This document shows, piece by piece, positions 1-64,000 of a stretch of DNA of 64,000 bases. How positions within the stretch are numbered: position 1 is the stretch's first letter; each line of letters begins with the position of its first letter. The notes under the pieces were generated by a model. It saw only the letters and a program-made list of their open reading frames with translations. It was not told where the DNA came from and made no database searches. Source of the DNA: a virus (taxonomy: Duplodnaviria > Caudoviricetes); the IMG/VR virus record IMGVR_UViG_3300028197_000002; one strand, 5' to 3'. The position numbers were made by a program, and so were the translations under genes.

Positions 1-118
1 AGCAACATATTTTTGCTCATCTTCATTCCAATGTAGATCATCAGCCGGAATTATTTTATTTATAATTTCTTTTTGACTCATTCAAACATTATATTGTAAT
101 TAAATATTAAATCAACAT

Positions 119-1237
119 TTAATGTTCATGATAATGTTCAAAAGACATGTCAGAATGCCCATGATCATGTTTTAATGGAAGCTTTTTAAAAGAACTTAAA
201 TTAAATTCAGGAGGATTTTCTTCTTGGGCAATGTTAAAACATAGCTCAAATGCATATTTAGCTACCATTTCCAAACCTTTATAATTAAGTCTTTCTGGAT
301 CATCTTCTGGCGTATGGTAGTACTTGTTCCCTCCTGTGTGAAGGAAGGCAACGGGAATTTTTTTATTATAAAAACATGCATGGTCAGATCCACCGCCACC
401 CCGCGCAGTTATTTTTTTTGCAAATTTATATTTCTCATTTAATTTTTCAATATTATTTGTAATATCAACAGAACTATTCGCATTTAAAAAAGAAGCTTGA
501 TAATATCCTTGATTTAAAAAACCAACCATATCCATGTTTATCATTGCGACATGCTTTTTTATATCTGGGTTCGCTTGAGGAAATTTAGGATTTTCAACAT
601 AGTGTTTAGACCCAAGCAATCCCATTTCTTCGCCACTATAAGCTTGAAAAACAACCGTTCTTTTAAGCTTAAGTTTGCTCATAGCTTCCGCTATTTCTAA
701 TAGCGCAGAGGTTCCAGATGCATTGTCATCAGCTCCATTATGTATTGCTATTCTTTTTGAACGACTCATTTTAGGTCCATATCCAATATGATCCATATGG
801 GCGCCTATAACTATAATTTCATTTTTCAAAACAGGATCCTGACCTTCAATCCAAGCATAGATGTTTTGTGTAAAATTGTCTCCCTTTTCATCTTTAGGAC
901 CCAAATTGACTCTTGAAATTTTAAATTTATCATACATGGTGGGCAATCCATAACTTTCAAATTCAGATTTTATGTATTCGGCGGCTTTTACATTGCCTTT
1001 TTTTCCGCTCATTCTACCTTCTAAATCATCTGATGCTAAAAAATACACATGTTCCTTGCATTCCTTTTCAGTGATCGTTTCAACTCCTTTTTTATCAGGC
1101 TTTGATGGCTCTTTGATATTTTGATTTTGGCTTTGATTTAAATTATTTAAATTTTCTTTACTCTTATAAACATAGAAAAATGCTAAAAATAAAATAAACA
1201 CAATATAGACTAAAACTAAATTACTTTTTATTTTCAT
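119..1237 (-). CDS. M28 family metallopeptidase with N-terminal membrane anchor
   Basis: Motifs IVIGAHMDH, GADDNASG, GEEMGLLGS, INMDMVG, SDH, YYHTPEDD; hydrophobic N-terminus. Confidence 0.9.
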   Translation of the reverse strand: MKIKSNLVLVYIVFILFLAFFYVYKSKENLNNLNQSQNQNIKEPSKPDKKGVETITEKECKEHVYFLASDDLEGRMSGKKGNVKAAEYIKSEFESYGLPTMYDKFKISRVNLGPKDEKGDNFTQNIYAWIEGQDPVLKNEIIVIGAHMDHIGYGPKMSRSKRIAIHNGADDNASGTSALLEIAEAMSKLKLKRTVVFQAYSGEEMGLLGSKHYVENPKFPQANPDIKKHVAMINMDMVGFLNQGYYQASFLNANSSVDITNNIEKLNEKYKFAKKITARGGGGSDHACFYNKKIPVAFLHTGGNKYYHTPEDDPERLNYKGLEMVAKYAFELCFNIAQEENPPEFNLSSFKKLPLKHDHGHSDMSFEHYHEH

Positions 1238-1421
1238 TAGATTCTTTTTCCTTTTGGTCTTTGTTTGTTGAATTTCTATTCCACCATTTTTTCAATAGCT
1301 TTTCTGTCCAAAAACCAACTACAGCTTGAAGCGCCCCTCCAGCTACTACTTGGAATATATTTATAGAAACTATTGTCTCAATGAATTTTTTTTCTTTTTC
1401 TTTTTCTTTTTCATTTTCCAT
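1221..1421 (-). CDS. small hypothetical membrane protein
   Basis: 66 aa ORF with one hydrophobic segment, overlapping the start of the M28 gene. Confidence 0.55.
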   Translation of the reverse strand: MENEKEKEKEKKFIETIVSINIFQVVAGGALQAVVGFWTEKLLKKWWNRNSTNKDQKEKESNENKK

Positions 1422-1442
1422 TGTAATTATATATATTTTAAT

Positions 1443-3260
1443 ATGAAAGAATCTTTACCTAATAATTTGCCGAATAATCTGATTTATCCAAAAGAATCTT
1501 TTGAGGATTTTTACTTTAGGTTCAAAACACCTAGGGAAATGATTACTCATGATGACTGGAAAGAAATATATGCCAATTTTTATAATTTAGAAAATTGTGA
1601 ATTAGACATCCCAATAGGAGAAACTACCAATGATTTAAATTCTTTCTCCGCTGAGGAACAAATACAAGAAGTAATAAAATGTGCAAAAAACTTTTTTTAT
1701 TTTTGTCATAGGTATGTAAAAATTCTTCATCCAAAATTCGGAACAATTCCTTTTATTCCTTACAAGTATCAAAGAAGAACCATTAACTGTTTTGACAATC
1801 ATAGATTCAACATGATTTCTAAATTCCGACAAGGAGGTTTAACTACGGTAACTGTTTTATGGTGCTTGTGGAAATGCATGTATCAAAAAGATCAACAAAT
1901 ATTTGTTCTTTCTAAAACAGATAGAGAAGCTCTTGCTGCTGGAGAGATTGCAAAAAGAGCAATGGATAATTTCCCTTATTGGATGTACGACTCTAGTAAA
2001 GCTGATCTTACAAAACATGAAAAAAAATTCGATGACCTAGGATCTAAGATATGTTTCTATACTCCTGAAGCAGCTCGTGGTAAATCTGCCACATACATTG
2101 TTATTGATGAAGCGGCATTTATAGAAAAAATGGAAGACCATTGGAAATCAATGTACCCAGTTATTGCTACTGGTGGACACATAGAAATAATTTCTACTGT
2201 TAATGGCTTAGGAAACTGGTATGAAGAAACTTATCATGAAGCAGAAGCAGGAAGAAATTTTTTCAATATAATTGATTTAGATTATTGGGAACATCCAACT
2301 TATGCAAATCCTTCATGGGCAAAAGAAATGAAAGCCAACTTAGGAGAAAAAGGTTGGCAACAAGAAGTTTTAAGAAGCTTTTTAGGATCAGGTGAAACTT
2401 ACATTAGTCCAGAGGCAGTTTCCAAATTAGACCAGTTAACAAAATACAACAATCCTTTGAGATCAACTTTTGAAAAATGGACTAACGAAGATCAAATTAA
2501 AAATGATGAAGTAGATGGAGCTTTGTGGATTTGGAAAGAACCTGTCGATGGCAATGAATACATAATAGGAGCAGACTGTGCTGAAGGCGTAGGATCAGAA
2601 GGAGACAACTCCTGTTTCCAAATAATTGACGCTATAAATTTAGAACAAGTTGCAGAATTTTACAGCAACTTAGTTCCACCTAATATGTTTGCTCAGATAT
2701 TAAATCAAATAGGCGTTTATTATAACTCTGCTACGGTGATAATTGAAAACAATTCGATTGGAGGGGCAGTGTTAAATTCGTTGTGTAATGATTTGGCATA
2801 TGAATCTATTTTTTATGAATACAAAAAAACTACTGCTGGGAAGCCCGGGATTAAAGTAACTTCTGCCAACCGGTCTATAATATTGGAAACATTACAACAT
2901 AAAATAATGCAAGGAAGTATAAAAATAAATAGCAAAAGATTTGTCAATGAATTAAAAACTTTTATTTTCAATGCTCAAAGAAAAAGAGCAGAAGCAGTCA
3001 AAGGCAAGCATGACGATGCAGTAATGGCTTTGTGTTTTGCTTTATACGCAAGAGATGAAAGAATGAGAGGCTTACCTGTCGGAGGGGAAACAGAAGGGGT
3101 TATAACTATTGGTGGAGGTTCCTTAGAAGAAATAAAAAATGAGATACTAGAGGGTGGAGTTGAGGGCTGGTCTTTTAACAAAGATGAAAAACCAAAAAGC
3201 AACTTTGACCTTGATTTCAAAAGACCTAAAGATGACGTATTAAAGGAGTTCGGATGGTAA
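1443..3260 (+). CDS. terL: terminase large subunit (T4 gp17-like)
   Basis: Walker A-like KFRQGGLTT, Walker B IVIDEAAF, nuclease IIGADCAEG and HDDAVMAL; start moved to ATG 1443 because the 1326 extension is a poly-Phe shadow of the opposite-strand gene. Confidence 0.93.
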   Translation: MKESLPNNLPNNLIYPKESFEDFYFRFKTPREMITHDDWKEIYANFYNLENCELDIPIGETTNDLNSFSAEEQIQEVIKCAKNFFYFCHRYVKILHPKFGTIPFIPYKYQRRTINCFDNHRFNMISKFRQGGLTTVTVLWCLWKCMYQKDQQIFVLSKTDREALAAGEIAKRAMDNFPYWMYDSSKADLTKHEKKFDDLGSKICFYTPEAARGKSATYIVIDEAAFIEKMEDHWKSMYPVIATGGHIEIISTVNGLGNWYEETYHEAEAGRNFFNIIDLDYWEHPTYANPSWAKEMKANLGEKGWQQEVLRSFLGSGETYISPEAVSKLDQLTKYNNPLRSTFEKWTNEDQIKNDEVDGALWIWKEPVDGNEYIIGADCAEGVGSEGDNSCFQIIDAINLEQVAEFYSNLVPPNMFAQILNQIGVYYNSATVIIENNSIGGAVLNSLCNDLAYESIFYEYKKTTAGKPGIKVTSANRSIILETLQHKIMQGSIKINSKRFVNELKTFIFNAQRKRAEAVKGKHDDAVMALCFALYARDERMRGLPVGGETEGVITIGGGSLEEIKNEILEGGVEGWSFNKDEKPKSNFDLDFKRPKDDVLKEFGW

Positions 3261-3499
3261 ATAAAAAAGCAATAATTGAAATATTAGAAAGAATTCCGGT
3301 AAGTGCAAAAACTAGAAATTTAATATTTCATCTAAATGAAGCAATAAAAGAAATTGAAAAAAATGAAAATTTTAAAGAAGTAAAAAAGAAAACAAAAAAT
3401 GAAAATGAAAATAAAAATTTCCAGAATTTAACCAAAAGTAGTTATGACCAAATTATAAACACTATAGAAAATCTTGTAGAAGAAGAAAAACAAAGCTAA
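3254..3499 (+). CDS. hypothetical protein
   Basis: 81 aa ORF overlapping the terminase stop. Confidence 0.6.
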   Translation: MVNKKAIIEILERIPVSAKTRNLIFHLNEAIKEIEKNENFKEVKKKTKNENENKNFQNLTKSSYDQIINTIENLVEEEKQS

Positions 3500-3773
3500 T
3501 CAAGTCAAAGTCTTATGTTCACAGGAGTTTTTGAAATTCATTTAGTTTTAAGCAAGTTTTTAATGAAAGTATTCGAAGTTTCAATTATCCAAAAAGCGAA
3601 AAATAATAAACGATGATGTGATAGTATTTTCATTCTAGAAAAAATTTTTTGTTAGTTTTCGAATGTAGTGAAAATGTTGTTTTTTGGTTGCAAAAGTTAT
3701 AAAAAGCAATATTTTTTAAAATATGAAAAGTATATAAAGGTAGAAGGATTCTATTAATTTTCAAGGAGGAAAA

Positions 3774-4124
3774 ATGGTAAACCCATTGCAAAGATTGCAG
3801 TTAGCTGAACAACAGCTTAAAAAACTTGAGGCATTGGAAACAGAATCAAATGGCTCAAATGAAATAAGCACAATAAATTCAATTAACTCAAACGTACAAA
3901 GTTTTTCAACTGGAGGCGAAGAGCTTGAGAGATTAGAAGAAATAACAGGGACAAATGATTTTCAATCTTTTGTTTTAGTTCCAGATGTCATTCCTAAAAG
4001 ATGGTGTCCAGAAGTAGTTCCAAAAGTCAATACTGATGCAGATGTCACAACAGTAGTATTTAATATTTTTTCTGACCCCTCTGAGCCTGAAGGCCTTTTA
4101 GTGGTTAATGGAGGTACGCCTTAA
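3774..4124 (+). CDS. hypothetical protein, probably virion-associated (ends NGGTP)
   Basis: Strong SD (AAGGAGG); shares the C-terminal GGTP with the next gene. Confidence 0.7.
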   Translation: MVNPLQRLQLAEQQLKKLEALETESNGSNEISTINSINSNVQSFSTGGEELERLEEITGTNDFQSFVLVPDVIPKRWCPEVVPKVNTDADVTTVVFNIFSDPSEPEGLLVVNGGTP

Positions 4125-4157
4125 AAATAAATAAATAAATAAATAGGAGTTCATAAA

Positions 4158-6581
4158 ATGCCTGTAGAAACACTGATTAAAATTAGAAGAGGCAGCGACA
4201 CCTCTTGGACTACTGCAAATCCAACTTTGGCACTTGGAGAACCAGGGTTTAATACAACTAGTAATAGAATTAGAGTTGGAGATGGAACCCTAGCTTGGAG
4301 TGCTTTAGATTATATCGGAAGCGATAAAGCCGATACTAGCGTAGTAACCGAAATTGATGGTAACGTTGATGATCTTATCACTTTAAGTGGTGTTGTTGAA
4401 AATTCCACTGATCTTGGAACATTTACTGGCACTACAATTGCCGACAACGAAACAGTAAAAGGTGCTCTTCAAGATCTTGAAACAGCACTTGATACAAAAG
4501 CCAGTATTTCTGTAGTAACTGAAATTGATGGTAACGTTGATGATCTTATCACTTTAAGTGGTGTTGCTGAAAACGCTACTGATCTTGGAACATTCACTGG
4601 CACTACGATTACTGATGACGAAACAGTAAAAGGTGCTTTGCAAGAACTTGAAACTTACATAGAAACTATAGCTGGTGGCGGTTCTGCGGCTACAACTATA
4701 GCAACTCAATCAGACTCTACAGACGCAACTTTTTACCTTACATTTGTAGCCGATAATAATGTCGGAGCTACGCAGGAATCAGTTAAAACTGATGCGGGTG
4801 TTTCCTATAACCCCAACACAAACACTTTTACAGCTACTAACATCACTACTAGCAGCCTTTCCCTTGGTTCGACTGCAGTTACTTCTACAGCAACTGAACT
4901 AAATGTTCTTGATGGTATTCCAGCAACATTGACCGCAACTGAACTGGGTCATGTTGATGGTGTAACCTCCAGCATTCAAACTCAGTTGGATGCCAAAGCT
5001 GCTAGCTCTGTAGTTGCCAACCTTGTCACTTTAAGTGGCGTTGCTGAAAACGCTACTAATCTTGGAGCATTCACTGGCAATACAATTGCCGACAACGAAA
5101 CAGTAAAAGGTGCACTACAGGATCTTGAAACAGAAGTTGAAACTAAAGCTGCTAGCTCTGTAGTAACCGAAATTGATGGCAACGTTGATGATCTTATCAC
5201 TTTAAGTGGTGTTGCTGAAAACGCTACTAATCTTGGAACATTCACTGGCACTACAATTGCTGACAACGAAACAGTAAAAGGTGCTTTGCAAGATATTGAA
5301 ACTTACATAGAAGCTATAGATGGTGGCACTATTGTTGACAACCTTGTTACTTTAAGTGGTGTTGCTGAAAACGCTACTGATCTTGGAACATTCACTGGCA
5401 CTACAATTTCCGACAACGAAACAGTAAAAGGTGCTCTTCAAGATCTTGAAACAGCAGTTGAAACTAAAGCTAATAGCACTGTAGTAACTGAAATTGATGG
5501 TAACGTTGATGATCTTATCACTTTAAGTGGCGTTGCTGAAAATGCCACTGATCTTGGAACATTCACTGGCACTACAATTGCTGACAGCGAAACAGTAAAA
5601 GGTGCGCTACAGGATCTTGAAACAGCAGTTGAAACTAAAGCTACTCAAGTTGATCTAACCGAAATTGAAGAGAACGTTGATGATCTTATCACTTTAAGTG
5701 GTGTTGCTGAAAACGCTACTGATCTTGGAACATTCACTGGCACTACAATTGCTGACAGCGAAACAGTAAAAGGTGCGCTACAGGATCTTGAAACAGCAGT
5801 TGAAACTAATAGCTCTTTAACTGTCACTGGAGATGGTGGAACTGGAACTATTATTTTTGCTACTGAGAGTTTAAAAATAGCAGGCACAGCCAATGAGATA
5901 GAAACATCCATGGTAACCAACCAATTGCAAGTTGGGCTTCCTGCCTCAATCACAGTCACCGACAATATAACTGTGGGTGGATACATTGCAGGTCCTGCCA
6001 CATTCACAATTGATCCCGCTGCTGTTGGTAACGACACAGGTACAGTTGTTATTGCAGGCAACCTGATTGTTAACGGAACAACAACAACAATTAACTCAAC
6101 TACATTGACAGTTGATGATAAAAACATTGAACTAGGATCGGTTGCTAGTCCAACTGATGTTACTGCGAATGGCGGTGGTATAACACTAAGAGGAGCTACA
6201 GATAAGACTATCATATGGGGATTAGAGGGCGGCTCTTCAACCAGCTGGAATTCTAGTGAGAACTTCAATCTTGTAAGTGGAAAAGAGTATAAAATTGATG
6301 ACACAAGGGTTTTAAATTCAAATTCTCTTGGAAGTGGCGTTCTTAGTTCATCGCTAACAACCGTTGGTACAATTGGTACTGGAACATGGGAAGGAACAGC
6401 CGTTGGTGCTGCTTACGGTGGAACTGGACTTAGCTCATACACTGCTGGGGATCTCGTTTACGCTTCAGGTGCTACAACAATTTCTAAATTGGCCATTGGA
6501 AATGCAAATTACTTCTTGAAAGTCAATTCAGGCGGAACTGCTCCTGAGTGGTCAAATGAAATTGATGGCGGCACACCATAA
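4158..6581 (+). CDS. tail fibre/adhesin with Mtd_N-like N-terminal domain and internal tandem repeats
   Basis: N-terminus LIKIRRGSDTSWTTANPTLALGEPGFNTTSNRIRVGDG (Mtd_N/hyaluronidase-N type); fibre motifs GNLIVNGTTTTINSTTLTVDDKNIELG and GTWEGTAVGAAYGGTG; SD AGGAG. Confidence 0.85.
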   Translation: MPVETLIKIRRGSDTSWTTANPTLALGEPGFNTTSNRIRVGDGTLAWSALDYIGSDKADTSVVTEIDGNVDDLITLSGVVENSTDLGTFTGTTIADNETVKGALQDLETALDTKASISVVTEIDGNVDDLITLSGVAENATDLGTFTGTTITDDETVKGALQELETYIETIAGGGSAATTIATQSDSTDATFYLTFVADNNVGATQESVKTDAGVSYNPNTNTFTATNITTSSLSLGSTAVTSTATELNVLDGIPATLTATELGHVDGVTSSIQTQLDAKAASSVVANLVTLSGVAENATNLGAFTGNTIADNETVKGALQDLETEVETKAASSVVTEIDGNVDDLITLSGVAENATNLGTFTGTTIADNETVKGALQDIETYIEAIDGGTIVDNLVTLSGVAENATDLGTFTGTTISDNETVKGALQDLETAVETKANSTVVTEIDGNVDDLITLSGVAENATDLGTFTGTTIADSETVKGALQDLETAVETKATQVDLTEIEENVDDLITLSGVAENATDLGTFTGTTIADSETVKGALQDLETAVETNSSLTVTGDGGTGTIIFATESLKIAGTANEIETSMVTNQLQVGLPASITVTDNITVGGYIAGPATFTIDPAAVGNDTGTVVIAGNLIVNGTTTTINSTTLTVDDKNIELGSVASPTDVTANGGGITLRGATDKTIIWGLEGGSSTSWNSSENFNLVSGKEYKIDDTRVLNSNSLGSGVLSSSLTTVGTIGTGTWEGTAVGAAYGGTGLSSYTAGDLVYASGATTISKLAIGNANYFLKVNSGGTAPEWSNEIDGGTP
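4338..5807 (+). repeat. seven copies of a 50-59 aa coding repeat (core LITLSGVAENATDLGTFTGTTIADNETVKGALQDLET)
   Basis: First two copies are 171 nt apart (4341 and 4512); five more follow a unique spacer; near-identical DNA. Confidence 0.95.
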
Positions 6582-6612
6582 TTAATTTTTAAAATTTAAA
6601 ATAAATAAATAT

Positions 6613-6649
6613 AAATAAGCATAGGCAAAAGTCTATGCTTATTTTTTTT
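6613..6649 (+). terminator. intrinsic terminator after the fibre gene
   Basis: aaataagcatag ... ctatgcttattt inverted repeat followed by a T-run. Confidence 0.85.
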
Positions 6650-6660
6650 AAGGAGTAAAA

Positions 6661-7005
6661 ATGATATACGAAGCTGAAGGAAAAATAGAAATATTTGGAT
6701 GCGCAAAGGTTACTGTAGAGTTCGATTATCAAGTCGATTATGCAGTAGGACAAAGAGTTTACATAAAACAAAAAGCAAAAACAGAAGGAATCTTAGCTTC
6801 GATAGTAATAAAAGAAACAACAAGAAACGAATATACAGACTTTTCAGGATATGTGGTTGGCTATGTGGATACTTTTAATCGTTTTTGGCTAGAAGAAGAA
6901 CTAGTTGCATTAGCAATCGCTGCTGACCTTGCGAAGCTTTATTGGGCACAAGTTAAGGATGAAGCAGAGCAGCTTATGAAGACTGGCTGTTTCAGTTTTG
7001 ACTAA
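6661..7005 (+). CDS. hypothetical protein
   Basis: 114 aa ORF with SD AAGGAG. Confidence 0.75.
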   Translation: MIYEAEGKIEIFGCAKVTVEFDYQVDYAVGQRVYIKQKAKTEGILASIVIKETTRNEYTDFSGYVVGYVDTFNRFWLEEELVALAIAADLAKLYWAQVKDEAEQLMKTGCFSFD

Positions 7006-7661
7006 TGCTTGAGTTTTTTTTAATATGTCAATTATCAATAGATATTTTAATTAAAAACTTAGGGGATGAAAATTACCAAAATAGAAGAATCGCATACAGT
7101 CAATTAGAAAAAATAGGATATGAAAAAATTGACCATCTAAAAGAAAACATGGATCATGAAGATCTTGAAATAAAGCTTAGTTGTATGCATCTTTATGAGT
7201 CGTATTTTTATATAACTGATGAGGAGGGAGAAATTCCTAGCGTCTGGTTTTTGGATAAAAAAGAAAGATTTCCAAATGGATATAAAATAAAAACTTTCGA
7301 AGATAAATCTTTGTGTTATTTAGAATTCGAAAAAGATGTAGCCTTGGAATATTTTGACAATTATAAAAAATTAGATAATTGCTACGATGACTATTGCGAT
7401 TACATAGAATATTGCGATTGCGTTTTTTACAGAAATGTGCAAACAAGCAAATTAGCAATGAAAGACTACATCAAAGACCAGCTATCAAAAGGAAGAGATA
7501 GAAATGAAATAAAAAAAATAGTAATTGAAGCTTCAAAAAAGATGAAAACTCACAAACTCTATTTCAAAACAAAAGATGCAACGGGAAAGAATTGGGATTG
7601 GTGGCATGAAGCTCCGGGTCCAACAATACTATTGAAAGATTATAAGTATCCGGGATATTAA
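7005..7661 (+). CDS. hypothetical protein with N-terminal HEAT-like helix pair
   Basis: LIKNLGDENYQNRRIAYSQLEKIG resembles HEAT-type repeats; coupled to the upstream gene. Confidence 0.6.
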   Translation: MLEFFLICQLSIDILIKNLGDENYQNRRIAYSQLEKIGYEKIDHLKENMDHEDLEIKLSCMHLYESYFYITDEEGEIPSVWFLDKKERFPNGYKIKTFEDKSLCYLEFEKDVALEYFDNYKKLDNCYDDYCDYIEYCDCVFYRNVQTSKLAMKDYIKDQLSKGRDRNEIKKIVIEASKKMKTHKLYFKTKDATGKNWDWWHEAPGPTILLKDYKYPGY

Positions 7662-8455
7662 TTAATTAGCTTTACAACCTCGTCTACAGAAACATCCCAG
7701 TCTTTTTTTCTTATCACTTTTACTTTTGTATTAAATGGATTCCAATCTTTTTTAAATCGAATATGATTTTTATCATCATACGGATCTCCATACCAAGAAA
7801 CCTGATTGCAACCGCAAAGAGAGGCAAAATGTATTGGTCCACTTGATGGACCAACTATTAAAGTACTAGAAGATAAAACATCTGCGAGTTTTCTTAAAGG
7901 AACTCCTCTTAAATCTTCTCCTCCAATCATAGATGCGCTATTTCTAGTTCCTATTGTGGCTGTTCTTTTATTCTTAAAAAAAGAAGTTAATTCGCTCCAT
8001 TTGGAATCAGACCAATTGCGATAACCGGTTTTATTTTTATTGGTTTTTCGACCATGCCAAACAATGTCATATCCTTTTGTTTTGTTGCCATATTTAAAAT
8101 ATTTTTGATTTTTAAAATTATTAAATAGTGGCTTCTGGTCCAAAACATGCCTATGGTCGTATCGAAGAACAGGTTTGTTTGGCGATATCCATTTATCATT
8201 TCTAAGACGACATTTAAATATCTCTTCAAAGGAAGGAATTTTGTAATCCTTACAATTCCACATGTCTGTTTCTTCACAAAGAATATCTAAAGAAAATATA
8301 TCGTCAGCAAAGTCTTCATAAAGAACTTCATGTCCAGATCTACAAGCAACAACTACTTTTTTATAATTGTTCTTTAAATATCTAATGTGCGCTTGCCAAC
8401 AGAAAAGTTCCCATCCAAATTCTCCGACCCAAGGCCCAGCATATAAAGTGCTCAT
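7658..8455 (-). CDS. glycosyltransferase, GT9/heptosyltransferase-like
   Basis: GPWVGEFGWEL N-terminus; LIVGPSSGPIHFASLCG C-terminal GT-B motif. Confidence 0.7.
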   Translation of the reverse strand: MSTLYAGPWVGEFGWELFCWQAHIRYLKNNYKKVVVACRSGHEVLYEDFADDIFSLDILCEETDMWNCKDYKIPSFEEIFKCRLRNDKWISPNKPVLRYDHRHVLDQKPLFNNFKNQKYFKYGNKTKGYDIVWHGRKTNKNKTGYRNWSDSKWSELTSFFKNKRTATIGTRNSASMIGGEDLRGVPLRKLADVLSSSTLIVGPSSGPIHFASLCGCNQVSWYGDPYDDKNHIRFKKDWNPFNTKVKVIRKKDWDVSVDEVVKLIN

Positions 8456-8459
8456 AAAT

Positions 8460-9191
8460 TCACTTTAAAATTCTAGTCAGTTGTGCTTGGCCCCATTTGG
8501 CATCCGTATTTGCAATATATTTTTTTTCAGAGGCGCAATCTATCGTTAAGTTTTCACTTACTTTTTTTGTAAATGTAGGATTTTTCAATTGACAGTTTTT
8601 TGTTCTAGTGTCATTTCCATGGCCTATGCACATTGTATATTTTGGATCTACAATTCTTAACTCCAATTCATTATGCATTCTGCATCTGAATTGAAAGTTT
8701 GTGTCTTCCATACTCCAACCAAGATTTATGGCCTCGTCATATCCATTAACAGAATAAAAATGTTCTTTTTTACAAGTTATCATTCCGCAAGTCCCAAGGT
8801 TGCCTCTATAGTCAGATTCAGAAGCCGCCAATATTATTCCTTTAGGCTCTTGAAATGTAGTAGCAGTAATTTCACAAAAGTTGGGAACTAAAATATTGTC
8901 ACAATCTAAATTGCACAATAAATCTCCATCCGCTTGTTTGTGCGCTATGTTTTTGGCATGAGCAGCAACCCACCATTTAGCTTCAATAGTTTTATAATAC
9001 TTAACAAGGCCAGAGTCTAAATGCTCCTGTAGATTGTCTCTTACCCAAGAATCCATAGAATCCTTGCTATTGTAATTCAAAAGCACAAACTCTCTGTTTT
9101 TATAACTACTTGAGTTTTCAATGCTCTTTAAATATGTTTCTTTTAAATGAAACAAACGATCCATACATGTTGTGCAAAATGATATCTTCAT
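8460..9191 (-). CDS. glycosyltransferase family 2 (GT-A)
   Basis: KISFCTTCMDRL, NLDCD (DxD), VNGYDEAINLGWSMED; start reassigned to MKISF at 9191. Confidence 0.8.
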   Translation of the reverse strand: MKISFCTTCMDRLFHLKETYLKSIENSSSYKNREFVLLNYNSKDSMDSWVRDNLQEHLDSGLVKYYKTIEAKWWVAAHAKNIAHKQADGDLLCNLDCDNILVPNFCEITATTFQEPKGIILAASESDYRGNLGTCGMITCKKEHFYSVNGYDEAINLGWSMEDTNFQFRCRMHNELELRIVDPKYTMCIGHGNDTRTKNCQLKNPTFTKKVSENLTIDCASEKKYIANTDAKWGQAQLTRILK

Positions 9192-9204
9192 GTAAATATA
9201 TAAA

Positions 9205-9849
9205 TTATTCTTTATCACATTTTTCATTAGTAAAAAAAGCAACCATCGCAGAACGAACATGATCGCCTGCATCTGAATCAACTCTGTTTATAGAATGCCA
9301 AACTCCACCCTTTGTGTAGACTAGTCTATTTGGCTTTGCTGTAATATACATTCCCATGCCACTATGCCCTAAAAAAGAATCTTCAAAAGTATGGTCTAAA
9401 GAAGGGTCTGGAACATTTGCACAAGGAGGAGTTTGAGCCAACATAAGTTCTCCACCCCAAGTAGAAGCCCAATAAGGATGAGTGTAAAATATTCCTGCGC
9501 CTGTGTAGCCTTTGTCATCATGCCAGTTTAACTTAGATCCAGATGGGTAAAGATAATTTCTAATACATATCTCATTCCAATCAGGAACTAAATCTGGGTG
9601 CTGTTTTGAAGTCTCACTAAATACTCGACTAATAGTATCAATTGGATTGTTATAAGGACCTTTGGAATGATGAAACATTTGACTGCCAATAGTCTCTCCA
9701 TCATTTTGTCTCCAAACTTTTGTCCAACCAGATACATGAGGACTGCTATATTTTAGTTGCTGAACAAGTTGCCAAACTTCTGTAAATGCTTCTGGGCTTA
9801 AAACATTGTCATAAACCACACATTTGTCATTTTCAAAAACTTTATCCAT
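9205..9849 (-). CDS. 2OG-Fe(II) oxygenase (prolyl 4-hydroxylase-like)
   Basis: WHDD (HxD), WGGEL, KPNRLV, WHSI, RSAM. Confidence 0.85.
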   Translation of the reverse strand: MDKVFENDKCVVYDNVLSPEAFTEVWQLVQQLKYSSPHVSGWTKVWRQNDGETIGSQMFHHSKGPYNNPIDTISRVFSETSKQHPDLVPDWNEICIRNYLYPSGSKLNWHDDKGYTGAGIFYTHPYWASTWGGELMLAQTPPCANVPDPSLDHTFEDSFLGHSGMGMYITAKPNRLVYTKGGVWHSINRVDSDAGDHVRSAMVAFFTNEKCDKE

Positions 9850-10432
9850 TTGATACTCTCTGATTTAAATTTTTTAAAAAATAATGATACTTTTCATAAC
9901 TTTTGTTTGCTTGTCTAATAATGGTTTCATTTTCAAAATTGGTTGTATTTAAATTAAAAATATCACCATCGTAGTTCAGTTTAATTTCCAGATATTCCTC
10001 TATTAAGGGAAAAGCTTTTTTGCTTTTCAAATCTTCCCAGTTTAAAATTAAACCACTTTTTGTTTTTTTTGCCATTTCGCAAATTCTTCTAAGTCTAAAT
10101 CTATAATAATCTGAGAATCTTTCAATATTTTGATTTGTAGAATTTTTATGTTTTTCAAAAAACTCTCCAAAAGTTCCCCTTGGAGATCTAATTACATAAA
10201 TAAATTTAGAGAATTCATAAAAACTTTTACTGGACAAGTTATAATTTTTTAAAATTTGATCACCAAAAATCTTGTGTTTTTGATTGATAATTGAGTTTAA
10301 GGCCTCCGGGTGGTCATAAATATTATCATCAGACCCTAATTTAAACTCACATCTTGGATTCTTGTTCAATATTTCAGTTAATTCTACGGACCCAGAATAA
10401 AAATGACTTACGATAAAGCAAAAATTTTTCAT
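9842..10432 (-). CDS. divergent sulfotransferase-like protein
   Basis: FIVSHFYSGSVELTEILNKNP and FIYVIRSPRG resemble the 5'- and 3'-PAPS-binding motifs. Confidence 0.5.
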   Translation of the reverse strand: MKNFCFIVSHFYSGSVELTEILNKNPRCEFKLGSDDNIYDHPEALNSIINQKHKIFGDQILKNYNLSSKSFYEFSKFIYVIRSPRGTFGEFFEKHKNSTNQNIERFSDYYRFRLRRICEMAKKTKSGLILNWEDLKSKKAFPLIEEYLEIKLNYDGDIFNLNTTNFENETIIRQANKSYEKYHYFLKNLNQRVSNG

Positions 10433-10489
10433 AACTATAATAAGTATAGTAACTAAGTATATAAATGAATAATCAAATGAGGTATTTAA

Positions 10490-13003
10490 ATGGCTTGGTG
10501 GGATTTCTACAAAATTTGGACTTATGAATTTGAAAAAGGACCTTTAGAGTTATCTAAAATTTCCAAAGATTCTCAAATAACCGGCGCAGGAGTAACTGTT
10601 CCTGATGCCATGCCGGATTTGCGGGGAGAATTATGGAGTGGAGGAGCTAAAGGCCAAGTTCGACTTCATGACAGTAATGACTTTATTGATCTTTCTACTG
10701 TTACAAATAGACAGTCCAGATATAACGAATACGAAAGATTAAGAAACATACCAGAAATAGAAATGGCTATGACCACTATTTCTGATGAAGCTTGCGTTGC
10801 TGGAGATACTAAAATCTCCACTCTATTCGAAGGATACGTTCCGATAGAAAAGTTAGCAGCACGATGGAAAAAAGATCCAAGTCCTTTTCTTGTTTATTGC
10901 TGGGACTTTGAAAAACAAGACTACACTTTAGGTTGGGCTTATGATCCTAGATTTGTAAAAAGAGAAAAAACATTAAAAATAAAATTAGATGATGGAAGTC
11001 ATTTCATAGTCACAGCTGACCATAGGATTCTTGATGCAGATCAGAATTGGATTAACGCTGGAGATTTGAAAGAAGGCGGGGAGATTATGCCTTTTTATAA
11101 AATTAATCCTAATAGGTCTTTAAATAAAATTATTCATAACCAATTTCCAAGGATTTATACGAAAAATGGATGGAAAAATGAAAGACAATTCATAGAAGAT
11201 TGGAAATCTAATGGGTCTAATGAAAAACAAAAAGAAGTTCAGAAAGCCATAAGACTTTTGTCAAGTGGAGCTAGCACAAGACAAACAGCAGACATGATGG
11301 GGAGAAGCTGGCCTACGTTAGATTCTTGGATTAAAAAAGAAGGATTTACTACCAAAGAATTAAAATGGCTAGGAGAAAAAAGAAAACAAAGGAAAATTAT
11401 AGGCATTCAAGAATATAACGAAATGAATGTTTATGATCTTTCTGTAAAGAATCACAAAAATTTCTGTACCGACTCAACAATCATGCATAATTGCCAAAGA
11501 GACGATTATAATAATGTTTTGGAAATAGAGTGCGGCAACGAAGAAGTTAAAAAAGAGCTTGAGTTTTTATGTTTTAATAGAAAAATGTTGAACATAAATA
11601 GAAAAGCTTGGTCTATGGTTAAAAGACTTTGCATTTTTGGAGATGGTTTCTATGAACTAATAACAAATCCAGAAAGCCCAAAAGACGGCGTTTTAAAAAT
11701 GCAAGAGCTTCCTCCTGACTCTATGTATAAAATCGTCACTACAAAAGGAAAATTAGTAGAATTTCAACAATCTAAAGAAGGACCTGATTATCAATCCTTA
11801 ACAAGAGGCACTATAACAAAAGCTACAGATTTAGAATTAATGCAATCTACTGCCATAAGATTTAGTCCTCATCAAGTGGTTCATATGTATTTGGGCGAAG
11901 ATAGGAAAACTTTTTATCCATATGGTCAGTCATTGGTTGAACCTGCCCGAGGGCCAGCCCATCAGTTAAGATTAATGGAAGATGCAATGGTGGTTTACAG
12001 ATTAAGTAGAGCACCAGAAAGAAGAGTTTTTTACATTGATGTTGGACAACTTCCTCCATTTAAAGCAGAGGCTTTTGTGGAAAGAATGAAAGATCAATTC
12101 CGAAAAAAGAAGACGGGCCGTCAAGGAGGTCCGAACAACGCCAATGTTGTTGAGGAAAGATGGTCAGCACCAGCAGCAGATGAAGATTATTGGTTGCCTA
12201 TTCGACCTCAAGCTAATACAAGAATAGAAACATTACCGGGAGCGCAAAATCTAGGAGAAATAGATGACGCCCTGTATTTCAGAAACAAGCTTTTTACTGC
12301 GCTTAACTTTCCTAAAAATTACATAAACACAGAAGATCCTAATCAAACAAGAATAACTCTTTCTGCTCAAGATGCTAGATTCGCAAGAATGGTAGAAAGA
12401 ATTCAATCAAGTATAGAAGATGGAATTCTTCAGATATGTGAAACCCATTTAGAGATGAGAGGATTTCCATTTGATCAGTATGAAAATTTAAAAATTAAAA
12501 TGACTCCGCCAAGTGCTTGGAAAGAACTAAGTGAAGCGGAAATTCAAAATAATAGAATAAACGTAGTAACACAATTAAAAAGCTCTTTGATAATGTCAGA
12601 CTACGATTTATTAACTAAATTCATGAAATATACTGAATCTGAGGCTGAAGGTATTATATCTCGCAATAAAATACAAAAATTGGAAGATCTAAAAATTCAA
12701 GTTGTTGGACAAAATCCTCAATTATTAGGAGTAGGCACTCCGGGAAATAATGAAGAAGGAACAGAGATAGGAGTTAATGCAGAAGGTCCAAATCCGATGC
12801 TCGGAATAGATGGAGAAAATCAAGAATCTGGACAAGAAGGAACTCCAAATTTAGAAGATATGTCTGATCAGGGGTCAGATGCTAAATCTAATGTTGAGCT
12901 AGAATCTCCCTCAGATGAAGAAATTAAAAAATATGATTTGGGAATAGAAAATTATAATAAAACAGTTGATGATGAAGTAATTGACTGGAGCGAGGAGGAA
13001 TAA
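10490..13003 (+). CDS. gp20: portal protein (T4 gp20-like) interrupted by an intein
   Basis: YRLSRAPERRVFYIDVGQLP, EDYWLP, LPGAQNLGEIDDALYFRNKLFTALNFP. Confidence 0.95.
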   Translation: MAWWDFYKIWTYEFEKGPLELSKISKDSQITGAGVTVPDAMPDLRGELWSGGAKGQVRLHDSNDFIDLSTVTNRQSRYNEYERLRNIPEIEMAMTTISDEACVAGDTKISTLFEGYVPIEKLAARWKKDPSPFLVYCWDFEKQDYTLGWAYDPRFVKREKTLKIKLDDGSHFIVTADHRILDADQNWINAGDLKEGGEIMPFYKINPNRSLNKIIHNQFPRIYTKNGWKNERQFIEDWKSNGSNEKQKEVQKAIRLLSSGASTRQTADMMGRSWPTLDSWIKKEGFTTKELKWLGEKRKQRKIIGIQEYNEMNVYDLSVKNHKNFCTDSTIMHNCQRDDYNNVLEIECGNEEVKKELEFLCFNRKMLNINRKAWSMVKRLCIFGDGFYELITNPESPKDGVLKMQELPPDSMYKIVTTKGKLVEFQQSKEGPDYQSLTRGTITKATDLELMQSTAIRFSPHQVVHMYLGEDRKTFYPYGQSLVEPARGPAHQLRLMEDAMVVYRLSRAPERRVFYIDVGQLPPFKAEAFVERMKDQFRKKKTGRQGGPNNANVVEERWSAPAADEDYWLPIRPQANTRIETLPGAQNLGEIDDALYFRNKLFTALNFPKNYINTEDPNQTRITLSAQDARFARMVERIQSSIEDGILQICETHLEMRGFPFDQYENLKIKMTPPSAWKELSEAEIQNNRINVVTQLKSSLIMSDYDLLTKFMKYTESEAEGIISRNKIQKLEDLKIQVVGQNPQLLGVGTPGNNEEGTEIGVNAEGPNPMLGIDGENQESGQEGTPNLEDMSDQGSDAKSNVELESPSDEEIKKYDLGIENYNKTVDDEVIDWSEEE
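10793..11491 (+). mobile_element. 233 aa class-1 intein in the portal (aa 102-334)
   Basis: Block A CVAGDTKI, block B VTADHRIL, block F VYDLSVKNHKNF, block G HN followed by Cys+1; spliced extein reads ISDEA-CQRDD. Confidence 0.92.
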
Positions 13004-13054
13004 TAATAAAAAACGTATCTTTGATGCATACTATACATCTAGAAGTGATCACTC

Positions 13055-13091
13055 AATGATTAGTAATTGTCGAACAATTACTTGAATCATT
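13055..13091 (+). promoter_or_regulatory. 16-bp bulged hairpin in the leader of the head-gene operon
   Basis: aatgatt-agtaattgt / acaattact-(tg)-aatcatt, upstream of SD AGGAG. Confidence 0.5.
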
Positions 13092-13126
13092 TATTAATAA
13101 ATGAATAAATTAGGAGCATTATACCT

Positions 13127-14869
13127 ATGAAGAGAAAACTCATCGAATTCGATGTCTTCGAACAAATAAAAGAAGGCTCGCTTTCAAAGGCTGAAAGTGA
13201 ATTAATCGAAGCCGCATCGTACTTAGAAAAAACACTAAATTTAGAAGCAGTTAGTTTAAACTGCTTTGATCAAGATCAAGTGTTGTACGAAACAATTGAC
13301 GGTTCTTATGTAAAAGCAAGCTACACAATAAGCGAAGGCGTTGTGGAATTTGATGACATAGAACAATTAGTAATTAATGAAGAGTCAGAAAAGCAAAAAT
13401 CAAAAGAAATAATTTCTCAAATGCTTGAAAGCTTAATTGAATCTGATGACGAAAAAGCAGAACATTTTTTTGAGCAATGGCTAGATGCGCCATTTGCAAA
13501 AAGAATTTATAGCGAAATGAGAAAGAAGAGAGTAGTTCCAAAGCGCAAAGATGGGAAAATTGTCGGTTATACAACAGCTTACTGGAGCGTTACTCCTAAG
13601 AAAAGACAAAAAGCTTCCACAAAAATTGCCAGAACAAAAGGCAAAGTAAAATCCCAAAGAAAAACGTCTCCTGCTTTAAAGCGTATGAGAGCTTCTCAAA
13701 GAAGCAGAATGAAATCCGCTTTAGGAAGAATGGCAGAGTGGCAAAATATTTCTGAAAATACAGCAATGTATGTTCAGAAAAATAATAATGGGAACATAAA
13801 TGTAGAAAGCGCATTTGACAAAAAAGGCAATATAACTTGCGTTAAAGTTCCTACATCGAATTCAAGAGATAAATCTAGATCTTTGCAATTAGATTGGAAA
13901 ACTTTAAACAGTGAAAGCATTCAAAAAAGAAAAGATGCTTTTGTATTAATTGAAAATAATGATTTTGTAAAATTAGTTTCAAACTTAAGAAAGCAAAATG
14001 CATTGTCGAAAACAAATGAATTCCAAGATTTGCTAGAAACACTAGTAACAACATGGTCAGAAGTTGTTTACTTGACAGAAAAAGAGCTTTCTGAAGCTGT
14101 TAAGTTCTGCTTGGAAACAGTTGAAGATAAAAACTATGATGATGAAACTTGCGAATACATAGCAGAAAGCATTCTTAAGACAGCTCATGTAAACTTAGAA
14201 GACAGAGTTTCCAAAATACTAAAGCTCTCTGGCACTCAGTTAAATGAAGACCAAGAGCAAAACACATACGAAAGCTTTAAAAAGGTTTGTGAGGATTATA
14301 TCAATAAAATTGAAGAATCCGCCGCCGAAGAAATGCAAGTTTTTGTTGATCTTTATGAAGCATTAAGAAGTGTTCATGAAATAGCCAAAGAAGAAGAAGA
14401 AAAAGAAATAGTCTCTGAAGTTTCTTCAATATTGAATAATTTAATTAAAGTTATTCAAGAAGAAAAAGAGCCTTCTTTGAAATTAGCTTCGGAAGCATCA
14501 GCATGGCTCCATGACTTTGTTCAAGCTAATTTAGTATCAGAAGATTGGGAAGCAGAAGAGCCTCATGAGTCTTCGGAAGGAGACACAGTAGATTATGAAT
14601 CTGAAGTTCATATCTCTACGGATGGCGCAGAAGAAAATGAAGGTGAAGAACAAGCCAAAGACGGACTTGGAAATGAAGAAGGAAAGGATGTTTATCCAAA
14701 AATAGAAAATCCTTTCTTGCTCAAGAACGCTTCTCATGACGATTGTAAAGTACATGGCGAAGAAGAAAAGGAAGGTTTAGGAGATGACTGTTGTGACGGC
14801 AAAGATGTTTATCCTGAACTTAAAAATCCTTTTCAAAAAGCACACGGCAAGGAAGCACAAGAAAAATAA
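13127..14869 (+). CDS. large prohead core/scaffold-associated protein (position of T4 gp67/gp68)
   Basis: Between portal and protease; acidic with a central K/R-rich block and a duplicated GKDVYP.(I/L).NPF tail. Confidence 0.6.
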   Translation: MKRKLIEFDVFEQIKEGSLSKAESELIEAASYLEKTLNLEAVSLNCFDQDQVLYETIDGSYVKASYTISEGVVEFDDIEQLVINEESEKQKSKEIISQMLESLIESDDEKAEHFFEQWLDAPFAKRIYSEMRKKRVVPKRKDGKIVGYTTAYWSVTPKKRQKASTKIARTKGKVKSQRKTSPALKRMRASQRSRMKSALGRMAEWQNISENTAMYVQKNNNGNINVESAFDKKGNITCVKVPTSNSRDKSRSLQLDWKTLNSESIQKRKDAFVLIENNDFVKLVSNLRKQNALSKTNEFQDLLETLVTTWSEVVYLTEKELSEAVKFCLETVEDKNYDDETCEYIAESILKTAHVNLEDRVSKILKLSGTQLNEDQEQNTYESFKKVCEDYINKIEESAAEEMQVFVDLYEALRSVHEIAKEEEEKEIVSEVSSILNNLIKVIQEEKEPSLKLASEASAWLHDFVQANLVSEDWEAEEPHESSEGDTVDYESEVHISTDGAEENEGEEQAKDGLGNEEGKDVYPKIENPFLLKNASHDDCKVHGEEEKEGLGDDCCDGKDVYPELKNPFQKAHGKEAQEK

Positions 14870-14883
14870 AAAAGGAGGAAATC

Positions 14884-15690
14884 ATGGAACTTTTAGTAGA
14901 ACATGACATGTCTCCCGGAACAGTTTATGAAAATAAATTAATTTTGGGTGGTGCGTGTTCCGCTGTTTTAAACGAAATGAATCTACATGAATCTTCGGGT
15001 GCTAATGGTACTTTAGTTAAATTCAAAGGTAAATTTCAAGAAGCAGAAGCGGTAAACAAAAACAAAAGAATGTATCCATTTGATGTTTTAGATTCTAATG
15101 TCAACGCATTAAATGAGTGTATTTCTAATGGAGGTTTAATTGGAGAATTAGACCATCCAACTGACTCTATTATTCATTTCGCAAATGCATCTCACAAAGT
15201 TAGCAAACTTTGGTGGGACGGCAAAACGCTAATGGGCGAGGGAGTCATTCTAAATACCCCAAGTGGTAAAATTCTAAAAGCACTCATCAATGATGGTGTG
15301 CGAGTAGGAATTAGCAGTAGGGGTGTTGGAAATGGTAAGGTTAACGAGGAAGGCATATTGGTAATCGGAGAAAGTTACAAGTTAATAACATTCGATGCTG
15401 TGGCTGATCCTAGTACCTCTCAAGCTTTTCAAGAGCGCGTAGTCTCAAAAGAAAGCATAGATTCTATTCCTGTGCCACAAGCAGTAGAAAGCAATAAATC
15501 AGAAGATTCTTTGGAAGCTGAAGTAGCTCAAGAGGCTATAGCGGTAGAGTCCAAAGAAGAAAAAGATGAAGTAATTGCTAATAAAAACGAATCTAGCAGC
15601 ATAGATAGATTAAGTAAAGATTTAATAATTGCTGCTTTTGGTAATATTGTTCAAGAACAAGCTAGTAAATTAAAAACGAGGTCGAGCTAA
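14884..15690 (+). CDS. gp21: prohead protease (T4 gp21-like)
   Basis: NKNKRMYP, GELDHP, GISSRGVG, DAVADPS. Confidence 0.95.
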   Translation: MELLVEHDMSPGTVYENKLILGGACSAVLNEMNLHESSGANGTLVKFKGKFQEAEAVNKNKRMYPFDVLDSNVNALNECISNGGLIGELDHPTDSIIHFANASHKVSKLWWDGKTLMGEGVILNTPSGKILKALINDGVRVGISSRGVGNGKVNEEGILVIGESYKLITFDAVADPSTSQAFQERVVSKESIDSIPVPQAVESNKSEDSLEAEVAQEAIAVESKEEKDEVIANKNESSSIDRLSKDLIIAAFGNIVQEQASKLKTRSS

Positions 15691-16610
15691 TGGAAAAAAT
15701 CGTAGAAGCATTAACAAAGTTACTACCTGAAGATTCTGTGCAGGAAGTAGCAGAGGCAGTCACAGTTGAGCTTGAAAAAGCAAAGCAGGATTATGAGCAA
15801 GAGTTTAACTCTAAGCTTGAAGAAGCCTATGCAGAACTTTCAACAGAATTACAAGGTACAGAAGAAACAGCCCTTAAGGGTTACCAAGAAGCTTACGCTA
15901 TAATTGAAGATCTTCGAAATAGACTCGGAGTTCAACAAACAGAGTTTGAAGCTTCAATGGAAGAAGGATACGAAGAGGCATATCAAATGCTTCAATCTGA
16001 AAAGTCGAAGAATGAGAATTTAGAAGTAGAAATGTATGATCAATTCAATGATAAGCTTTCAGAAATGAAAGAATACATGGTTGATAAAGTTGATGCATTT
16101 TTGCAATTTAAAGGAAAAGAGCTTTATGAATCTGCTCGTGTTGAATTGTTAAACGATCCAGCAATTGCAGAGCAAAAAGTTATACTTAACAAAGTTGTTG
16201 AAACAATATCTGACTATATATCAGATGAAGATTACAATAACGCTGTTAATTCTAAGTTGACTGGTGCCGAAACTGAACTCGAAAGTCTTAAGAGTCAAAC
16301 AAAGATTCTTGAAGCTAGAAACATCAGACTCAGCACAGAAAACAACAAACTCAATGAAGCTGTCCGTGAAGCTGAACAAGTCATCACAGAAAGCGTCAAA
16401 GAGGAAAAGCAAGAAAGAGTTGAAATGGCCAAGAATGCGCAGGGGAGAGGACGTGCTGTCAACGATTCCGAACTTGTTGCAGAGTGGAGCGACGAAAAGG
16501 CTGAAGGATCAGAAAAACAACAAAACGTTGACACAACTTTAGTAGAAAGTCTTGACCCAGAGTTCTTGAAACAGATTCAAGTTCTTGCTGGAACCAGGGC
16601 TGCAGAATAA
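15690..16610 (+). CDS. gp22: prohead core scaffold protein (T4 gp22-like)
   Basis: Acidic coiled-coil protein between protease and MCP; MKEYMVDKVDAFL motif. Confidence 0.8.
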   Translation: MEKIVEALTKLLPEDSVQEVAEAVTVELEKAKQDYEQEFNSKLEEAYAELSTELQGTEETALKGYQEAYAIIEDLRNRLGVQQTEFEASMEEGYEEAYQMLQSEKSKNENLEVEMYDQFNDKLSEMKEYMVDKVDAFLQFKGKELYESARVELLNDPAIAEQKVILNKVVETISDYISDEDYNNAVNSKLTGAETELESLKSQTKILEARNIRLSTENNKLNEAVREAEQVITESVKEEKQERVEMAKNAQGRGRAVNDSELVAEWSDEKAEGSEKQQNVDTTLVESLDPEFLKQIQVLAGTRAAE

Positions 16611-16655
16611 TTTTATATTTCTTTAGTAAAAAAGTATCAAGGAGAAAACAATATC

Positions 16656-18083
16656 ATGCAAGCAAACGCTAAATTTTTAAATGAAGCAAGAGAGCTTGAG
16701 TCTCGTTGGGCGCAAACCGGTTTGCTAGAGAACATCAATGACAAGTACACACGTTCTTGCACTGCCGTTCTTTTAGAAAACCAGAGGCTCATCAACGAAG
16801 CTTCTACTGACTCTGGTGATGTAAGCCAGTTCAAGAGAATCTCAATCCCTCTCGTAAGAAGAATATACCCACAGTTGATCGCAAATAAGGTCGTATCAGT
16901 TCAACCTTTACTTGGCCCAACTGGATTAGTTTATTACCTCAGATTCCGTTATGGAAGTAACAAGGGCGCTATTCGTGGTGCAACAAAAGCTGGATTCCCA
17001 GCTGATGATGCAAACTCGATGCAACAACTTGCTTCTGGTGATGGTAATCTTTCAGTTTACTACTCGCATCAGTTCGTTGAAAACGAAACTCAAGAAGATG
17101 CCGGTGGTGCAGCTGTTGTAAACCACGTTTTAGAGCATACTCCAGTTCTTGCTGGAACTCTAACAGGTACGGCTTATGACGGTGCAACTGCAGTTGCCAC
17201 ATTCGTCATTGACGAAAATGGTGCTGCAACTATGACCGACATTGGCACACCAGCAGTCACTGCTGATGACGCTGCTATTAACTTAACCACAGGCGCTTTG
17301 GATATCACATTCTCTGCTGACCCGGGTGTTAATAGTGTAGTTGTATCTTATGAGTACAACATGGAATGCAATGCTGATCTTCCAGAAGTCAATCTTGTTA
17401 TTGAAAGCGAAGAAATTGCAGCCAAAACTCGTAAGCTCAAAGCTGTTTGGTCATACGAAGCTCAACAAGATCTTCGTTCGCAGCACAATCTTGATGCAGA
17501 AGCTGAATTGACAGCTGTTCTTGCTCAAGAAATTAATCTTGAAATCGACCGTGAAGTTCTTGGTGACCTTCGCAACAATGCTGGTACAGTCGCTTCTTGG
17601 GACTTTAACACAGCACTTGGCGATACCATCAAAGAAAAATACGAGTCCCTCTATGTCAAAGTTGTTGAAGTCAGCAACGTTGTTCATCGTAAGACTCTTC
17701 GTGGTGGTTGTAACTGGATTGTCACAAGCCCAGAAGTTGCTTCGATCTTCGAAACAGCTACTGCCGGTTTTGCACCAGCTCCGGGTGAAGGTTTCACAAG
17801 TAGCCTCGGCATCCAGTATGTCGGCACTGTAAACAATCGCTGGAGACTCTATAAGGACCCACTTTTCCCAAGTGGTCAAGTTCTTATGGGTTACAAGGGT
17901 GATAGTTACATGGATAGTGGATACTTCTACTGCCCATACGTACCACTCACACAAACACCAGTGGTTCTCGATCCAGATTCCTTCTGCCCACGCAAGGGAA
18001 TTCTTACTCGATACGGCAAGAAATTACTCCGAGAAGGAGCAAAATTCTACGCCAGACTTTCGATTGCCAACTTCGTCATCTAA
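16656..18083 (+). CDS. gp23: major capsid protein (T4 gp23-like)
   Basis: IPLVRRIYPQLIA, VQPLLGPTGLVYYLRFRY, AKTRKLKAVWSYEAQQDL, EINLEIDRE, FYCPYVPL, TRYG. Confidence 0.97.
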   Translation: MQANAKFLNEARELESRWAQTGLLENINDKYTRSCTAVLLENQRLINEASTDSGDVSQFKRISIPLVRRIYPQLIANKVVSVQPLLGPTGLVYYLRFRYGSNKGAIRGATKAGFPADDANSMQQLASGDGNLSVYYSHQFVENETQEDAGGAAVVNHVLEHTPVLAGTLTGTAYDGATAVATFVIDENGAATMTDIGTPAVTADDAAINLTTGALDITFSADPGVNSVVVSYEYNMECNADLPEVNLVIESEEIAAKTRKLKAVWSYEAQQDLRSQHNLDAEAELTAVLAQEINLEIDREVLGDLRNNAGTVASWDFNTALGDTIKEKYESLYVKVVEVSNVVHRKTLRGGCNWIVTSPEVASIFETATAGFAPAPGEGFTSSLGIQYVGTVNNRWRLYKDPLFPSGQVLMGYKGDSYMDSGYFYCPYVPLTQTPVVLDPDSFCPRKGILTRYGKKLLREGAKFYARLSIANFVI

Positions 18084-18110
18084 TTTTGACGATAATTTGG
18101 ATAAAAAAGA

Positions 18111-18141
18111 AGCCTTGGCCGGAAACGGCCAAGGTTTTTTT
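18111..18141 (+). terminator. intrinsic terminator after the major capsid gene
   Basis: agccttggccg GAAA cggccaaggtt followed by a T-run. Confidence 0.92.
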
Positions 18142-18279
18142 ATGTACTTTGCTAATCAGCTTTACTTTTTCTATTTTTAATAACTTTGGATTCTTCTCTT
18201 TTTAGTCCATAAAGCATTAGTAATGCAATTCCTAATTCAATTGCCCATGCTGTTATTCCCGCAAAAAATGCTTTCATTT

Positions 18280-19464
18280 TTAATTTTTCCAACCATTTTC
18301 TAGTATTCTCATAGCATTAGAATACATTATTTTGTTTATAGTAGAATTGTGATATCCCATGCCTTCTAGGTATCTAACTATCCAAGGAAGATCTTCAACA
18401 TATGCTATTTCATCTGGAGGATCTGTAAATCCGTCAAAATCCGTACCTATAGCTGGAACTTCTTCTCCAGCAACATTTATTATATGATTTAAGGTTGATT
18501 CTACGTGATGAAGTCCTGACCCTTCTGGCTTGTGGGGAGAAAGCCAGTAATTCATAAATATAACACCTACAGTGCATTTTCTTTTAGCAAACCATTTAAG
18601 CTCATCATCAGATAAATTATACGGAAGTCTATGAAGTGCTTGTACGCCTACATGAGAAGCTATTACAGAGCAGTCTTTGTCGTAATCATCAACTATATTG
18701 TAAACATCTTGTCGGCCTTTAGGAGTTAAATGAGAAACATCTATTATCATTCCTATTTCTAGCATCTGCTTTGCTATTCGTTTTCCTAACTCTGTTAGTC
18801 CATATCTTTCATCCCAAGTTCTTCTTAAACTTACATAATTTTTAATTGTTTTTCTTTCTGGTTCTGGGTATGGGAAAACGCAAGATTTAGTTAATGGATT
18901 ATTATAAAAATGAGCGAGAGTAAGATAAGCACAACCTTTTTCACTTAGTTTATTCAAACATTCTGTAATCGAATATTCTGAGGATACTAGTGAATGACCT
19001 CCCTCGACAGAATGCACAACAGAAGAAATTCCTTTTTCTTGATTTTCAAACAACTCAATAGGATTTCTAGCTATTTTAATTCCAACTTCTTTTGAAATTT
19101 CTTTTTCTAAAAAATCCATCATTCCAATGCAAGCTTCATAAGGACTTGGATTCAATATTCTCTTTCTAAATAAAGGAGAAAATTTAGAAAGAAATTTTAT
19201 AAGTGGAACATCATTTAGCCATTCTTTTTCTAAAACATAAGTTGTAGCAAGAGTTACATTGATATTATCTCTGAGCAAAGGAATTGTACTTCTTTGACTT
19301 AAAGGCCAAAAACTATCTCTAAATAATTTTCCTAAAAACTTTCTTTTACTCAATGTTCTTTCAAGCATATATCCTTTTAAATGAACATGATTATGCAAGT
19401 CTACAATCTTTACTGGGAAATCGCTTGCAATGTGTCTGTCTGTCTTAAGCATATTACTAATCAT
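18280..19464 (-). CDS. membrane dipeptidase (M19 family, amidohydrolase fold)
   Basis: VDLHNH, SVEGGH, YLTLAH, GMIIDVSH, IASHVG, NLSDDEL, AIGTDFDG. Confidence 0.9.
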   Translation of the reverse strand: MISNMLKTDRHIASDFPVKIVDLHNHVHLKGYMLERTLSKRKFLGKLFRDSFWPLSQRSTIPLLRDNINVTLATTYVLEKEWLNDVPLIKFLSKFSPLFRKRILNPSPYEACIGMMDFLEKEISKEVGIKIARNPIELFENQEKGISSVVHSVEGGHSLVSSEYSITECLNKLSEKGCAYLTLAHFYNNPLTKSCVFPYPEPERKTIKNYVSLRRTWDERYGLTELGKRIAKQMLEIGMIIDVSHLTPKGRQDVYNIVDDYDKDCSVIASHVGVQALHRLPYNLSDDELKWFAKRKCTVGVIFMNYWLSPHKPEGSGLHHVESTLNHIINVAGEEVPAIGTDFDGFTDPPDEIAYVEDLPWIVRYLEGMGYHNSTINKIMYSNAMRILENGWKN

Positions 19465-19525
19465 ATGTACACTTTCTAAACAGACAACAATAACCTAAGT
19501 AATTTAAAATGTAAAGTTTAAAAAT

Positions 19526-19565
19526 AAAAAAAGCCGGTTAACAACATTTCTATTGTTAACCGGCT
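19526..19565 (-). terminator. intrinsic terminator closing the candidate large RNA
   Basis: Perfect 13-bp stem agccggttaacaa (19532-19544) / ttgttaaccggct (19553-19565) with a U-tract on the minus strand. Confidence 0.9.
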
Positions 19566-20543
19566 CTCTTAGGCAGAACTTTCAATTTTCAATCCGCTAA
19601 TCTTTTGGGACAAACGAATCGAGCAAACATAGTCCATCACTGTTATTGTAGTAAATCACGGGTACGTTTCTGCCGTTGTGCTTTTAAACACACCCTTGGC
19701 TTATTTTGCCAACCCATGAGTGATAGTCGTAGTCTTTTAGCAACTCACTTTTCCTTAGCACTAATCAATTTCTTGCAGAATACTTGCCTGTTACCAGCAG
19801 CCCCTTCTGCGATTCTTTTCATAGTGATCCAAATTAATTTACTCCTAAAATTTACCACAACTTTCCTGTTATTATCGTGTTCAGGCAGACACGTCGTTTC
19901 TAAGATCTTTTTTGCGATGTTTACACATCTGATCTAGGCTCAACATCATTATTCACTACCGCCGTAGTTGCTCTGCACAAGGCAGAGGGCTTATCGAAAA
20001 CAAACTACTGAGTTTTCGATTTATCCCATGATGCTTATAGGATTGTTCTCAAGTTCTTTTGAGTTACTTTTCTTTCAAAAAATAATGCGTTCTCAAATTT
20101 CTTTAAGTCATTTGCCAGACTTTAATTTTATAACTATTTCTAATTATAAAATTTATAACCTAGCCATCCCATAACCGAAGCTCATCGTAGAGTTCCAAAA
20201 AGACTCTGCTATTATTAAAAACAATTTCGAATGAAGTTATTTTATAATTAGCACATTCTTGCGAATGTACTAGCTTCAAGATTAAGGCACTCTTGCGAAT
20301 GCAAAACCTTTCAGCAATAGTTCGATCCTTTCGTTCTGCTTCTACTAAGAATTTACAAACTTAGCTTTCACAGACCCAGCTCAAATAGGGTTTTGGCTTT
20401 TGTACTTAAAAATCTGCTTTCACAGATAATTAACCAGCCCTACGATTTATTTTTTTCACAAGCATCTTTCGATACTTGCAAGGACTTTTTTCAATTGTCA
20501 AAGATCAATTCAATGAGTTGTTGCTTCCAACGTGTCATTGATG
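19566..20543 (-). ncRNA. candidate giant structured non-coding RNA (~1 kb), family unassigned
   Basis: No minus-strand ORF of 60 aa or more; promoter, leader and terminator bracket it; hairpins capped by GAAA, GCAA, GCAA and GUAA, a 9-bp helix at 19993-20020, and a long-range GGCAGAA/UUCUGCC helix. Confidence 0.75.
20495..20506 (-). promoter_or_regulatory. boxA-like antitermination sequence GAUCUUUGACAA
   Basis: Resembles rrn boxA (GxUCUUUGAAAA/UGCUCUUUAACA) and directly follows a 5' hairpin. Confidence 0.55.
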
Positions 20544-20549
20544 TTTCCC

Positions 20550-20577
20550 AATATAACGATTGCGTTTCATGTTGCAA
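20550..20577 (-). promoter_or_regulatory. sigma70-like promoter for the candidate RNA
   Basis: TTGCAA (20577-20572), 16 nt spacer, TATATT (20555-20550) on the minus strand. Confidence 0.5.
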
Positions 20578-20806
20578 GCCCCTTGTCACAAAAAAACAAG
20601 TATTTCTTTTCTACCTCTAAAAAATAAGGGCTTATGCTTTTATTTCTTTGCAAAAATCTGTTTCAAAGTCTCTTCAAAACTCTAAAACTTTTTCTTTAGT
20701 TCAATCACAAAGGCTATAAATTCAACTTTATTTTTAATATTATTATTAAAAATAAAATAAAGCTTTATTTTTAATACATATTTCCAAAGGAATTTGGAGG
20801 TATTTT

Positions 20807-21652
20807 ATGAAAATAATTATATTTTTAATTGCTCTATTCTTTGCAATTTCACCTTGTTTAGCTGGAACTATAGAACCCGGAGTTCCTGATTCAAAATACT
20901 TAAAGTATGGAGAAAAGCACAATTGCGTACTCCCAATAATGGGACATTACGCCGATTCACTAAACAGATCTTTCAAAGGATCATGTGTATTAATTAGTGA
21001 AAATTATATCTTAACTGCTGCTCATGTGGTTTATGGCTCAATGACTCAGTATGTGGTTTATGAAGGGAAAGCCTATCCACTAAGCATTGTCGCTGTTCAT
21101 GCAGGGTTTGATCCAAAAAAAATGGGAACAAATGATATCGCAATAGGAAGACTGCAAAGGCCAATAAAATTAGATTTTTATCCAGAAATTTATAATAAAA
21201 AAGACGAGAAAGGCAAAGTGTGCAGTATGGCTGGATATGGAAACACAGGAACTTTTGACACTGGTTGGAAGCCAGAAAAATACGATCATAAAAAAAGAGC
21301 TGGATCTAATATGATTTTTAATATCGAAAAAAATTGCTTGTTGACATCAGTAACCGATCCTTCTGGTACCGATCTTGAATTTCTCATAGCTCCCGGAGAT
21401 TCAGGAGGAGGTTTATTCATTGACCAGAAGCTCGCAGGAATCAATTCAGCGGTAATTGCCGCAGACGGCAACCCAAACAGCGATTATGGCGATTTGGGCT
21501 GTCACACGCGTGTCAGTGACTATGTGGAGTGGATCTCAAAAACCCAAGAATTAATTGAAGTTCTTATTGATCTAGAGGAAAAACAAAAAGAAAAGAAGGA
21601 TGAGTTGCCGGAACTACTAAAAAAAGCAATTCGATCTAGAAAAGAAAGTTAA
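20807..21652 (+). CDS. secreted trypsin-like (S1) serine protease
   Basis: Signal peptide; catalytic triad LTAAHV, NDIAI, GDSGGG; SD GGAGG. Confidence 0.92.
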   Translation: MKIIIFLIALFFAISPCLAGTIEPGVPDSKYLKYGEKHNCVLPIMGHYADSLNRSFKGSCVLISENYILTAAHVVYGSMTQYVVYEGKAYPLSIVAVHAGFDPKKMGTNDIAIGRLQRPIKLDFYPEIYNKKDEKGKVCSMAGYGNTGTFDTGWKPEKYDHKKRAGSNMIFNIEKNCLLTSVTDPSGTDLEFLIAPGDSGGGLFIDQKLAGINSAVIAADGNPNSDYGDLGCHTRVSDYVEWISKTQELIEVLIDLEEKQKEKKDELPELLKKAIRSRKES

Positions 21653-21722
21653 TAAATTAAAATTAATTTATTTATTAATAGTAAATATTTTTGGTTAATT
21701 AACAACGAACAAGGAGGTCGTT

Positions 21723-21914
21723 ATGGCTGATAAAGCAAAAGAATTTGATGGGAAAGAGCTTGCTCTTTTATTTACCACAATAATATTGCCGCCACTAGGC
21801 GTTTTTCTTCAAAAGGGAATAAGCGCTCATTTCTGGCTTAATTTAATTTTAACTTTTTTTGGTTTTTGGGTTTGTGGAATTGTTCATGGACTATATGTAC
21901 TACTCAAAAAATAA
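21723..21914 (+). CDS. YqaE/Pmp3 family proteolipid membrane protein
   Basis: ILPPLGVFL...HFWLNLILTFFG...GIVHGLYVL; SD AAGGAGG. Confidence 0.88.
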   Translation: MADKAKEFDGKELALLFTTIILPPLGVFLQKGISAHFWLNLILTFFGFWVCGIVHGLYVLLKK

Positions 21915-21989
21915 TTGAATTAAAACACGTTATTCTCACACTAAATACCAAGTAGTTTCTTATGGACTTCGAAACTCTTGGTATTTTTT

Positions 21990-22631
21990 ATGAATAAATC
22001 TGATGTGAACTGGGTATTCCCCAAGCTTTTTCCTGTTGTTGTTTTGACATTTATTTTAATGATATTTTTATCTTCAAGAATACTCTATGTCGAACACATT
22101 TCATCAAGCTTAAAGGCAACCGAATTTATTGTAAACAAACCATATCTTGTCGTCATTGCTGAAATGGCCGACAAAGAGTCTCTTGAAAAAGCTGTTCAAA
22201 ATAGTGGCTCTAAATTAATTAGCAAAGAATGGAAGGATTTCAATTTAATTCAACCTGATCGTAGGTTGCGATTAAAAGAGTACAGGCTTATTGGAGATTT
22301 GTATTTCAAAGTTTCAACAAATGACAGTAGCTTGGGAAATTTAGTTTTAAATTTTAATCAAAAAGTAAATCTAAATAAAAAAGAATTCAAAATAGAAACT
22401 AAATTAAATAAAGAAAACAAAAAAGTTTTAAAGTATGACAAGTTGATTACAATATCTCCTACTTCCGACAAGATTTTTAATACAGTTAAAATAAAAATAA
22501 CAAGTGAACTAAAAGTAAAAAACGAAATACCTTTTTTTGCAAATAAAATAATGGATGAAAAAGTAAAAAGATCAAATGAATTAGACTTAGAAAAAACTAA
22601 AAATTTCTTACTTGATAAATTAAACAAATAA
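21990..22631 (+). CDS. hypothetical membrane-anchored protein
   Basis: One N-terminal TM segment; ATG 21990 preferred over TTG 21978. Confidence 0.6.
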   Translation: MNKSDVNWVFPKLFPVVVLTFILMIFLSSRILYVEHISSSLKATEFIVNKPYLVVIAEMADKESLEKAVQNSGSKLISKEWKDFNLIQPDRRLRLKEYRLIGDLYFKVSTNDSSLGNLVLNFNQKVNLNKKEFKIETKLNKENKKVLKYDKLITISPTSDKIFNTVKIKITSELKVKNEIPFFANKIMDEKVKRSNELDLEKTKNFLLDKLNK

Positions 22632-22640
22632 ATTAAATAA

Positions 22641-23573
22641 ATGAAGCCTCTTTCAATATGCATGCTATCTCACCCTAGATCTGGTTCCACACGCCTCATA
22701 GATATCATGAGCAGCCATAATACTTGGCGCAAAGGCAACATAATAACAAAACATCCTAATTTTTTTCCTGAAATTAAAAAACGTAAAGGCACGTTGAGTT
22801 TAGGAGAATTTTTTAGACAAGATAGAATTAAAAACTCATTCGCAACAACCTTTAAAAGTTTAAATGTAGTAAAGGAGTCTAAGTCTATTCTTACTGCTAT
22901 GGAATTTTTAAAACTTAAAAAAATACTCAACGAAGATTTTGGAATTAATTTTCTCACCAAAGTTTTTCAAAACCATATACCTTTGGGCTTCTACAATTCG
23001 GCAGTGGACGGGATGCCGAATAAAGAGATGGTGGAAAGTGCATATTTAACCATAGAAGACCTTATTGGATTTAATGAAATTGTTATTTTGAACTATCGAA
23101 ACAATCTATTAGAAACATGCGTAAGTCACATGATGGCCCCCAAAATAAATCATTGGAATGTTCGTGATGACAAAGAAAAGAAAAAATATGACAATAAATA
23201 TAAAAAGACAAAAATATTTTGGAATAAAGAAGGTTTCATATCATACAGCAAAAGAACTAAAAAATTCATTAATACTTTAGAAACAGAACTGAAAAGAAGT
23301 AATAAAAAATATATAAAAATAAATTATGAGGAAATGTCTTCTTGGGAAAATCCTCAAAATGAAATTCAAAATAAATTAAAATCTATAGGCTATGAGGATC
23401 TTTCAACTTACGATTCTCCATGTAGAAAGTTGTCGCCTGTTTTTAATTCAAAAATTTTCAAGAATGAAAAAAATTTTTTAAAGGACTATTCAGAAATCAA
23501 AGAATTTATTTACATGCATCCTCAACTCCCACGCCCTGTGCGAAGATCATCCAACTACAAAACATTATTTTAA
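22641..23573 (+). CDS. sulfotransferase-family protein
   Basis: LSHPRSGSTRL 5'-PAPS loop; ILNYRNNLLETCVS; INYEEM. Confidence 0.7.
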   Translation: MKPLSICMLSHPRSGSTRLIDIMSSHNTWRKGNIITKHPNFFPEIKKRKGTLSLGEFFRQDRIKNSFATTFKSLNVVKESKSILTAMEFLKLKKILNEDFGINFLTKVFQNHIPLGFYNSAVDGMPNKEMVESAYLTIEDLIGFNEIVILNYRNNLLETCVSHMMAPKINHWNVRDDKEKKKYDNKYKKTKIFWNKEGFISYSKRTKKFINTLETELKRSNKKYIKINYEEMSSWENPQNEIQNKLKSIGYEDLSTYDSPCRKLSPVFNSKIFKNEKNFLKDYSEIKEFIYMHPQLPRPVRRSSNYKTLF

Positions 23574-23708
23574 ATTATTTTTCGTGGTCTTTTTTTCTTG
23601 CTTGTCTTTTACGACTTTAGATTTTTTACCAAAAATATCTTCCCAGTTAGCCTCAAATTTCTTTCTACTGACAGAGAAAGGTCGAGAAGTAGATCCTTTG
23701 CCATTCAT
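23565..23708 (-). CDS. small phage protein MNGKGSTSRPFSVSRKKFEANWEDIF (47 aa)
   Basis: Translated by hand (below the ORF-track cutoff); SD GGAG; resembles a recurring GKGS-RP-NWD-IF small phage protein. Confidence 0.65.
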   Translation of the reverse strand: MNGKGSTSRPFSVSRKKFEANWEDIFGKKSKVVKDKQEKKTTKNNLK

Positions 23709-23749
23709 TTTAACTCCAAATAAAAAATTATATTATTTATAATATAGTT

Positions 23750-24250
23750 TTATTTTTTGAATTTTGAATTGTTCCACTCTCCATACAATCTGTAAGCTTT
23801 TTCGGACTCTTTGCTATTTAAATTTCCATCATCCAAATATTTACGAATATCTTTTTCCTCCCATGGACTAGGATCTGTGTAATAGTATTCCCAAGTTTTC
23901 CATCTTACTCTTGTTGAATCTATTTTTTCTATTTCTTTACCTTCTAAATCTGTGTAAGTGAACTTACATATATAAAATTCTTCTCCAAGCAATCCATCTT
24001 CCACCACAGTGAAATTTTCTGGACTATTGTTAAAAGCCCAAACTCTAAACCGACCCCAGTTTTTAACTTGCTGGCAAGTTTTCTCATTGAACTCTGTCGG
24101 GTAAAATATATTTTCTATTGATTTTTGTACTAAATTACTTTTCCAACCAAGCCATTCGGCATTGCAAATAACACCAATAGATAATCCAATAAAAATTAGA
24201 AAAAATTGATAAAATAATGTTCTGCACACTGTTTTAAGTATAATCATCAT
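23750..24250 (-). CDS. hypothetical membrane-anchored protein
   Basis: 166 aa ORF with an N-terminal TM segment. Confidence 0.7.
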   Translation of the reverse strand: MMIILKTVCRTLFYQFFLIFIGLSIGVICNAEWLGWKSNLVQKSIENIFYPTEFNEKTCQQVKNWGRFRVWAFNNSPENFTVVEDGLLGEEFYICKFTYTDLEGKEIEKIDSTRVRWKTWEYYYTDPSPWEEKDIRKYLDDGNLNSKESEKAYRLYGEWNNSKFKK

Positions 24251-24303
24251 CGTCCCCTATATTAAAATAAATTATATTAATATATATTAATTAAAAATCA
24301 AAT

Positions 24304-25155
24304 ATGTATGAACTTGTTATATGTGTAATAATAAAAGATGAATTAGATATAGATGAATGGATTTTTTACCATCAAGAAATAGGCTTTGATCACATATACA
24401 TTTATGATAATAATGATACTCCCGTGAACTTGGAGCATCATGATAACTTAACTCATATTCATTTTCCCGGCGAAGTTCAACAATTCAATGCTTATTCTAA
24501 TTGGATTGAAAATTATAAATATGAATCTGAATACGTTTGCGTAATTGACGCAGATGAATATGTTGTTTTCAATTCGAACTACGACTCTGTCAAAGAAGTT
24601 TTAAAACAGCTTCCAGAAGATCACAATTCACTAATATTAAATGGCAAGTTATTCGTCAATGAAAATGAAAAAAGAGAACAAGGATTGATTTTAGAAAAAA
24701 GTTTAACTTGGCAAAAGTTTTTGTATAGAGAAAAATGGAAAGATGATCCTTTTTTAATTAATTATTCAAAGTCTGTGAAGACGCTTTCTAAAACAAATTT
24801 AATTAAAGAAATTGACAATCCACACACATTTAAGTATTATACAAGTCAGAAAAGCTACGCAGGTGATTTAGTGTCCGAATGTGTCGTTGAAAACTTTTCG
24901 TATTACTTAAAAGAAGAACCACAAATTTGGATTAATCACTATTATATAAAGAGCCTTTCTGAATTTCGTCATAAGTGTTTAGTTCGAGGCAGAGCTACTA
25001 CTAATGAAAAAAGAAATCTCAAAAAAGAACTTAATGGAAGCACTGTGCGGTACAACCCAAATTCTATTTTTGACTCTGAGCCTACTGAAATAGTTTTATG
25101 GAAAAATAAAGTAAAGGAAAGAATAAATGAAGTTGTCGAATCAAGAAATTATTAA
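24304..25155 (+). CDS. glycosyltransferase, GT92/GT2-like
   Basis: IKDELDIDEWIFYHQEIGFDHIYIYDNN, IDADEY, INHYYIKSLSEF..K..RG. Confidence 0.82.
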   Translation: MYELVICVIIKDELDIDEWIFYHQEIGFDHIYIYDNNDTPVNLEHHDNLTHIHFPGEVQQFNAYSNWIENYKYESEYVCVIDADEYVVFNSNYDSVKEVLKQLPEDHNSLILNGKLFVNENEKREQGLILEKSLTWQKFLYREKWKDDPFLINYSKSVKTLSKTNLIKEIDNPHTFKYYTSQKSYAGDLVSECVVENFSYYLKEEPQIWINHYYIKSLSEFRHKCLVRGRATTNEKRNLKKELNGSTVRYNPNSIFDSEPTEIVLWKNKVKERINEVVESRNY

Positions 25156-25486
25156 TTGTGTTGTTGGCCTAAATCAATTGGCCCAAAAAGAATTCCCTTT
25201 AGCAACAGCTTTTAAGGTGGAGAATTTAAGAAAAGCTTTAGAGCCTTTTGCTGTAAGTGCAACAAAATTAATTGATGACATTAAAAGAGAACATGCAATT
25301 TCTATAAAGGGAAGCAAAGTAGAGTTTCGGCCAGAAGATGTAGAGTTAATCAATGAAAAGATTAATGAAATTGCCAATTCCACTAAAGACTTTGATGATA
25401 ATCTCAAAATACCAATATCCAGCATCCCCACAGAATCAGAAATATCCCCAAATGTAATTAAGCTTGTTTGGGAGGTTTTAGAATAG
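25127..25486 (+). CDS. hypothetical protein
   Basis: 119 aa ORF in an operon. Confidence 0.7.
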   Translation: MKLSNQEIINCVVGLNQLAQKEFPLATAFKVENLRKALEPFAVSATKLIDDIKREHAISIKGSKVEFRPEDVELINEKINEIANSTKDFDDNLKIPISSIPTESEISPNVIKLVWEVLE

Positions 25487-25878
25487 TGCTCTCCTTAGCA
25501 GAATATAAAAATTCTAAGAACATAAATTATTTAATTGCCAAGCTATTTGAATCAAGGCAAGTTTCTCATAATGTTCACTTGCAAACAAAAAGCTACAGTG
25601 AGCACAAAGCTTTAAATGAATTCTACGATGAGATTTTAGAATTTACTGATACGCTTGTCGAGTCCTATCAAGGGCAATATGGGATAGTAAAAGGATACGA
25701 GAAATTAATTCAAATAGAACCTGTCGAGGATATAGTTGAATATCTTAATGATTGTGTGAAAATGTTTGAAATAAGCAAAAAGTCTATTAACGAAAATGAT
25801 TCGCATATTAAAAATATCATGGAAGAAATAATATCATTGACATACAAAACTTTGTATAAACTAAAAAACTTGAAATGA
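25486..25878 (+). CDS. ferritin-like four-helix protein (DUF5856-like)
   Basis: HNVHLQTKSYSEHKALNEFYD...LVESYQGQYG; GTG start at 25486 with GGAGG SD. Confidence 0.75.
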   Translation: MLSLAEYKNSKNINYLIAKLFESRQVSHNVHLQTKSYSEHKALNEFYDEILEFTDTLVESYQGQYGIVKGYEKLIQIEPVEDIVEYLNDCVKMFEISKKSINENDSHIKNIMEEIISLTYKTLYKLKNLK

Positions 25879-26246
25879 AGCCAGAATTTACTAAGCCAAA
25901 AATAGTCGAAAAATCATGGGGTAGAGAATTGTGGATTCGAAATACCTCCAGTTATTGTGGCAAAATTCTTGAGTTCGATAAAGATAAGCATTTTTCTATG
26001 CATTATCATCTTAAAAAAGAAGAAACTTGGTTTGTTTTGAATGGAAGTTTTTTAATGGAATATTTCGATCTTGAAAAAGCTATTAGAAAAAACAAACAAA
26101 TAAAAAAAGGAGACGTAGTTCATCTGCGGATGGGAGTGTTGCATAAACTTACCGCCTTAGAAGATGGAAAGATTATGGAAGTATCGACAGAACACTTTGA
26201 TAGCGATAGCTACAGAGTAGAGCCATCATATTTGGTGAAAATGTAG
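25875..26246 (+). CDS. cupin-domain protein (sugar isomerase-like)
   Basis: KSWGRELW, SMHYHLKKEETW, GVLHKL, EVST. Confidence 0.82.
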   Translation: MKPEFTKPKIVEKSWGRELWIRNTSSYCGKILEFDKDKHFSMHYHLKKEETWFVLNGSFLMEYFDLEKAIRKNKQIKKGDVVHLRMGVLHKLTALEDGKIMEVSTEHFDSDSYRVEPSYLVKM

Positions 26247-26320
26247 AATGAAAATTTATAAATTTAATTTCATAAACAATATATACTTCTGTAATGAAAC
26301 TTTAACATAGGAGGTTTATA

Positions 26321-26557
26321 ATGGCTTCATTTACACTTGATTTAGTAGGTGCTCCACGTAACATGGCTAGTGAGGGTGGACTTGACACATCAATTAATTA
26401 TTCTGGTGTCTCTCTACAAAGAACTGGTTACATCGAAACTGTTGACGCTAATGGAAACAGAAAGATGAACGTAAGAGTAGCTGACGGCGCAACTTTCACA
26501 GACGTTGCTCAAGCTCTCACAGATCTTACCAATGCTGGTCACAATTTCATTGTCTAA
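26321..26557 (+). CDS. small protein paralog 1 (MASFTLDL family)
   Basis: AGGAGG SD; 78 aa. Confidence 0.88.
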   Translation: MASFTLDLVGAPRNMASEGGLDTSINYSGVSLQRTGYIETVDANGNRKMNVRVADGATFTDVAQALTDLTNAGHNFIV

Positions 26558-26597
26558 TTTTAGACATATATTATAATTTTATTTTATCATTATAATA

Positions 26598-26629
26598 GCA
26601 AGCCTCGCCTTTTGGCGGGGCTTGTTTTA
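26598..26629 (+). terminator. intrinsic terminator after paralog 1
   Basis: gcaagcctcgcc TTTT ggcggggcttgt followed by T residues. Confidence 0.85.
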
Positions 26630-26714
26630 TGTAGAATGGAAATTTCTAAATCCAATTTCATTTTTCATAACAGTATATAATTTTGTAATGAAACTTTAAC
26701 ATAGGAGGTTTATA

Positions 26715-26993
26715 ATGGCTTCATTTACACTTGATTTAATAGGTGCTCCACTTAACATGGCTAGTGAGGGTGGACTTGACACAACGCTCGTTAATTTTGG
26801 CGATGATTCTGCGCAAAGAACTGGCTACATCGAAACTGTTGACGCTAATGGAAACAGAAAGATGAACGTAAAAATAGCTCCTCAAGTTCATGAATGGGCG
26901 TTTCAGTCCCTTAATTTTACAGACGTTCCTCAAACTCTCACAGATCTTACCAATGGTAATGTCCGTGGTCACAATTTCATTGTCGGAGCATAA
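26715..26993 (+). CDS. small protein paralog 2 with loop insertions
   Basis: AGGAGG SD; 92 aa. Confidence 0.88.
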   Translation: MASFTLDLIGAPLNMASEGGLDTTLVNFGDDSAQRTGYIETVDANGNRKMNVKIAPQVHEWAFQSLNFTDVPQTLTDLTNGNVRGHNFIVGA

Positions 26994-27092
26994 TTTTAAC
27001 AGTCTAGTTTTAGACATATATTATAATTTTATTTTATCATTATAATAACAGTATATAATTCTGTAATGAAACTTTAACATAGGAGGTTTATA

Positions 27093-27335
27093 ATGGCTTC
27101 ATTCACACTTGATTTAGTAGGTGCTCCACTTAACATAGCTAGCGAGGGTGGACTTGACACATCAATTAGTTATTCTGGGGTCTCTCTACAAAGAACTGGT
27201 TACATCGAAACTGTTGACGCTAATGGAAACAGAAAGATGAATGTAAGAACGCCTGATGGTGCAACTTTTACAGATGTAGCTCAAACAATCGACATGCTTA
27301 CCAATGCAGGTCACAATTTCATTGTCGGAGCGTAA
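27093..27335 (+). CDS. small protein paralog 3
   Basis: AGGAGG SD; 80 aa. Confidence 0.88.
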   Translation: MASFTLDLVGAPLNIASEGGLDTSISYSGVSLQRTGYIETVDANGNRKMNVRTPDGATFTDVAQTIDMLTNAGHNFIVGA

Positions 27336-27389
27336 TTTTAACGGTCTAATTTTAGACATATATTATAATTTTATTTTATCATTATAATA

Positions 27390-27419
27390 GCAAGCCTCGT
27401 CTTTTGACGGGGCTTGTTT
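27390..27419 (+). terminator. intrinsic terminator after paralog 3
   Basis: gcaagcctcgtc TTTT gacggggcttgt; compensatory C-G to T-A change relative to the 26598 copy. Confidence 0.85.
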
Positions 27420-27436
27420 CATACAAAAGGAAAAAC

Positions 27437-27931
27437 ATGAAAACTTTTTTTAAAATCAATTACATGACAATTGGAGTGACTATTCTTTTACTTTTGGGAA
27501 TTGCTTCTTATGAGATGGGAATTGGTCAATCAAATAAAGTTTATGAAATAAACAAAGGAACAGTTTTTCAATTAAGAAAAAGCGTTCACTTGAAATCAGG
27601 CAGATGCACTTGGAATAAAAAAGGAGATTCTTTATATGGAATATATTATTCATCAAGACACCTATTGCCTTCTTACGTTTCAAGTAAAACAAATTGGGAA
27701 GTTTTATGGATAACAAAAAAAAGTGTCATTCTTCCGGGACTAACTAGAACCAATAAAGAAATAGATACAACTATTTTATGTCAAAATAAGGAAGATGAAA
27801 TGTACATAGTTGCGACTCATGGAAAAGATCTTAAAATTACATACAAGGACAGAGAAGTTTGTTACGAGGGAAAAGCTGAAAAAATAAGCTTAGAAGATTT
27901 AAATAAAATATTAAAAGTCATACAACCCTAA
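27437..27931 (+). CDS. hypothetical exported protein
   Basis: N-terminal hydrophobic segment; ATG 27437 preferred because TTG 27404 lies in the terminator. Confidence 0.6.
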   Translation: MKTFFKINYMTIGVTILLLLGIASYEMGIGQSNKVYEINKGTVFQLRKSVHLKSGRCTWNKKGDSLYGIYYSSRHLLPSYVSSKTNWEVLWITKKSVILPGLTRTNKEIDTTILCQNKEDEMYIVATHGKDLKITYKDREVCYEGKAEKISLEDLNKILKVIQP

Positions 27932-29761
27932 ATTGATTCTATCTTGGATTTGTTTTGGATGTAAGCCTTTAAATTTTTTCCATCCGCCTTGCCCAAAAGG
28001 ATGAGTTTCTTTAATTGAATAAGGATCTTCTCTCCATTTTAAAAAAACTTCATCAACATAATTATGTTTGTAATTTCCTGTTTGGTATTTGTAATACTCT
28101 TGTTTTTGAATTATTTTTTCAAAAGGCCTTACCCAAGAGTAATGATAAAAAAGTTTATCATTACTCTCGCATGTTGGAACTAAATTTTTTATCATTTGTC
28201 CTTTGCAAGTAACAAACAAATGATTGCCTCCATCATATCCGTACCCTTCTCTCCATTTAACAACTCTTTCTGCTGCAAATTGATCCCAATATCCTGTCGC
28301 TTGAGTATTTATATTATTCCAAAATGTCCAATGATTTAAATATAAACATTCATATTTTTTCATCAAATTCACTACTTCCCAAATCTGGTTAGGCTTGTAT
28401 ACCTCATCTCCATCCATTAGCCACATCCAATCCCCGGGTTTTAGGAAATCACAATAAGACCTTCTCATTTCAGCTTTGTTCTTCCAAAGCCTATTTGGAG
28501 GAGGTATTACCTTTCCTCCAAATTTTTCAACCATTGAATAGGCTATTTCCATTGTAGAATCATTTGGCAATCCTTTATCATTACACATTTTAGCTTTATG
28601 TGCGTATTCATTTCCTCCAACAACAATTATCCATTCATCAACGACAGAGGACAAACTCTCTACAGAAGGCTGTAAAAACTCTTCTTCATTACAAGCTATA
28701 ATACATCCAACCACTTTTCCATCTATATTTTTTTTAATATCACAGTGAGGAGGATTGTTCCTTTTTGAAGCAACTAAATTGTCAATTCTGCCTGTTTCTA
28801 TCCACCTAGAACTAAAATAATTAATGTTATGTTGCATAAAGCGATGACCGCCTGATCTGCTATGTCCTGACTCATGAGTAATGACCGAGTTCGGCTGGTA
28901 CATTATTTCATACCCTTCAGATCTGACTTTTAAACAAAGATCAGAATCTTCCCAATATCCAATTAAAAAGTTTTCGTCAAATCCTTCTAGGTCATAAAAC
29001 AAATTGTGTAGAATAGCAAAGCAGCATCCTGTGACCATCTCTCTCTTTTCGAGATTGTCTATATCGCTAGGAATATCTTTTATTCCAAAAGGACGCATTA
29101 TCATTTTTTGATGGTAAGAATTTCTTCCTATATGCAAAAAGCTTTTTGTTTCCCAACTCCATTCAGATCCAGCTGAGTCTAGCTGGTCTCTTCTTATTTG
29201 TTTATTCCCTACAATTCCAATGTTATCGCCAGAAGAAAAAACATCTACCATAGGCTTTATCCAATTTTTTGTAAGTTCACAGTCAGCATTTAAAAAAATT
29301 AAATACTTTCCTCTTGCGTATAAAGAGCCTATGTTGCAAGCTTTTCCATAACCACAGTTAGTACTATTTCTAATTACTTTTATGTTTTCTGAATTTTCTT
29401 TTTTATTCCAAGATTGAATTACCTTAGAGTAAGATTCATTTGGACAAAGGTCATCAACATAAATAATTTCTTTGCTTATGTTGTCATCTGTACAAGTCCA
29501 ACTTTCAATTTGTTTTTGTATCACCTTGTCGGAAGTATAAAGAGGCACAATGACAGAGACATCTATCTCCAAGTCAATAGAGTCTTTAAAGTTGCAATAA
29601 ACTAACTTGTGAGAATTGTTTGGAGAAGCTAACTTTGAAAAATTAGCTTTTAAGACTTTAGGTTTAGAAAAAGAATCGTTTGAGCTATGTCTTCTCAAAC
29701 GATTCGAATTTATTATTTTCTTTTCTTGTATTTTGCGAATTTGCTCTAAAGAAAGTCTCAT
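27911..29761 (-). CDS. two-domain glycosyltransferase family 2
   Basis: VSVIVPLY, YVDD, IFLNADC, GFDENFLIGYWEDSDLC; second domain CIIACNEE, MDGDE. Confidence 0.9.
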   Translation of the reverse strand: MRLSLEQIRKIQEKKIINSNRLRRHSSNDSFSKPKVLKANFSKLASPNNSHKLVYCNFKDSIDLEIDVSVIVPLYTSDKVIQKQIESWTCTDDNISKEIIYVDDLCPNESYSKVIQSWNKKENSENIKVIRNSTNCGYGKACNIGSLYARGKYLIFLNADCELTKNWIKPMVDVFSSGDNIGIVGNKQIRRDQLDSAGSEWSWETKSFLHIGRNSYHQKMIMRPFGIKDIPSDIDNLEKREMVTGCCFAILHNLFYDLEGFDENFLIGYWEDSDLCLKVRSEGYEIMYQPNSVITHESGHSRSGGHRFMQHNINYFSSRWIETGRIDNLVASKRNNPPHCDIKKNIDGKVVGCIIACNEEEFLQPSVESLSSVVDEWIIVVGGNEYAHKAKMCNDKGLPNDSTMEIAYSMVEKFGGKVIPPPNRLWKNKAEMRRSYCDFLKPGDWMWLMDGDEVYKPNQIWEVVNLMKKYECLYLNHWTFWNNINTQATGYWDQFAAERVVKWREGYGYDGGNHLFVTCKGQMIKNLVPTCESNDKLFYHYSWVRPFEKIIQKQEYYKYQTGNYKHNYVDEVFLKWREDPYSIKETHPFGQGGWKKFKGLHPKQIQDRINLGLYDF

Positions 29762-30048
29762 TTATCTTCTGTTTCTGAGTCTTTTATGTTCTGCACAATA
29801 TTAAGAATCTTATCAGTAGAAAATCGTTGACCCTTAATGTCTCCAAGAACGGCGGCTGAAACAACAATTATTTCTCTTAAAAGAGTCAAAGGATCTTCCT
29901 CTTCAAATTCTTTAATTATTTGATCTAACTTTGGCTTAAGCATTGTGCGCAATCTTGCATCGACTGTAACACTCGATCCACCTAAAACATTTCTTAAGGC
30001 AATCTTAGTAACATCATTTTCTTCTAACCATTCTTTTATTGATTTCAT
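29758..30048 (-). CDS. hypothetical protein with capsid-targeting-like N-terminus
   Basis: MKSIKEWLEE. Confidence 0.65.
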   Translation of the reverse strand: MKSIKEWLEENDVTKIALRNVLGGSSVTVDARLRTMLKPKLDQIIKEFEEEDPLTLLREIIVVSAAVLGDIKGQRFSTDKILNIVQNIKDSETEDK

Positions 30049-30554
30049 TTGTCTGTCCTTATAATTCTGTTTTTTATTTTTGAACTTTCACTATCTGAGT
30101 TTAATTCAGATTTAAATTTGTTTACTCTTCCGGCCCAACTAGAAACCTTGTCTTTAGGGACATCTAATAGTTCGGCCATAGCTTCTGCATTTGAGCATAA
30201 GTTGGAAAAAACATCCCAAAAATTACCACAATCTTTTTTAATAATATTATTCCCAATTCTTATAATATCTAAAGATTTTGATTCTTCTGCGTCGTTTTTT
30301 GATTCGCAAAATTCTTTGAAATTTCTCATATCTTTATTTATTGTTTTTTTCTTTTTTTTAAATAAAGAATCTACGTTGTATTGGGAATGATCTTTTTCAG
30401 ATCCAGCCATATACTTGCTCTTCAGCTTCTTAAATCCATCGTCTGAGGCCACATTATTCATTTGGTGCGTGAATACTTGTCCCGCACCTATGCTGTTAAC
30501 GTAGCCGCCTGAGCGTCTCATTTCTTTTAATTGGAGCCATTTGGTAAATTTCAT
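30045..30554 (-). CDS. hypothetical protein with two capsid-targeting-like motifs
   Basis: MKFTKWLQLKE at the start and internal MRNFKEFCESK. Confidence 0.65.
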   Translation of the reverse strand: MKFTKWLQLKEMRRSGGYVNSIGAGQVFTHQMNNVASDDGFKKLKSKYMAGSEKDHSQYNVDSLFKKKKKTINKDMRNFKEFCESKNDAEESKSLDIIRIGNNIIKKDCGNFWDVFSNLCSNAEAMAELLDVPKDKVSSWAGRVNKFKSELNSDSESSKIKNRIIRTDK

Positions 30555-30566
30555 TAAGAGTATATA

Positions 30567-31268
30567 TTAATAATTCTTCCAAATATTAATATTTTTATTT
30601 TTTATCTTAATGCAATTCCATTCTTCTAAAATTCTTTTATATACTGGATCATTTGACGAAACGAGCAAAACTTTCCCCCGAGAGAAATTTATAAATTCTA
30701 AGAAGTCTAAGTTCTGATCAATGTCATCATCAAAAAGCATTGAAAAACAAAAAGATTCTTTACAATCTAAAGTTTTTGCTAAGACTAAAGGATTATTATT
30801 TAAAAAATAAACATGTTTAATTCGATCTTCTATTTGAGAAATATTTTCTGCCTGTAGTTTCCAAAAGTTTCGAGCTTTGCTTCTATCTAATTTTTTATAA
30901 TATTTTTCATTGTTTCCAACACTCATTGCAGAAAGCATATATCTAGTTATTGAAGATTTAAGATCGTCTTCTTCTTTTTCTTTAGATTCTAATAACTCAT
31001 TGAAAAAAGTTTTAGTGTATTTTGCTTTTGAAAATTTTCTTTTAAAAAATCTCGAATAATCTTTTATATGATTCCAAAATTCACAATCTTTCTCATTTTT
31101 AAAATTTACTATTTCTTCAATAGACTTTTCTTTATTCAAAAGAACACTTGCGCTGCAAAAGTTTGGAACATAGTATTCTAATTCCTCGTAGTTTTCTGGA
31201 AACAGAGGAAAGACTTCAGATAGACTTTTTAGAATATCATTATTTTTTAATGGAGACTTTAATTTCAT
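30567..31268 (-). CDS. degenerate D12-class DNA adenine methyltransferase homologue
   Basis: FPENYEELEYYVPNFCSASVLLNKEKSIEEIVN and GKVLLVSSNDPVYKRILEEWN match the Dam layout, but motif I and DPPY are not preserved. Confidence 0.55.
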   Translation of the reverse strand: MKLKSPLKNNDILKSLSEVFPLFPENYEELEYYVPNFCSASVLLNKEKSIEEIVNFKNEKDCEFWNHIKDYSRFFKRKFSKAKYTKTFFNELLESKEKEEDDLKSSITRYMLSAMSVGNNEKYYKKLDRSKARNFWKLQAENISQIEDRIKHVYFLNNNPLVLAKTLDCKESFCFSMLFDDDIDQNLDFLEFINFSRGKVLLVSSNDPVYKRILEEWNCIKIKNKNINIWKNY

Positions 31269-31480
31269 TTTTTTCTTAAATATATTGCATTGTTGCAGGA
31301 AGAACAAAATAAATCATAATCCCCGTAACCCAGTCTTTTACCTTCCCAAAACCAACCTTTATTTTGTTCTTTGGCACATAAAACGCAAAGAGCATCTATG
31401 ACTGCTTCTTCTCCTTCGCCCTTTTGATACCAATAACAGTTTTCTTTTATTTGATTTTCTTGTATTTGTTCTGAACTCAT
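31265..31480 (-). CDS. small Zn-ribbon-like protein
   Basis: CVLC...CSSC; start MSSEQ at 31480. Confidence 0.6.
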   Translation of the reverse strand: MSSEQIQENQIKENCYWYQKGEGEEAVIDALCVLCAKEQNKGWFWEGKRLGYGDYDLFCSSCNNAIYLRKK

Positions 31481-31514
31481 CACATACCTTTGGAGACTTT
31501 TTATTATAGTAAAC

Positions 31515-31838
31515 TCAACAAAGGTCTGTGTACTTTTTAGAATATTCTTTGTAAATAACAGTTTCGATGTAATCGTAAATGCAACTTCCATCTTTTGAGC
31601 TTGCTAATATGTAGGCTGCTACTTTTTGGTCCTTGTCAATCGAACTTGCAGCAAATAATTCTATTAATTTTTCGCCAATAGATTCTCTTTTAATTTCTTC
31701 GCCATCAAGGATTCTCATTATAAATCTAGGTGGATTATCACCTTTAATTTGGATAACGCGGTCAATACAACCATCTGCCGGTCCTCCATTTAAAATAGCA
31801 TCCCATTCATATCCATGTCCCTGCATTTTCATATCCAA
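31515..31838 (-). CDS. hypothetical protein
   Basis: 107 aa ORF in an operon; LNGGPADG motif. Confidence 0.7.
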   Translation of the reverse strand: MDMKMQGHGYEWDAILNGGPADGCIDRVIQIKGDNPPRFIMRILDGEEIKRESIGEKLIELFAASSIDKDQKVAAYILASSKDGSCIYDYIETVIYKEYSKKYTDLC

Positions 31839-32161
31839 CCTTCCAAAATAGCTTTTTTTATATCTTGAATTAAAACTTTTCTATGAAGATATTCCGATAC
31901 AGATTTTACAAATTCTTTTTCTATTTTCTTCTGTTCTTGTGCTAAATAAGACATTCCTTTGCCCTTTGCTTCTAAAAATCTTAAAACATCTATTTTAAAA
32001 TTTAATTGTTCGCCATCTATAAATATAGCTTTTTCAACTCCATCTATTCGGGGGTCAGGACCCAAAGGCCTCATTTTAACCTCAAATTTATGTTTAAAAT
32101 TGCCTTTTTCGTCTGTTGGGGGCAATTCTTTATGAAGTTCAAAATCATCAAAATTATTCAT
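31829..32161 (-). CDS. hypothetical protein
   Basis: 110 aa ORF. Confidence 0.7.
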   Translation of the reverse strand: MNNFDDFELHKELPPTDEKGNFKHKFEVKMRPLGPDPRIDGVEKAIFIDGEQLNFKIDVLRFLEAKGKGMSYLAQEQKKIEKEFVKSVSEYLHRKVLIQDIKKAILEGWI

Positions 32162-32208
32162 GAAATTAATATAGTATTTTATAAATAAATATAAAAGGAA
32201 TTCACGTT

Positions 32209-32721
32209 ATGCATTTTTTAGAAACCTCTTTAAGCGAGTTGTATCAAAGCACTGTTGATACTTTCCCAACGACTTCAAAAAGACAAAATTCAATTGATAC
32301 AGTTGTTATTGAGAATTTGAATTGGATTCCTTTCTTGGGAGTAAAAACTTTATTTATAAAAGGTCTTGTTAAAAATGAAGGGAAAAAATACGACTCAATT
32401 ATTTTAATTAAAAATATGAAGTTCGAAGAAAAAGAAGGGAAAAACATAATTAAAATAAAAATGAGTGATGGAAAAGATTATTATGTCCAAAAAGTAAAAA
32501 TTGATGAAAACGATGTTTCTGTTAGATGCAACTGTGGAGATTTTTACTGGCGTGGGAACTACGCAAACTCGCTCGACAAATCTCTTTACGGAAGAAAAAG
32601 AAGCAAGTACGAAACAAAAACTAATAGGCCTCCGGTCAATCCTGGAGATTCTCCGATAATGTGTAAACATCTTATTAAAATGACAAAAATTTTAAAAGAA
32701 GCCAATTTGCTAAAAAATTAA
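32209..32721 (+). CDS. SWIM-like zinc-finger protein
   Basis: VRCNCGDF...MCKHL; T4-type TATAAATA at 32180-32187 upstream. Confidence 0.7.
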   Translation: MHFLETSLSELYQSTVDTFPTTSKRQNSIDTVVIENLNWIPFLGVKTLFIKGLVKNEGKKYDSIILIKNMKFEEKEGKNIIKIKMSDGKDYYVQKVKIDENDVSVRCNCGDFYWRGNYANSLDKSLYGRKRSKYETKTNRPPVNPGDSPIMCKHLIKMTKILKEANLLKN

Positions 32722-32753
32722 TATATATCTAAACAAAGAACGCTGCTAGGAGT

Positions 32754-33293
32754 TTGATGACCTATTTAATAAATCCAAAAACAACTGTGAGGCAAAACAA
32801 TGTAGTCATAGGCACTATTTTGGGTGGATCTTCTCTTGTAAAACCCTCCAAAGGGAAAAATTGCTACTTGTCCATGAGAAGTAAAGATCTCGAATGGATA
32901 AGTTGGAAATCCAAAGAGTTAAAAGACCTAGCCAATGTTGATCCTATTACAAAAGAAAAAACATATAGATGGCATTCGATATGTTATCCAGTATTTAATG
33001 ATTACTACAAACAATTTTATCATCAAAATAAAAGAGCTTTAAATATAGATACATTAAATCTATTACAAGAAATGAGTTTCGCTGTCTGGTTTAAAGATTG
33101 TGGTAAAATCAAATCAAACAAGGCTATATTCAATACAAATATATGGAAAGAAAAAGGAAACAAAACAATACTTAAATATTTTAAAAGCTTAGATTGGGAA
33201 TGTGAAATGTTTAAAGAAAGAAATAACTTTAGAATACGATTGTCTGAAGATTCTACACAAGAAATTTTAGATATGATGAAAAACTTAGACTGA
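32754..33293 (+). CDS. degenerate LAGLIDADG_2-type endonuclease homologue
   Basis: IGTILGGSSL and SFAVWFKDCG align with LLGDG and WFMDDG but have lost acidic residues. Confidence 0.65.
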   Translation: MMTYLINPKTTVRQNNVVIGTILGGSSLVKPSKGKNCYLSMRSKDLEWISWKSKELKDLANVDPITKEKTYRWHSICYPVFNDYYKQFYHQNKRALNIDTLNLLQEMSFAVWFKDCGKIKSNKAIFNTNIWKEKGNKTILKYFKSLDWECEMFKERNNFRIRLSEDSTQEILDMMKNLD

Positions 33294-33301
33294 GGAAGAT
33301 C

Positions 33302-34501
33302 ATGAAAAAAGCATCAGGAATTTTTTATACCGATGGGAAACAAGTTTTGTTACTCAAAAAAAGAAAAGGCAAAAGTAAAAACTCTTGGGGATTGCCCGGA
33401 GGTGGAATAGAAAAAGGAGAGTCTGCTTTAGATGCAGCCAAAAGAGAGTCTCGTGAAGAAATTGGAAAATGGGAAGGAAGAAATTTTGGTAAAGTAAGAG
33501 AATTAGAAAGAACTTCAGACGGCAGGAGATCAGAAATATCTCACAATTGGACTACTTTTTTTTACAAGGTAGAAAAACCTTTTAAGTGTAGATTAAGCAA
33601 AGAACATTCAAAATGGGATTGGTTTGATTTAGATGGACTTAAAAAAATAAAATTACATCCAAAGCTTAAAAAATATTTGAAAAAACATTTAAAAGTTGTA
33701 GAAAAAGAATTTAAAATAAACATAAAAGAAAGTTTTACTGATGAAGGGAAAGGAGCTACTTTTAAAGAATGGTTGGAAAATTCAAAAGTCGACGTATTAT
33801 CAGAAAGTATGGATGTGTCTGTGTCGGGCTACGTTGCGGACAGATCTAACAGAGATCTTCTTAGTTTGTCTAATTCTATGAGCAAAATAGTGAATAAAAC
33901 ATGGTTTAAACTTACTGATGAAGAGCGAGAAAAAATAAAAGTTCGACCCGTAGTAACTTCGGACGGAGATGATCATTTTGAAAAAGAAGGAACAATAAAT
34001 TTTTACACATCTGGCTGGAAAGATGAAGACGTTCAAGAAATATCTGACGGTCTTAAAAAATTCATGGATTCTAAAAATGTAAAGCATGGTCCGTTTCGGT
34101 TAGATAGAAGTGGAGTTTATGATTCCAGTGTGATTAGGATACCAATTCTTCAGATGCCTGTGGAAAAAGAAGGAAATAATCCTCCCGAAATGAACTTGTC
34201 TAATACAAATGCGATTGCTTTATTCAGAGATGTTTTAGGATTTGAATTTGATCAGACTCTTTCTGGATTTTCTATCCCTGCCTTCGAATTGCTTAAGGCG
34301 ATTGAAGATTTAAATGAACCCAAGGGCCAAGACAAAATAGACATTCATTCTAGAGATGCCTATCAAACAAAACGCAAAGATGGACCAACAATGATTCACG
34401 GAGGGCAAGATAGAAACGACATTCTAAGAAAGCTAAATGTAGTTAGAAAAATTGCTCAATGGGCAATAAAGAATGGTCATCAAGAAATATCTGTATTCTA
34501 A
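33302..34501 (+). CDS. NUDIX hydrolase fused to an unknown C-terminal domain
   Basis: Nudix box GGIEKGESALDAAKRESREEIG. Confidence 0.85.
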   Translation: MKKASGIFYTDGKQVLLLKKRKGKSKNSWGLPGGGIEKGESALDAAKRESREEIGKWEGRNFGKVRELERTSDGRRSEISHNWTTFFYKVEKPFKCRLSKEHSKWDWFDLDGLKKIKLHPKLKKYLKKHLKVVEKEFKINIKESFTDEGKGATFKEWLENSKVDVLSESMDVSVSGYVADRSNRDLLSLSNSMSKIVNKTWFKLTDEEREKIKVRPVVTSDGDDHFEKEGTINFYTSGWKDEDVQEISDGLKKFMDSKNVKHGPFRLDRSGVYDSSVIRIPILQMPVEKEGNNPPEMNLSNTNAIALFRDVLGFEFDQTLSGFSIPAFELLKAIEDLNEPKGQDKIDIHSRDAYQTKRKDGPTMIHGGQDRNDILRKLNVVRKIAQWAIKNGHQEISVF

Positions 34502-35232
34502 TAATTTATATAATTTTGAGTTTCAATCATAGAGCTTACAGTTCCCATATCGTGCCAAAAACCTTTTAGCTTGTAAGACAACAAATTTTTTGATTGGACA
34601 TAGTGATTATTTACATCTGTTATTTCAAGCTCTCCTCTATTAGAGGTTTTGAGATAAGGAAGAATTTCAAAAACAGCAGGCGTGTACAAATACAAACCTG
34701 TGACAGCCCAGTTTGTTTTTGGGACTTTAGGTTTCTCAACTATATTTGAAACAACTCCTTGCCCATCTATTTCTGCAACTCCAAATCTTTCTGGGTCTGT
34801 TACTTCTTTTATGAAAATTGCTGCTTTGTTCGAATAGTCTTCAAATTCTTTTATTTCTTTTTCAAAAGAATCTTCAAAGAAATTATCGCCTAGTATAACA
34901 GCAAAATTTTCTTGACAAACAAAGACTTCAGATAGTTTTAAGGCTTGGGCTATTCCCGTTGGGCTTCTGTCCATTTCTTGAATTTTATAAGTTAAATTGA
35001 CATTTAAATCTTGCCCATCGCCTAAAGTTTGAACCATGTGCCCACAGTGATCTCTTGAAGTTATAATTAATATCTCTTCTATGCCACTTTGTTTAAGTGT
35101 ATTTATGGGATAGTGTATTATAGGCACAGCGCCTTTGTCTTTAGAATAAACAGGAGCCAAATGCTTGCATGTTGCATTTGTAAAAGGTGCCAAACGAGTG
35201 CCAAAACCTCCTGCGAGTATTACGCCTTTCAT
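34498..35232 (-). CDS. rmlA: glucose-1-phosphate thymidylyltransferase (short form)
   Basis: MKGVILAGGFGTRLAP, GIAQAL, ILGDN, ERFGVAE, RGELEITDVN, WHDMGT. Confidence 0.9.
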   Translation of the reverse strand: MKGVILAGGFGTRLAPFTNATCKHLAPVYSKDKGAVPIIHYPINTLKQSGIEEILIITSRDHCGHMVQTLGDGQDLNVNLTYKIQEMDRSPTGIAQALKLSEVFVCQENFAVILGDNFFEDSFEKEIKEFEDYSNKAAIFIKEVTDPERFGVAEIDGQGVVSNIVEKPKVPKTNWAVTGLYLYTPAVFEILPYLKTSNRGELEITDVNNHYVQSKNLLSYKLKGFWHDMGTVSSMIETQNYINY

Positions 35233-35241
35233 AAGTATTTC

Positions 35242-35778
35242 TCAATTCATAAGATAGTTTTGTCTTGGACTCAAATCCATTTTTTTTAAATATTCAACAT
35301 CTTGTCTGATTTTCTCTTTGTCCCATTCTTCATAATTATCACCAAAAACAAATTTGTCATGTGGCTTTATATCCCACCAAACTGATCGTTCAAGTTCGTA
35401 TTCCAGCTGTTCTTCTTGCCACGTACAAAATCCAATATACATTTCGAATCTTGTTCTTTTATTAGATATTATTTTTTCTATATTTTCTGGGTGGCAGCTT
35501 TGATAAGTATTTGGGAAAACTTCTTCTTCTGAGTATTTTTTTGACTTATGAACTAAAAAGACTTTTCCGTATACGGGACCTCCTATTCTTAAATTGTTAT
35601 TTTTTGGAACAATTAAATTAGGATTGACTTCTTCCCATACGTCTTTAATTTTTTGATTCATTCGCTTATTAGTAATAACTCCTACATTACCAATATCTCC
35701 GTTTTTTAAAATCAATATTGTTGACTTATAAAAAATGGAGTCTTTAACGATAGGAGTTGATACTAAAATTTTACTCAT
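35242..35778 (-). CDS. YqgE/AlgH (DUF179) family protein
   Basis: DSIFYKSTILIL, GVITNK, IGGPV, IGFCTWQEEQLEYEL..SVW. Confidence 0.8.
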   Translation of the reverse strand: MSKILVSTPIVKDSIFYKSTILILKNGDIGNVGVITNKRMNQKIKDVWEEVNPNLIVPKNNNLRIGGPVYGKVFLVHKSKKYSEEEVFPNTYQSCHPENIEKIISNKRTRFEMYIGFCTWQEEQLEYELERSVWWDIKPHDKFVFGDNYEEWDKEKIRQDVEYLKKMDLSPRQNYLMN

Positions 35779-36349
35779 TAATAATAGTAACACCAGACAA
35801 AGGATCTTCTGTCAAAAGAGATTCTTCTGTATTTTCTTCTATGTTTTCTTCGTCATTTTTAACTTCTTTTAATTGTTTGTTATTGGAAGTTGAATGCACT
35901 ATATGTTCTAACTTACCTTCAGTATTAATTTGATCAGGTTGATCTAGTAAAAGCTTTTCTTCATTCATAACTTTCTCCTTGTTAGTTCTTTTCTTCCTAG
36001 TTTTTTCAGTCTTTTTTTTGACTTCTTTATTTATCTTTTGAGATTCTATTTTTTCTTCTACTTTTACTTTTTCTTCAGTTGTTATTGCTTTTTTCTGTGG
36101 GGCTTCTATGGTTCTAACTAAAGAAGCTTCTCTAGGAACCATTTGTAAAAAAGAACTATCTCCAGTCCAAGTTTGTCCGGGTTCAACCCATATCTTGCCC
36201 TCTGCCGATTTTTTAAATAGTTGAATAGAAGCGGTAGTGCTCCTATTTCTAAATTTGAACAAACCTTCGCCAGTTTCATTTTCTTTCTTTTTATTGAGTC
36301 TGGCTTGGTTTCTAGCTACTTTGGATTTGATATCATTTTTTTGTTTCAT
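35771..36349 (-). CDS. hypothetical protein
   Basis: 192 aa ORF. Confidence 0.7.
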   Translation of the reverse strand: MKQKNDIKSKVARNQARLNKKKENETGEGLFKFRNRSTTASIQLFKKSAEGKIWVEPGQTWTGDSSFLQMVPREASLVRTIEAPQKKAITTEEKVKVEEKIESQKINKEVKKKTEKTRKKRTNKEKVMNEEKLLLDQPDQINTEGKLEHIVHSTSNNKQLKEVKNDEENIEENTEESLLTEDPLSGVTIINE

Positions 36350-36397
36350 AATTTTTCACCTAAATACTACATTTAGTATAGTATCAGGTAGGCCATA

Positions 36398-36754
36398 ATG
36401 AAAAATCCAGATCTAAAAAATAAATTAATACCCAAAAAGTGGACGGAACTTTACCCACAAGGCACTAAAGCTGGGAATGACGAATCAAAGTTTTTTGTCT
36501 GTCTATCCAGAAACAAAAAATATGATTGGAGATCTATCGCAGCGATATCCAAAGAAAGCTCTTTGAGCAAAAAAAGAGTAGAAGAGATAATTCTCAAATA
36601 CCATAAACTAGGAATAGTTCTACAGCACCCAAAGAATGAACTTCATTGGGGCTATTGGGAACGTATACCGCATATGCTTCCAGAAAAAAAGAACTCAATA
36701 TCTTCTTCAGATAAAGAAAGTAGAATAAAAAAAGCAATTAATAAAAATAATTAA
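36398..36754 (+). CDS. possible winged-helix DNA-binding protein
   Basis: WRSIAAISKESSLSKKRVEEIILKYHKLGIV. Confidence 0.5.
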   Translation: MKNPDLKNKLIPKKWTELYPQGTKAGNDESKFFVCLSRNKKYDWRSIAAISKESSLSKKRVEEIILKYHKLGIVLQHPKNELHWGYWERIPHMLPEKKNSISSSDKESRIKKAINKNN

Positions 36755-36778
36755 ATAATTTAATTAATTGCTTTTTTC

Positions 36779-37069
36779 TTATTTATTTTCTTTTACAGCA
36801 GTGTCTTTAGGCGTAACTATATTCTTATCCTTCATGTTTTTAGCTTCAACGTCTGCATTAGCTTTGCTTGGGTTAAAGTATTTTTCAGGATATTGACCAG
36901 AAACATAAGCATCAGGATAGTTTGCACTATAGCCTGTTCTTACTCTGTTTTCATCGGTAGTGTTGTCCTCAGCTTCCTTTGCCTCAAGATTATCTTCGGC
37001 AGGAGCTGCATCTGTAACTGCTGGACTTTCTAGTTTGTTTTCTTTCATCCAATTTAAAAATGATTGCAT
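36779..37069 (-). CDS. hypothetical protein with capsid-targeting-like N-terminus
   Basis: MQSFLNWMKE; SD AAGGAG. Confidence 0.7.
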   Translation of the reverse strand: MQSFLNWMKENKLESPAVTDAAPAEDNLEAKEAEDNTTDENRVRTGYSANYPDAYVSGQYPEKYFNPSKANADVEAKNMKDKNIVTPKDTAVKENK

Positions 37070-37167
37070 TATAAAATCTCCTTGTGAACAATTTTATATA
37101 GAGTATATATAAGTTTTTTTTCATTTTTTTCAACTATATAATTTAGTCGCAAAAGGAGATAAATTTA

Positions 37168-38892
37168 ATGAGATTCGCAGAATGGCTAATTTTTGAAGAT
37201 ATAAGAGAAGATTTTAATAATTGTCACTTTAAATTGCTACTTAAACAAGTAGATGAATTGTTCGAAAGAGCATTAAAAACCAAAGGATTTATTGAAGAAA
37301 ATGTGGATTTTGAAGTAATTCAAGAAGTTTGGCAATATCCCACATCAGTAGAAACAATATCTGAAAATTTAAGCGATTGCAACTGCCGAGCTTTAATGGC
37401 CAAAAGCACAATACCAGTAAATTGCTGCTCTCTCAAGTGCATAAAAGATCTAATGGTTCAGGTTAGATTAGGAGGAATTGAGGAAAGAAGAAAAGATATG
37501 GGGAATCTGCAGGTCCTGCACAACAAGCAAATCGAGGTAGCTGAGGAATTGGAGAAAGAACCAGAAAATCCCTTCCTCATAGAAGATTTAGAAGACGTAG
37601 CAAAAGAAAAAATTAAACTATTAATTAAGCTTGGTCATATTAGAAAAAGAGAAACATTCGTTCAAAACTTCTATCTTGATGAACTAAAAGATAGAGAAAA
37701 GAATCTAGAAGAGCTTAACAAAAGAACTATGAACGCCTTGGCAGAAAAAAACAATGAAGTTCCAGAGGAAATGAAAATATATTTAAATCCCAATGCAAAT
37801 AAAGACTTTGGAACATTTTTAATGAAAATGTTTGTAAAAGGAGATGACATAGATCGAGCAGGAGACATATTCCAAAATTTCGTAAAAAGATTGACATCAA
37901 AAAAAATAAAAAATGGAGAAGCAACTTGGAAAGATTTTGCTGGTCTTAAAGGAACTTTACAAGATCTTGAAGACTCTGAGTGTGACGATTCATCATTAGG
38001 ATCACCAAAATCAGTTGAAAAAGAAAGTCCAATATTAAACAGACTATCAAAATTTATGAAAGCAAATATTTCTAAGTCCGGGAGATCTGGAAGTGAAGAG
38101 TACGTTTCTCGAAAAGAAACTGTGACAAGCAGAACGGCAAAACAAGCAATTATAAATAATGACTTGGGAAGAACGAAAGCGAAAGGACAAATAAATTGGT
38201 CTAAAAAAGGATCTGAGAATTTGGGATTCTATCGGGATGCTTTAAACAGTTTGTTTAATGGAGAAGAAATAAATGTTGTTTCAAGAGAAGATAAACTTAG
38301 AAAAGAAATAGTAGAAGATATATTTTTCTCTAAAAGCACTAATAAAGACTTGTTTCCAATTAGACCGTCTAACAAAGAAAACATAAGTTTATCATTGGAA
38401 AGTTATTATGATTTTTTGAAAGCAAGTACAATTTCAAAAGTTGCAGAAGTTCCACGAACTGCACTTAAAAGTTCAAGCGAAGAAGAAGACACAGACGCAG
38501 CAATACTAAGTTCATTAAGAGGCAGATCTCAAAAAGACAATTCTGTTGGGAAGTCTGCTGACCCTCTTAAACAACTAATTGGCAAAGAAGAAATGGAAGT
38601 GGGAGAATTAGGAAAAATAAATCAACAACTAAAGAAAATGCTTTTGGGATCAGAAGAAGAAATGCAACAAGCTCTTTCTTTCTGCATCAAATATGGGTTA
38701 GACTGCAGAAATTTCAATAAAATTAATGTAAGCAAAGATGTGTTTAGAACAACAACAAAAGGAGATTCCTTAAAAGGTCTTCCTGTACAAGTTGTAGCGA
38801 ATCAACTCTCTGTAATGTTGAAAAAAGACATCCCTTATCAAAAAGCAAGAAATCTAACAATGGACGCCGAGGCCAAAATAAGAAGTTTATAA
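37168..38892 (+). CDS. large hypothetical protein, possibly a divergent sigma-like factor
   Basis: MRFAEWLIFE start; C-terminus IKYGLD...GLPVQVVANQL...KARNLTMDAEAKIR recalls sigma region 4. Confidence 0.5.
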   Translation: MRFAEWLIFEDIREDFNNCHFKLLLKQVDELFERALKTKGFIEENVDFEVIQEVWQYPTSVETISENLSDCNCRALMAKSTIPVNCCSLKCIKDLMVQVRLGGIEERRKDMGNLQVLHNKQIEVAEELEKEPENPFLIEDLEDVAKEKIKLLIKLGHIRKRETFVQNFYLDELKDREKNLEELNKRTMNALAEKNNEVPEEMKIYLNPNANKDFGTFLMKMFVKGDDIDRAGDIFQNFVKRLTSKKIKNGEATWKDFAGLKGTLQDLEDSECDDSSLGSPKSVEKESPILNRLSKFMKANISKSGRSGSEEYVSRKETVTSRTAKQAIINNDLGRTKAKGQINWSKKGSENLGFYRDALNSLFNGEEINVVSREDKLRKEIVEDIFFSKSTNKDLFPIRPSNKENISLSLESYYDFLKASTISKVAEVPRTALKSSSEEEDTDAAILSSLRGRSQKDNSVGKSADPLKQLIGKEEMEVGELGKINQQLKKMLLGSEEEMQQALSFCIKYGLDCRNFNKINVSKDVFRTTTKGDSLKGLPVQVVANQLSVMLKKDIPYQKARNLTMDAEAKIRSL

Positions 38893-38896
38893 ATTT

Positions 38897-39319
38897 ATGA
38901 AAGATTACATCCCCGCCATACTCGTAGCTTTATTTTGGGGAGTTTCGTATGGGGCTTGTGAACAATCTTTAAAGAGTGTTGATAAAAAAATATTTCTTCT
39001 TATCACAGGAATTGTAACAGGATTTTTTTGGACTTCCTATTATTTCATAGGTAAAAGCGAAAACAAAATTGATTCAATTGGATTGTTCTGGCTACTTGTA
39101 AGTGTGATTGCAGCGTTATTGGGAAATTATTATTGCCTAAAAGCTATAGAACAAATGGGTTCTGTTAAAGCTTCTGTCATAGAGATATCTTATCCCATTT
39201 TTTGCGCTTTGTTCATAATGCTTGTACAAATGAAAATCACGATGAACATTCAGCAAATAATTTGCATGTTCATCGTGATTTTTGGTTCCGCAGGATTTAT
39301 GTGGTGTGGTAGAAATTAG
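38897..39319 (+). CDS. EamA/DMT family membrane protein
   Basis: Four to five TM helices; VALFWG, SVKASVIEISYPIF. Confidence 0.75.
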   Translation: MKDYIPAILVALFWGVSYGACEQSLKSVDKKIFLLITGIVTGFFWTSYYFIGKSENKIDSIGLFWLLVSVIAALLGNYYCLKAIEQMGSVKASVIEISYPIFCALFIMLVQMKITMNIQQIICMFIVIFGSAGFMWCGRN

Positions 39320-39333
39320 CAGGAAATTTCGGT

Positions 39334-39930
39334 TCAACCGCAGCTTCCACCTTCATGACCCCATCCGATTCTTGTAGATGGTGCATGTCCACAATCTCCG
39401 GGTTGAGTTTCCCCTAGTTGGCCATTAACGCTATTCCACCAAGATTTTTCTTCGTCTGTCATTTCTTTAGTTTCAAGCAATTCTTTAATTTTGCTAATAT
39501 TGCTTTTTACTTCTTGAACAACATCTGTCGCTTTTCCTTCTAAAAGAGATTCAAGCTCAGAGAGAATTTTTTCTAGTTGATTGTTTTCTTCTGTTTGAAC
39601 CTCTTCAGTTTCAGCTGTTTCTTCTGCTTTGACTTCTTCAGTTTCAGCTGTTTCTTCTGCTTTGACTTCTTCAGTTTCAGCTGTTTCTTCTGCTTTGACC
39701 TCTTCAGTTTCAGCGGTTTCTTCTGCTTTGACTTCTTCAGTTTCAGCTTGAGCTTCTACTGTTTCTTCTGCTTCTGCTTTTACTTCTTCATTTTCGGCTG
39801 CTTCTGACTCTTCTATTTCAGTGTTAGCACCCATAGGTTGTTGAGTTAAATTGTGAGGTTGTCTTAAGCCTAAGACTTGCGCACCATATAAAGACTCATT
39901 TAGTTTTTTGTACTCGCTGTAAGACAACAT
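39334..39930 (-). CDS. acidic repeat-containing protein
   Basis: MLSYSEYKKLNES start; AETEEVKAEET repeats; SD AAGGAG. Confidence 0.75.
   Translation of the reverse strand: MLSYSEYKKLNESLYGAQVLGLRQPHNLTQQPMGANTEIEESEAAENEEVKAEAEETVEAQAETEEVKAEETAETEEVKAEETAETEEVKAEETAETEEVKAEETAETEEVQTEENNQLEKILSELESLLEGKATDVVQEVKSNISKIKELLETKEMTDEEKSWWNSVNGQLGETQPGDCGHAPSTRIGWGHEGGSCG
39601..39747. repeat. 33-nt coding tandem repeat, four full copies plus a partial copy
   Basis: Unit (c/t)tcttcagtttcagctgtttcttctgctttgac at 39601, 39634, 39667 and 39700. Confidence 0.95.
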
Positions 39931-39965
39931 AACAAATATTCTCCTTTTTTATTTAAGTTACATAT

Positions 39966-40691
39966 ATGAAAAACATACTAAAAATCGTATTGTTAATATT
40001 TATATCTATACTTTTAATCTTAATTTTTAATAAAAAAGAAAACACTCTCTCGAAGCCAGTTCCCTTTGAAAAGTTACCTTTAAACCACAATTCAGAGTCT
40101 GATCTCTGCGGATTTGAAAAAGTAGATTATTTCGAATGTGATTTTCTAATTCAAAATGCAAATTTTCCTTTTATTAAGCAAAAAGGGAAAATGTACATAA
40201 GCAAACCAAACAACATGTTTATAAAGAATTCATCTTTAGAAATAGGCTTAAACAAAAATTATTTCTGGTTCTGGTCAAAACATTTTAACCCTAAAAATTT
40301 ATATTATTGCAAAGCAAGAGATTTGGAAAATAGTCGTTTAAAAAAGTCTCTTAGTCCAATAATATTCAAAAAAATACTGACTTTAAATCCTAATGATGCT
40401 GAATTTAAAATAGGCAATGAAGATTTTAAGTTAATAATTCACATGGAAAAAATAAAAGAAAAAACAATAATAGTTAAAAAAATCTACAAAGACAATAATT
40501 TAGCAATAGAAGTATTCATAGAAGAATTTCAAGTAAAAGATGAGAAATCTTTTCCTAAAAAAATAAGAATAAATTGGCTAGAGGAAGACCTAGCGTCGAT
40601 TTGGACTTTAAGCAATATTGCACTAGATAATGAAAAAAAATGGAAAATTCAAGAAAAAAATAACATCAATAGAATTGACATATCAAACTAA
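39966..40691 (+). CDS. hypothetical membrane-anchored protein
   Basis: N-terminal TM segment; beta-rich body. Confidence 0.65.
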   Translation: MKNILKIVLLIFISILLILIFNKKENTLSKPVPFEKLPLNHNSESDLCGFEKVDYFECDFLIQNANFPFIKQKGKMYISKPNNMFIKNSSLEIGLNKNYFWFWSKHFNPKNLYYCKARDLENSRLKKSLSPIIFKKILTLNPNDAEFKIGNEDFKLIIHMEKIKEKTIIVKKIYKDNNLAIEVFIEEFQVKDEKSFPKKIRINWLEEDLASIWTLSNIALDNEKKWKIQEKNNINRIDISN

Positions 40692-40921
40692 GAAAGCCCA
40701 CTTCTTCTTTGTTTAAGTATACTCTGCACTCTTTTTTTTCTTTCTTCATCTCTTTGAGTTTTTGTCATTCCATTAACTTTGACTTCGCCTTGAGCTTGAA
40801 TAGAAATTTGATTTCTTGTTGATTGATTTGCAATTGTTCTATTCGTTGATCTGCTTGAAATTGGACCTAAAGCTTGTCTAGATCTTCTACCTCCACCGCC
40901 TCCTCTACATCCACAACCCAT
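40688..40921 (-). CDS. small basic protein MGCGCRGGGGG
   Basis: SD AGGAG; Cys/Gly start and Arg-rich body. Confidence 0.65.
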   Translation of the reverse strand: MGCGCRGGGGGRRSRQALGPISSRSTNRTIANQSTRNQISIQAQGEVKVNGMTKTQRDEERKKRVQSILKQRRSGLS

Positions 40922-40930
40922 TTCATTCTC

Positions 40931-41104
40931 CTATAAAAATTTAATGCTTTTTTTTACTCTTTTATATAGTTGTTGACTACTTTGTATTTTCTTGCAATTT
41001 TTGCCTCGACATCCAAGAGATCTACCACCACCACAATTGCAATTTCGCTTGCCACCTTCTAGATTTCTTAATCTATTCAAATTCATTCGAAATTTCTTAC
41101 CCAT
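40931..41104 (-). CDS. possible small Cys/Gly-rich protein (57 aa)
   Basis: Hand translation MGKKFRMNLNRLRNLEGGKRNCNCGGGRSLGCRGKNC; no clear SD. Confidence 0.3.
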   Translation of the reverse strand: MGKKFRMNLNRLRNLEGGKRNCNCGGGRSLGCRGKNCKKIQSSQQLYKRVKKSIKFL

Positions 41105-41114
41105 ATAAATATTT

Positions 41115-42617
41115 ATGAAAAATAAATTAATTAAAAAAACAATTGAAGCTTCGAAATTAAAAATAACAGAAAGAAATTATGAAGAGCTTGAGCTAATAGC
41201 AACTCAAGCATTAAAAATATATGCAAATAATGTTAATTTTAAATGCTTGAATGTCATAGCCAAAAAGAATCTAAATAAAGAATACTTTAACCAAATTAAG
41301 GAAATAGAAAATAGCTGTGCAGGTAATTTTGACTTAACAAGCACATTGGGTTTATTTTTTATAGATTTAGAAGAAATTGAATTAGCTAAAGACTTTTTCA
41401 AATTAGCAATAGCAATAGACCCAAAAAAAGAAGATGCTTGGCTTAATTTAGGAGTTTGTTTGAGACTAGAGAAAAATCTTGAGCAATCTTTAAAGCACAT
41501 TAAAAAAGCTTATGAATTAAATGAAAATAACTTTACGACACTCATAAACCTTGCAGGCGTTTACGCAGAAAGTCTAGAAATAGACAAGTCAATAAAGCAT
41601 TTAGAAAAAGCTCTAAAAATTGAACCAAATTCAAGTAAGGCAAACGTAGACTTAGGATGTTCTTATTACATAAAAGGAAAAATGAAGAAAGGTTTCAAAC
41701 ACTACCAGTATAGGTTTGAAGAATTTGAAAATCTTAAAAAAATAAAAAAAGAATTTGAAAAACAAGAATGGAAAAAATGGGAAGGAGAAAGAATAAAAGA
41801 TGATCAAAAAATTATTTTCTTCTCAGAGCAAGGCATAGGCGACTGTATAAACTTCATTAGATTTGTACAAGATTTCAAAACAATAAATCCAAAAGCAAAA
41901 TTTAAAATAATCATTCCTTCTGAGGCTGATGGTCTTTTTTCATTTGAAGAAAATGAATTCATAAAAGATAAAGATTTTAATCTAAAAGACTTGTCTGGTT
42001 ATGATTTCTACTGTTCTATAATCGACATTCCTTATTACTTAAACATAAGTAAAAAAGAAATAGAGAGCAGGTTCAAGCCTTATATATTTGCAAATAAGAA
42101 ATGTGATTATTCTTATTTTGAAAATTTATTTAAAATAGGGATATGTTGGGCTGGTAATCCAAAACATTCAAGAGACAACGAAAGATCATGCAGTTTATCT
42201 TTATTTAAAGATATATATAAAATTCCAAATGTGAAATTATTCAGTCTGCAAAAAGAACTAAACTCAAGAATAAGACCTTATGAGAAAAAGCCTGTTAGCT
42301 TGTCCGACTGTACTGATATTAAAATTGTAAACATGTCTCCTCACATGAAAACATGGGAAGACACAGCTTCAATTATAGATGGGATAGATTTGGTAATAAG
42401 TGTAGACACTTCAATTCTTCACTTAGCATGCGCAATGGGAAAACAAACATTTGGATTGTTGCCTTTTTTTCCTGATTGGAGATGGGGAGTTCTTTCTGAT
42501 CGTAGTTACTTATATCCAACTCTAAAACTCTTTAGACAAAAAGAAGCAGGAAATTGGAATGATGTGTTTTTAGACGTTACCAATTCTATAAAAAAATTAA
42601 GCCTTGATTATTTTTAG
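41115..42617 (+). CDS. TPR-repeat protein with C-terminal GT9-like glycosyltransferase domain
   Basis: TPRs (AWLNLGVCL, LINLAGVY); SEQGIGDCINFIRF, IGICWAGNP, DLVISVDTSILHLACAMG, DWRW. Confidence 0.88.
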   Translation: MKNKLIKKTIEASKLKITERNYEELELIATQALKIYANNVNFKCLNVIAKKNLNKEYFNQIKEIENSCAGNFDLTSTLGLFFIDLEEIELAKDFFKLAIAIDPKKEDAWLNLGVCLRLEKNLEQSLKHIKKAYELNENNFTTLINLAGVYAESLEIDKSIKHLEKALKIEPNSSKANVDLGCSYYIKGKMKKGFKHYQYRFEEFENLKKIKKEFEKQEWKKWEGERIKDDQKIIFFSEQGIGDCINFIRFVQDFKTINPKAKFKIIIPSEADGLFSFEENEFIKDKDFNLKDLSGYDFYCSIIDIPYYLNISKKEIESRFKPYIFANKKCDYSYFENLFKIGICWAGNPKHSRDNERSCSLSLFKDIYKIPNVKLFSLQKELNSRIRPYEKKPVSLSDCTDIKIVNMSPHMKTWEDTASIIDGIDLVISVDTSILHLACAMGKQTFGLLPFFPDWRWGVLSDRSYLYPTLKLFRQKEAGNWNDVFLDVTNSIKKLSLDYF

Positions 42618-42706
42618 GTCTTTCATTTATAATTAATATTATCAAAATAATGTTTAATATTTATATATAAAATAGTACTAAAACAACGATTAATCAAGGA
42701 GGTGAC

Positions 42707-43300
42707 ATGTTGTTTAAATTAAATATCAAAACTGAACCTAACAAAATTGGTGAGGTTAAAATCATTGAGCCAATAGAAGCAAAGATTCAGGCTCTATCTG
42801 CTGCTTGGGACGAGCAGTCTAAAGAAATGCCAAAATCTGCTTGGTGGAAAAGAGCAATTAGTGGAGCAAATATATCTGCTGTTACAACCTTTTTAATGGG
42901 AGCAGTTGATGAATTGATTCAAACTGTCGAGGAGTTCGTTGATTACGGACCTGATAAAAAAGCCACTGTTTTAAATGGTATAGACAGATTATATGAGTAT
43001 GTAATTAAAGAAGCTTTACCCATATGGTTAAAACCATTTGCCAATCAAGTCAAGCAATACGTCATATACGTTTTGATTTCAAATGCAATTGATTGGATGG
43101 TTGGAAAATACAGAGACGGAAATTGGAAGCCTGAAGCAGCTGAAGAGGTTGTGGAAGTTAAAAGTTCAATCAAAGACCTTAATTTTTACAAATCTTTAAA
43201 AGTAACAGAACTAAAAGATCTACTTAGAAAAGCAGGTAAAAAAGTTTCTGGGACCAAAGATATCTTAATTAATAGATTAATAGGCCAGTTGACCAACTGA
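42707..43300 (+). CDS. hypothetical protein with C-terminal SAP-like domain
   Basis: SLKVTELKDLLRKAGKKVSGTKDILINRL; SD AAGGAGG. Confidence 0.7.
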   Translation: MLFKLNIKTEPNKIGEVKIIEPIEAKIQALSAAWDEQSKEMPKSAWWKRAISGANISAVTTFLMGAVDELIQTVEEFVDYGPDKKATVLNGIDRLYEYVIKEALPIWLKPFANQVKQYVIYVLISNAIDWMVGKYRDGNWKPEAAEEVVEVKSSIKDLNFYKSLKVTELKDLLRKAGKKVSGTKDILINRLIGQLTN

Positions 43301-43383
43301 TGTTCAAACAAAAGGTTCTTGGAAAAATTCCAAGAACCTTTATTTTAACAAATTAAATAATTAAATAAACAAGGAGGTTTATT

Positions 43384-44340
43384 ATGAAGAATAGATTGAG
43401 CTTATTTCCATACGAAATGGAAAATGTGTTTTCTATTCAGGAGGTCAAGCAAAAAGCCAGTTGGGGAATCAACGCTTTAAACGTGCCTTCTGTTTGGAAG
43501 AAATCTAAAGGTAAGGGAATTCGAGTTGCGGTCTTAGATAGTGGCTGCGATTTGGACCATCCTGATTTAAAAAACAATTTGCTTCCCGGAGCTAATTTCA
43601 TTAATCCAAGAAAAAAACCTTGGGATGACAACAATCATGGCACGCACGTCTGTGGAATAATAGCAAGCGAAAACAATGATATAGGAGTAGTAGGAGTTGC
43701 ACCTGAGTGCAAGATCATTCCTATAAAAGTTTTAGACAATGCTGGAAACGGAAGTGAAAAAAGTGTTTGTGAGGGAATAAGATGGGCTGTAGACAAAGGA
43801 AAAGCAGATTTCATCTGCATGTCTTTAGGCGCTCCTAATCCTGTTTCTGGAGTAGAGAAAGCTTTAAAGTACGCAACTTCAAAAGGAGTCATTTCCTTTG
43901 TTGCTGCTGGAAATTCGGGGAAGACAAAAAAAGTTTTTTATCCTGCTAATTATCCTGAAACGATAGCGATTGGATCTATTGACGAAAACAAAAGAAGATC
44001 GCACTTCAGCAATACAGGACACAATTTAGATTTTATGGCTCCGGGCAATAAGATTTTATCCACCGTACCGGATGACTGGTACGCTGTCTTAAGTGGAACA
44101 AGCATGGCAACACCTTTTATGGTTGGCATTGCTGCTTTACTTTTGTCTTATTCAAGAGCTAATGGAAATAAAATGCGATTGAAAACCAAAGCAGATTATG
44201 TGAAGGTATTCAAGCAGCATACTTTTCCAATTAAAAACGAAAAAATGAAAAATAATAGATTTTATGAAGGTTTTGGAATAGTAGATCCCAAGAAGCTATT
44301 TCAAAACTTAAAATCTTTTATGTTGGAGCTAATGTTATAA
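43384..44340 (+). CDS. subtilisin-like S8 serine protease
   Basis: VAVLDSG, HGTHVCG, SGTSMATP; no obvious signal peptide. Confidence 0.95.
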   Translation: MKNRLSLFPYEMENVFSIQEVKQKASWGINALNVPSVWKKSKGKGIRVAVLDSGCDLDHPDLKNNLLPGANFINPRKKPWDDNNHGTHVCGIIASENNDIGVVGVAPECKIIPIKVLDNAGNGSEKSVCEGIRWAVDKGKADFICMSLGAPNPVSGVEKALKYATSKGVISFVAAGNSGKTKKVFYPANYPETIAIGSIDENKRRSHFSNTGHNLDFMAPGNKILSTVPDDWYAVLSGTSMATPFMVGIAALLLSYSRANGNKMRLKTKADYVKVFKQHTFPIKNEKMKNNRFYEGFGIVDPKKLFQNLKSFMLELML

Positions 44341-44910
44341 TTCTTTTAATATTAGTTTATTTATTTCTTCTTGGATCAGGTTTTGTTGTTCAGAATTGTT
44401 AGAGTGTTTTTCGAATTGGCTTATTAGAGATTTTAATCCCATTATTACTAGCTTTAAACGATGGGCTTCTTCGTAATTTTCTTTTTCTACGCAAGAAGAA
44501 AGTTTTTTCTCTAATTTTACGAGAAAGTCTTTGAAATTAACTTCAAAGACTTTCTTTTTTTGCTCTGGAGATTTTCCTGAATGTGTGATTTCTTTATTGC
44601 TGGGAGTCGTTTGAGTCTTTTTTATAACTAATGATACAAAGTCTTGAAAAGTGGAATAACACAAAGAGCATCCGAGTATTCCAGTTTTTATATATTGCTC
44701 GAATGATAGTCCACATTCACAAACATTATTGCGAACAGAAGGGTGAATTATCAAAGAAGATTCTTTCGGTTTTTTAAAATCACTAAAAAAACAGTTTTTA
44801 CAAAGATCTAAATTTTCAACATTTCCGTCTTTGTTGATATCTGTCACATGATAACATTTGACAGCATTACACTCTTTTTTATTTATTGGACATTCCATAG
44901 GACATTCCAT
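44335..44910 (-). CDS. mcsA: McsA-like protein (CxxC motifs plus UVR domain)
   Basis: LDLCKNC, CECGLSFEQYIKTGILGCSLCYSTF, HSGKSP, CVEKENYEEAHRLK. Confidence 0.75.
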   Translation of the reverse strand: MECPMECPINKKECNAVKCYHVTDINKDGNVENLDLCKNCFFSDFKKPKESSLIIHPSVRNNVCECGLSFEQYIKTGILGCSLCYSTFQDFVSLVIKKTQTTPSNKEITHSGKSPEQKKKVFEVNFKDFLVKLEKKLSSCVEKENYEEAHRLKLVIMGLKSLISQFEKHSNNSEQQNLIQEEINKLILKEL

Positions 44911-44916
44911 AATTAG

Positions 44917-45840
44917 CTAATTGAAGAGTTCCCCACGCGCAGAACGATCAAGTACAGGAATTTGGCGGGCGAAGGAACCGGCAGGTGGGATTGATTTTCC
45001 AGATATTCGTAATTTAAATTCTAAGTCCACAGTTGAAGTACCAGATCCTGTGGTTTCTCTTTTAATCCAAATAGGCACTCCATCTCCCGGCCTTAAATCT
45101 CCTATTGAAATTGGATTGTCCGCAAAAGTATCAGAAAACACAACTCCAAAAGGAGTGGTTAAAGAATTCGGCAAAAGAGGAGCCTCAGAATTTATTGGCT
45201 GTCCTTCTGTAGCTTCACTAATGGAAATCGAAGCAGCAGGAGTTATGTTTAAATTTGTGGCTGTTAAAAGTTCATGATTTCTATTGTTCTCACCTCCTAA
45301 AAAAGAAATTAGAAAATCAGAATTCGAAGAAGCATTGACAACCACTCCAGAAAAATTTCCTCCCAGAACAGATAATCTATTTAACTCTCTTTGAATATTG
45401 TTTGCCATTTGTTCGGAATCACTACTGTACGGAATAGAATCCGTAGTTGATGTCTCATACTGTAATTTAAAACTTCCACTTGCAGGCGTTCCTGTGAGAG
45501 AAATATTTAAATTCTGAACTTCTGTTGAAGTTGATAATCCCAAAGTAATATTAGAAAAAACATCTCCTGTTCCTGATTGTTGAAGAACATAGATTGATGC
45601 TTCATACAAAGAATATAATTCTGAAGTATTGAATATATAAAAACACCTATAGTCAATTCCATCTGGTCCAAGGCTGGTCGGTGCCCCAAGGCCAGCGACA
45701 TCTGTAACATCTGTAAATATGCTATTCGCTATACCTTCTATTAAATTTACAGAAGCCTTCCCTCCAATTGATTTGGTAGGATCTAAATTGTTGCTACCGC
45801 CTGAATAGAAAAAATTGATGTCGCTTGCTGATATAGTCAT
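44917..45840 (-). CDS. putative virion structural protein
   Basis: DINFFYSGG, DYRCFYIFN, VPIWIKRE; S/T/G-rich beta composition. Confidence 0.55.
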   Translation of the reverse strand: MTISASDINFFYSGGSNNLDPTKSIGGKASVNLIEGIANSIFTDVTDVAGLGAPTSLGPDGIDYRCFYIFNTSELYSLYEASIYVLQQSGTGDVFSNITLGLSTSTEVQNLNISLTGTPASGSFKLQYETSTTDSIPYSSDSEQMANNIQRELNRLSVLGGNFSGVVVNASSNSDFLISFLGGENNRNHELLTATNLNITPAASISISEATEGQPINSEAPLLPNSLTTPFGVVFSDTFADNPISIGDLRPGDGVPIWIKRETTGSGTSTVDLEFKLRISGKSIPPAGSFARQIPVLDRSARGELFN

Positions 45841-45922
45841 TTTGATAATCTTTTTTTAAATAATTCGAACATGCTTATTTAGTTAAATTGACATCAATAA
45901 TTTCAAATACTAAAATAAACAC

Positions 45923-46837
45923 ATGAATTTCAGCATAGGAACAGATCCAGAATTTATTTTAACCGATATAGAGTATACACCAAAAAGCTCAATAGGAATA
46001 TTAAAACATAAAGATAAAGCTGTTCCGGGCGGTAAAAATAAAATTTACTATGACAATGTTCTAGCCGAAGTAAATACAACTCCTTCTTTTACAAAAGAAG
46101 ACTTTTTAAAAAATATTAAATATTCTTTAAAAAGTCTAGTTGAAGTGATTAAGCCTTTGAAGATCAGCAAAGATTCTTTTGCTATTTTTTCTAGCTCAGA
46201 ATTAAATCATAAAGATGCTTTTGAGTTTGGTTGTGAAAGAGAGTATTGCGCATACGATCTTGATGTACACCAGATGAGCTTTGCACTAGGGGATGCTAGA
46301 TTTGCAGGCGGACATGTTCACATAGGAATTGATATAAAAAATCAAGAAGAACAAGTCATGCTTGTTCGAATGTTAGATTTGTTTTTAGGAATTTCTTTAA
46401 TTTTAATAGATGATTCAAGAAATTGTCATAAAAGAAGATCTTGTTTTGGCAAACTTGGAAGATATAGAAAAACGTCATATGGGATTGAATACAGAACTCC
46501 AAGCAATTTTTGGATATTTTATCCAAGTTTAATTGAACTTGTATATGATATTGTTGAATTCGTCATTGATTTTGTAAAAAGAGAAAAGCATTTTAATTTT
46601 TGGAAAATAGATTATGACAAATTAAATTCTGATGAGTTCTGGAACAACGGTGGCAATCCTTCTGCGTGTCATGATTGCTTTGGATATGACGTAAACTTTT
46701 TAAAAAAAATAACCAAGAAAGAAGAATTGAAATTAAATTCAAATATAATTCAAATCATCAATTTGAATCTACCTAAAAAAATACTAGAAAAAGTAAAAGA
46801 AATTAAAGATAATAAAACAAGTTGGGATTTTATTTAG
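45923..46837 (+). CDS. phiEco32-like COOH-NH2 ligase type 2
   Basis: IGTDPEF, DNVLAEVN, GGHVHIG, GIEYRTPSNFW. Confidence 0.85.
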   Translation: MNFSIGTDPEFILTDIEYTPKSSIGILKHKDKAVPGGKNKIYYDNVLAEVNTTPSFTKEDFLKNIKYSLKSLVEVIKPLKISKDSFAIFSSSELNHKDAFEFGCEREYCAYDLDVHQMSFALGDARFAGGHVHIGIDIKNQEEQVMLVRMLDLFLGISLILIDDSRNCHKRRSCFGKLGRYRKTSYGIEYRTPSNFWIFYPSLIELVYDIVEFVIDFVKREKHFNFWKIDYDKLNSDEFWNNGGNPSACHDCFGYDVNFLKKITKKEELKLNSNIIQIINLNLPKKILEKVKEIKDNKTSWDFI

Positions 46838-47288
46838 GACCACGTTTCATAGGCACAGCTCTTAACTTTTCAACATGCTTGTCTTTTTTGCCTTTTAAAT
46901 TGTCCATCATATCTTTTAAATACTTGACCATTTCTGATGGCTTTTCACATGGGCATTTTTCTGAACTTTGAACCATAACTGACTTTTTATTTTTGTTGTA
47001 AAATCCTTTAGAAGTAATAAAACAACCTTTGTCAACTTCTGGATTGAAGCTAATCATTCCAACCCATTCTCCATCATCCCAATTTCTTGAAGAAACTAAA
47101 ATCCTTAAAGGTTCATTGTCAAATACTAACTTGACATGATATCCACAATTTTTCATCCCAGCACTTACGTATGATAATGCTATCTTAGCAAATCCGTTCA
47201 AGACATCTTCCATATTAGTTTTATAATTAACCGCTACAGAGTATCTTGATGCATCTTCTCTTAATGAATACCATTCTGTGAATTTCAT
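46830..47288 (-). CDS. hypothetical protein with capsid-targeting-like N-terminus
   Basis: MKFTEWYSLRE. Confidence 0.7.
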   Translation of the reverse strand: MKFTEWYSLREDASRYSVAVNYKTNMEDVLNGFAKIALSYVSAGMKNCGYHVKLVFDNEPLRILVSSRNWDDGEWVGMISFNPEVDKGCFITSKGFYNKNKKSVMVQSSEKCPCEKPSEMVKYLKDMMDNLKGKKDKHVEKLRAVPMKRGPK

Positions 47289-47303
47289 ATTTCTATATAG
47301 TCC

Positions 47304-48203
47304 TTAATCCATAGATATATAAGGCAAATCCCCAAATTTGAAAATCAAATCTTCAAACCATTTGACCCTATCTTCTCTTGCTTCTGTTAAGAGTTGTTGA
47401 CCATCTAAAACAACACCTCCACCAACTCCGGGAACATTTTGGTACTTGCTTCTAATTCTTCCAAGTATTTCTTTTGCATATGTCAAAGCTCCTTCTTGCA
47501 TGGCTTGAGTAACATCTCCCCAATCTTTACATTTTTGAAGATAGTGAACTATAACCTTTTGAGGTCGGTAGGGAATGGGATATAATTTAATAGTATTCAA
47601 ACCTCCAACAAATTCCCAGCCTCCAAGATTAGAACTTACTCTTGAAAACATTTCTTCGTATTGCTTGTAAAGAACCCACTCCCCCATTCTTCCCCATATA
47701 GGTTGGACAGGGTCTATCATGCCTCCTTGAATAGAAGCATAAGATCCACCGGGATAAAAATACTCTATAGGTATAGCTCCATCTAAATCACTACTTTGAA
47801 AACCAAAGCTTCCTATTTCTTTGTAAAAGACATTTCTCACCAATCCTACATCTGGTGGCATCTCATAGACACTTTTCCCAGCGACAGAATCAAACACATG
47901 ATACGAGAAATACTCTCGCCCAGCATAATCTTCAAAAACCTTAAGCGCTTGATCTACGCAAAAATCTAAAGCTTGTTCATCAAACTCTAATTTCAATGTA
48001 GGCGCTCCTAACATCAGCAAAACATAATCTCTGACTTGTTCTCTGACTTTTTCTCTTTTTTTTCTAGATTTGCAATTAACTCTTGGGTCTATTGGATCAA
48101 CTGGACCCAAATCTGAGCCTCCGGAAGAAGAACACAAAATAGAAGACATGTTGCCTTTTGTTGGTCTGTTTATTGCCAAAGTATTATTTCCGCTACAACT
48201 CAT
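47304..48203 (-). CDS. gp13: neck protein (T4 gp13-like)
   Basis: LMLGAPTLKLEFDEQALDFCVDQAL; YAKEILGRIRSKY..VPG.GG.V.LDGQQLLTEA. Confidence 0.88.
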   Translation of the reverse strand: MSCSGNNTLAINRPTKGNMSSILCSSSGGSDLGPVDPIDPRVNCKSRKKREKVREQVRDYVLLMLGAPTLKLEFDEQALDFCVDQALKVFEDYAGREYFSYHVFDSVAGKSVYEMPPDVGLVRNVFYKEIGSFGFQSSDLDGAIPIEYFYPGGSYASIQGGMIDPVQPIWGRMGEWVLYKQYEEMFSRVSSNLGGWEFVGGLNTIKLYPIPYRPQKVIVHYLQKCKDWGDVTQAMQEGALTYAKEILGRIRSKYQNVPGVGGGVVLDGQQLLTEAREDRVKWFEDLIFKFGDLPYISMD

Positions 48204-48263
48204 ATCATAATCTCCTTTACATTATATATAAAAAATAAAATAGAAGTTACTAAATTAAAAATT

Positions 48264-48566
48264 ATGTGGGATCAATATTTTAATAAGCCTTATTCTGGAC
48301 CTGTCAAAAAATATCTATTTGAAGTGTTGACAGAAAAATATGAAAAAAATGAGCCTGTTATAGACAGGCTCATGCATACCTTCGATATGAAAAAAGATAT
48401 TGAGGAATTAGTTGAGTTATTTGGAGATATTTACCAAAGTGGATATGAAGTTTCTTATAACCAATTTAAAGAAGAAATAGCAAAGCATGATTATTTAACC
48501 AAATTGCTTCCTCCTGAAGAGAAGGTCAAACAACAGAAAAATAATGCAATTTTCAAAGAAGACTAA
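48264..48566 (+). CDS. hypothetical protein
   Basis: 100 aa ORF. Confidence 0.65.
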   Translation: MWDQYFNKPYSGPVKKYLFEVLTEKYEKNEPVIDRLMHTFDMKKDIEELVELFGDIYQSGYEVSYNQFKEEIAKHDYLTKLLPPEEKVKQQKNNAIFKED

Positions 48567-49309
48567 GAAAAATCTGGATTATCCTCCGAAGGGATTGCTG
48601 TGAATAGCCATCCTATATCCTTAGAGACTTTTCCAGAAATTTTCCACCATCTATTTTCATCATATGGAACCCTATCATAACTAGAAGTTTTTGAATTATA
48701 AACTTCGTAGCAAAATGGAAATATTATAGATTTATTTTCCAATTTGTCGTTTGGATCTGTGGTCCAAAACTCTAAGCTCAGATCATTGTTTTTTGTAACC
48801 ACAGAAGGAAATATAAATTTTTCTCCATAGGATACTTTGATCCATTTTTCTCCATATAGGGAGTCTTGCCCAGTTTTTGTTTTTGCTGGCAAGCAATGCA
48901 TCAGGACTTTTCTTTTAAGTAAAGGAAATTTATAATTAGCCCATTTTGAATCTTCATTGTTTTTAGAAACTTGTTCTTTCTCAACAGGGACAGCAGACTC
49001 AGGCGGAATAGTGGGTCGTACAGGAACAGGTTGAACAGTGGGTTGTGCAGGAACAGGTTGAACAAACTCAGGTTGAACAGGGTTAACTAAAGGTTCTTTA
49101 ACTGGCGCTGGGTATCTGACTTCTTGTCCAATAGTAGAATTCAAGGAGTTTTTAGTCGATGGTTGTGCGTTTTTGTCAAAGTAAATATCGTCCCATTTTA
49201 AATTATAAAATTTAAGACTATCCATATTCCAACAATATTGGCCTTCGACTAATTTATTGGGACCTTCTAATACATAAATATCGCCATTTTTATCTTTTAT
49301 CATTTTCAT
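48563..49309 (-). CDS. hypothetical protein with a Pro-rich linker
   Basis: VQPVPAQPTVQPVP; start MKMIKD at 49309. Confidence 0.65.
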   Translation of the reverse strand: MKMIKDKNGDIYVLEGPNKLVEGQYCWNMDSLKFYNLKWDDIYFDKNAQPSTKNSLNSTIGQEVRYPAPVKEPLVNPVQPEFVQPVPAQPTVQPVPVRPTIPPESAVPVEKEQVSKNNEDSKWANYKFPLLKRKVLMHCLPAKTKTGQDSLYGEKWIKVSYGEKFIFPSVVTKNNDLSLEFWTTDPNDKLENKSIIFPFCYEVYNSKTSSYDRVPYDENRWWKISGKVSKDIGWLFTAIPSEDNPDFS

Positions 49310-49390
49310 CCTTAACACTCTAAATAAAATAGTTCGATTTTTTGTAAAAAACACATATATATTAAGCAAACCTAATTAGGAGAAAAAACA

Positions 49391-49780
49391 ATGACATTAG
49401 TGGTATCTGACGAGGGTGAAAGAAGAATTCTCGAATATATAGTAGATAGAAACATTGCACTTCATTTATATACTAATTCTGTAGCTTTGTCAGGAGAGAC
49501 ATTTAATACAGCCAGTTTCACAGAAGCAACAGAAACAGGATACGCAGCCACAACTATAACATCTGCTGGATGGGCGGCTACTACCACTGGTGGGATCAGT
49601 TCTGCTCTGTATGACAATGGAATAACCTTTTCCTTTTCAACAGGCCAAGATGTTCAAGGCTACTACATGACAGACACTTCAGACCAAATACTATGGGCTG
49701 AAGAATTTCCAGGAGCGCCTTTTCAATTGCCTGTCGGTGGTGGAGATATCGCTGTTCGTCCACAATTACAACTTGACTAA
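49391..49780 (+). CDS. putative virion structural protein
   Basis: LHLYTN...FTEAT..GYAA...GYYMT...LWAEEF; SD AGGAG. Confidence 0.6.
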   Translation: MTLVVSDEGERRILEYIVDRNIALHLYTNSVALSGETFNTASFTEATETGYAATTITSAGWAATTTGGISSALYDNGITFSFSTGQDVQGYYMTDTSDQILWAEEFPGAPFQLPVGGGDIAVRPQLQLD

Positions 49781-49801
49781 AAAAAATAACACGGAGGTAG
49801 A

Positions 49802-50350
49802 ATGGGAATTAAAAACCCAGATGGCACACCATACAAGCCAGCAGGAAGCATTAGTCAATTTGATCAAACAAATCCAGAAAGGTGTTTGTTTGATGATCTA
49901 GATTCAGAAGCAATAAAAACATTTGGATCTCCAGTTTATTATTATGAAGTTTTTATACAAACTGGATCTTTGGATAAGTTGTATAGGGAAGACAGAGGCA
50001 AACTTTGGTCCAATAATCCTATTACTTTGTATGCAAGTTACGAGCCTATTCCAAATCAAAACTATCAAAATGCTTTTGGAATAGATGCTCCTGATGAAAT
50101 CATGTTTGATATGAACTATAAAGATGTTTTAGAAAAAATAGGACATCCTCCAAAAATTGGATCTAGAATCCATAGTCCTCACAGAAACGAAGACTGGGTA
50201 ATCATTCAAAGAAACATTGGGGAAACTATGCTTTGGAGCAAAGTCAGGCTTCAAGTGTTGTGCCAAAAGTTCCAAGAGAACATTACCACAGGAGAAGGTA
50301 AGGTTTCAAATAAGAAGCCTGAATTTAAATTACCTGACTGCGAAGGTTGA
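49802..50350 (+). CDS. head completion/neck protein (T4 gp14-like)
   Basis: EAIKTFGSPVYYY, LYRED, FGIDAPDEIMF; SD GGAGG. Confidence 0.65.
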   Translation: MGIKNPDGTPYKPAGSISQFDQTNPERCLFDDLDSEAIKTFGSPVYYYEVFIQTGSLDKLYREDRGKLWSNNPITLYASYEPIPNQNYQNAFGIDAPDEIMFDMNYKDVLEKIGHPPKIGSRIHSPHRNEDWVIIQRNIGETMLWSKVRLQVLCQKFQENITTGEGKVSNKKPEFKLPDCEG

Positions 50351-50413
50351 GGCCCAATTTAAAATTTCATTAGATTGTGGCATACATAATAAAAACAATA
50401 ATAGGACAAACAA

Positions 50414-51004
50414 ATGAAAAATTTTTCAACATGGCTAGAAAATAAAAATTCTAATAAAAAAGAATTTGTCAAAAGTGTTATGGATAAGTATAGTAAAAAA
50501 CTTCCTGCTATTGATAGAGGAAGATACACAAATCTAGAAGACGAAGGCTTAGAAGGTCCTATAAGATTAAAAAGTGGCAAAGTAGTTTATTACGATACAA
50601 AAGCAGGCAAGTATTATGACAGAGATAGCGACATGTATATAAGTGATGAAGATTACATGGCTCATGAAAAAAGCGAATCAGTTGAACAAGCAAAAAAAAT
50701 AATAGCAGAAATAACAAGTATGGCTGACGTTCAAAAAACATTTAGACAAAATAGATTGGACTTAGGCGTAGTTGGTGCCGAAACTGTGCAGAGCATAATG
50801 CAGGGAATTCAACTAATGGCTTTGAAAGATACAGAAGACTTCATGTTCTTAATAAGAATGCTCAGAAATAAAATTAACGATCACGATCCAGCATTGGCAA
50901 AGGAAATATTGCAAGGCGCAAGAATAATGGCTAGTAGAGCGCAACAATCTGCAAAGAGGAAAGAAAAGCCCGGAATGCCAGCGGAAGACAATTCTGATCA
51001 GTAA
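50414..51004 (+). CDS. hypothetical protein with capsid-targeting-like N-terminus
   Basis: MKNFSTWLE; internal GLEGP...KVVYYD.KAGKYYD.DSDMY module typical of T4-like phages. Confidence 0.7.
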   Translation: MKNFSTWLENKNSNKKEFVKSVMDKYSKKLPAIDRGRYTNLEDEGLEGPIRLKSGKVVYYDTKAGKYYDRDSDMYISDEDYMAHEKSESVEQAKKIIAEITSMADVQKTFRQNRLDLGVVGAETVQSIMQGIQLMALKDTEDFMFLIRMLRNKINDHDPALAKEILQGARIMASRAQQSAKRKEKPGMPAEDNSDQ

Positions 51005-51009
51005 CAAAA

Positions 51010-51228
51010 TTAATTCATAGGTGGCTCTTGATTAAAAACCTGTTTGACAAAGTCATCGGGAATTCTTTCTTCTTCTTTTTTGTGAAAGAATTCTATAGGT
51101 CTAGCTTCATGAACTTTCCAAAAAATAAATCTTGGAATTTTTAATGGATCTCTACTTTTCTCTTTTGATGCAAAAAAAGTTTTTCTTGGTCTTTGAGATT
51201 TTATTTTTTTAAATTTAAAACTTTTCAT
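51010..51228 (-). CDS. hypothetical protein
   Basis: 72 aa ORF. Confidence 0.5.
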   Translation of the reverse strand: MKSFKFKKIKSQRPRKTFFASKEKSRDPLKIPRFIFWKVHEARPIEFFHKKEEERIPDDFVKQVFNQEPPMN

Positions 51229-52004
51229 ACTTTGTAAAATTCAGAAATATAATTAATTTTTTTGTAGTTGTTTTTTTCTAAAACAACATTGTATGTTTGT
51301 CTCATTAAATCATGATGAACAAACTCTTTTCCATTGTAACAAAAGTCAATGTTTCTTCTATTGCTCTTAGATGGGTTTTTTTCTTGATAATTATTGGTTC
51401 TAATTGTGTTTGGATGAGGGATGTGCGAAACATATTTTTCAACATTGAAAAATATAATTTCGATTAGCTTTTCAGTCTTGTCTTTCATTCTTCTGTACAT
51501 GTCAATGTCTTCCCAGCCCCAACCTTTCAACTCCTCTCTATAAAAAGGAAAATTTGATTTGTTAAAAAGACATAGACCCGAAAGTTCTTTGTTGAACTGC
51601 CAGCTTCCATGAATCATGTAATCATAACTTTCTTTTAACAGTTTGTTCTTAATGTTTAAATCATAAAGCCAACTTTCATCTAGACATATGTAATCTGCAT
51701 CTACTTTTAAAATGACTTCGTTTTTACAAAAGTCAGTAGCTAAATTTAAAGACTTGGATAAAGAGAAATATTTTTGATCCACAACTTCAAGCAAAGTCAA
51801 CTTTTTATTTTTTAATATTTTTTTGAATTCATAATTATTATATAATTTAGATTTAGAACACCAATCCACAATAATTACATCATCTACAATATCCAAATCC
51901 AACCAAGATTTTAAAGAAATTAAAAGATGGGATTCTCGATCCATACATGTAACAATCACAGATATTTTAGTTTCTTTATTTTTACTTGATTTTACCCAAA
52001 ACAT
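51225..52004 (-). CDS. glycosyltransferase GT2/GT7C-like
   Basis: ISVIVTCMDR, KVDAD, KGWGWEDID. Confidence 0.82.
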   Translation of the reverse strand: MFWVKSSKNKETKISVIVTCMDRESHLLISLKSWLDLDIVDDVIIVDWCSKSKLYNNYEFKKILKNKKLTLLEVVDQKYFSLSKSLNLATDFCKNEVILKVDADYICLDESWLYDLNIKNKLLKESYDYMIHGSWQFNKELSGLCLFNKSNFPFYREELKGWGWEDIDMYRRMKDKTEKLIEIIFFNVEKYVSHIPHPNTIRTNNYQEKNPSKSNRRNIDFCYNGKEFVHHDLMRQTYNVVLEKNNYKKINYISEFYKV

Positions 52005-52043
52005 AATAAACTAAAATAGTCAATTGAGAAACTAAATAAAAAT

Positions 52044-53036
52044 ATGAAAAGCACAAATCCTGGAAATTATCCAGACCCTAAACTTAATAATTGCAACCCA
52101 ATTAGCCCATTGCAAACAAGTGTAAATAATGATGTTACTCCCAAACAATGCGGCCCAGAAGAATCTTTAAAAAATCCAAATGGTCCCGATATGGGTTGGT
52201 TAGAAGATTCAGCAAATAAAAAGTATGGACTTGGATATGATGCTAATTGTGATCCCCAGCAATCGGGAGAAATAGTAGAAGATATAGACAAGCCAAATAG
52301 AGAAGTTGTAACAAGATACTCTAAAAGCATAAGAGGCTGTGATGAAGCAATGGTGGATATGTTCAACAATATATCTGTAATCGACGAAGATGGCAAGGCG
52401 CATAAAGTTCCAATAGTTTGGGGAACTCAAGAAAGAGCAGTAGCTTGGATTCTTCAAGATACAGCAAGAAAAGATGGAAGCTTGGTAGTAGAAAGAATCA
52501 GACTCCCGGCCATGGCCATTCATTCAACTGGCGTGGAATTCGACCAATCTAGATACACCTATCATAAAGCAATAGATTTACTAAGAAATACAAGCGATGG
52601 GAAACCCGGATTTACGGTAAAGGAACGGTACGAAAGAGATACCGTCTTTGGAGTTTCTAGAGGAATTCCTGTCAATAAAACATATTCTTTGTTGTTATGG
52701 ACAATGTACATGGAAGATATGGATCAAATATTAGAACAAATATTTTTAAAATTTTCTCCTATCGCATATATAAATGTCAGAGGAGTTAGGTGGGAGACGA
52801 GTGTGAGTTTGGATTCCATATCTAACAATGTAGATTATGAACCCGGAGATCAAAATAAAAGAATCATTAAATATGAAATAAATTTGACTACGAGAACGTA
52901 TATACCTCAGCCGATTGTTCGTAAGAAAGCCGTACTTAAAACAACTGTTGATTTTCACAATAGTGTAGAAAAAGAAAAGATAACAGAAGTTTTAGCAAGA
53001 GTTGAAGAAAAAGTAAAAGAGATAGAAGATTTATGA
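52044..53036 (+). CDS. tail terminator/sheath stabiliser (T4 gp15-like)
   Basis: KVPIVWGTQER, IRLPAMAI, MEDMDQILEQI; lies upstream of the sheath gene. Confidence 0.72.
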   Translation: MKSTNPGNYPDPKLNNCNPISPLQTSVNNDVTPKQCGPEESLKNPNGPDMGWLEDSANKKYGLGYDANCDPQQSGEIVEDIDKPNREVVTRYSKSIRGCDEAMVDMFNNISVIDEDGKAHKVPIVWGTQERAVAWILQDTARKDGSLVVERIRLPAMAIHSTGVEFDQSRYTYHKAIDLLRNTSDGKPGFTVKERYERDTVFGVSRGIPVNKTYSLLLWTMYMEDMDQILEQIFLKFSPIAYINVRGVRWETSVSLDSISNNVDYEPGDQNKRIIKYEINLTTRTYIPQPIVRKKAVLKTTVDFHNSVEKEKITEVLARVEEKVKEIEDL

Positions 53037-53257
53037 TTGAAATAAAAAATAAAACTAGAAGTCCAGTTCAAATAGTAATAAAATCATTAAAAAAACCAAA
53101 ATCTTTCACTTGCTTGAATGTTCCGGGAATAGGAGCTGGAAAGAATACCTATTACCTAGAAGATGAAAGAAAAACAGAATACGTAGATCGCGCTGAACAA
53201 ATTGGATTAATTTCTACTAGATACATTACAAATAAAGAATTGAACAAGGGAGAATAA
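53033..53257 (+). CDS. hypothetical protein
   Basis: 74 aa ORF in the tail operon. Confidence 0.65.
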   Translation: MIEIKNKTRSPVQIVIKSLKKPKSFTCLNVPGIGAGKNTYYLEDERKTEYVDRAEQIGLISTRYITNKELNKGE

Positions 53258-53262
53258 CAATT

Positions 53263-55713
53263 ATGGCAATTCTAAAAGGTTTTCCACCTTCGAATACAAT
53301 TTCACCTTCTGTTAGAATAACAGAAAAAGATTTAAGTTTTATAGAACCAGAACAATCGTCTCATTCTGCCGGTATTGTTGGATTTGCCTCTAAAGGACCA
53401 ATCAACATCCCTACAGTTGTGAGCACAACAAGACAACTTAATACAGTCTTTGGATTTCCTCACCCAGAAAGTGGAGATCCTTATTTAATTTATGCAGCAC
53501 AACAGTACCTGTTAGTTGCAAGCGAACTATATGTTGTTAGAGTTGGCGACACAGATGCAGTCAGTACAGAACGAGCTGTAGCTGCTTCTGTAGATGCTGC
53601 TAGCAACGGTGGTCAAGTTATAATTCAATCAGACACAGCCGCTGATGGAACGTCAAGCTACTACTCATTTGCTAGTACTGGATATTTCAGATGGAAATTA
53701 AACGGCGTATTGGCTTCTAAAACACTCGTTGTTTTAGCAGACGCTGATCATCCTGATGCTGACGTGAATTCTAATGGCTATGGTGCAGATCAGTTGGTAG
53801 CAGATTTAAATGCCCAATTAAGTTATGAATTTGATGGAATTCAATTCTTTGAAACAAGTGACAAAATTGGAGTTAGATCTACTTTCTCTTTTGGAACTAC
53901 TGCTACAGTAGAATTAGTTTCTGTTCAAGATGCAATTTATGGACCAAAAACCGCTGGCGTTGTGGTTCCTTTGCAAAACGTATCGCCTACAGGTCTTGGT
54001 CAACTAATGACAGTTGGTCAATTCACAGGCGGTCTAGATTACAATCAACCTTCGTCTTCTTCTCCTACTAATGGAACATGGGACTTTACTTCACTAACTT
54101 CATATGATTTGCAAGTTGTAGTTGATGGAACAGACAATGTCTTAATAGATAATGCTGTTCAAACAATCGACTTGTCAAGTTTTTCTGCAAATGCAGCAGC
54201 AACAACAGCAGATATAGTCACAGCAATAAACGCTGCCAGCCCAAGTGGATTTGCGGCTGTCGCGGTTGGAGATAATCTTTCGCTTTACACTATAGCTCAA
54301 GGTAGGGATTCAAGATTGTTGGTAAAGAGTGAAAGTTCAACTTTCGCATTCTTTGGATTCGACGCTCCTCTATCAGACCCAGATGACACAGCTAGTGCAG
54401 TAGGACCATATGTAACAGCAGAAGGAACCACTCCTTCTGGAACCGCTGGTGATGCTGACATCGCAAACTTAGGTTTAGTTGCTGGAGATGCAAATAGCAC
54501 TGGTGAAGTTTCATTAACAATTTCTGCTGATAGCGCAGGCATTGATGGAAATGACACACAAGTTGTTGTGAAAAATGACGTTAGAGAAGGAAGCTTCATA
54601 ATGGAAGTTTACAATAATGGAATTCAAATGGAATCTTGGGGGAATCTTTCTAAAGACGAAACCAGTAGATTTTATATAGAAACATTCCTAACGCTTGTTT
54701 CAGACTTTGTTAGAGTTACAGACAACTCGGCAGTTTCTGCTCCTCCAGCTGACGGGACATACTCGCTAGCAGGCGGTACAGATGGAATTCCTTCCGATCC
54801 AGACGATCAAGATTCATTATTGATTGGAAATCTTCTTGGAATGACAGGACTTTATGCTTTGTCGGAACCAGAACAAATCAATATTGACCTTGTTTCTGTT
54901 CCGGGACATGCATCCACAGGTGTTATCTTGGCCATGATTGACATGTGTCAAAATCAAAGATCTGACTGCATGGCAATTGTTGACCCACCATTTGGATTAA
55001 CAGTTAACGAAATAACGCAATGGCAAAATGGTGCTCATCCATTGAACACAACTAGATTCAATTCGGACTTTGCCGCACTTTACTGGCCTTGGTTGAAACT
55101 TAGAGATACATTCAACAACGTTGATGTATGGGTTCCACCATCTGGGTCCGTAATGGCTGTTTATGCTAGAAGTGACTTCTTAGCAGCTCCATGGTTTGCC
55201 CCCGCTGGTCAAACTAGAGGAATTGTACCAAGTGTCACAGATGTATTCAGCAGACCAACTCTAGCTGAAAGAGATTTAATGTATGGAAACAGAAATGCAA
55301 TAAATCCAATTGTTCAGTACGCAGACTTCCAAGACTTCGTTGTATGGGGTCAAAAGACCTTGCAAAGAAAACCAACAGCTCTTGATAGAGTTAATGTTAG
55401 AAGAATGATGTTCTACATAGAGAAAAGAATTAGATCTTCTTCTAGAGCATTATTATTCGATCCGAATGACGACATCTTCAGAGATAAGTTTGTTCAAATT
55501 GCAACAAAGATACTTCAAGAAGTACAAGTTGGAAGAGGCCTAACAGATTTCATCATCAAAGCCGATGAAGAAATCAATACGCCAGATGTTATAGATAGAA
55601 ATGAATTCAGGGCTAGAATCGGTGTTCAGCCCACACGAGCAGTAGAATTTATGTTCCTAGAATTTAGCATTCATAGAACCGGAAGCTTTGATCAAATTGC
55701 TGAAAGTTTCTAA
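53263..55713 (+). CDS. gp18: tail sheath protein (T4 gp18-like)
   Basis: SPSVRITEKDLS, YWPW, VPPSG, PWFAPAG.TRG, VWGQKTL, DRVNVRR, EFMFLEF. Confidence 0.97.
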   Translation: MAILKGFPPSNTISPSVRITEKDLSFIEPEQSSHSAGIVGFASKGPINIPTVVSTTRQLNTVFGFPHPESGDPYLIYAAQQYLLVASELYVVRVGDTDAVSTERAVAASVDAASNGGQVIIQSDTAADGTSSYYSFASTGYFRWKLNGVLASKTLVVLADADHPDADVNSNGYGADQLVADLNAQLSYEFDGIQFFETSDKIGVRSTFSFGTTATVELVSVQDAIYGPKTAGVVVPLQNVSPTGLGQLMTVGQFTGGLDYNQPSSSSPTNGTWDFTSLTSYDLQVVVDGTDNVLIDNAVQTIDLSSFSANAAATTADIVTAINAASPSGFAAVAVGDNLSLYTIAQGRDSRLLVKSESSTFAFFGFDAPLSDPDDTASAVGPYVTAEGTTPSGTAGDADIANLGLVAGDANSTGEVSLTISADSAGIDGNDTQVVVKNDVREGSFIMEVYNNGIQMESWGNLSKDETSRFYIETFLTLVSDFVRVTDNSAVSAPPADGTYSLAGGTDGIPSDPDDQDSLLIGNLLGMTGLYALSEPEQINIDLVSVPGHASTGVILAMIDMCQNQRSDCMAIVDPPFGLTVNEITQWQNGAHPLNTTRFNSDFAALYWPWLKLRDTFNNVDVWVPPSGSVMAVYARSDFLAAPWFAPAGQTRGIVPSVTDVFSRPTLAERDLMYGNRNAINPIVQYADFQDFVVWGQKTLQRKPTALDRVNVRRMMFYIEKRIRSSSRALLFDPNDDIFRDKFVQIATKILQEVQVGRGLTDFIIKADEEINTPDVIDRNEFRARIGVQPTRAVEFMFLEFSIHRTGSFDQIAESF

Positions 55714-55750
55714 TTTCAAGATTATAAAGATTTAAAGGGAGAATTAAAAT

Positions 55751-56317
55751 ATGATTAACATGGGTATAGGCGAAGTGGGTGGCGCAAACGTACTTCACAA
55801 GCGTAAATTCAGATGGACATTTGAACTTACTCGAGAAGGAGATACTATTGTTCCAGTTCACTATGTGAAACTTGCCGCAAGACCAAATATTAGCATTGAA
55901 GAAACTGAAATAAATTTCCTCAATGGAAAAACATGGATTCCGGGCAAAGGAACTTGGGAAACCGTAACAATTACATACTACGATGTATCTGTTGATGGTG
56001 GACAAGGAAACATTGGACTTTGGAATTGGCTCGCAACTGTTTATGACTTTACAAATCCTGTAAAGTTAACTCAAAGTACAAGAAGAGATAATTACTCTTG
56101 TGACGCAACCTGCACTCTTTATGATGGTTGTGGAACTGCTCTTGAAGCTTGGGGAATGGGAGATGCTTGGCCAACTGCGGTTAATTTTGGAGAATTGGAT
56201 TACGCAACTTCAGAAGAATGTACAGTGGAAGTTACCATGAGATATGCTAACGTAAGCTACGCTAACTTCTGCGGACCAGACGTTACACCTGAATGCGAAG
56301 GCTGCACAGGCGGTTGA
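55751..56317 (+). CDS. gp19: tail tube protein (T4 gp19-like)
   Basis: KRKFRW, RPNISIEETEINF, GKGTWETVTITYYD, AWPTAVNFGELDY. Confidence 0.9.
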   Translation: MINMGIGEVGGANVLHKRKFRWTFELTREGDTIVPVHYVKLAARPNISIEETEINFLNGKTWIPGKGTWETVTITYYDVSVDGGQGNIGLWNWLATVYDFTNPVKLTQSTRRDNYSCDATCTLYDGCGTALEAWGMGDAWPTAVNFGELDYATSEECTVEVTMRYANVSYANFCGPDVTPECEGCTGG

Positions 56318-56371
56318 TGTATCAGGATAGTTCGTATTACTTTACTCCTTTATTTAGTAGATAATTAATTG

Positions 56372-56402
56372 GCAGGAGGGGCTATTTAGTCCCTCCTGCT
56401 TT
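56372..56402 (+). terminator. intrinsic terminator after the tube gene
   Basis: gcaggaggg ... ccctcctgc followed by ttt. Confidence 0.75.
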
Positions 56403-56420
56403 AATATATAAGGAAAAAAT

Positions 56421-56945
56421 ATGGTCAACATGGGTCTAAACTCGTTAGGAACTTCTGACGTATGTTTTAAAAGAAAATTTAGATGGCTTTTTTTAATTCC
56501 ATCTGTTTCTGGAGCTGAAATCGGAATGCTACCTCCAGAAAGAGGAGCAAGACCTAGCGTTACAATAAAAGAAAACGAAGCTCAACATTTAAATGAAATA
56601 ATATACTTTCCAAGCAAGCCAGACTGGAAGCCAATAAATTTAACTTTATATGATTTAAAGTTAAATAGAAACCCAGTTATTGAGTGGCTTTCTAATCAAT
56701 ATAACCCACAGACGGGCGCATGGAACATAGGTTACGGAGAGGTGCAAGATCCTGCTAGCGATTTTAAAAAAGATGCGACCATACAAATGCTTGATGGTTG
56801 TGGGGACGTAATTGAAGAATGGGAGCTAGAGAATGTCTGGCCTAATAACATTGAATGGGGAGAGCTAGATATGTCAGATTCTAATTATATGACAATAGAT
56901 CTTACTTTAAGATACGACAGAGCTTATAAAACTATACAAGGCTAA
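56421..56945 (+). CDS. second tail tube-like protein (gp19 family)
   Basis: KRKFRW, WKPINLTLYD, VWPNNIEWGELD, LRYDRA. Confidence 0.8.
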   Translation: MVNMGLNSLGTSDVCFKRKFRWLFLIPSVSGAEIGMLPPERGARPSVTIKENEAQHLNEIIYFPSKPDWKPINLTLYDLKLNRNPVIEWLSNQYNPQTGAWNIGYGEVQDPASDFKKDATIQMLDGCGDVIEEWELENVWPNNIEWGELDMSDSNYMTIDLTLRYDRAYKTIQG

Positions 56946-57166
56946 TCTAAATCTTTTTGCAAAAGCTCTTTCATTTCTTTTAGCTTTTCTTCCAACTCTT
57001 TTGTTTTTAAATTTAATTTTCTACAAGCTCCGCTTTTGTTCAGTCTGCCTTTCTTTGTGTAAACTTTATTTTCGTGTTCAAGCAAAGCTGCAACTATTTC
57101 TCCATAGCCATTTTCAATTAATTTATCTATGAGTTCTTGTATTTCTAATTGATTTATCATATTCAT
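56942..57166 (-). CDS. small HTH-like protein
   Basis: LNKSGACRKLNLKTKELEEKL. Confidence 0.5.
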   Translation of the reverse strand: MNMINQLEIQELIDKLIENGYGEIVAALLEHENKVYTKKGRLNKSGACRKLNLKTKELEEKLKEMKELLQKDLD

Positions 57167-57205
57167 AATTTTTAATTTTACAAAATTTTCTAGTTAAATC
57201 AACAT

Positions 57206-57751
57206 TTAATTTCTATCTTTATTGCTTATAAAAACTTGCTTTCCATTTTTTATCATTACGTGATTATCGCAATATTGAAAATAATTAAGAAATCTTTTTT
57301 TAAGTTCGTTATAATTTCGAGCGGTTCTATAAAGTTGTCTAAAATGATTTAAAATACATGTGGTCATATAATTAAAAGCTTTGCCCTTTCTCGAATCAAA
57401 TCTATTTATTTTTTCAAAACAAATAACAACTCCTTCTTGTATAGCATCATCTTGATCTATTAATTGAAATTTCGCATAATTAGTTATATTCTCAGATAAA
57501 GTATAAAATGCAGTGGCGAGATGCTCTTTAGAGTTTTCAAATTCTTTTTCTAGCTCAAAATATTTTTTATTTTTATTTAAAAGATCAACTTCATATTCTT
57601 TATGCTTTATGCTTTTTGACTTTCTTCTTTTTATAGTATTCTCTAAACTTTCTATAATTAATTTTGTTTTTTCTTTTTGTCTTTTAGAAGTTTGAAATTT
57701 ATTAATTATTTGTTCAAAGTACTTGTTGTTTAAGTATTCGCTTTTCATCAA
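57206..57751 (-). CDS. gp55: late-transcription sigma factor (T4 gp55-like)
   Basis: DAIQEGVVICFEKINRFDSRKGKAFNYMTTCILNHFRQ (sigma region 2); no region 4. Confidence 0.75.
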   Translation of the reverse strand: MMKSEYLNNKYFEQIINKFQTSKRQKEKTKLIIESLENTIKRRKSKSIKHKEYEVDLLNKNKKYFELEKEFENSKEHLATAFYTLSENITNYAKFQLIDQDDAIQEGVVICFEKINRFDSRKGKAFNYMTTCILNHFRQLYRTARNYNELKKRFLNYFQYCDNHVMIKNGKQVFISNKDRN

Positions 57752-58595
57752 TCTCCTTTGTCCAAGTTTCTATTCTAGAAATCGCCTCTTGTGTTGCTTC
57801 TTCTAGCCAAAGTGAAACTTGTTTATAGTATTCAGGGCTATATAAAAGACCAGAGGTTAAACTCCTACAATGGTCGATATATTTGTCTTTGTTTCTTTGA
57901 AAATTTTCTTCTTTTCCTATTAATTTAACAGGCAAATTGTATTGTCTTAAAATTACATTTCCTAAAATTTCAGTGTCTGGCCAATTTGGTCTTGTTGGGT
58001 TTGGTTTGTAGTCTTTAATATCATAAAGAGAAGAAAGTCTTCTCATGCTCCATCCAAATCCAATCTTATCCATTGTTTCCATATGGTACATGCTGGCTGT
58101 GTGCGAAATCATTCCTACCCAATCCTCATGCTGTCTTGGGCTTATTTCATATCCAACCGCTGGGTATTTGTCGTCTAAATGACAACCACAATATTTTAGT
58201 AAATATTCTATAAAATCATTTTTCATCAAAAATACATCTGCGTGTGTGGCAAACATAAATTCTGTTCTACACACAGCTTGTGCTAAATCCATTGCCATAG
58301 CAGGAAAATCTGACGGATGACAAACACCATTAAGTCTTAAAGAATGAACTTCAACATCATCGTCAGCAAGGCTATTTATTTTTTCTAAATTTTCTTTTTT
58401 AGAACCAGTATCTACAATTACAATATAAGGCTTTATTGTTTGAAGCTTTAATATTTCAACGCATATTTTTAAAGATTCATATGTGTCTAGCACGGGTATG
58501 GCCGCTGTAACCTTATATTCCCAAGGCTTTTTTGAACACGACCCTTCCCAAGGCCTTTCCTCTACTGATTTGTTTCTTAAAGGTGCAATTGTCAT
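57714..58595 (-). CDS. glycosyltransferase family 2
   Basis: AIPVLD, IVDTGS, THADVF. Confidence 0.75.
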   Translation of the reverse strand: MTIAPLRNKSVEERPWEGSCSKKPWEYKVTAAIPVLDTYESLKICVEILKLQTIKPYIVIVDTGSKKENLEKINSLADDDVEVHSLRLNGVCHPSDFPAMAMDLAQAVCRTEFMFATHADVFLMKNDFIEYLLKYCGCHLDDKYPAVGYEISPRQHEDWVGMISHTASMYHMETMDKIGFGWSMRRLSSLYDIKDYKPNPTRPNWPDTEILGNVILRQYNLPVKLIGKEENFQRNKDKYIDHCRSLTSGLLYSPEYYKQVSLWLEEATQEAISRIETWTKEIDEKRILKQQVL

Positions 58596-58613
58596 AACTA
58601 TAATAATAGTAGT

Positions 58614-58799
58614 ATGAAATGGGAAAAATCAATATTTGCTTTAAATTCAATTCTAGAAAATCCATTTGTTCAAACAGGATACAAAGAATTAATTAAATAT
58701 TATGAGTCCAATGAAATGCAATATGAAAAAGAGTGTTTAGATTTTTTATTGAAATTAAAGTTTGAAAATGACAACGATTCAAATAATAACAAAGAATAA
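58614..58799 (+). CDS. hypothetical protein
   Basis: 61 aa ORF. Confidence 0.55.
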   Translation: MKWEKSIFALNSILENPFVQTGYKELIKYYESNEMQYEKECLDFLLKLKFENDNDSNNNKE

Positions 58800-59715
58800 C
58801 GAAAGCACCTTATCTAAAACATTAGATTCAATTAATAACATTAAATCTAAAAAAATAATATTAGATTTGGGAAGCACTGACAAAACAATTGAAATATGCT
58901 CTGGTTATGATGGATTAAAATTATTTAATTTAGATGAAGAGAAAAGCTATGCAGAGATAAGAAATGAGTTCGCAGAAAAAGACCAAGCCAATGTGTACTT
59001 AAATCCTTGGGACACATTGATTAAAGGCGAAGACTTCTTAAACGATATAATTGAGAATCAAGAAAAATGGAATGACCCATTTTTTGTTTATGTCTTGGAA
59101 AACAAAATAATATCAAAAGAAATAAGAATTTGGAAAAATCAAAAGTTTGAGAATCCAGTCTATGAATCAATAAATGCTGCTGGTGAATTGGAACCAAGAA
59201 TAATAATTTATTCTAATTCGAACCAAGCAGAAGATAGAAGACAAGAAAATTTAAATAAAACAAACAAGTGGATAAAAGAAAAGCCTTTGTCTTTAGAGCC
59301 TTATTATTATGCGGCTTGTTGCCATCTCTCTTTAAGAAACTATGAAAAATTTATTTACTACTCTGATAAATATTTTTTAAAAGAAACAAAAGTTGGAGAT
59401 TCTTACATAATTTTAAAATACTACAATGCACAAGTCAAACTGCACTTAAAAAAAATAAAATCTGCCGTGGAGTGTGTTCTTTTTTGCTTGTCCTACAAAC
59501 CTTGCATGTCAGAGTTTTGGTGCTTGTTAGGTGATATTTATTACAATCAAAAAAAGATAAACAAAGCAATTTCTTTTTATGAAAACGCTTTGATAATTGG
59601 ACAAAAAAGAAAAAACTCTGATTTTCTTCCGATAGAGCTGGTTAGCTATAAAGAATACCCAGAACAAATGATAAAAGCATTAAATAAAATTAAAAATGAA
59701 GCCAAGCCTATTTAA
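58762..59715 (+). CDS. degenerate GT2 plus TPR protein
   Basis: IITKNNESTL, LDLGSTDKT; C-terminal TPRs (EFWCLLGDIYY). Confidence 0.75.
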   Translation: MKMTTIQIITKNNESTLSKTLDSINNIKSKKIILDLGSTDKTIEICSGYDGLKLFNLDEEKSYAEIRNEFAEKDQANVYLNPWDTLIKGEDFLNDIIENQEKWNDPFFVYVLENKIISKEIRIWKNQKFENPVYESINAAGELEPRIIIYSNSNQAEDRRQENLNKTNKWIKEKPLSLEPYYYAACCHLSLRNYEKFIYYSDKYFLKETKVGDSYIILKYYNAQVKLHLKKIKSAVECVLFCLSYKPCMSEFWCLLGDIYYNQKKINKAISFYENALIIGQKRKNSDFLPIELVSYKEYPEQMIKALNKIKNEAKPI

Positions 59716-60092
59716 TATACAATATCTAATTCATTAACCACAACAGTGACATTGTCTTCGAATCTAGCCACATCAAGCTGCTTTCTTCCCGGCCCTAATC
59801 TTCTAAGATTTTTTTCTAACTCGTCCATGTGGCAATTTATCACTGTCCATTGATTCTCAGATAGTTTTTGAACTTGTTCATCTAAATTTTCAATTTCTGA
59901 ACTTGGGTAATATTTTTCTAGTTGTTCTGCGCATTCTTTTATTATTTTTTTATAAAGAGGAACGTGGCAAGGGCATCCCGGATTATTCAAGAACTCGTCA
60001 ACTTCTTTTTCTAAAGATTTTGGCAAAGACTGTCTAAATCTAGAATCTTTCAAAGCTTTCTTAACTTCAATTAATCCTATTTTTCTACTCAT
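59712..60092 (-). CDS. hypothetical protein
   Basis: 126 aa ORF; NPGCPC. Confidence 0.7.
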   Translation of the reverse strand: MSRKIGLIEVKKALKDSRFRQSLPKSLEKEVDEFLNNPGCPCHVPLYKKIIKECAEQLEKYYPSSEIENLDEQVQKLSENQWTVINCHMDELEKNLRRLGPGRKQLDVARFEDNVTVVVNELDIVY

Positions 60093-60351
60093 CTTTATTC
60101 TCCTTAAATTTTCTTTTAAATTCTATCATTTCTTTTTTCCAAACTTCTTGCTCTTTTAATATTTTTTTTAATTTAATGTCTTCTTCCATTTTCTTTTGTG
60201 GATCTAAAGCCTGTCTTATCCTTAATAATCTTCCGCAAGAAAGACACTTGCAATTTTCTGCGTTTTCGTCTTTGTTTAAGATTTTCTTCCAATTGCAATA
60301 TTCGCAATAAAACATTTGGACTTTACTCATTATTTTCTTTTTCTTCGCCAA
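60085..60351 (-). CDS. Zn-ribbon protein
   Basis: CEYC...CLSC. Confidence 0.6.
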   Translation of the reverse strand: MAKKKKIMSKVQMFYCEYCNWKKILNKDENAENCKCLSCGRLLRIRQALDPQKKMEEDIKLKKILKEQEVWKKEMIEFKRKFKENKDE

Positions 60352-60661
60352 AATCTACTATGCTTTTAGCTTCTAAATAATTTAAATAAGTTGCTGCCCA
60401 TGTAGCTATGAAGCTTCCTGCCATGCCGCACATAAATACAACGAAAGGATCTTTAGATATTAAAAAATATCCACTTAAAAAACCAATCCAAGTCCCACAG
60501 CATTGATAGCAAGATACAAGTTTATCCAACCAAACAGGACATCTTTTTTCTATAAAGCCTCTAATCGGTCTAGCGATTGTTGCTGGGTCCACGATGATAT
60601 GAGTGAAGCCTATAACCGACAAAATAAATAAAAGTAAATTTGAAAAATGAATTTCAACCAT
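60323..60661 (-). CDS. DUF1360-like membrane protein
   Basis: IARPIR...KLVSCYQCCGTWIG with three TM segments. Confidence 0.7.
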   Translation of the reverse strand: MVEIHFSNLLLFILSVIGFTHIIVDPATIARPIRGFIEKRCPVWLDKLVSCYQCCGTWIGFLSGYFLISKDPFVVFMCGMAGSFIATWAATYLNYLEAKSIVDFGEEKENNE

Positions 60662-60665
60662 CTGA

Positions 60666-61037
60666 CTATCTCCAAAAAGTGATTTTTAATTTGTTTTCTT
60701 TTAGATAAGTTGAAAAACGAGGATAAAGGCTTTCGCTTTCTAAATTCAAATCCAACTCAGCATCCTCAATATCTAATTCCATGTTTTTTACAACATTTTT
60801 ATCTATTTTAGTAATAGTAACAGTAGTGCCTAAATACTTGGAAATTATGTCTTCATGGGCTTTTTTAGATTTATTTAAAAAGTCTAATTTTGCTTTTTGA
60901 CCCATAGCTCTAAGAACGGGAGACATTTGACTCAGTTTCCATTGGTCTCTAATGTGTCTTAAATCTGGTAATTTTTTCCATAGTTTACTATCATTAAATA
61001 TTAGTTCTTCTATGTTGTGAATATTTATTTCAACCAT
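60666..61037 (-). CDS. hypothetical protein
   Basis: 123 aa ORF. Confidence 0.65.
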   Translation of the reverse strand: MVEINIHNIEELIFNDSKLWKKLPDLRHIRDQWKLSQMSPVLRAMGQKAKLDFLNKSKKAHEDIISKYLGTTVTITKIDKNVVKNMELDIEDAELDLNLESESLYPRFSTYLKENKLKITFWR

Positions 61038-61084
61038 ACTCTTATATTAGAAGAAATTTGCAAATTTTACAAGGAGAATTTTAA

Positions 61085-62131
61085 ATGAATGACGAGTTTA
61101 GTCCGCAAAAAATAAATCCTGAAGACATCCAAAGTCCTCAGCCTGTTTCGTCGGCAAAAAACATAGAAACAGAGATGTTGCAAAACAATACAAAAGAAGG
61201 CGCACCAAAGTTTTCAGGCCCAGTTCCACCAGCATTTAAAAGTGCAGTTGCATCAAATAGAGGAGATGCGACATCTACATCTGCGACTAATAATCCACAA
61301 GAAATGAGAGTAACTGGAAGTTCAAAGTTAGAAGAATTAATTGCTGGAATTTCAGCAAGAGGTAATTTAGTTCATGAGAAAATTCTACTTCCCTCTAAGG
61401 GAAGATTTTATGATGGAGAAAATGGACCAGCTGATGGAGTAATTAATATAAGACCAATGACTGGAGAAGAAGAAGAGATATTGGCTACTCCAAGATTTGT
61501 AAAAAGAGGTCAAGCAATTGACATGATTTTCAATAAATGCATGAAAGAAAATTATGACTCAAAAAATTTCCTGACCCAAGACAGAACATACATGTTGATA
61601 TACCTTCGAGGTATTTCTTATACCCCTGAGTACGAAGTGGAAGTCAAAGACCCAGATTCTGATCAAACTTTTGCAACAAGCATAAATCTAAGTGAACTTT
61701 ATGTTGAATATTGTAAAGATGACTTTTCTTCAGAAAATCTTAGAGACACTCTTCCAGTTACAGGATATAGCTTTAGTTATAAGTTAGCCACTGGGAAGGA
61801 TGAAAAAACTGTTCAGGACTACAGAGACAGAAGAGCCAAGAACTTTGATTTATCTGGCCAAGCGGACGATACTCTTTTGTACAGAACAGCTCATATGATT
61901 TCTGAAATCGAAGGGTTGACTGATAAAACTGAGGTGCAAACGTTGCTTAAAAAGTTGCCCATTCAAGATGTTGCTTATCTTAGAACTGTTGTAAATGAAC
62001 CTCCTTTTGGAGTAGATACAAAGGTATCTGTCAACAACCCTTACACTATGAGTGATTTCGAAATGGAGTTACCTTTAGAAGCAAATTTTTTCTTCCCACG
62101 GGCAAAGAAGAAGGCAGTGACCCAAGCTTAG
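61085..62131 (+). CDS. baseplate hub/tail assembly protein (T4 gp26-like)
   Basis: ILLPSKGRFY, IRPMTGEEEEILAT, IYLRGISY, ends LPLEANFFFP. Confidence 0.68.
   Translation: MNDEFSPQKINPEDIQSPQPVSSAKNIETEMLQNNTKEGAPKFSGPVPPAFKSAVASNRGDATSTSATNNPQEMRVTGSSKLEELIAGISARGNLVHEKILLPSKGRFYDGENGPADGVINIRPMTGEEEEILATPRFVKRGQAIDMIFNKCMKENYDSKNFLTQDRTYMLIYLRGISYTPEYEVEVKDPDSDQTFATSINLSELYVEYCKDDFSSENLRDTLPVTGYSFSYKLATGKDEKTVQDYRDRRAKNFDLSGQADDTLLYRTAHMISEIEGLTDKTEVQTLLKKLPIQDVAYLRTVVNEPPFGVDTKVSVNNPYTMSDFEMELPLEANFFFPRAKKKAVTQA
62083..62092 (+). other. candidate -1 ribosomal frameshift site (overlapping A_AAT_TTT and T_TTT_TTC)
   Basis: Two X_XXY_YYZ heptamers in the gp26-like frame; the -1 frame is open from 62056 to 62313. 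Confidence 0.5.
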
Positions 62132-62148
62132 TCTTGTGGAACAATTTG

Positions 62149-62313
62149 ATGGAAGAGTTATTTTTTTTCATGTATCATTTGAAACAATCAAGAGATAATT
62201 TTATGTCTTTGCCCATAAATGAAAGAAAATGGCTTATTGACCGATTTGTTAAGCAAAAAGAAAAAGAAAATGAAGCAATGGAGTCTGCTAGGAGAAAGGC
62301 CAAAACAAGGTAA
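62149..62313 (+). CDS. small gp51-like/tail-chaperone C-terminal ORF (54 aa)
   Basis: Hand translation MEELFFFMYHLKQSRDNFMSLPINERKWLIDRFVKQKEKE. Confidence 0.7.
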   Translation: MEELFFFMYHLKQSRDNFMSLPINERKWLIDRFVKQKEKENEAMESARRKAKTR

Positions 62314-62315
62314 AA

Positions 62316-63062
62316 ATGAATAAAGAAAGAAATCAGAACCTAGTAATAGGCGATACAGTAAACTTAAGATTATTTACTTATAATTCTAATAACAGACAAA
62401 ATGTAAGCTCTGTTGATAAAGTTGAAATATACTTTCTAGATCCAGAATTAATTTCTACAACTAACACTGATGGTCGAAGATTAGTAGCCACAATAGGTAG
62501 CGACCAAGTTCAAATAGTAGACGATCCTTTTGGAGGTCAGTACTTAGTAAGCGATGTCTTAGAAGATCAGGTTTATACGATTGGAAATTACAAGGATGTG
62601 TGGACGGTATCTTTCAATGCGGATCAACAAGGAACTGTTGAAAATTCATTTAATATAATGCCTAATTTATGGTATGCATCAGATACGCCTATAATATATG
62701 ATTTTTCTTTTGGGTTTAGACCAAATAGATTAAGAAAAGGAGAAAGAAGGTGGATTAACATTTATGTTGAGCCAAACGTACCGGAAATTTCTGATTTAAA
62801 AAGATATTATGCGAACCTAGCTGTTTCTTCTCCTTTATATTTAAATATAGAGCAGATTTGTGGAGATTGTGTGCCAAATGAAAAAGATTTAAGAATGGTA
62901 GTTGAAAATGAATTAGTCACCAACAGGAGAGGAACAGAAGGCAGTTATTTTATCGACACTGAAAAATTAGATATGGATCTTGGAATGTACAACATCTGGT
63001 TCGAAATGGAATTTGGAGAAAACAAATATATCTCTGACAATTTACAATTACAAGTATTTTAA
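62316..63062 (+). CDS. putative virion structural protein
   Basis: Beta-rich 248 aa ORF between baseplate and fibre genes. Confidence 0.55.
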   Translation: MNKERNQNLVIGDTVNLRLFTYNSNNRQNVSSVDKVEIYFLDPELISTTNTDGRRLVATIGSDQVQIVDDPFGGQYLVSDVLEDQVYTIGNYKDVWTVSFNADQQGTVENSFNIMPNLWYASDTPIIYDFSFGFRPNRLRKGERRWINIYVEPNVPEISDLKRYYANLAVSSPLYLNIEQICGDCVPNEKDLRMVVENELVTNRRGTEGSYFIDTEKLDMDLGMYNIWFEMEFGENKYISDNLQLQVF

Positions 63063-63065
63063 AAA

Positions 63066-64000
63066 ATGGGCGCACAAACTTTAATAAAATTTAGACGAGG
63101 AACAGATACTGACTGGTCAAATGCTAACCCTACTTTATCCGTAGGAGAGCCAGGATATGACACGACAGCTGAAAAATTTAAAATTGGTGATGGAACAACT
63201 TCATGGTCATCACTTGGATACATAGGCGATGGCAATAGTGGAATAGATGGTTCTGGGACTTCTGGTAATATACCTAAGTTTAGCGATAGTGATACTATCG
63301 GTGATAGTGTGATTAAAGAATCGTCTGGTGGCGAGATAGGAATTGGAAGCATAACTCCAGCAGTTAAAGGCTCAGGAGCAACTGCTCTTTTGGATGTAGA
63401 TGGTCCTATTTTGGCTAGAGGGGGAGTCTCTGCTAATCAAACAGATGCAGGAGTTTTAGATTACGCTAGTAACATATTAAGAGTAAGAGCATACGGAAAC
63501 ACAAGTGGAACAGGCGAAATACAATGGAGAGTAGGTGGAGGTGGTGGTTCTGCTGATGCTCTTGGGATGTACCTTAATAGTTCGAAAGATCTTACTCATT
63601 ACGGCGACACAGCGTTAATTGCCGATGCCAGTTCTTATGAATTAAGCATTAGTGGTTCTGCTGCAACTTTAGGAGGAAATAGACTTCAGCTCTTAGGTGC
63701 TGAGACCGTGGTTAACAATGCCGGATCAACCATTGATTTCAGAGTTGAAGGTGATACTGATGCAAATCTACTATTTGTTGATGCTGATACAGATAGAGTT
63801 GGTATTGGAACGTCATCACCTTCTAGAAAATTACATGTTGTTGGAGATTTATTAATTGATGATGGTAGCGCTATAGTTCTTGATGCTAATGGTCTTAAAA
63901 TTACAGATGATACTATAGGGGCTACTTTAGACTCCAATTGTAGCGATGCTATAGTCATTGGAGAAGGAGCTAGAAATTATTCAGATAAATCTATTAACAT
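63066..64000 (+). CDS. tail fibre with Mtd_N-like N-terminus (runs off the window end)
   Basis: Hand translation MGAQTLIKFRRGTDTDWSNANPTLSVGEPGYDTTAEKFKIGDG; RVGIGTSSPSRKLHVVG; frame open to 64000. Confidence 0.88.
   Translation, partial: MGAQTLIKFRRGTDTDWSNANPTLSVGEPGYDTTAEKFKIGDGTTSWSSLGYIGDGNSGIDGSGTSGNIPKFSDSDTIGDSVIKESSGGEIGIGSITPAVKGSGATALLDVDGPILARGGVSANQTDAGVLDYASNILRVRAYGNTSGTGEIQWRVGGGGGSADALGMYLNSSKDLTHYGDTALIADASSYELSISGSAATLGGNRLQLLGAETVVNNAGSTIDFRVEGDTDANLLFVDADTDRVGIGTSSPSRKLHVVGDLLIDDGSAIVLDANGLKITDDTIGATLDSNCSDAIVIGEGARNYSDKSIN

What the first reader, a model, noticed from the sequence alone, without database searches (positions are those of the whole stretch)
19526..20577. 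Candidate ~1 kb giant structured non-coding RNA with its own promoter and terminator
Seen: in an otherwise densely coding genome, about 1.3 kb lacks a credible CDS. On the minus strand there are CAAGUAUC-GAAA-GAUGCUUG (20459-20478), GCAUUC-GCAA-GAGUGC (20287-20302), UAGUACAUUC-GCAA-GAAUGUGCUA (20249-20272), a 9-bp AUCGAAAAC/GUUUUCGAU helix (19993-20020), CUCUGC/GCAGAG (19971-19987), GAUGU-GUAA-ACAUC (19916-19929) and a long-range GGCAGAA/UUCUGCC helix (19668-19674 with 19572-19578) that closes just before a 13-bp terminator. G-U pairs and GNRA loops read correctly only on the minus strand. The motifs UCUGUGAAAGC (20364, 20416) and CAUUCGCAAGA (20257, 20291) are each repeated. Knowledge: very large ornate phage-associated RNAs such as GOLLD and ROOL exist. 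Inference: this may be a new member or a new class, sitting just downstream of the capsid operon.
Basis: partly seen in the sequence, partly recalled or inferred. Interest (0 to 1): 0.9.

Follow-up and report, generated by a model that had tools for sequence, protein, structure and literature searches.

The report
Giant structured phage RNA, new family
A huge marine T4-like phage carries a stand-alone gene for a roughly 1,000-base non-coding RNA that folds into an elaborate, evolutionarily conserved shape, is made in large amounts in the sea, begins with the same anti-termination signal that bacteria use for ribosomal RNA, and matches no known RNA family.

Summary
Window 19524-20543 (minus strand) is a stand-alone gene for a ~1,017-nt non-coding RNA; relatives are ~880-920 nt.

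- **Non-coding:** no ORF appears under any stop-codon recoding, and no ORF is conserved between relatives.
- **Relatives:** about ten independent ones, all on huge-phage or metagenome contigs and none in 185,579 bacterial or archaeal genomes. All share a sigma70-type promoter, a 5' hairpin, an invariant rRNA-type boxA plus spacer, and an intrinsic terminator.
- **Structure:** 228 consensus base pairs, 89% canonical across nine lineages. 157 pairs carry compensatory double changes, against 53-66 in slid controls. Folding z-score is -9.8.
- **Long-range features:** a 5-bp helix starting 12 nt after boxA closes an ~850-nt core. There are two covarying pseudoknots and five conserved GNRA-type loops.
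- **Expression:** 17 metatranscriptome runs hold the RNA. In six RNA runs from six studies one ~950-975-nt contig spans just this stretch, while DNA runs cover the flanks evenly.
- **Known families:** no Rfam family matches the window copy or five relatives, including GOLLD, ROOL, OLE, RNase P, introns, tmRNA and 6S.

It is a new family of large ornate phage RNA. Biogenesis is probably Nus-factor antitermination and tethered folding. Function is unknown, most likely a trans-acting architectural RNA. The scan earlier noted an unrelated boxA-led large phage RNA in another genome.

The parts
20550..20577 (-). Sigma70-type promoter: -35 TTGCAA (20577-20572), 16-nt spacer, -10 TATATT (20555-20550). 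The predicted start is about 20543.
   Evidence: Promoter scan. Both hexamers are kept at the same place in the relatives (TTGCGA/TATACT, TTGTAA/TACAAT, TTGACA/TAAAAG) while the spacer varies. RNA contigs begin at 20515-20534.
19524..20543 (-). The RNA itself, about 1,017 nt from the predicted start to the end of the terminator U-tract.
   Evidence: No ORF. Relatives found by nhmmer at E down to 0. 228 consensus pairs. Metatranscriptome contigs span 19560-19584 to 20515-20534.
20510..20541 (-). 5' leader hairpin in the position of rrn boxB: UCAAUGA / UCAUUGA around GUUG-GAAG-CAAC.
   Evidence: Folded. A hairpin at this place occurs in every relative with different stem sequences and often a GNRA loop (read from the alignments).
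20493..20507 (-). boxA-like element UGAUCUUUG (20507-20499) plus spacer ACAAUU (20498-20493).
Evidence: UC[U/A]UUGACAA is invariant in all 11 full-length relatives. Relative L054 reads UGCUCUUUGACAAUUUG against E. coli rrnG ugcucuuuaacaauuua (PMC2724277).
20482..20486 (-). 5' strand (AGUCC) of the long-range closing helix H1. It pairs with GGACU at 19635-19631.
   Evidence: 100% canonical in 55 cells. In L135 two positions change on both sides, GAUCC/GGAUC.
19631..19635 (-). 3' strand (GGACU) of closing helix H1.
20457..20480 (-).
   Evidence: 10 pairs, 7 with double changes, 94% canonical.
20184..20446 (-). Domain closed by H3 (20446-20438 / 20192-20184). It contains H4-H7 and the window-specific expansion hairpins: two GCAA hairpins at 20302-20287 and 20272-20249, and the repeated UCUGUGAAAGC motif.
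   Evidence: H3 has 9 pairs, 7 with double changes. The expansions are absent from all other full-length relatives.
19936..20183 (-). Central conserved domain closed by H8 (20183-20176 / 19942-19936), containing H9-H19. It carries an invariant A-GAAA-U loop (20141-20136) and an invariant U-GGCG-A loop (CGGCGG in the window; 19964-19959).
   Evidence: The sub-domain alignment A5 is 94.5% paired, 26 of 41 pairs have double changes, and 0 of 500 shuffles reach the observed values.
19865..19935 (-). H20 (19935-19903, variable loop with the GUAA hairpin). Then hairpin H21 (19895-19874), whose loop CCUG (19885-19882) pairs with CAGG (19868-19865) to form an H-type pseudoknot.
   Evidence: The pseudoknot has 4 of 4 pairs with double changes and is 98% canonical.
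19726..19861 (-). Long arm H22 (22 pairs) carrying H23, which ends in a conserved GUAA tetraloop (GGUAAC, 19795-19790).
   Evidence: H22 has 17 of 22 pairs with double changes and H23 has 12 of 15. Loop conservation.
19636..19724 (-). Domain closed by H25 (19724-19720 / 19640-19636), with H26 and H27. Its single-stranded UUAC (19654-19651) pairs with the H17 loop GUAG (20008-20005) as a long-range pseudoknot. GGCAGAA (19674-19668) pairs with the 3' tail.
   Evidence: The pseudoknot is 96% canonical with 2 of 4 double changes.
19572..19622 (-). 3' tail: hairpin H28 (19622-19589) and UUCUGCC (19578-19572).
   Evidence: H28 has 6 of 11 pairs with double changes. The long-range helix is 89% canonical with 4 of 7 double changes.
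19524..19567 (-). Intrinsic terminator: a 17-bp stem (19567-19551 / 19546-19530) with a near-invariant A-GAAA-U loop (UGAAAU in one of eight lineages), followed by a U-tract.
   Evidence: Terminator scan. 12 of 17 pairs have double changes, 97% canonical. Loop listing. RNA contigs stop at 19560-19567 in five of six runs.

Best explanation
**What it is.** A stand-alone gene for a very large structured non-coding RNA that founds a new family. The window copy is ~1,017 nt; the family norm is ~880-920 nt. So far it is found only in huge T4-like phages of marine and fresh waters.

**Shown.**
- The stretch is non-coding.
- It has a conserved promoter, a 5' hairpin, boxA plus spacer, and an intrinsic terminator.
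- It folds into about 29 helices with at least two pseudoknots, all maintained by compensatory mutations.
- A 5-bp helix starts 12 nt after boxA and closes an ~850-nt multi-domain core.
- The RNA accumulates as a discrete ~1-kb species in many environmental RNA samples, where neighbouring phage genes are barely seen.

**Inferred biogenesis (about 65%).** The host's sigma70 RNA polymerase starts at about 20543. The boxA in the nascent RNA recruits NusB and S10 with NusA and NusG, and perhaps SuhB, as in rRNA operons. This would protect the long untranslated transcript from Rho termination. It would also keep the 5' strand AGUCC tethered near the RNA exit, ready to pair with GGACU about 850 nt later, as proposed for the 16S leader-trailer helix. 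Transcription ends at the terminator, whose near-invariant GAAA loop and upstream tail are built into the fold.

**Inferred function (about 35%, the weakest step).** The folded RNA acts in trans as an architectural particle. It would be either an RNA-only assembly or a scaffold or trap for a host or phage macromolecule, as proposed for GOLLD, ROOL and OLE. It does not look like an antisense regulator, a leader or a messenger.
For: **Non-coding.**

**Relatives and conserved signals.** Relatives. Promoter, boxA and terminator are kept in all full-length relatives.

**Structure.**
- RNAalifold gives 182 pairs, 122 with compensatory changes.
- A second alignment gives 228 pairs, 88.7% canonical in nine lineages, 157 with double changes against 53-66 in slid controls and a maximum of 100 in shuffles.
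- The core domain is 94.5% paired, and 0 of 500 shuffles reach any measure.
- Folding z-score is -9.8 for the sense strand and -3.9 for the antisense.

**Strand.** 354 G-U/U-G cells against 62 A-C/C-A.

**Long-range helices and pseudoknots.**

**Expression.**
- 17 RNA runs hold at least 91% of the sampled words.
- In six RNA runs from six studies one 951-974-nt contig spans 19560-19584 to 20515-20534. The 10-kb flanks are empty or hold only short low-depth fragments.
- Two DNA runs cover all 10 kb evenly.
- The major capsid gene is held at 90% or more by only one RNA run.

**Stand-alone gene.** The neighbours differ in every lineage, and in several the downstream gene converges on the terminator.

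**boxA.** The element matches the E. coli rrnG boxA-spacer (PMC2724277). The tethering model comes from PMC10250234.
Against: - No experiment links this boxA to Nus factors, and the host is unknown.
- The RNA data are assembled contigs. They cannot give the strand, the exact ends or true abundance. The 3' contig ends fall at the start of the terminator stem, which could reflect an assembly break or processing.
- Nothing found here bears directly on function. No partner protein is conserved nearby, no palindromic kissing loop was seen, and no oligomer could be tested.
- The RNA was not found in the closest complete named genome, LR756511.1. It is therefore not essential to the whole phage clade.
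Confidence: 0.8

Rival explanations
1. It is a ribozyme. The many invariant junction nucleotides would form an active site, and the RNA would catalyse a reaction either on itself or in trans, for example RNA cleavage or processing in the manner of RNase P.
For: - 172 alignment columns are invariant across eight diverged lineages, and many lie in junctions and loops rather than helices.
- The RNA has a long-range closing helix and pseudoknots, as large ribozymes do.
- Short strings recall RNase P RNA: AAAGUCC, CUGGUAACAG and GGAGCAA. This comparison with E. coli M1 RNA is from my own recollection and was not tested by a tool.
Against: - No RNase P, group I or group II intron, or small-ribozyme model matches at E up to 10, in the window copy or in five relatives.
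- The RNase-P-like strings are not in the order found in RNase P.
- Full-length contigs in six RNA runs argue against efficient self-cleavage.
- There are no tRNA genes in the 64-kb window.
Confidence: 0.12
2. It is a decoy or sponge. The abundant RNA would soak up a host factor, such as a defence sensor, an RNA-binding protein, ribosomal proteins or ribosome-assembly factors, or the Nus factors themselves, to help the phage take over the cell.
For: - It has an early-type host promoter and is very abundant compared with the capsid messenger.
- Its rRNA-style leader could compete for NusB and S10.
- OLE has been proposed to sequester ribosomal protein RpsU, and GOLLD pulls down ribosomes (PMC12286853).
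- It is patchily distributed within the phage clade, as accessory counter-defence genes often are.
Against: - There is no repeated short binding motif of the CsrB or ToxI kind. Tandem repeats were not scanned directly; the only repeated motifs seen are the two pairs in the window-specific insertions.
- The conservation pattern is that of one large integrated fold, not a string of binding sites.
- No target could be identified with these tools.
Confidence: 0.15
3. It is a very diverged member of GOLLD or ROOL, with homology too old for sequence and structure models to detect.
For: - It shares their setting: carried by phages, found in lakes and the sea, very large, ornate, with many pseudoknots and GNRA loops, highly expressed, and with no partner protein (PMC12286853).
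- GOLLD was first found in lake and marine metagenomes.
Against: - Infernal with permissive filters finds no GOLLD or ROOL match at E up to 10 in six family members.
- It is not near tRNA genes.
- GOLLD has a conserved 3' half and a variable 5' half. Here conservation is spread along the whole molecule.
- Nothing like its boxA leader is mentioned for GOLLD or ROOL in the passages read from PMC12286853.
Confidence: 0.06
4. It is a cis-acting leader or trailer, that is a long untranslated region regulating the neighbouring peptidase gene, or else it hides small peptide genes.
For: - In the window the M19 dipeptidase gene follows on the same strand, 60 nt after the terminator.
- Short ORFs of 25-39 aa exist on the sense strand.
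Against: - RNA contigs stop at the terminator and do not run into the peptidase gene.
- In other lineages the downstream gene is unrelated and often convergent.
- No short ORF occupies the same alignment columns in different lineages, and indels are not in multiples of three.
Confidence: 0.02

Closest known systems
GOLLD RNA (Rfam RF01998)
   Same: Both are very large (GOLLD exceeds 800 nt), ornate, pseudoknotted, phage-borne non-coding RNAs. Both occur in lake and marine sequence data, are strongly expressed during infection, and have no known protein partner or function (PMC12286853).
   Different: - There is no covariance-model match.
- This RNA is longer, about 900-1,017 nt.
- It is not next to tRNA genes.
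- Conservation runs along the whole molecule, not only the 3' half.
- It has an rRNA-type boxA leader and a helix that closes the whole core.
- It was found only in huge T4-like phages, not in Lactobacillales prophages.
ROOL RNA (Rfam RF03087)
   Same: Both are large ornate phage or prophage RNAs with multiple pseudoknots and no partner protein. ROOL forms RNA-only cages held by kissing loops and A-minor contacts (PMC12286853).
   Different: - No model match.
- This RNA is nearly twice the size.
- No tRNA islands lie nearby.
- Oligomerisation was not tested, and no palindromic loop was seen.
rRNA operon leader: boxB-boxA-boxC with the leader-trailer helix and the rrnTAC antitermination complex
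   Same: - The elements come in the same order: promoter, hairpin, boxA, AUU-containing spacer, then the 5' strand of a helix whose partner lies far downstream.
- The boxA-spacer is nearly identical to that of E. coli rrnG (PMC2724277).
- The tethering model for closing long-range helices comes from PMC10250234.
   Different: - The enclosed RNA is not ribosomal, and no SSU or LSU model matches.
- The closing helix has 5 bp, whereas the rRNA helix needs more than 17 bp, and there is no evident RNase III site.
- The gene is carried by a phage.
- Nus factor binding was not tested.
boxA-led ~0.8-kb structured RNA of a phiEco32-like coliphage
   Same: Both are phage-encoded, driven by host-type promoters followed by boxA, produce a long untranslated RNA kept in shape by compensatory changes, and match no Rfam family.
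   Different: - No sequence or structure homology was detected. BLAST against 50,697 phage records finds nothing.
- The core-domain model finds nothing in phiEco32 itself.
OLE RNA (Rfam RF01071)
   Same: Both are large, ornate, highly abundant structured RNAs with many conserved nucleotides.
   Different: - OLE is chromosomal, in extremophilic Firmicutes, and works with the Oap proteins at the membrane.
- There is no model match here, and no conserved neighbouring protein.

Membership tests
GOLLD RNA (RF01998) | Match to the Rfam covariance model | tested here: not met
   No hit at the gathering score in the whole window. No hit at E up to 10 in the 1.7-kb region or in five relatives.
GOLLD RNA (RF01998) | Frequently located next to tRNA genes in phages or prophages | tested here: not met
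   ARAGORN finds no tRNA gene in the 64-kb window. The phage-borne part of the feature is met.
ROOL RNA (RF03087) | Match to the Rfam covariance model | tested here: not met
OLE RNA (RF01071) | Match to the Rfam model and association with oapA/oapB/oapC genes | tested here: not met
   No model match. The neighbouring genes are peptidases, beta-propeller proteins, a DnaJ-like protein, a phosphoesterase and others, with no shared partner.
RNase P RNA | Match to the bacterial, archaeal or nuclear RNase P models, with the P4 helix formed by CR-I and CR-V | tested here: not met
   No RNase P model matches at E up to 10. The AAAGUCC string pairs with GGACU, not with an ACAGAA...GGCUUA-type CR-V. The CR-V consensus is from my own knowledge.
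Group I / group II introns | Match to the intron models (P7 core or domain V) and insertion within a host gene | tested here: not met
   No intron model matches. The element has its own promoter and terminator and lies between genes in every lineage.
tmRNA / 6S / SRP RNA | Match to the Rfam models or ARAGORN tmRNA detection | tested here: not met
rrn-type antitermination leader (boxA) | boxA sequence close to UGCUCUUUA followed by an AUU-containing spacer | tested here: met
   The window reads UGAUCUUUG-ACAAUU at 20507-20493. L054 reads UGCUCUUUG-ACAAUUUG against E. coli ugcucuuua-acaauuua. Position 9 is G in Aquifex rrn boxA, and a purine there is tolerated (PMC3177189).
rrn-type antitermination leader (boxA) | Located in the transcript shortly after the promoter, preceded by a hairpin (boxB position) and followed by the 5' strand of a long-range helix | tested here: met
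   boxA starts about 36 nt after the predicted start. The hairpin is at 20541-20510, and the H1 5' strand begins 12 nt after boxA.
rrn-type antitermination leader (boxA) | Binds NusB-S10 and confers Rho-resistant transcription | not testable with these tools
   This needs biochemistry or a reporter assay, and the host is unknown.
Structured non-coding RNA gene (general) | Significant covariation supporting a conserved secondary structure | tested here: met
Structured non-coding RNA gene (general) | A discrete transcript of the predicted size | tested here: met
   In six metatranscriptome runs from six studies a single 951-974-nt contig is confined to the element, while DNA runs cover the flanks. 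Strand and exact ends are not shown by contigs.

The most novel reading that the evidence does not exclude
This is the founding member of a previously undescribed class of giant phage RNA, larger than GOLLD and thus the largest structured non-ribosomal RNA known from bacteria or phages. On this reading it has a biochemical role of its own, such as catalysis or an RNA-only or RNA-protein megastructure built during infection. It would also borrow the host's ribosomal-RNA antitermination complex as a co-transcriptional folding chaperone, to close an 850-nt loop.
Probability: 0.45. Interest if true: 0.9.

Novelty: new variant of a known kind. Interest (0 to 1): 0.82.

Why it matters
Only a handful of very large, ornate bacterial or phage RNAs are known (GOLLD, ROOL, OLE, raiA, HEARO). 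Each has opened a line of structural and functional work, most recently the discovery that some form RNA-only cages. This RNA adds a new family that is:
- longer than any of them;
- backed by unusually strong covariation;
- demonstrably abundant in natural marine communities, so it matters ecologically;
- carried by the still uncultured huge phages, whose biology is largely unknown.

The rRNA-style leader offers a concrete, testable idea: phages may recruit the Nus antitermination complex both to protect a long untranslated RNA and to fold it. The many diverged sequences gathered here would support a covariance model, cryo-EM targets and a search for further members.

Tried and rejected
**Coding explanations**
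- Recoding of each stop codon, alone or in pairs, gives no long frame on the strand that carries the promoter and terminator.
- No ORF is conserved between lineages.

**Known RNA families**
- Rfam finds nothing, neither at the gathering score nor at E up to 10 in the window region and five relatives.
- ARAGORN finds no tRNA or tmRNA.

**Searches for relatives that found nothing**
- BLAST of the RNA against 50,697 phage records: no match.
- A pattern scan of 185,579 bacterial and archaeal genomes: 0 matches.
- The first pattern (GAAACGACGTGT...) and the boxA/GTCCTTGC pattern gave mostly chance hits, which nhmmer then rejected.
- The relaxed pattern added only a coding-region false positive, L144.
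- In LR756511.1 (595 kb, the closest named genome), BLAST, a pattern search allowing 3 mismatches and the core-domain model gave only a 15-bit match inside a coding-like region with broken stems. I judged it spurious.
- Four other large related contigs were also negative, but they are only 22-46% complete.

**Other negatives**
- No conserved neighbouring protein.
- By eye, no hairpin loop switches between palindromes in the way GOLLD and OLE kissing loops do. This leaves oligomerisation untested, not excluded.
- mafft-qinsi was not usable because MXSCARNA is missing.
- The conserved TATAAATTT in mid-RNA looked like a T4 late promoter. It is in fact the 5' arm of hairpin H11, where 10 of 11 pairs carry double changes.
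- Parts of the flanks without RNA contig cover are not by themselves evidence that those genes are silent.
Full report
**Setting.** The window comes from a T4-like phage. It encodes a gp20-type portal carrying an intein, a gp21-type prohead protease and a gp23-type major capsid protein. The closest named record is the 595-kb uncultured phage LR756511.1, with 75% capsid identity. Related IMG/VR contigs of 140-340 kb are rated only 28-69% complete. This points to genomes of about half a megabase. The finding lies between an M19 dipeptidase gene (18280-19464, minus strand) and a trypsin-like protease gene (20807-21652, plus strand).

**Checking the observation.** No credible ORF lies between 19465 and 20806. 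Reading any stop codon as sense does not create one on the strand that carries the promoter and terminator. The minus strand folds to -297.6 kcal/mol, against -228.6 +/- 7.1 for dinucleotide shuffles (z = -9.8). The plus strand gives z = -3.9. A sigma70-type promoter (TTGCAA, 16 nt, TATATT; 20577-20550) and a strong intrinsic terminator (19567-19530 plus a U-tract) bracket the stretch on the minus strand.

**Relatives.**
- BLAST against cultured-phage records found nothing.
- Capsid-guided loci and IUPAC pattern scans, confirmed with nhmmer, recovered about ten independent relatives on viral and metagenome contigs.
- One further relative is much more diverged and GC-rich, on a 343-kb contig.
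- None was found in one genome from each of 185,579 bacterial and archaeal species.
- Relatives are 880-920 nt long. The window copy is about 100 nt longer because of inserted hairpins.
- Indels between relatives are not in multiples of three, and no ORF is shared.

**Structure.**
- RNAalifold on 13 sequences predicts 182 pairs, 122 with compensatory double changes.
- An L-INS-i alignment of 14 sequences gives 228 pairs. Across nine lineages 88.7% of cells are canonical, against 36-44% when the partners are slid. 157 pairs show double changes, against 53-66 in slid controls and at most 100 in shuffles.
- For the most conserved 160-nt domain, 94.5% of cells pair and 26 of 41 pairs have double changes. 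None of 500 shuffles reaches any measure.
- G-U pairs outnumber A-C mismatches 354 to 62, which fixes the minus strand as the RNA strand.
- The architecture has 29 helices. A 5-bp helix, AGUCC at 20486-20482 with GGACU at 19635-19631, is 100% paired and doubly compensated in one lineage. It closes a core of about 850 nt containing several multi-helix domains.
- An H-type pseudoknot (19885-19882 with 19868-19865) has all four pairs compensated.
- A loop-to-strand pseudoknot joins 20008-20005 to 19654-19651.
- Five apical loops are conserved GNRA-type or similar loops. One of them is the loop of the terminator hairpin, so the terminator is part of the fold.

**Leader.** I confirmed that UC[U/A]UUGACAA is invariant in all full-length relatives. 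With its spacer it nearly equals the E. coli rrnG element. L054 reads UGCUCUUUGACAAUUUG against ugcucuuuaacaauuua (PMC2724277). The A-to-G difference sits at a purine position that is G in Aquifex and is tolerated (PMC3177189). A covarying hairpin precedes boxA, and the 5' strand of the closing helix follows 12 nt later. This order is the same as boxB-boxA-boxC in the rRNA leader. There, boxA bound to NusB is proposed to hold the leader strand at the polymerase until the trailer emerges (PMC10250234). From this I infer Nus-dependent antitermination and tethered closure of helix H1. Neither is shown.

**Expression.**
- Seventeen metatranscriptome runs from about fifteen marine or estuarine studies hold at least 91% of the RNA's sampled words.
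- I laid six of them, from six studies, on a 10-kb stretch. Each gave one contig of 951-974 nt spanning 19560-19584 to 20515-20534. The flanks gave nothing or only 150-200-nt low-depth fragments.
- Two DNA runs covered the whole stretch evenly. DNA carry-over therefore cannot explain the RNA signal.
- The capsid gene is held at 90% or more by just one RNA run.
- Contigs cannot give the strand or exact ends. The contig ends fall about 10 nt inside the predicted start and at the foot of the terminator stem.

**What it is not.**
- No Rfam family matches the window copy or five relatives, even at E = 10. This covers GOLLD, ROOL, OLE, HEARO, raiA, RNase P, tmRNA, 6S, SRP and the introns.
- There are no tRNAs nearby.
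- Neighbouring genes differ in every lineage, and several converge on the terminator. It is therefore neither a leader nor tied to an adjacent partner protein.
- It was not detected in LR756511.1 or in phiEco32.

**Verdict.** This is a genuine, highly expressed, stand-alone structured RNA of about 0.9-1.0 kb. It is a new family within the small group of large ornate phage RNAs, and it is distinguished by an rRNA-type antitermination leader coupled to a core-closing helix. Its function is unknown. My best guess, at about 35%, is a trans-acting architectural RNA in the manner proposed for GOLLD, ROOL and OLE (PMC12286853). A ribozyme or a decoy are the live alternatives. A literature search found no description of it. 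A survey of more than 8,000 candidate phage RNAs reports motifs averaging 67 bases and does not mention such an RNA (PMC10690425).

Noticed in passing
window 10490-13003 (+): The T4-type portal protein (gp20) is interrupted by an intein. Pfam reports Intein_splicing together with a helix-turn-helix domain (HTH_23) and no recognised homing-endonuclease domain.
   Followed up: no
window 18280-19464 (-) and 20807-21652 (+): The RNA gene is flanked by two peptidase genes that are unusual for a phage capsid region. One is an M19 membrane dipeptidase homologue and the other a trypsin-like serine protease. The dipeptidase also follows the RNA in the close relative L137.
   Followed up: partly
window about 10440-10470 and 13075-13105 (+): The portal gene and the next 580-aa gene are each preceded by a shared motif, ATAAATGAATAA (TATAAATG / TAATAAATG). 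This resembles the T4 late promoter TATAAATA. The RNA instead uses one of only four sigma70-like -35/-10 pairs found in the 64-kb window.
   Followed up: partly
L054 14951-17284, L103 3978-6479, L115 6704-9118: In one sub-lineage the RNA gene lies next to a large (777-833 aa) beta-propeller protein with DUF5122 repeats. Other lineages lack this neighbour.
   Followed up: no
L085 3329-4060 (-): A TnsA-like / phage endonuclease I-like nuclease gene sits immediately upstream of the RNA gene in this relative. This could bear on how the RNA gene moves between genome positions.
   Followed up: no
L138 8006-8860 (+): A phage-encoded DnaJ-like co-chaperone gene (DnaJ and DnaJ_C domains) begins within the terminator of the RNA gene in this GC-richer relative.
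   Followed up: no
LR756511.1 (whole record) and IMG/VR contigs G004-G009: The RNA is patchily distributed. Phages whose capsid proteins are 75-88% identical to the window's lack a detectable copy, at least within the sequence held. A much more diverged GC-rich phage (L142) has one.
   Followed up: partly
window 2941-2950 (-): A second exact match to the boxA core (TCATTGACAA) occurs elsewhere in the window. Two matches are within chance expectation, and its context was not examined.
   Followed up: no

What the first reader, a model, noticed from the sequence alone, without database searches (positions are those of the whole stretch)
19526..20577. Candidate ~1 kb giant structured non-coding RNA with its own promoter and terminator
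Seen: in an otherwise densely coding genome, about 1.3 kb lacks a credible CDS. On the minus strand there are CAAGUAUC-GAAA-GAUGCUUG (20459-20478), GCAUUC-GCAA-GAGUGC (20287-20302), UAGUACAUUC-GCAA-GAAUGUGCUA (20249-20272), a 9-bp AUCGAAAAC/GUUUUCGAU helix (19993-20020), CUCUGC/GCAGAG (19971-19987), GAUGU-GUAA-ACAUC (19916-19929) and a long-range GGCAGAA/UUCUGCC helix (19668-19674 with 19572-19578) that closes just before a 13-bp terminator. G-U pairs and GNRA loops read correctly only on the minus strand. The motifs UCUGUGAAAGC (20364, 20416) and CAUUCGCAAGA (20257, 20291) are each repeated. Knowledge: very large ornate phage-associated RNAs such as GOLLD and ROOL exist. Inference: this may be a new member or a new class, sitting just downstream of the capsid operon.
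Basis: partly seen in the sequence, partly recalled or inferred. Interest (0 to 1): 0.9.

Follow-up and report, generated by a model that had tools for sequence, protein, structure and literature searches.

The report
New giant structured RNA in huge phages
The gene-free 1.3 kb stretch encodes a roughly 1,000-base, intricately folded non-coding RNA with its own promoter and terminator, and it belongs to a conserved RNA family in uncultured huge phages that matches no catalogued RNA family and whose function is unknown.

Summary
The observation and most of the interpretation hold. The 1,342-bp gap between a divergent M19 dipeptidase gene and a trypsin-like gene has no conserved ORF. I found 11 full-length and 3 partial homologues, 55-70% identical between lineages, in viral and metagenome contigs. 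A covariance model added a diverged member and one distant relative. All share a sigma-70-like promoter, a body of about 0.9 kb and an intrinsic terminator whose stem covaries. The consensus fold has about 259 base pairs and 92.5% of pair cells are canonical. Of these pairs, 122 are both compensatory and at least 90% canonical, against 6-14 in slid controls. Two pseudoknots and a long-range closing helix also covary. A homologue held out of the structure derivation pairs at 73.5% of positions, against 35-47% for controls. Indels and substitutions show no codon pattern. No Rfam 15 family matches, including GOLLD, ROOL, OLE, RNase P and introns. GenBank phages and 185,579 prokaryote species genomes gave no match. 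Neighbouring genes differ between phages, so this is a self-contained, trans-acting RNA gene. Expression and function remain untested. The closest analogues by kind, not by homology, are GOLLD and ROOL.

The parts
20550..20582 (-). Sigma-70-like promoter. It has a conserved GGGGC, a -35 box TTGCAA (20577-20572), a 16-nt spacer (as reported by the scan), and a -10 box TATATT (20555-20550). The predicted start is near 20543.
   Evidence: Promoter scan. The GGGnCTTGY...TAnAnT motif is conserved in all full-length homologues. It occurs only once in the 64-kb window.
19526..20543 (-). Predicted RNA transcript of about 1,018 nt. Other family members are 877-925 nt.
   Evidence: Bounded by the conserved promoter and terminator. 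Fold z = -7.7. Family alignment A3.
20514..20537 (-). 5' hairpin (H1).
   Evidence: 8 bp, 90% canonical, 3 compensatory pairs.
20493..20504 (-). Nearly invariant box UCUUUGACAAUU in the 5' region (the consensus fold pairs part of it in the non-covarying helix H2).
   Evidence: Conserved in all full-length members and in the distant relative G009.
20482..20486 (-). 5' strand (AGUCC) of a long-range closing helix.
   Evidence: Pairs with GGACU at 19635-19631. 98% canonical, 3 compensatory pairs; for example L156 has GAUCC/GGAUC.
19631..19635 (-). 3' strand (GGACU) of the long-range closing helix.
20456..20481 (-). GAAA-capped hairpin H4.
   Evidence: 11 bp, 97% canonical, 7 compensatory pairs.
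20184..20446 (-). 5' domain, closed by helix 20446-20438 / 20192-20184.
   Evidence: The closing helix has 9 bp and 7 compensatory pairs. The inner helices H6-H12 covary.
20337..20386 (-). Lineage-specific insertion 1. It contains the second copy of UCUGUGAAAGC.
   Evidence: Absent from all other full-length members.
20263..20291 (-). Lineage-specific insertion 2, a duplicated GCAA-capped hairpin that accounts for the CAUUCGCAAGA repeat.
   Evidence: Absent from all other full-length members.
19936..20183 (-). Central domain, closed by 20183-20176 / 19942-19936. It contains a GAAA-capped hairpin (20151-20128) and the helix 20034-20028 / 19949-19943.
   Evidence: Helices H13-H23. H15 has 8 of 8 pairs compensatory and H16 has 10 of 11. 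Core-domain statistics.
19995..20020 (-). Hairpin AUCGAAAAC/GUUUUCGAU. Its loop (20009-20005) pairs with 19654-19650 to form pseudoknot PK-B.
   Evidence: Stem has 8 compensatory pairs. PK-B has 5 bp, 97% canonical and 3 compensatory pairs (GUAG/UUAC, GCAG/CUGC, GGUAAG/CUUGCC).
19650..19654 (-). 3' partner of pseudoknot PK-B.
19971..19987 (-). Hairpin CUCUGC/GCAGAG.
   Evidence: The stem changes compensatorily in every lineage, as seen in the column print-out.
19955..19968 (-). Hairpin with an invariant GGCG loop, followed by the conserved junction AUARUGAURUUGAGCC.
   Evidence: 5 bp, 100% canonical, 5 of 5 compensatory. This block served as the scan pattern that found most homologues.
19903..19935 (-). 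Variable-length hairpin that includes GAUGU-GUAA-ACAUC.
   Evidence: The base helix covaries (4 pairs). The tip is present in some lineages only.
19865..19895 (-). H-type pseudoknot. The helix GACGUG/CACGAU has CCUG (19885-19882) in its loop, which pairs with CAGG (19868-19865).
   Evidence: PK-A has 4 bp, 100% canonical and 4 of 4 compensatory. In G004 the pairing is CUCCUC/GAGGAG.
19726..19861 (-). 3' domain: a long helix stack with a GUAA-capped hairpin (19812-19773).
   Evidence: H26 has 22 bp with 17 compensatory. H28 has 15 bp with 11 compensatory.
19636..19724 (-). Helices AUCAC/GUGAU and CAUGGGU/ACCCGUG, plus an inner hairpin.
   Evidence: H29-H31. H30 has 6 of 7 pairs compensatory.
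19589..19622 (-). Hairpin H32.
   Evidence: 11 bp, 97% canonical, 4 compensatory pairs.
19668..19674 (-).
   Evidence: Pairs with UUCUGCC at 19578-19572. It is kept with changes in other lineages, for example GGUAGAG/UUCUAUC and GGCGGAAGG/CCUUUCGCC.
19572..19578 (-). UUCUGCC, the 3' strand of that helix.
19526..19570 (-). Intrinsic terminator: a long stem with an invariant GAAA loop closed by an A-U pair, then a U-run.
   Evidence: Terminator scan. 17 bp, 98% canonical, 12 compensatory pairs.

Best explanation
The region is a stand-alone gene for a large, highly structured non-coding RNA. The RNA is about 1,020 nt in the window and about 880-925 nt in relatives. It belongs to a previously uncatalogued family found so far only in uncultured phages with T4-type capsid genes and very large genomes.

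Inferred mechanism: host-type sigma-70 RNA polymerase starts at a promoter conserved with the RNA. Transcription runs on the minus strand and stops at an intrinsic terminator. The GAAA-capped terminator hairpin appears to be part of the fold. The RNA folds into several domains. These are tied together by a long-range AGUCC/GGACU helix, a second long-range helix, an H-type pseudoknot, a loop-to-strand pseudoknot, and several conserved GNRA loops and A-rich junctions.

The flanking genes differ between phages and the unit carries its own start and stop signals. It therefore most likely acts in trans as a folded RNA particle during infection, either alone or with protein. It is not a leader or a regulator of a neighbouring gene.

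The biochemical role is unknown. My ranking of the possibilities is inference only: a GOLLD/ROOL-like architectural or self-assembling particle about 0.35, a protein-binding decoy or RNP scaffold about 0.3, a ribozyme about 0.15.
For: What is shown:
- Exact features and an empty gene gap.
- Strand-specific excess stability: window z = -7.7 sense against -4.2 antisense, and L099 z = -14.3 against -4.0.
- Collinear homology from promoter to terminator in 11 full-length and 3 partial sequences, 55-70% identical between lineages.
- Consensus fold of 259 pairs with 92.5% canonical cells. 168 pairs show two-sided compensatory change. 122 pairs are both compensatory and at least 90% canonical, against 6-14 with slid partners and 11.8 +/- 3.2 with random re-pairing.
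- Tool statistics on the core domain: 97.7% of cells paired, 23 of 38 pairs compensatory, and 0 of 500 shuffles reach this.
- Covarying pseudoknots and long-range helices.
- G004 was found later with the covariance model and not used to derive the structure. It pairs at 73.5% of predicted pairs against 35-47% for slid controls.
- G-U cells number 410 and A-C cells 59, which fixes the strand.
- Single-sequence MFE folds recover 49-78% of the consensus pairs.
- No conserved ORF. Only 12% of indels are multiples of three, and substitutions show no codon periodicity.
- No Pfam or PHROG match for the internal ORFs.
- Neighbouring genes are not conserved between lineages.
- One copy per genome in G001, G002 and G006.
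- The promoter motif occurs once in the window.
Against: - There are no expression data, so the promoter, start site and transcript are inferred from consensus and conservation only.
- The consensus structure was derived from the same alignment used to count covariation. G004 and the MFE comparison offset this only partly.
- R-scape-type statistics with a phylogenetic null were not available.
- There are only about 16 sequences from about 11 lineages.
- Some 300-nt sub-windows have fold z-scores (-1.1 to -5.3) that overlap the coding controls (mean -1.0, sd 1.4, minimum -5.1).
- Most related phage contigs searched lack the RNA. They are 9-69% complete by CheckV's estimate, so absence there is uninformative.
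- No conserved partner gene, no self-complementary covarying loops and no consistent link to tRNA genes point to a function.
Confidence: 0.85

Rival explanations
1. It is a highly diverged member of an already described large RNA family (GOLLD, ROOL, OLE, RNase P RNA, or an ORF-less or permuted group II intron) that the Rfam models fail to recognise.
For: It matches GOLLD and ROOL in size, ornate fold and phage origin (PMC12286853). The 5' strand of the closing helix reads AAAGUCC, the same heptamer as the P4 5' strand of bacterial RNase P RNA (from my own recollection). In the distant relative G009 a tRNA gene lies directly upstream, as is often the case for GOLLD and ROOL.
Against: Permissive cmscan runs found no Rfam 15 match: E up to 10 on the window region and E up to 1 or 0.1 on nine homologues. 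The 3' partner of the closing helix (GGACUAU) and its flanks do not resemble the RNase P P4 3' strand. There is no group II domain V match. The unit has its own promoter and terminator and is not inserted in a gene. No tRNA gene lies next to the RNA in any of the 11 loci of the main family; the only calls are one about 3.3 kb away in G002 and one odd call about 13 kb away in L246.
Confidence: 0.05
2. The structure serves the element's own spread. On this view it is a mobile or selfish RNA-gene cassette, such as a relic of a retroelement or an intron-like or satellite-derived element, and not a phage function.
For: The promoter-to-terminator unit lies at different genomic positions, beside unrelated genes, in different phages. 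Its presence among related contigs is patchy.
Against: There are no flanking repeats and no adjacent transposase, reverse transcriptase or integrase gene. Each genome checked has one copy. Divergence is deep, with purifying selection on about 260 base pairs. No copy was found in 185,579 prokaryote species genomes with the scan pattern.
Confidence: 0.06
3. It is a cis-acting element: a very long leader or attenuator of the downstream M19 dipeptidase gene, or an antisense regulator of plus-strand transcripts.
For: In the window the M19 gene follows on the same strand, 62 bp after the terminator.
Against: A strong, conserved intrinsic terminator ends the unit. M19 homologues in other phages sit in dense operons with no such upstream region. 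Other family members are followed by unrelated genes, some on the opposite strand.
Confidence: 0.03
4. It is protein-coding, either as small genes or under an alternative genetic code, or it is a decayed gene remnant with chance hairpins.
For: The window has plus-strand ORFs of 110, 75 and 68 aa inside the region.
Against: No ORF is conserved in position or frame among the homologues. 88% of indels are not multiples of three. Mismatch rates are equal at the three codon positions. No Pfam or PHROG match. All other genes of the window read normally under table 11. Compensatory changes are far above controls.
Confidence: 0.01

Closest known systems
[quoted passage not shown]
   Same: Both are large, with many GOLLD members exceeding 800 nt. 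Both have a multi-domain fold rich in pseudoknots, are encoded by phages, come from aquatic metagenomes among other sources, and have unknown function (PMC12286853).
   Different: There is no match to the Rfam model even with permissive settings. The main family shows no regular association with tRNA genes. Conservation is fairly even along the RNA, 59-72% per segment, and does not split into a conserved 3' half and a variable 5' half. The oligomeric state is unknown.
ROOL RNA (Rumen-Originating, Ornate, Large)
   Same: It is a phage or prophage-encoded ornate RNA with multiple pseudoknots and no known protein partner or function (PMC12286853).
   Different: ROOL is about 600 nt and is often near tRNA islands. 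This RNA has no Rfam match, comes from different phage lineages (huge phages with T4-type capsids), and is 50% longer.
OLE RNA
   Same: It is a large ornate non-coding RNA with many conserved helices and strongly conserved junction nucleotides.
   Different: OLE is a cellular RNA of Bacillota that works in a membrane RNP with the Oap proteins (PMC9723947, abstract). This RNA is phage-encoded, has no conserved neighbouring protein gene and has no Rfam match.
Bacterial RNase P RNA
   Same: Both have a long-range helix whose 5' strand reads AAAGUCC, followed directly by a hairpin, and which closes a multi-domain core. This resemblance is recalled from memory and is only a lead.
   Different: There is no hit to any RNase P model. 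The 3' strand and the other universally conserved regions are not recognisable. This RNA is 2-3 times longer.

Membership tests
GOLLD RNA | Significant match to the Rfam GOLLD covariance model (shared sequence and structure core) | tested here: not met
   cmscan found no GOLLD hit at gathering threshold on the whole window, at E up to 10 on 19300-20900, or at E up to 1 or 0.1 on nine homologues.
GOLLD RNA | Encoded in phages or prophages | tested here: met
   The window carries T4-type portal, prohead protease and Gp23 capsid genes. The homologues lie in IMG/VR viral contigs.
GOLLD RNA | Frequently adjacent to tRNA genes | tested here: not met
   ARAGORN found no tRNA in the window and none adjacent to the RNA in 11 loci. 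Only the distant relative G009 has a tRNA directly upstream.
GOLLD RNA | Universally conserved 3' half and poorly conserved 5' half | tested here: inconclusive
   Mean pairwise identity per segment is 59-72% with no clear split between halves. Large insertions do occur only in the 5' third.
GOLLD / ROOL | Homo-oligomeric nanocage held together by kissing loops and A-minor bridges | not testable with these tools
   A search for self-complementary loops that covary found none. This does not exclude other kinds of bridge.
ROOL RNA | Significant match to the Rfam ROOL covariance model | tested here: not met
RNase P RNA | Match to any Rfam RNase P model, and a P4 helix with both conserved strands | tested here: not met
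   No RNase P hit. Only the 5' heptamer AAAGUCC is shared. The 3' strand reads GGACUAU.
Group II intron (including ORF-less or permuted forms) | Domain V/VI match to the Rfam intron models, and insertion within a host gene with exon junctions | tested here: not met
   No intron model hit. The unit has its own promoter and terminator and lies between genes.
OLE RNA | Match to the Rfam OLE model, and linkage to oap genes in Bacillota | tested here: not met
   No hit. The setting is a phage with unrelated neighbouring genes.
Structured non-coding RNA (generic) | Conserved secondary structure supported by compensatory base changes above controls, with no coding signature | tested here: met

The most novel reading that the evidence does not exclude
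This is the founding member of an undescribed class of ornate RNAs of about 0.9 kb, specific to huge phages, that works as an RNA machine in its own right. It would be either a ribozyme or a self-assembling multimeric particle, evolutionarily unrelated to GOLLD, ROOL, OLE or RNase P. That would add another giant functional RNA to the very short list known from bacteria and their viruses.
Probability: 0.3. Interest if true: 0.92.

Novelty: new variant of a known kind. Interest (0 to 1): 0.8.

Why it matters
Bacterial and phage non-coding RNAs of this size and complexity are very rare. The known ones are rRNAs, RNase P, group I and II introns, tmRNA, OLE, GOLLD, ROOL, HEARO and raiA. Each has turned out to be a ribozyme, an RNP core or, most recently, an RNA-only nanocage (PMC12286853).

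This family has about 260 conserved base pairs, two covarying pseudoknots, conserved GNRA loops and its own transcription signals. It occurs in a clade of uncultured phages whose genomes are estimated at up to about 500 kb. It is ready for direct experimental work: the sequences, boundaries and a testable secondary structure are in hand. It could also be deposited as a new Rfam family, which would improve annotation of huge-phage genomes, where the locus is currently left blank.

Tried and rejected
Searches that found nothing:
- blastn of the window RNA and of two homologues against 50,697 GenBank phage records gave no match.
- blastn and nhmmer against 80 loci around capsid-gene relatives and 13 loci around M19 relatives found nothing. 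The RNA is not linked to either gene.
- The contigs carrying identical flanking proteins (JGI 3300025120, SRR8437077, SRR5247217) have 100% identical RNA regions, so they offer no variation.

Pattern scans:
- TTGACAATT(5-7)AAGTCCT returned 91 loci, about the number expected by chance, and added no new member.
- CTTTGACAATTNNAAACAAA added only G009, which was already known.
- The core pattern in genome contigs gave 8 loci, all chance matches in coding genes. The extra hits in metagenome contigs were also coding, mostly the same gene that recurs in Opitutales and Puniceicoccaceae genome assemblies.

Other negative or rejected results:
- LR756511.1 (595 kb) carries the closest GenBank capsid gene at 75% identity. 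It has no copy by BLAST or by covariance model.
- The covariance-model hit in G008 (15.6 bits) lacks all family motifs and was rejected.
- The search for palindromic loops that covary, a possible sign of self-kissing oligomers, found none.

Alternatives considered and rejected: RNase P, group II intron, retron, DGR, CRISPR, riboswitch and tmRNA. The grounds were no Rfam hit, no tRNA or tmRNA, no repeats and no associated protein genes.

Literature searches found no description of such an RNA. The IMG/VR survey of candidate structured RNAs reports motifs averaging 67 nt (PMC10690425).
Full report
**Setting**

The window is part of a 259-kb metagenomic contig (JGI 3300025120, Ga0209535_1000002). 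It comes from a phage with T4-type morphogenesis genes: a portal gene carrying an intein, a prohead protease and a Gp23 major capsid protein. The capsid protein is 79-90% identical to those of many uncultured viral contigs with GC content from 33% to 60%. It is 75% identical to a 595-kb uncultured phage genome in GenBank, and no more than 34% identical to any cultured phage. Related contigs of 251-343 kb are rated 50-69% complete by CheckV's estimate. The host phage therefore belongs to a clade of huge phages.

**The observation**

The region lies between two divergently oriented genes. These are an M19 dipeptidase gene (18280-19464, minus strand) and a trypsin-like protease gene (20807-21652, plus strand). 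The 1,342 bp between them (19465-20806) carry no called gene.

A sigma-70-like promoter lies at 20577-20550 (TTGCAA, 16-nt spacer as scanned, TATATT). A strong intrinsic terminator lies at 19570-19527.

The minus strand folds to -311.6 kcal/mol, z = -7.7 against dinucleotide shuffles. The plus strand gives -229.5 kcal/mol, z = -4.2. In 300-nt sub-windows the excess is smaller, z -1.1 to -5.3 against -1.0 +/- 1.4 for coding controls. This is expected when long-range helices are cut.

**Finding relatives**

Rfam 15 gave nothing, either at gathering thresholds on the whole window or at E up to 10 on the region. blastn against GenBank phages gave nothing, as did searches of loci around capsid or M19 homologues.

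Searching whole viral records behind the capsid relatives found three collinear blocks of 65-80% identity in two contigs, G001 and G002. The three-way alignment showed homology from the promoter to the terminator, with obvious compensatory changes.

Conserved blocks were then used as DNA patterns. Scans of IMG/VR, of 241 million metagenome records and of one genome per prokaryote species were screened with nhmmer. This produced 11 full-length and 3 partial sequences in about 9 lineages, 55-70% identical to each other. The genome-contig hits and the remaining metagenome hits were coding-sequence coincidences.

A covariance model of the core (R1) found two further members:
- a high-GC member in G004 that BLAST had missed (82 bits);
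- a distant relative in G009 (23 bits) that keeps nine family motifs in the same order and has its own terminator.

Positive genomes hold a single copy. Most other related contigs are negative, but they are small fragments.

**It is a structured RNA, read from the minus strand**

RNAalifold on the first alignment gave 138 pairs, of which 89 showed two-sided compensatory change. On the refined alignment, using full-length rows and RIBOSUM scoring, the consensus has 259 pairs. The covariation counts are:

| Measure | Consensus structure | Partners slid by 1-3 columns | Random re-pairing |
|---|---|---|---|
| Canonical pair cells | 92.5% | 35-43% | about 40% |
| Pairs with two-sided compensatory change | 168 | 53-63 | 57.4 +/- 5.3 (max 73) |
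| Pairs both compensatory and at least 90% canonical | 122 | 6-14 | 11.8 +/- 3.2 (max 23) |

The counting tool, applied to the 176-position core domain, gave 97.7% of cells paired and 23 of 38 pairs compensatory. None of 500 shuffles reached either value.

A blind scan of all column pairs recovered the same helices as its top hits. It also added several tertiary pairings:
- An H-type pseudoknot, 19885-19882 with 19868-19865, with 4 of 4 pairs compensatory. In G004 it reads CUCCUC/GAGGAG.
- A pairing between a hairpin loop (20009-20005) and a distant strand (19654-19650), seen in three covarying versions.
- The long-range AGUCC/GGACU helix (20486-20482 with 19635-19631), which becomes GAUCC/GGAUC in L156.

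G004 was not used to derive the structure and is only 46-52% identical to the other members. It forms canonical pairs at 73.5% of the predicted positions, against 35-47% for slid controls, and shows 35 pair types not seen elsewhere. Single-sequence MFE folds independently recover 49-78% of the consensus pairs.

G-U cells outnumber A-C cells 410 to 59. This fits only the minus strand, as do the orientations of the promoter and terminator. L099 gives z = -14.3 on the sense strand and -4.0 on the antisense strand.

**It is not coding**

The longest ORFs differ in frame and position between homologues. Only 12% of pairwise indels are multiples of three. Mismatch rates are equal at the three codon positions. 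The window's internal ORFs match no Pfam or PHROG family.

**Anatomy**

The RNA starts about 7 nt after the -10 box. Reading 5' to 3', it has:
1. a 5' hairpin;
2. an invariant UCUUUGACAAUU box;
3. the AGUCC strand of the closing helix;
4. a GAAA-capped hairpin;
5. a 5' domain;
6. a central domain, with a second GAAA-capped hairpin, a UUCG-like loop, an invariant GGCG loop and a conserved junction;
7. the H-type pseudoknot;
8. a 3' domain, with a GUAA-capped hairpin and long covarying stacks;
9. the return strand of the closing helix;
10. a further hairpin;
11. the second long-range helix;
12. a terminator hairpin with an invariant GAAA loop.

Conserved unpaired runs are A-rich (AAAAA, CAAAAG, AACGCA, GAGCA, AGAAAC). 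This composition suits A-minor tertiary contacts, though that reading is inference.

The window copy is about 100 nt longer than the others. The extra length comes from insertions at 20386-20337, 20291-20263 and 19709-19700.

**How it probably works**

The promoter motif GGGnCTTGY...TAnAnT is conserved with the RNA and occurs nowhere else in the 64-kb window. Neighbouring genes are unrelated from lineage to lineage. They include lectin-like, beta-propeller, phosphoesterase and peptidase genes, and some lie on the opposite strand.

The unit is therefore an autonomous gene whose product acts in trans. Transcription by host sigma-70 polymerase, and hence early or continuous expression, is inferred from the consensus only. 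The function is unknown. I found no conserved partner gene, no regular tRNA linkage and no self-complementary covarying loops. The one exception on tRNA linkage is G009, where a tRNA scoring 35 bits in Rfam lies directly upstream of the distant variant.

**Comparison with known RNAs**

By kind, the closest are GOLLD and ROOL. Both are phage-encoded, ornate, pseudoknotted RNAs of unknown function that form RNA-only nanocages (PMC12286853). By homology there is no link. No Rfam family matches the window or nine homologues under permissive settings.

The AAAGUCC heptamer at the closing helix recalls the RNase P P4 helix. The partner strand and the other conserved regions do not match, and no RNase P model hits. 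Group II intron, OLE, retron, CRISPR and riboswitch readings fail on Rfam results and on context.

Full-text searches found no description of such an RNA. The large IMG/VR survey of candidate structured RNAs reports motifs averaging 67 nt (PMC10690425).

**Verdict**

This is a real, previously uncatalogued family of giant structured non-coding RNAs in huge phages. It is new at the level of RNA family or class, and it belongs to the known phenomenon of large ornate phage RNAs.

Three things remain open: proof of transcription, statistics with a phylogenetic null on a larger alignment, and any evidence about function.

Noticed in passing
window 10490-13003 (+): The T4-type portal (Gp20) gene is 837 aa. 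It carries an intein splicing domain and an HTH_23 domain inserted ahead of the portal domain, so it looks like an intein-containing portal gene.
   Followed up: no
window 18280-19464 (-), 20807-21652 (+), 21723-21914 (+): The RNA gene is flanked by an M19 membrane dipeptidase gene, a trypsin-like serine protease gene and a Pmp3-family small membrane protein gene. These are unusual cargo for a phage. M19 homologues in other viral contigs are only 39-53% identical and sit in different contexts.
   Followed up: partly
L283:2160-2239 (-) (record IMGVR_UViG_3300025072_002799, G009): A tRNA gene (Rfam tRNA, 35.1 bits, not called by ARAGORN) lies directly upstream of the distant RNA variant, on the same strand. 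This is the only case of the tRNA adjacency that is typical of GOLLD and ROOL.
   Followed up: partly
L246:38-113 (+): ARAGORN calls a tRNA of unknown identity with a four-base anticodon (tttg) on the contig that carries the L156/L246 family member. It lies about 13 kb from the RNA.
   Followed up: no
window 20386-20337 and 20291-20263 (-): The window copy of the RNA has lineage-specific insertions that look like local hairpin duplications. The first repeats UCUGUGAAAGC and the second repeats CAUUCGCAAGA. They show that peripheral helices of this RNA grow by duplication.
   Followed up: yes
L095 and L097 (Logan SRR8437077, SRR5247217) against the window: The 1,342-bp RNA region is 100% identical in three independent samples. 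In two of them the adjacent M19 gene is called 4 codons shorter, and a downstream gene differs in length (303 aa against 310 aa).
   Followed up: partly
window 26246-27404: This is a second stretch of about 1.1 kb without any ORF over 100 aa. It holds only ORFs of 78-93 aa, probably small genes, and was not examined for RNA structure.
   Followed up: no
LR756511.1 523509-524981 (locus L272): The closest GenBank relative of the capsid gene (75% identity) is an unannotated 595-kb uncultured phage genome. Together with CheckV's completeness estimates for related contigs, this places the window's phage among the huge phages.
   Followed up: partly
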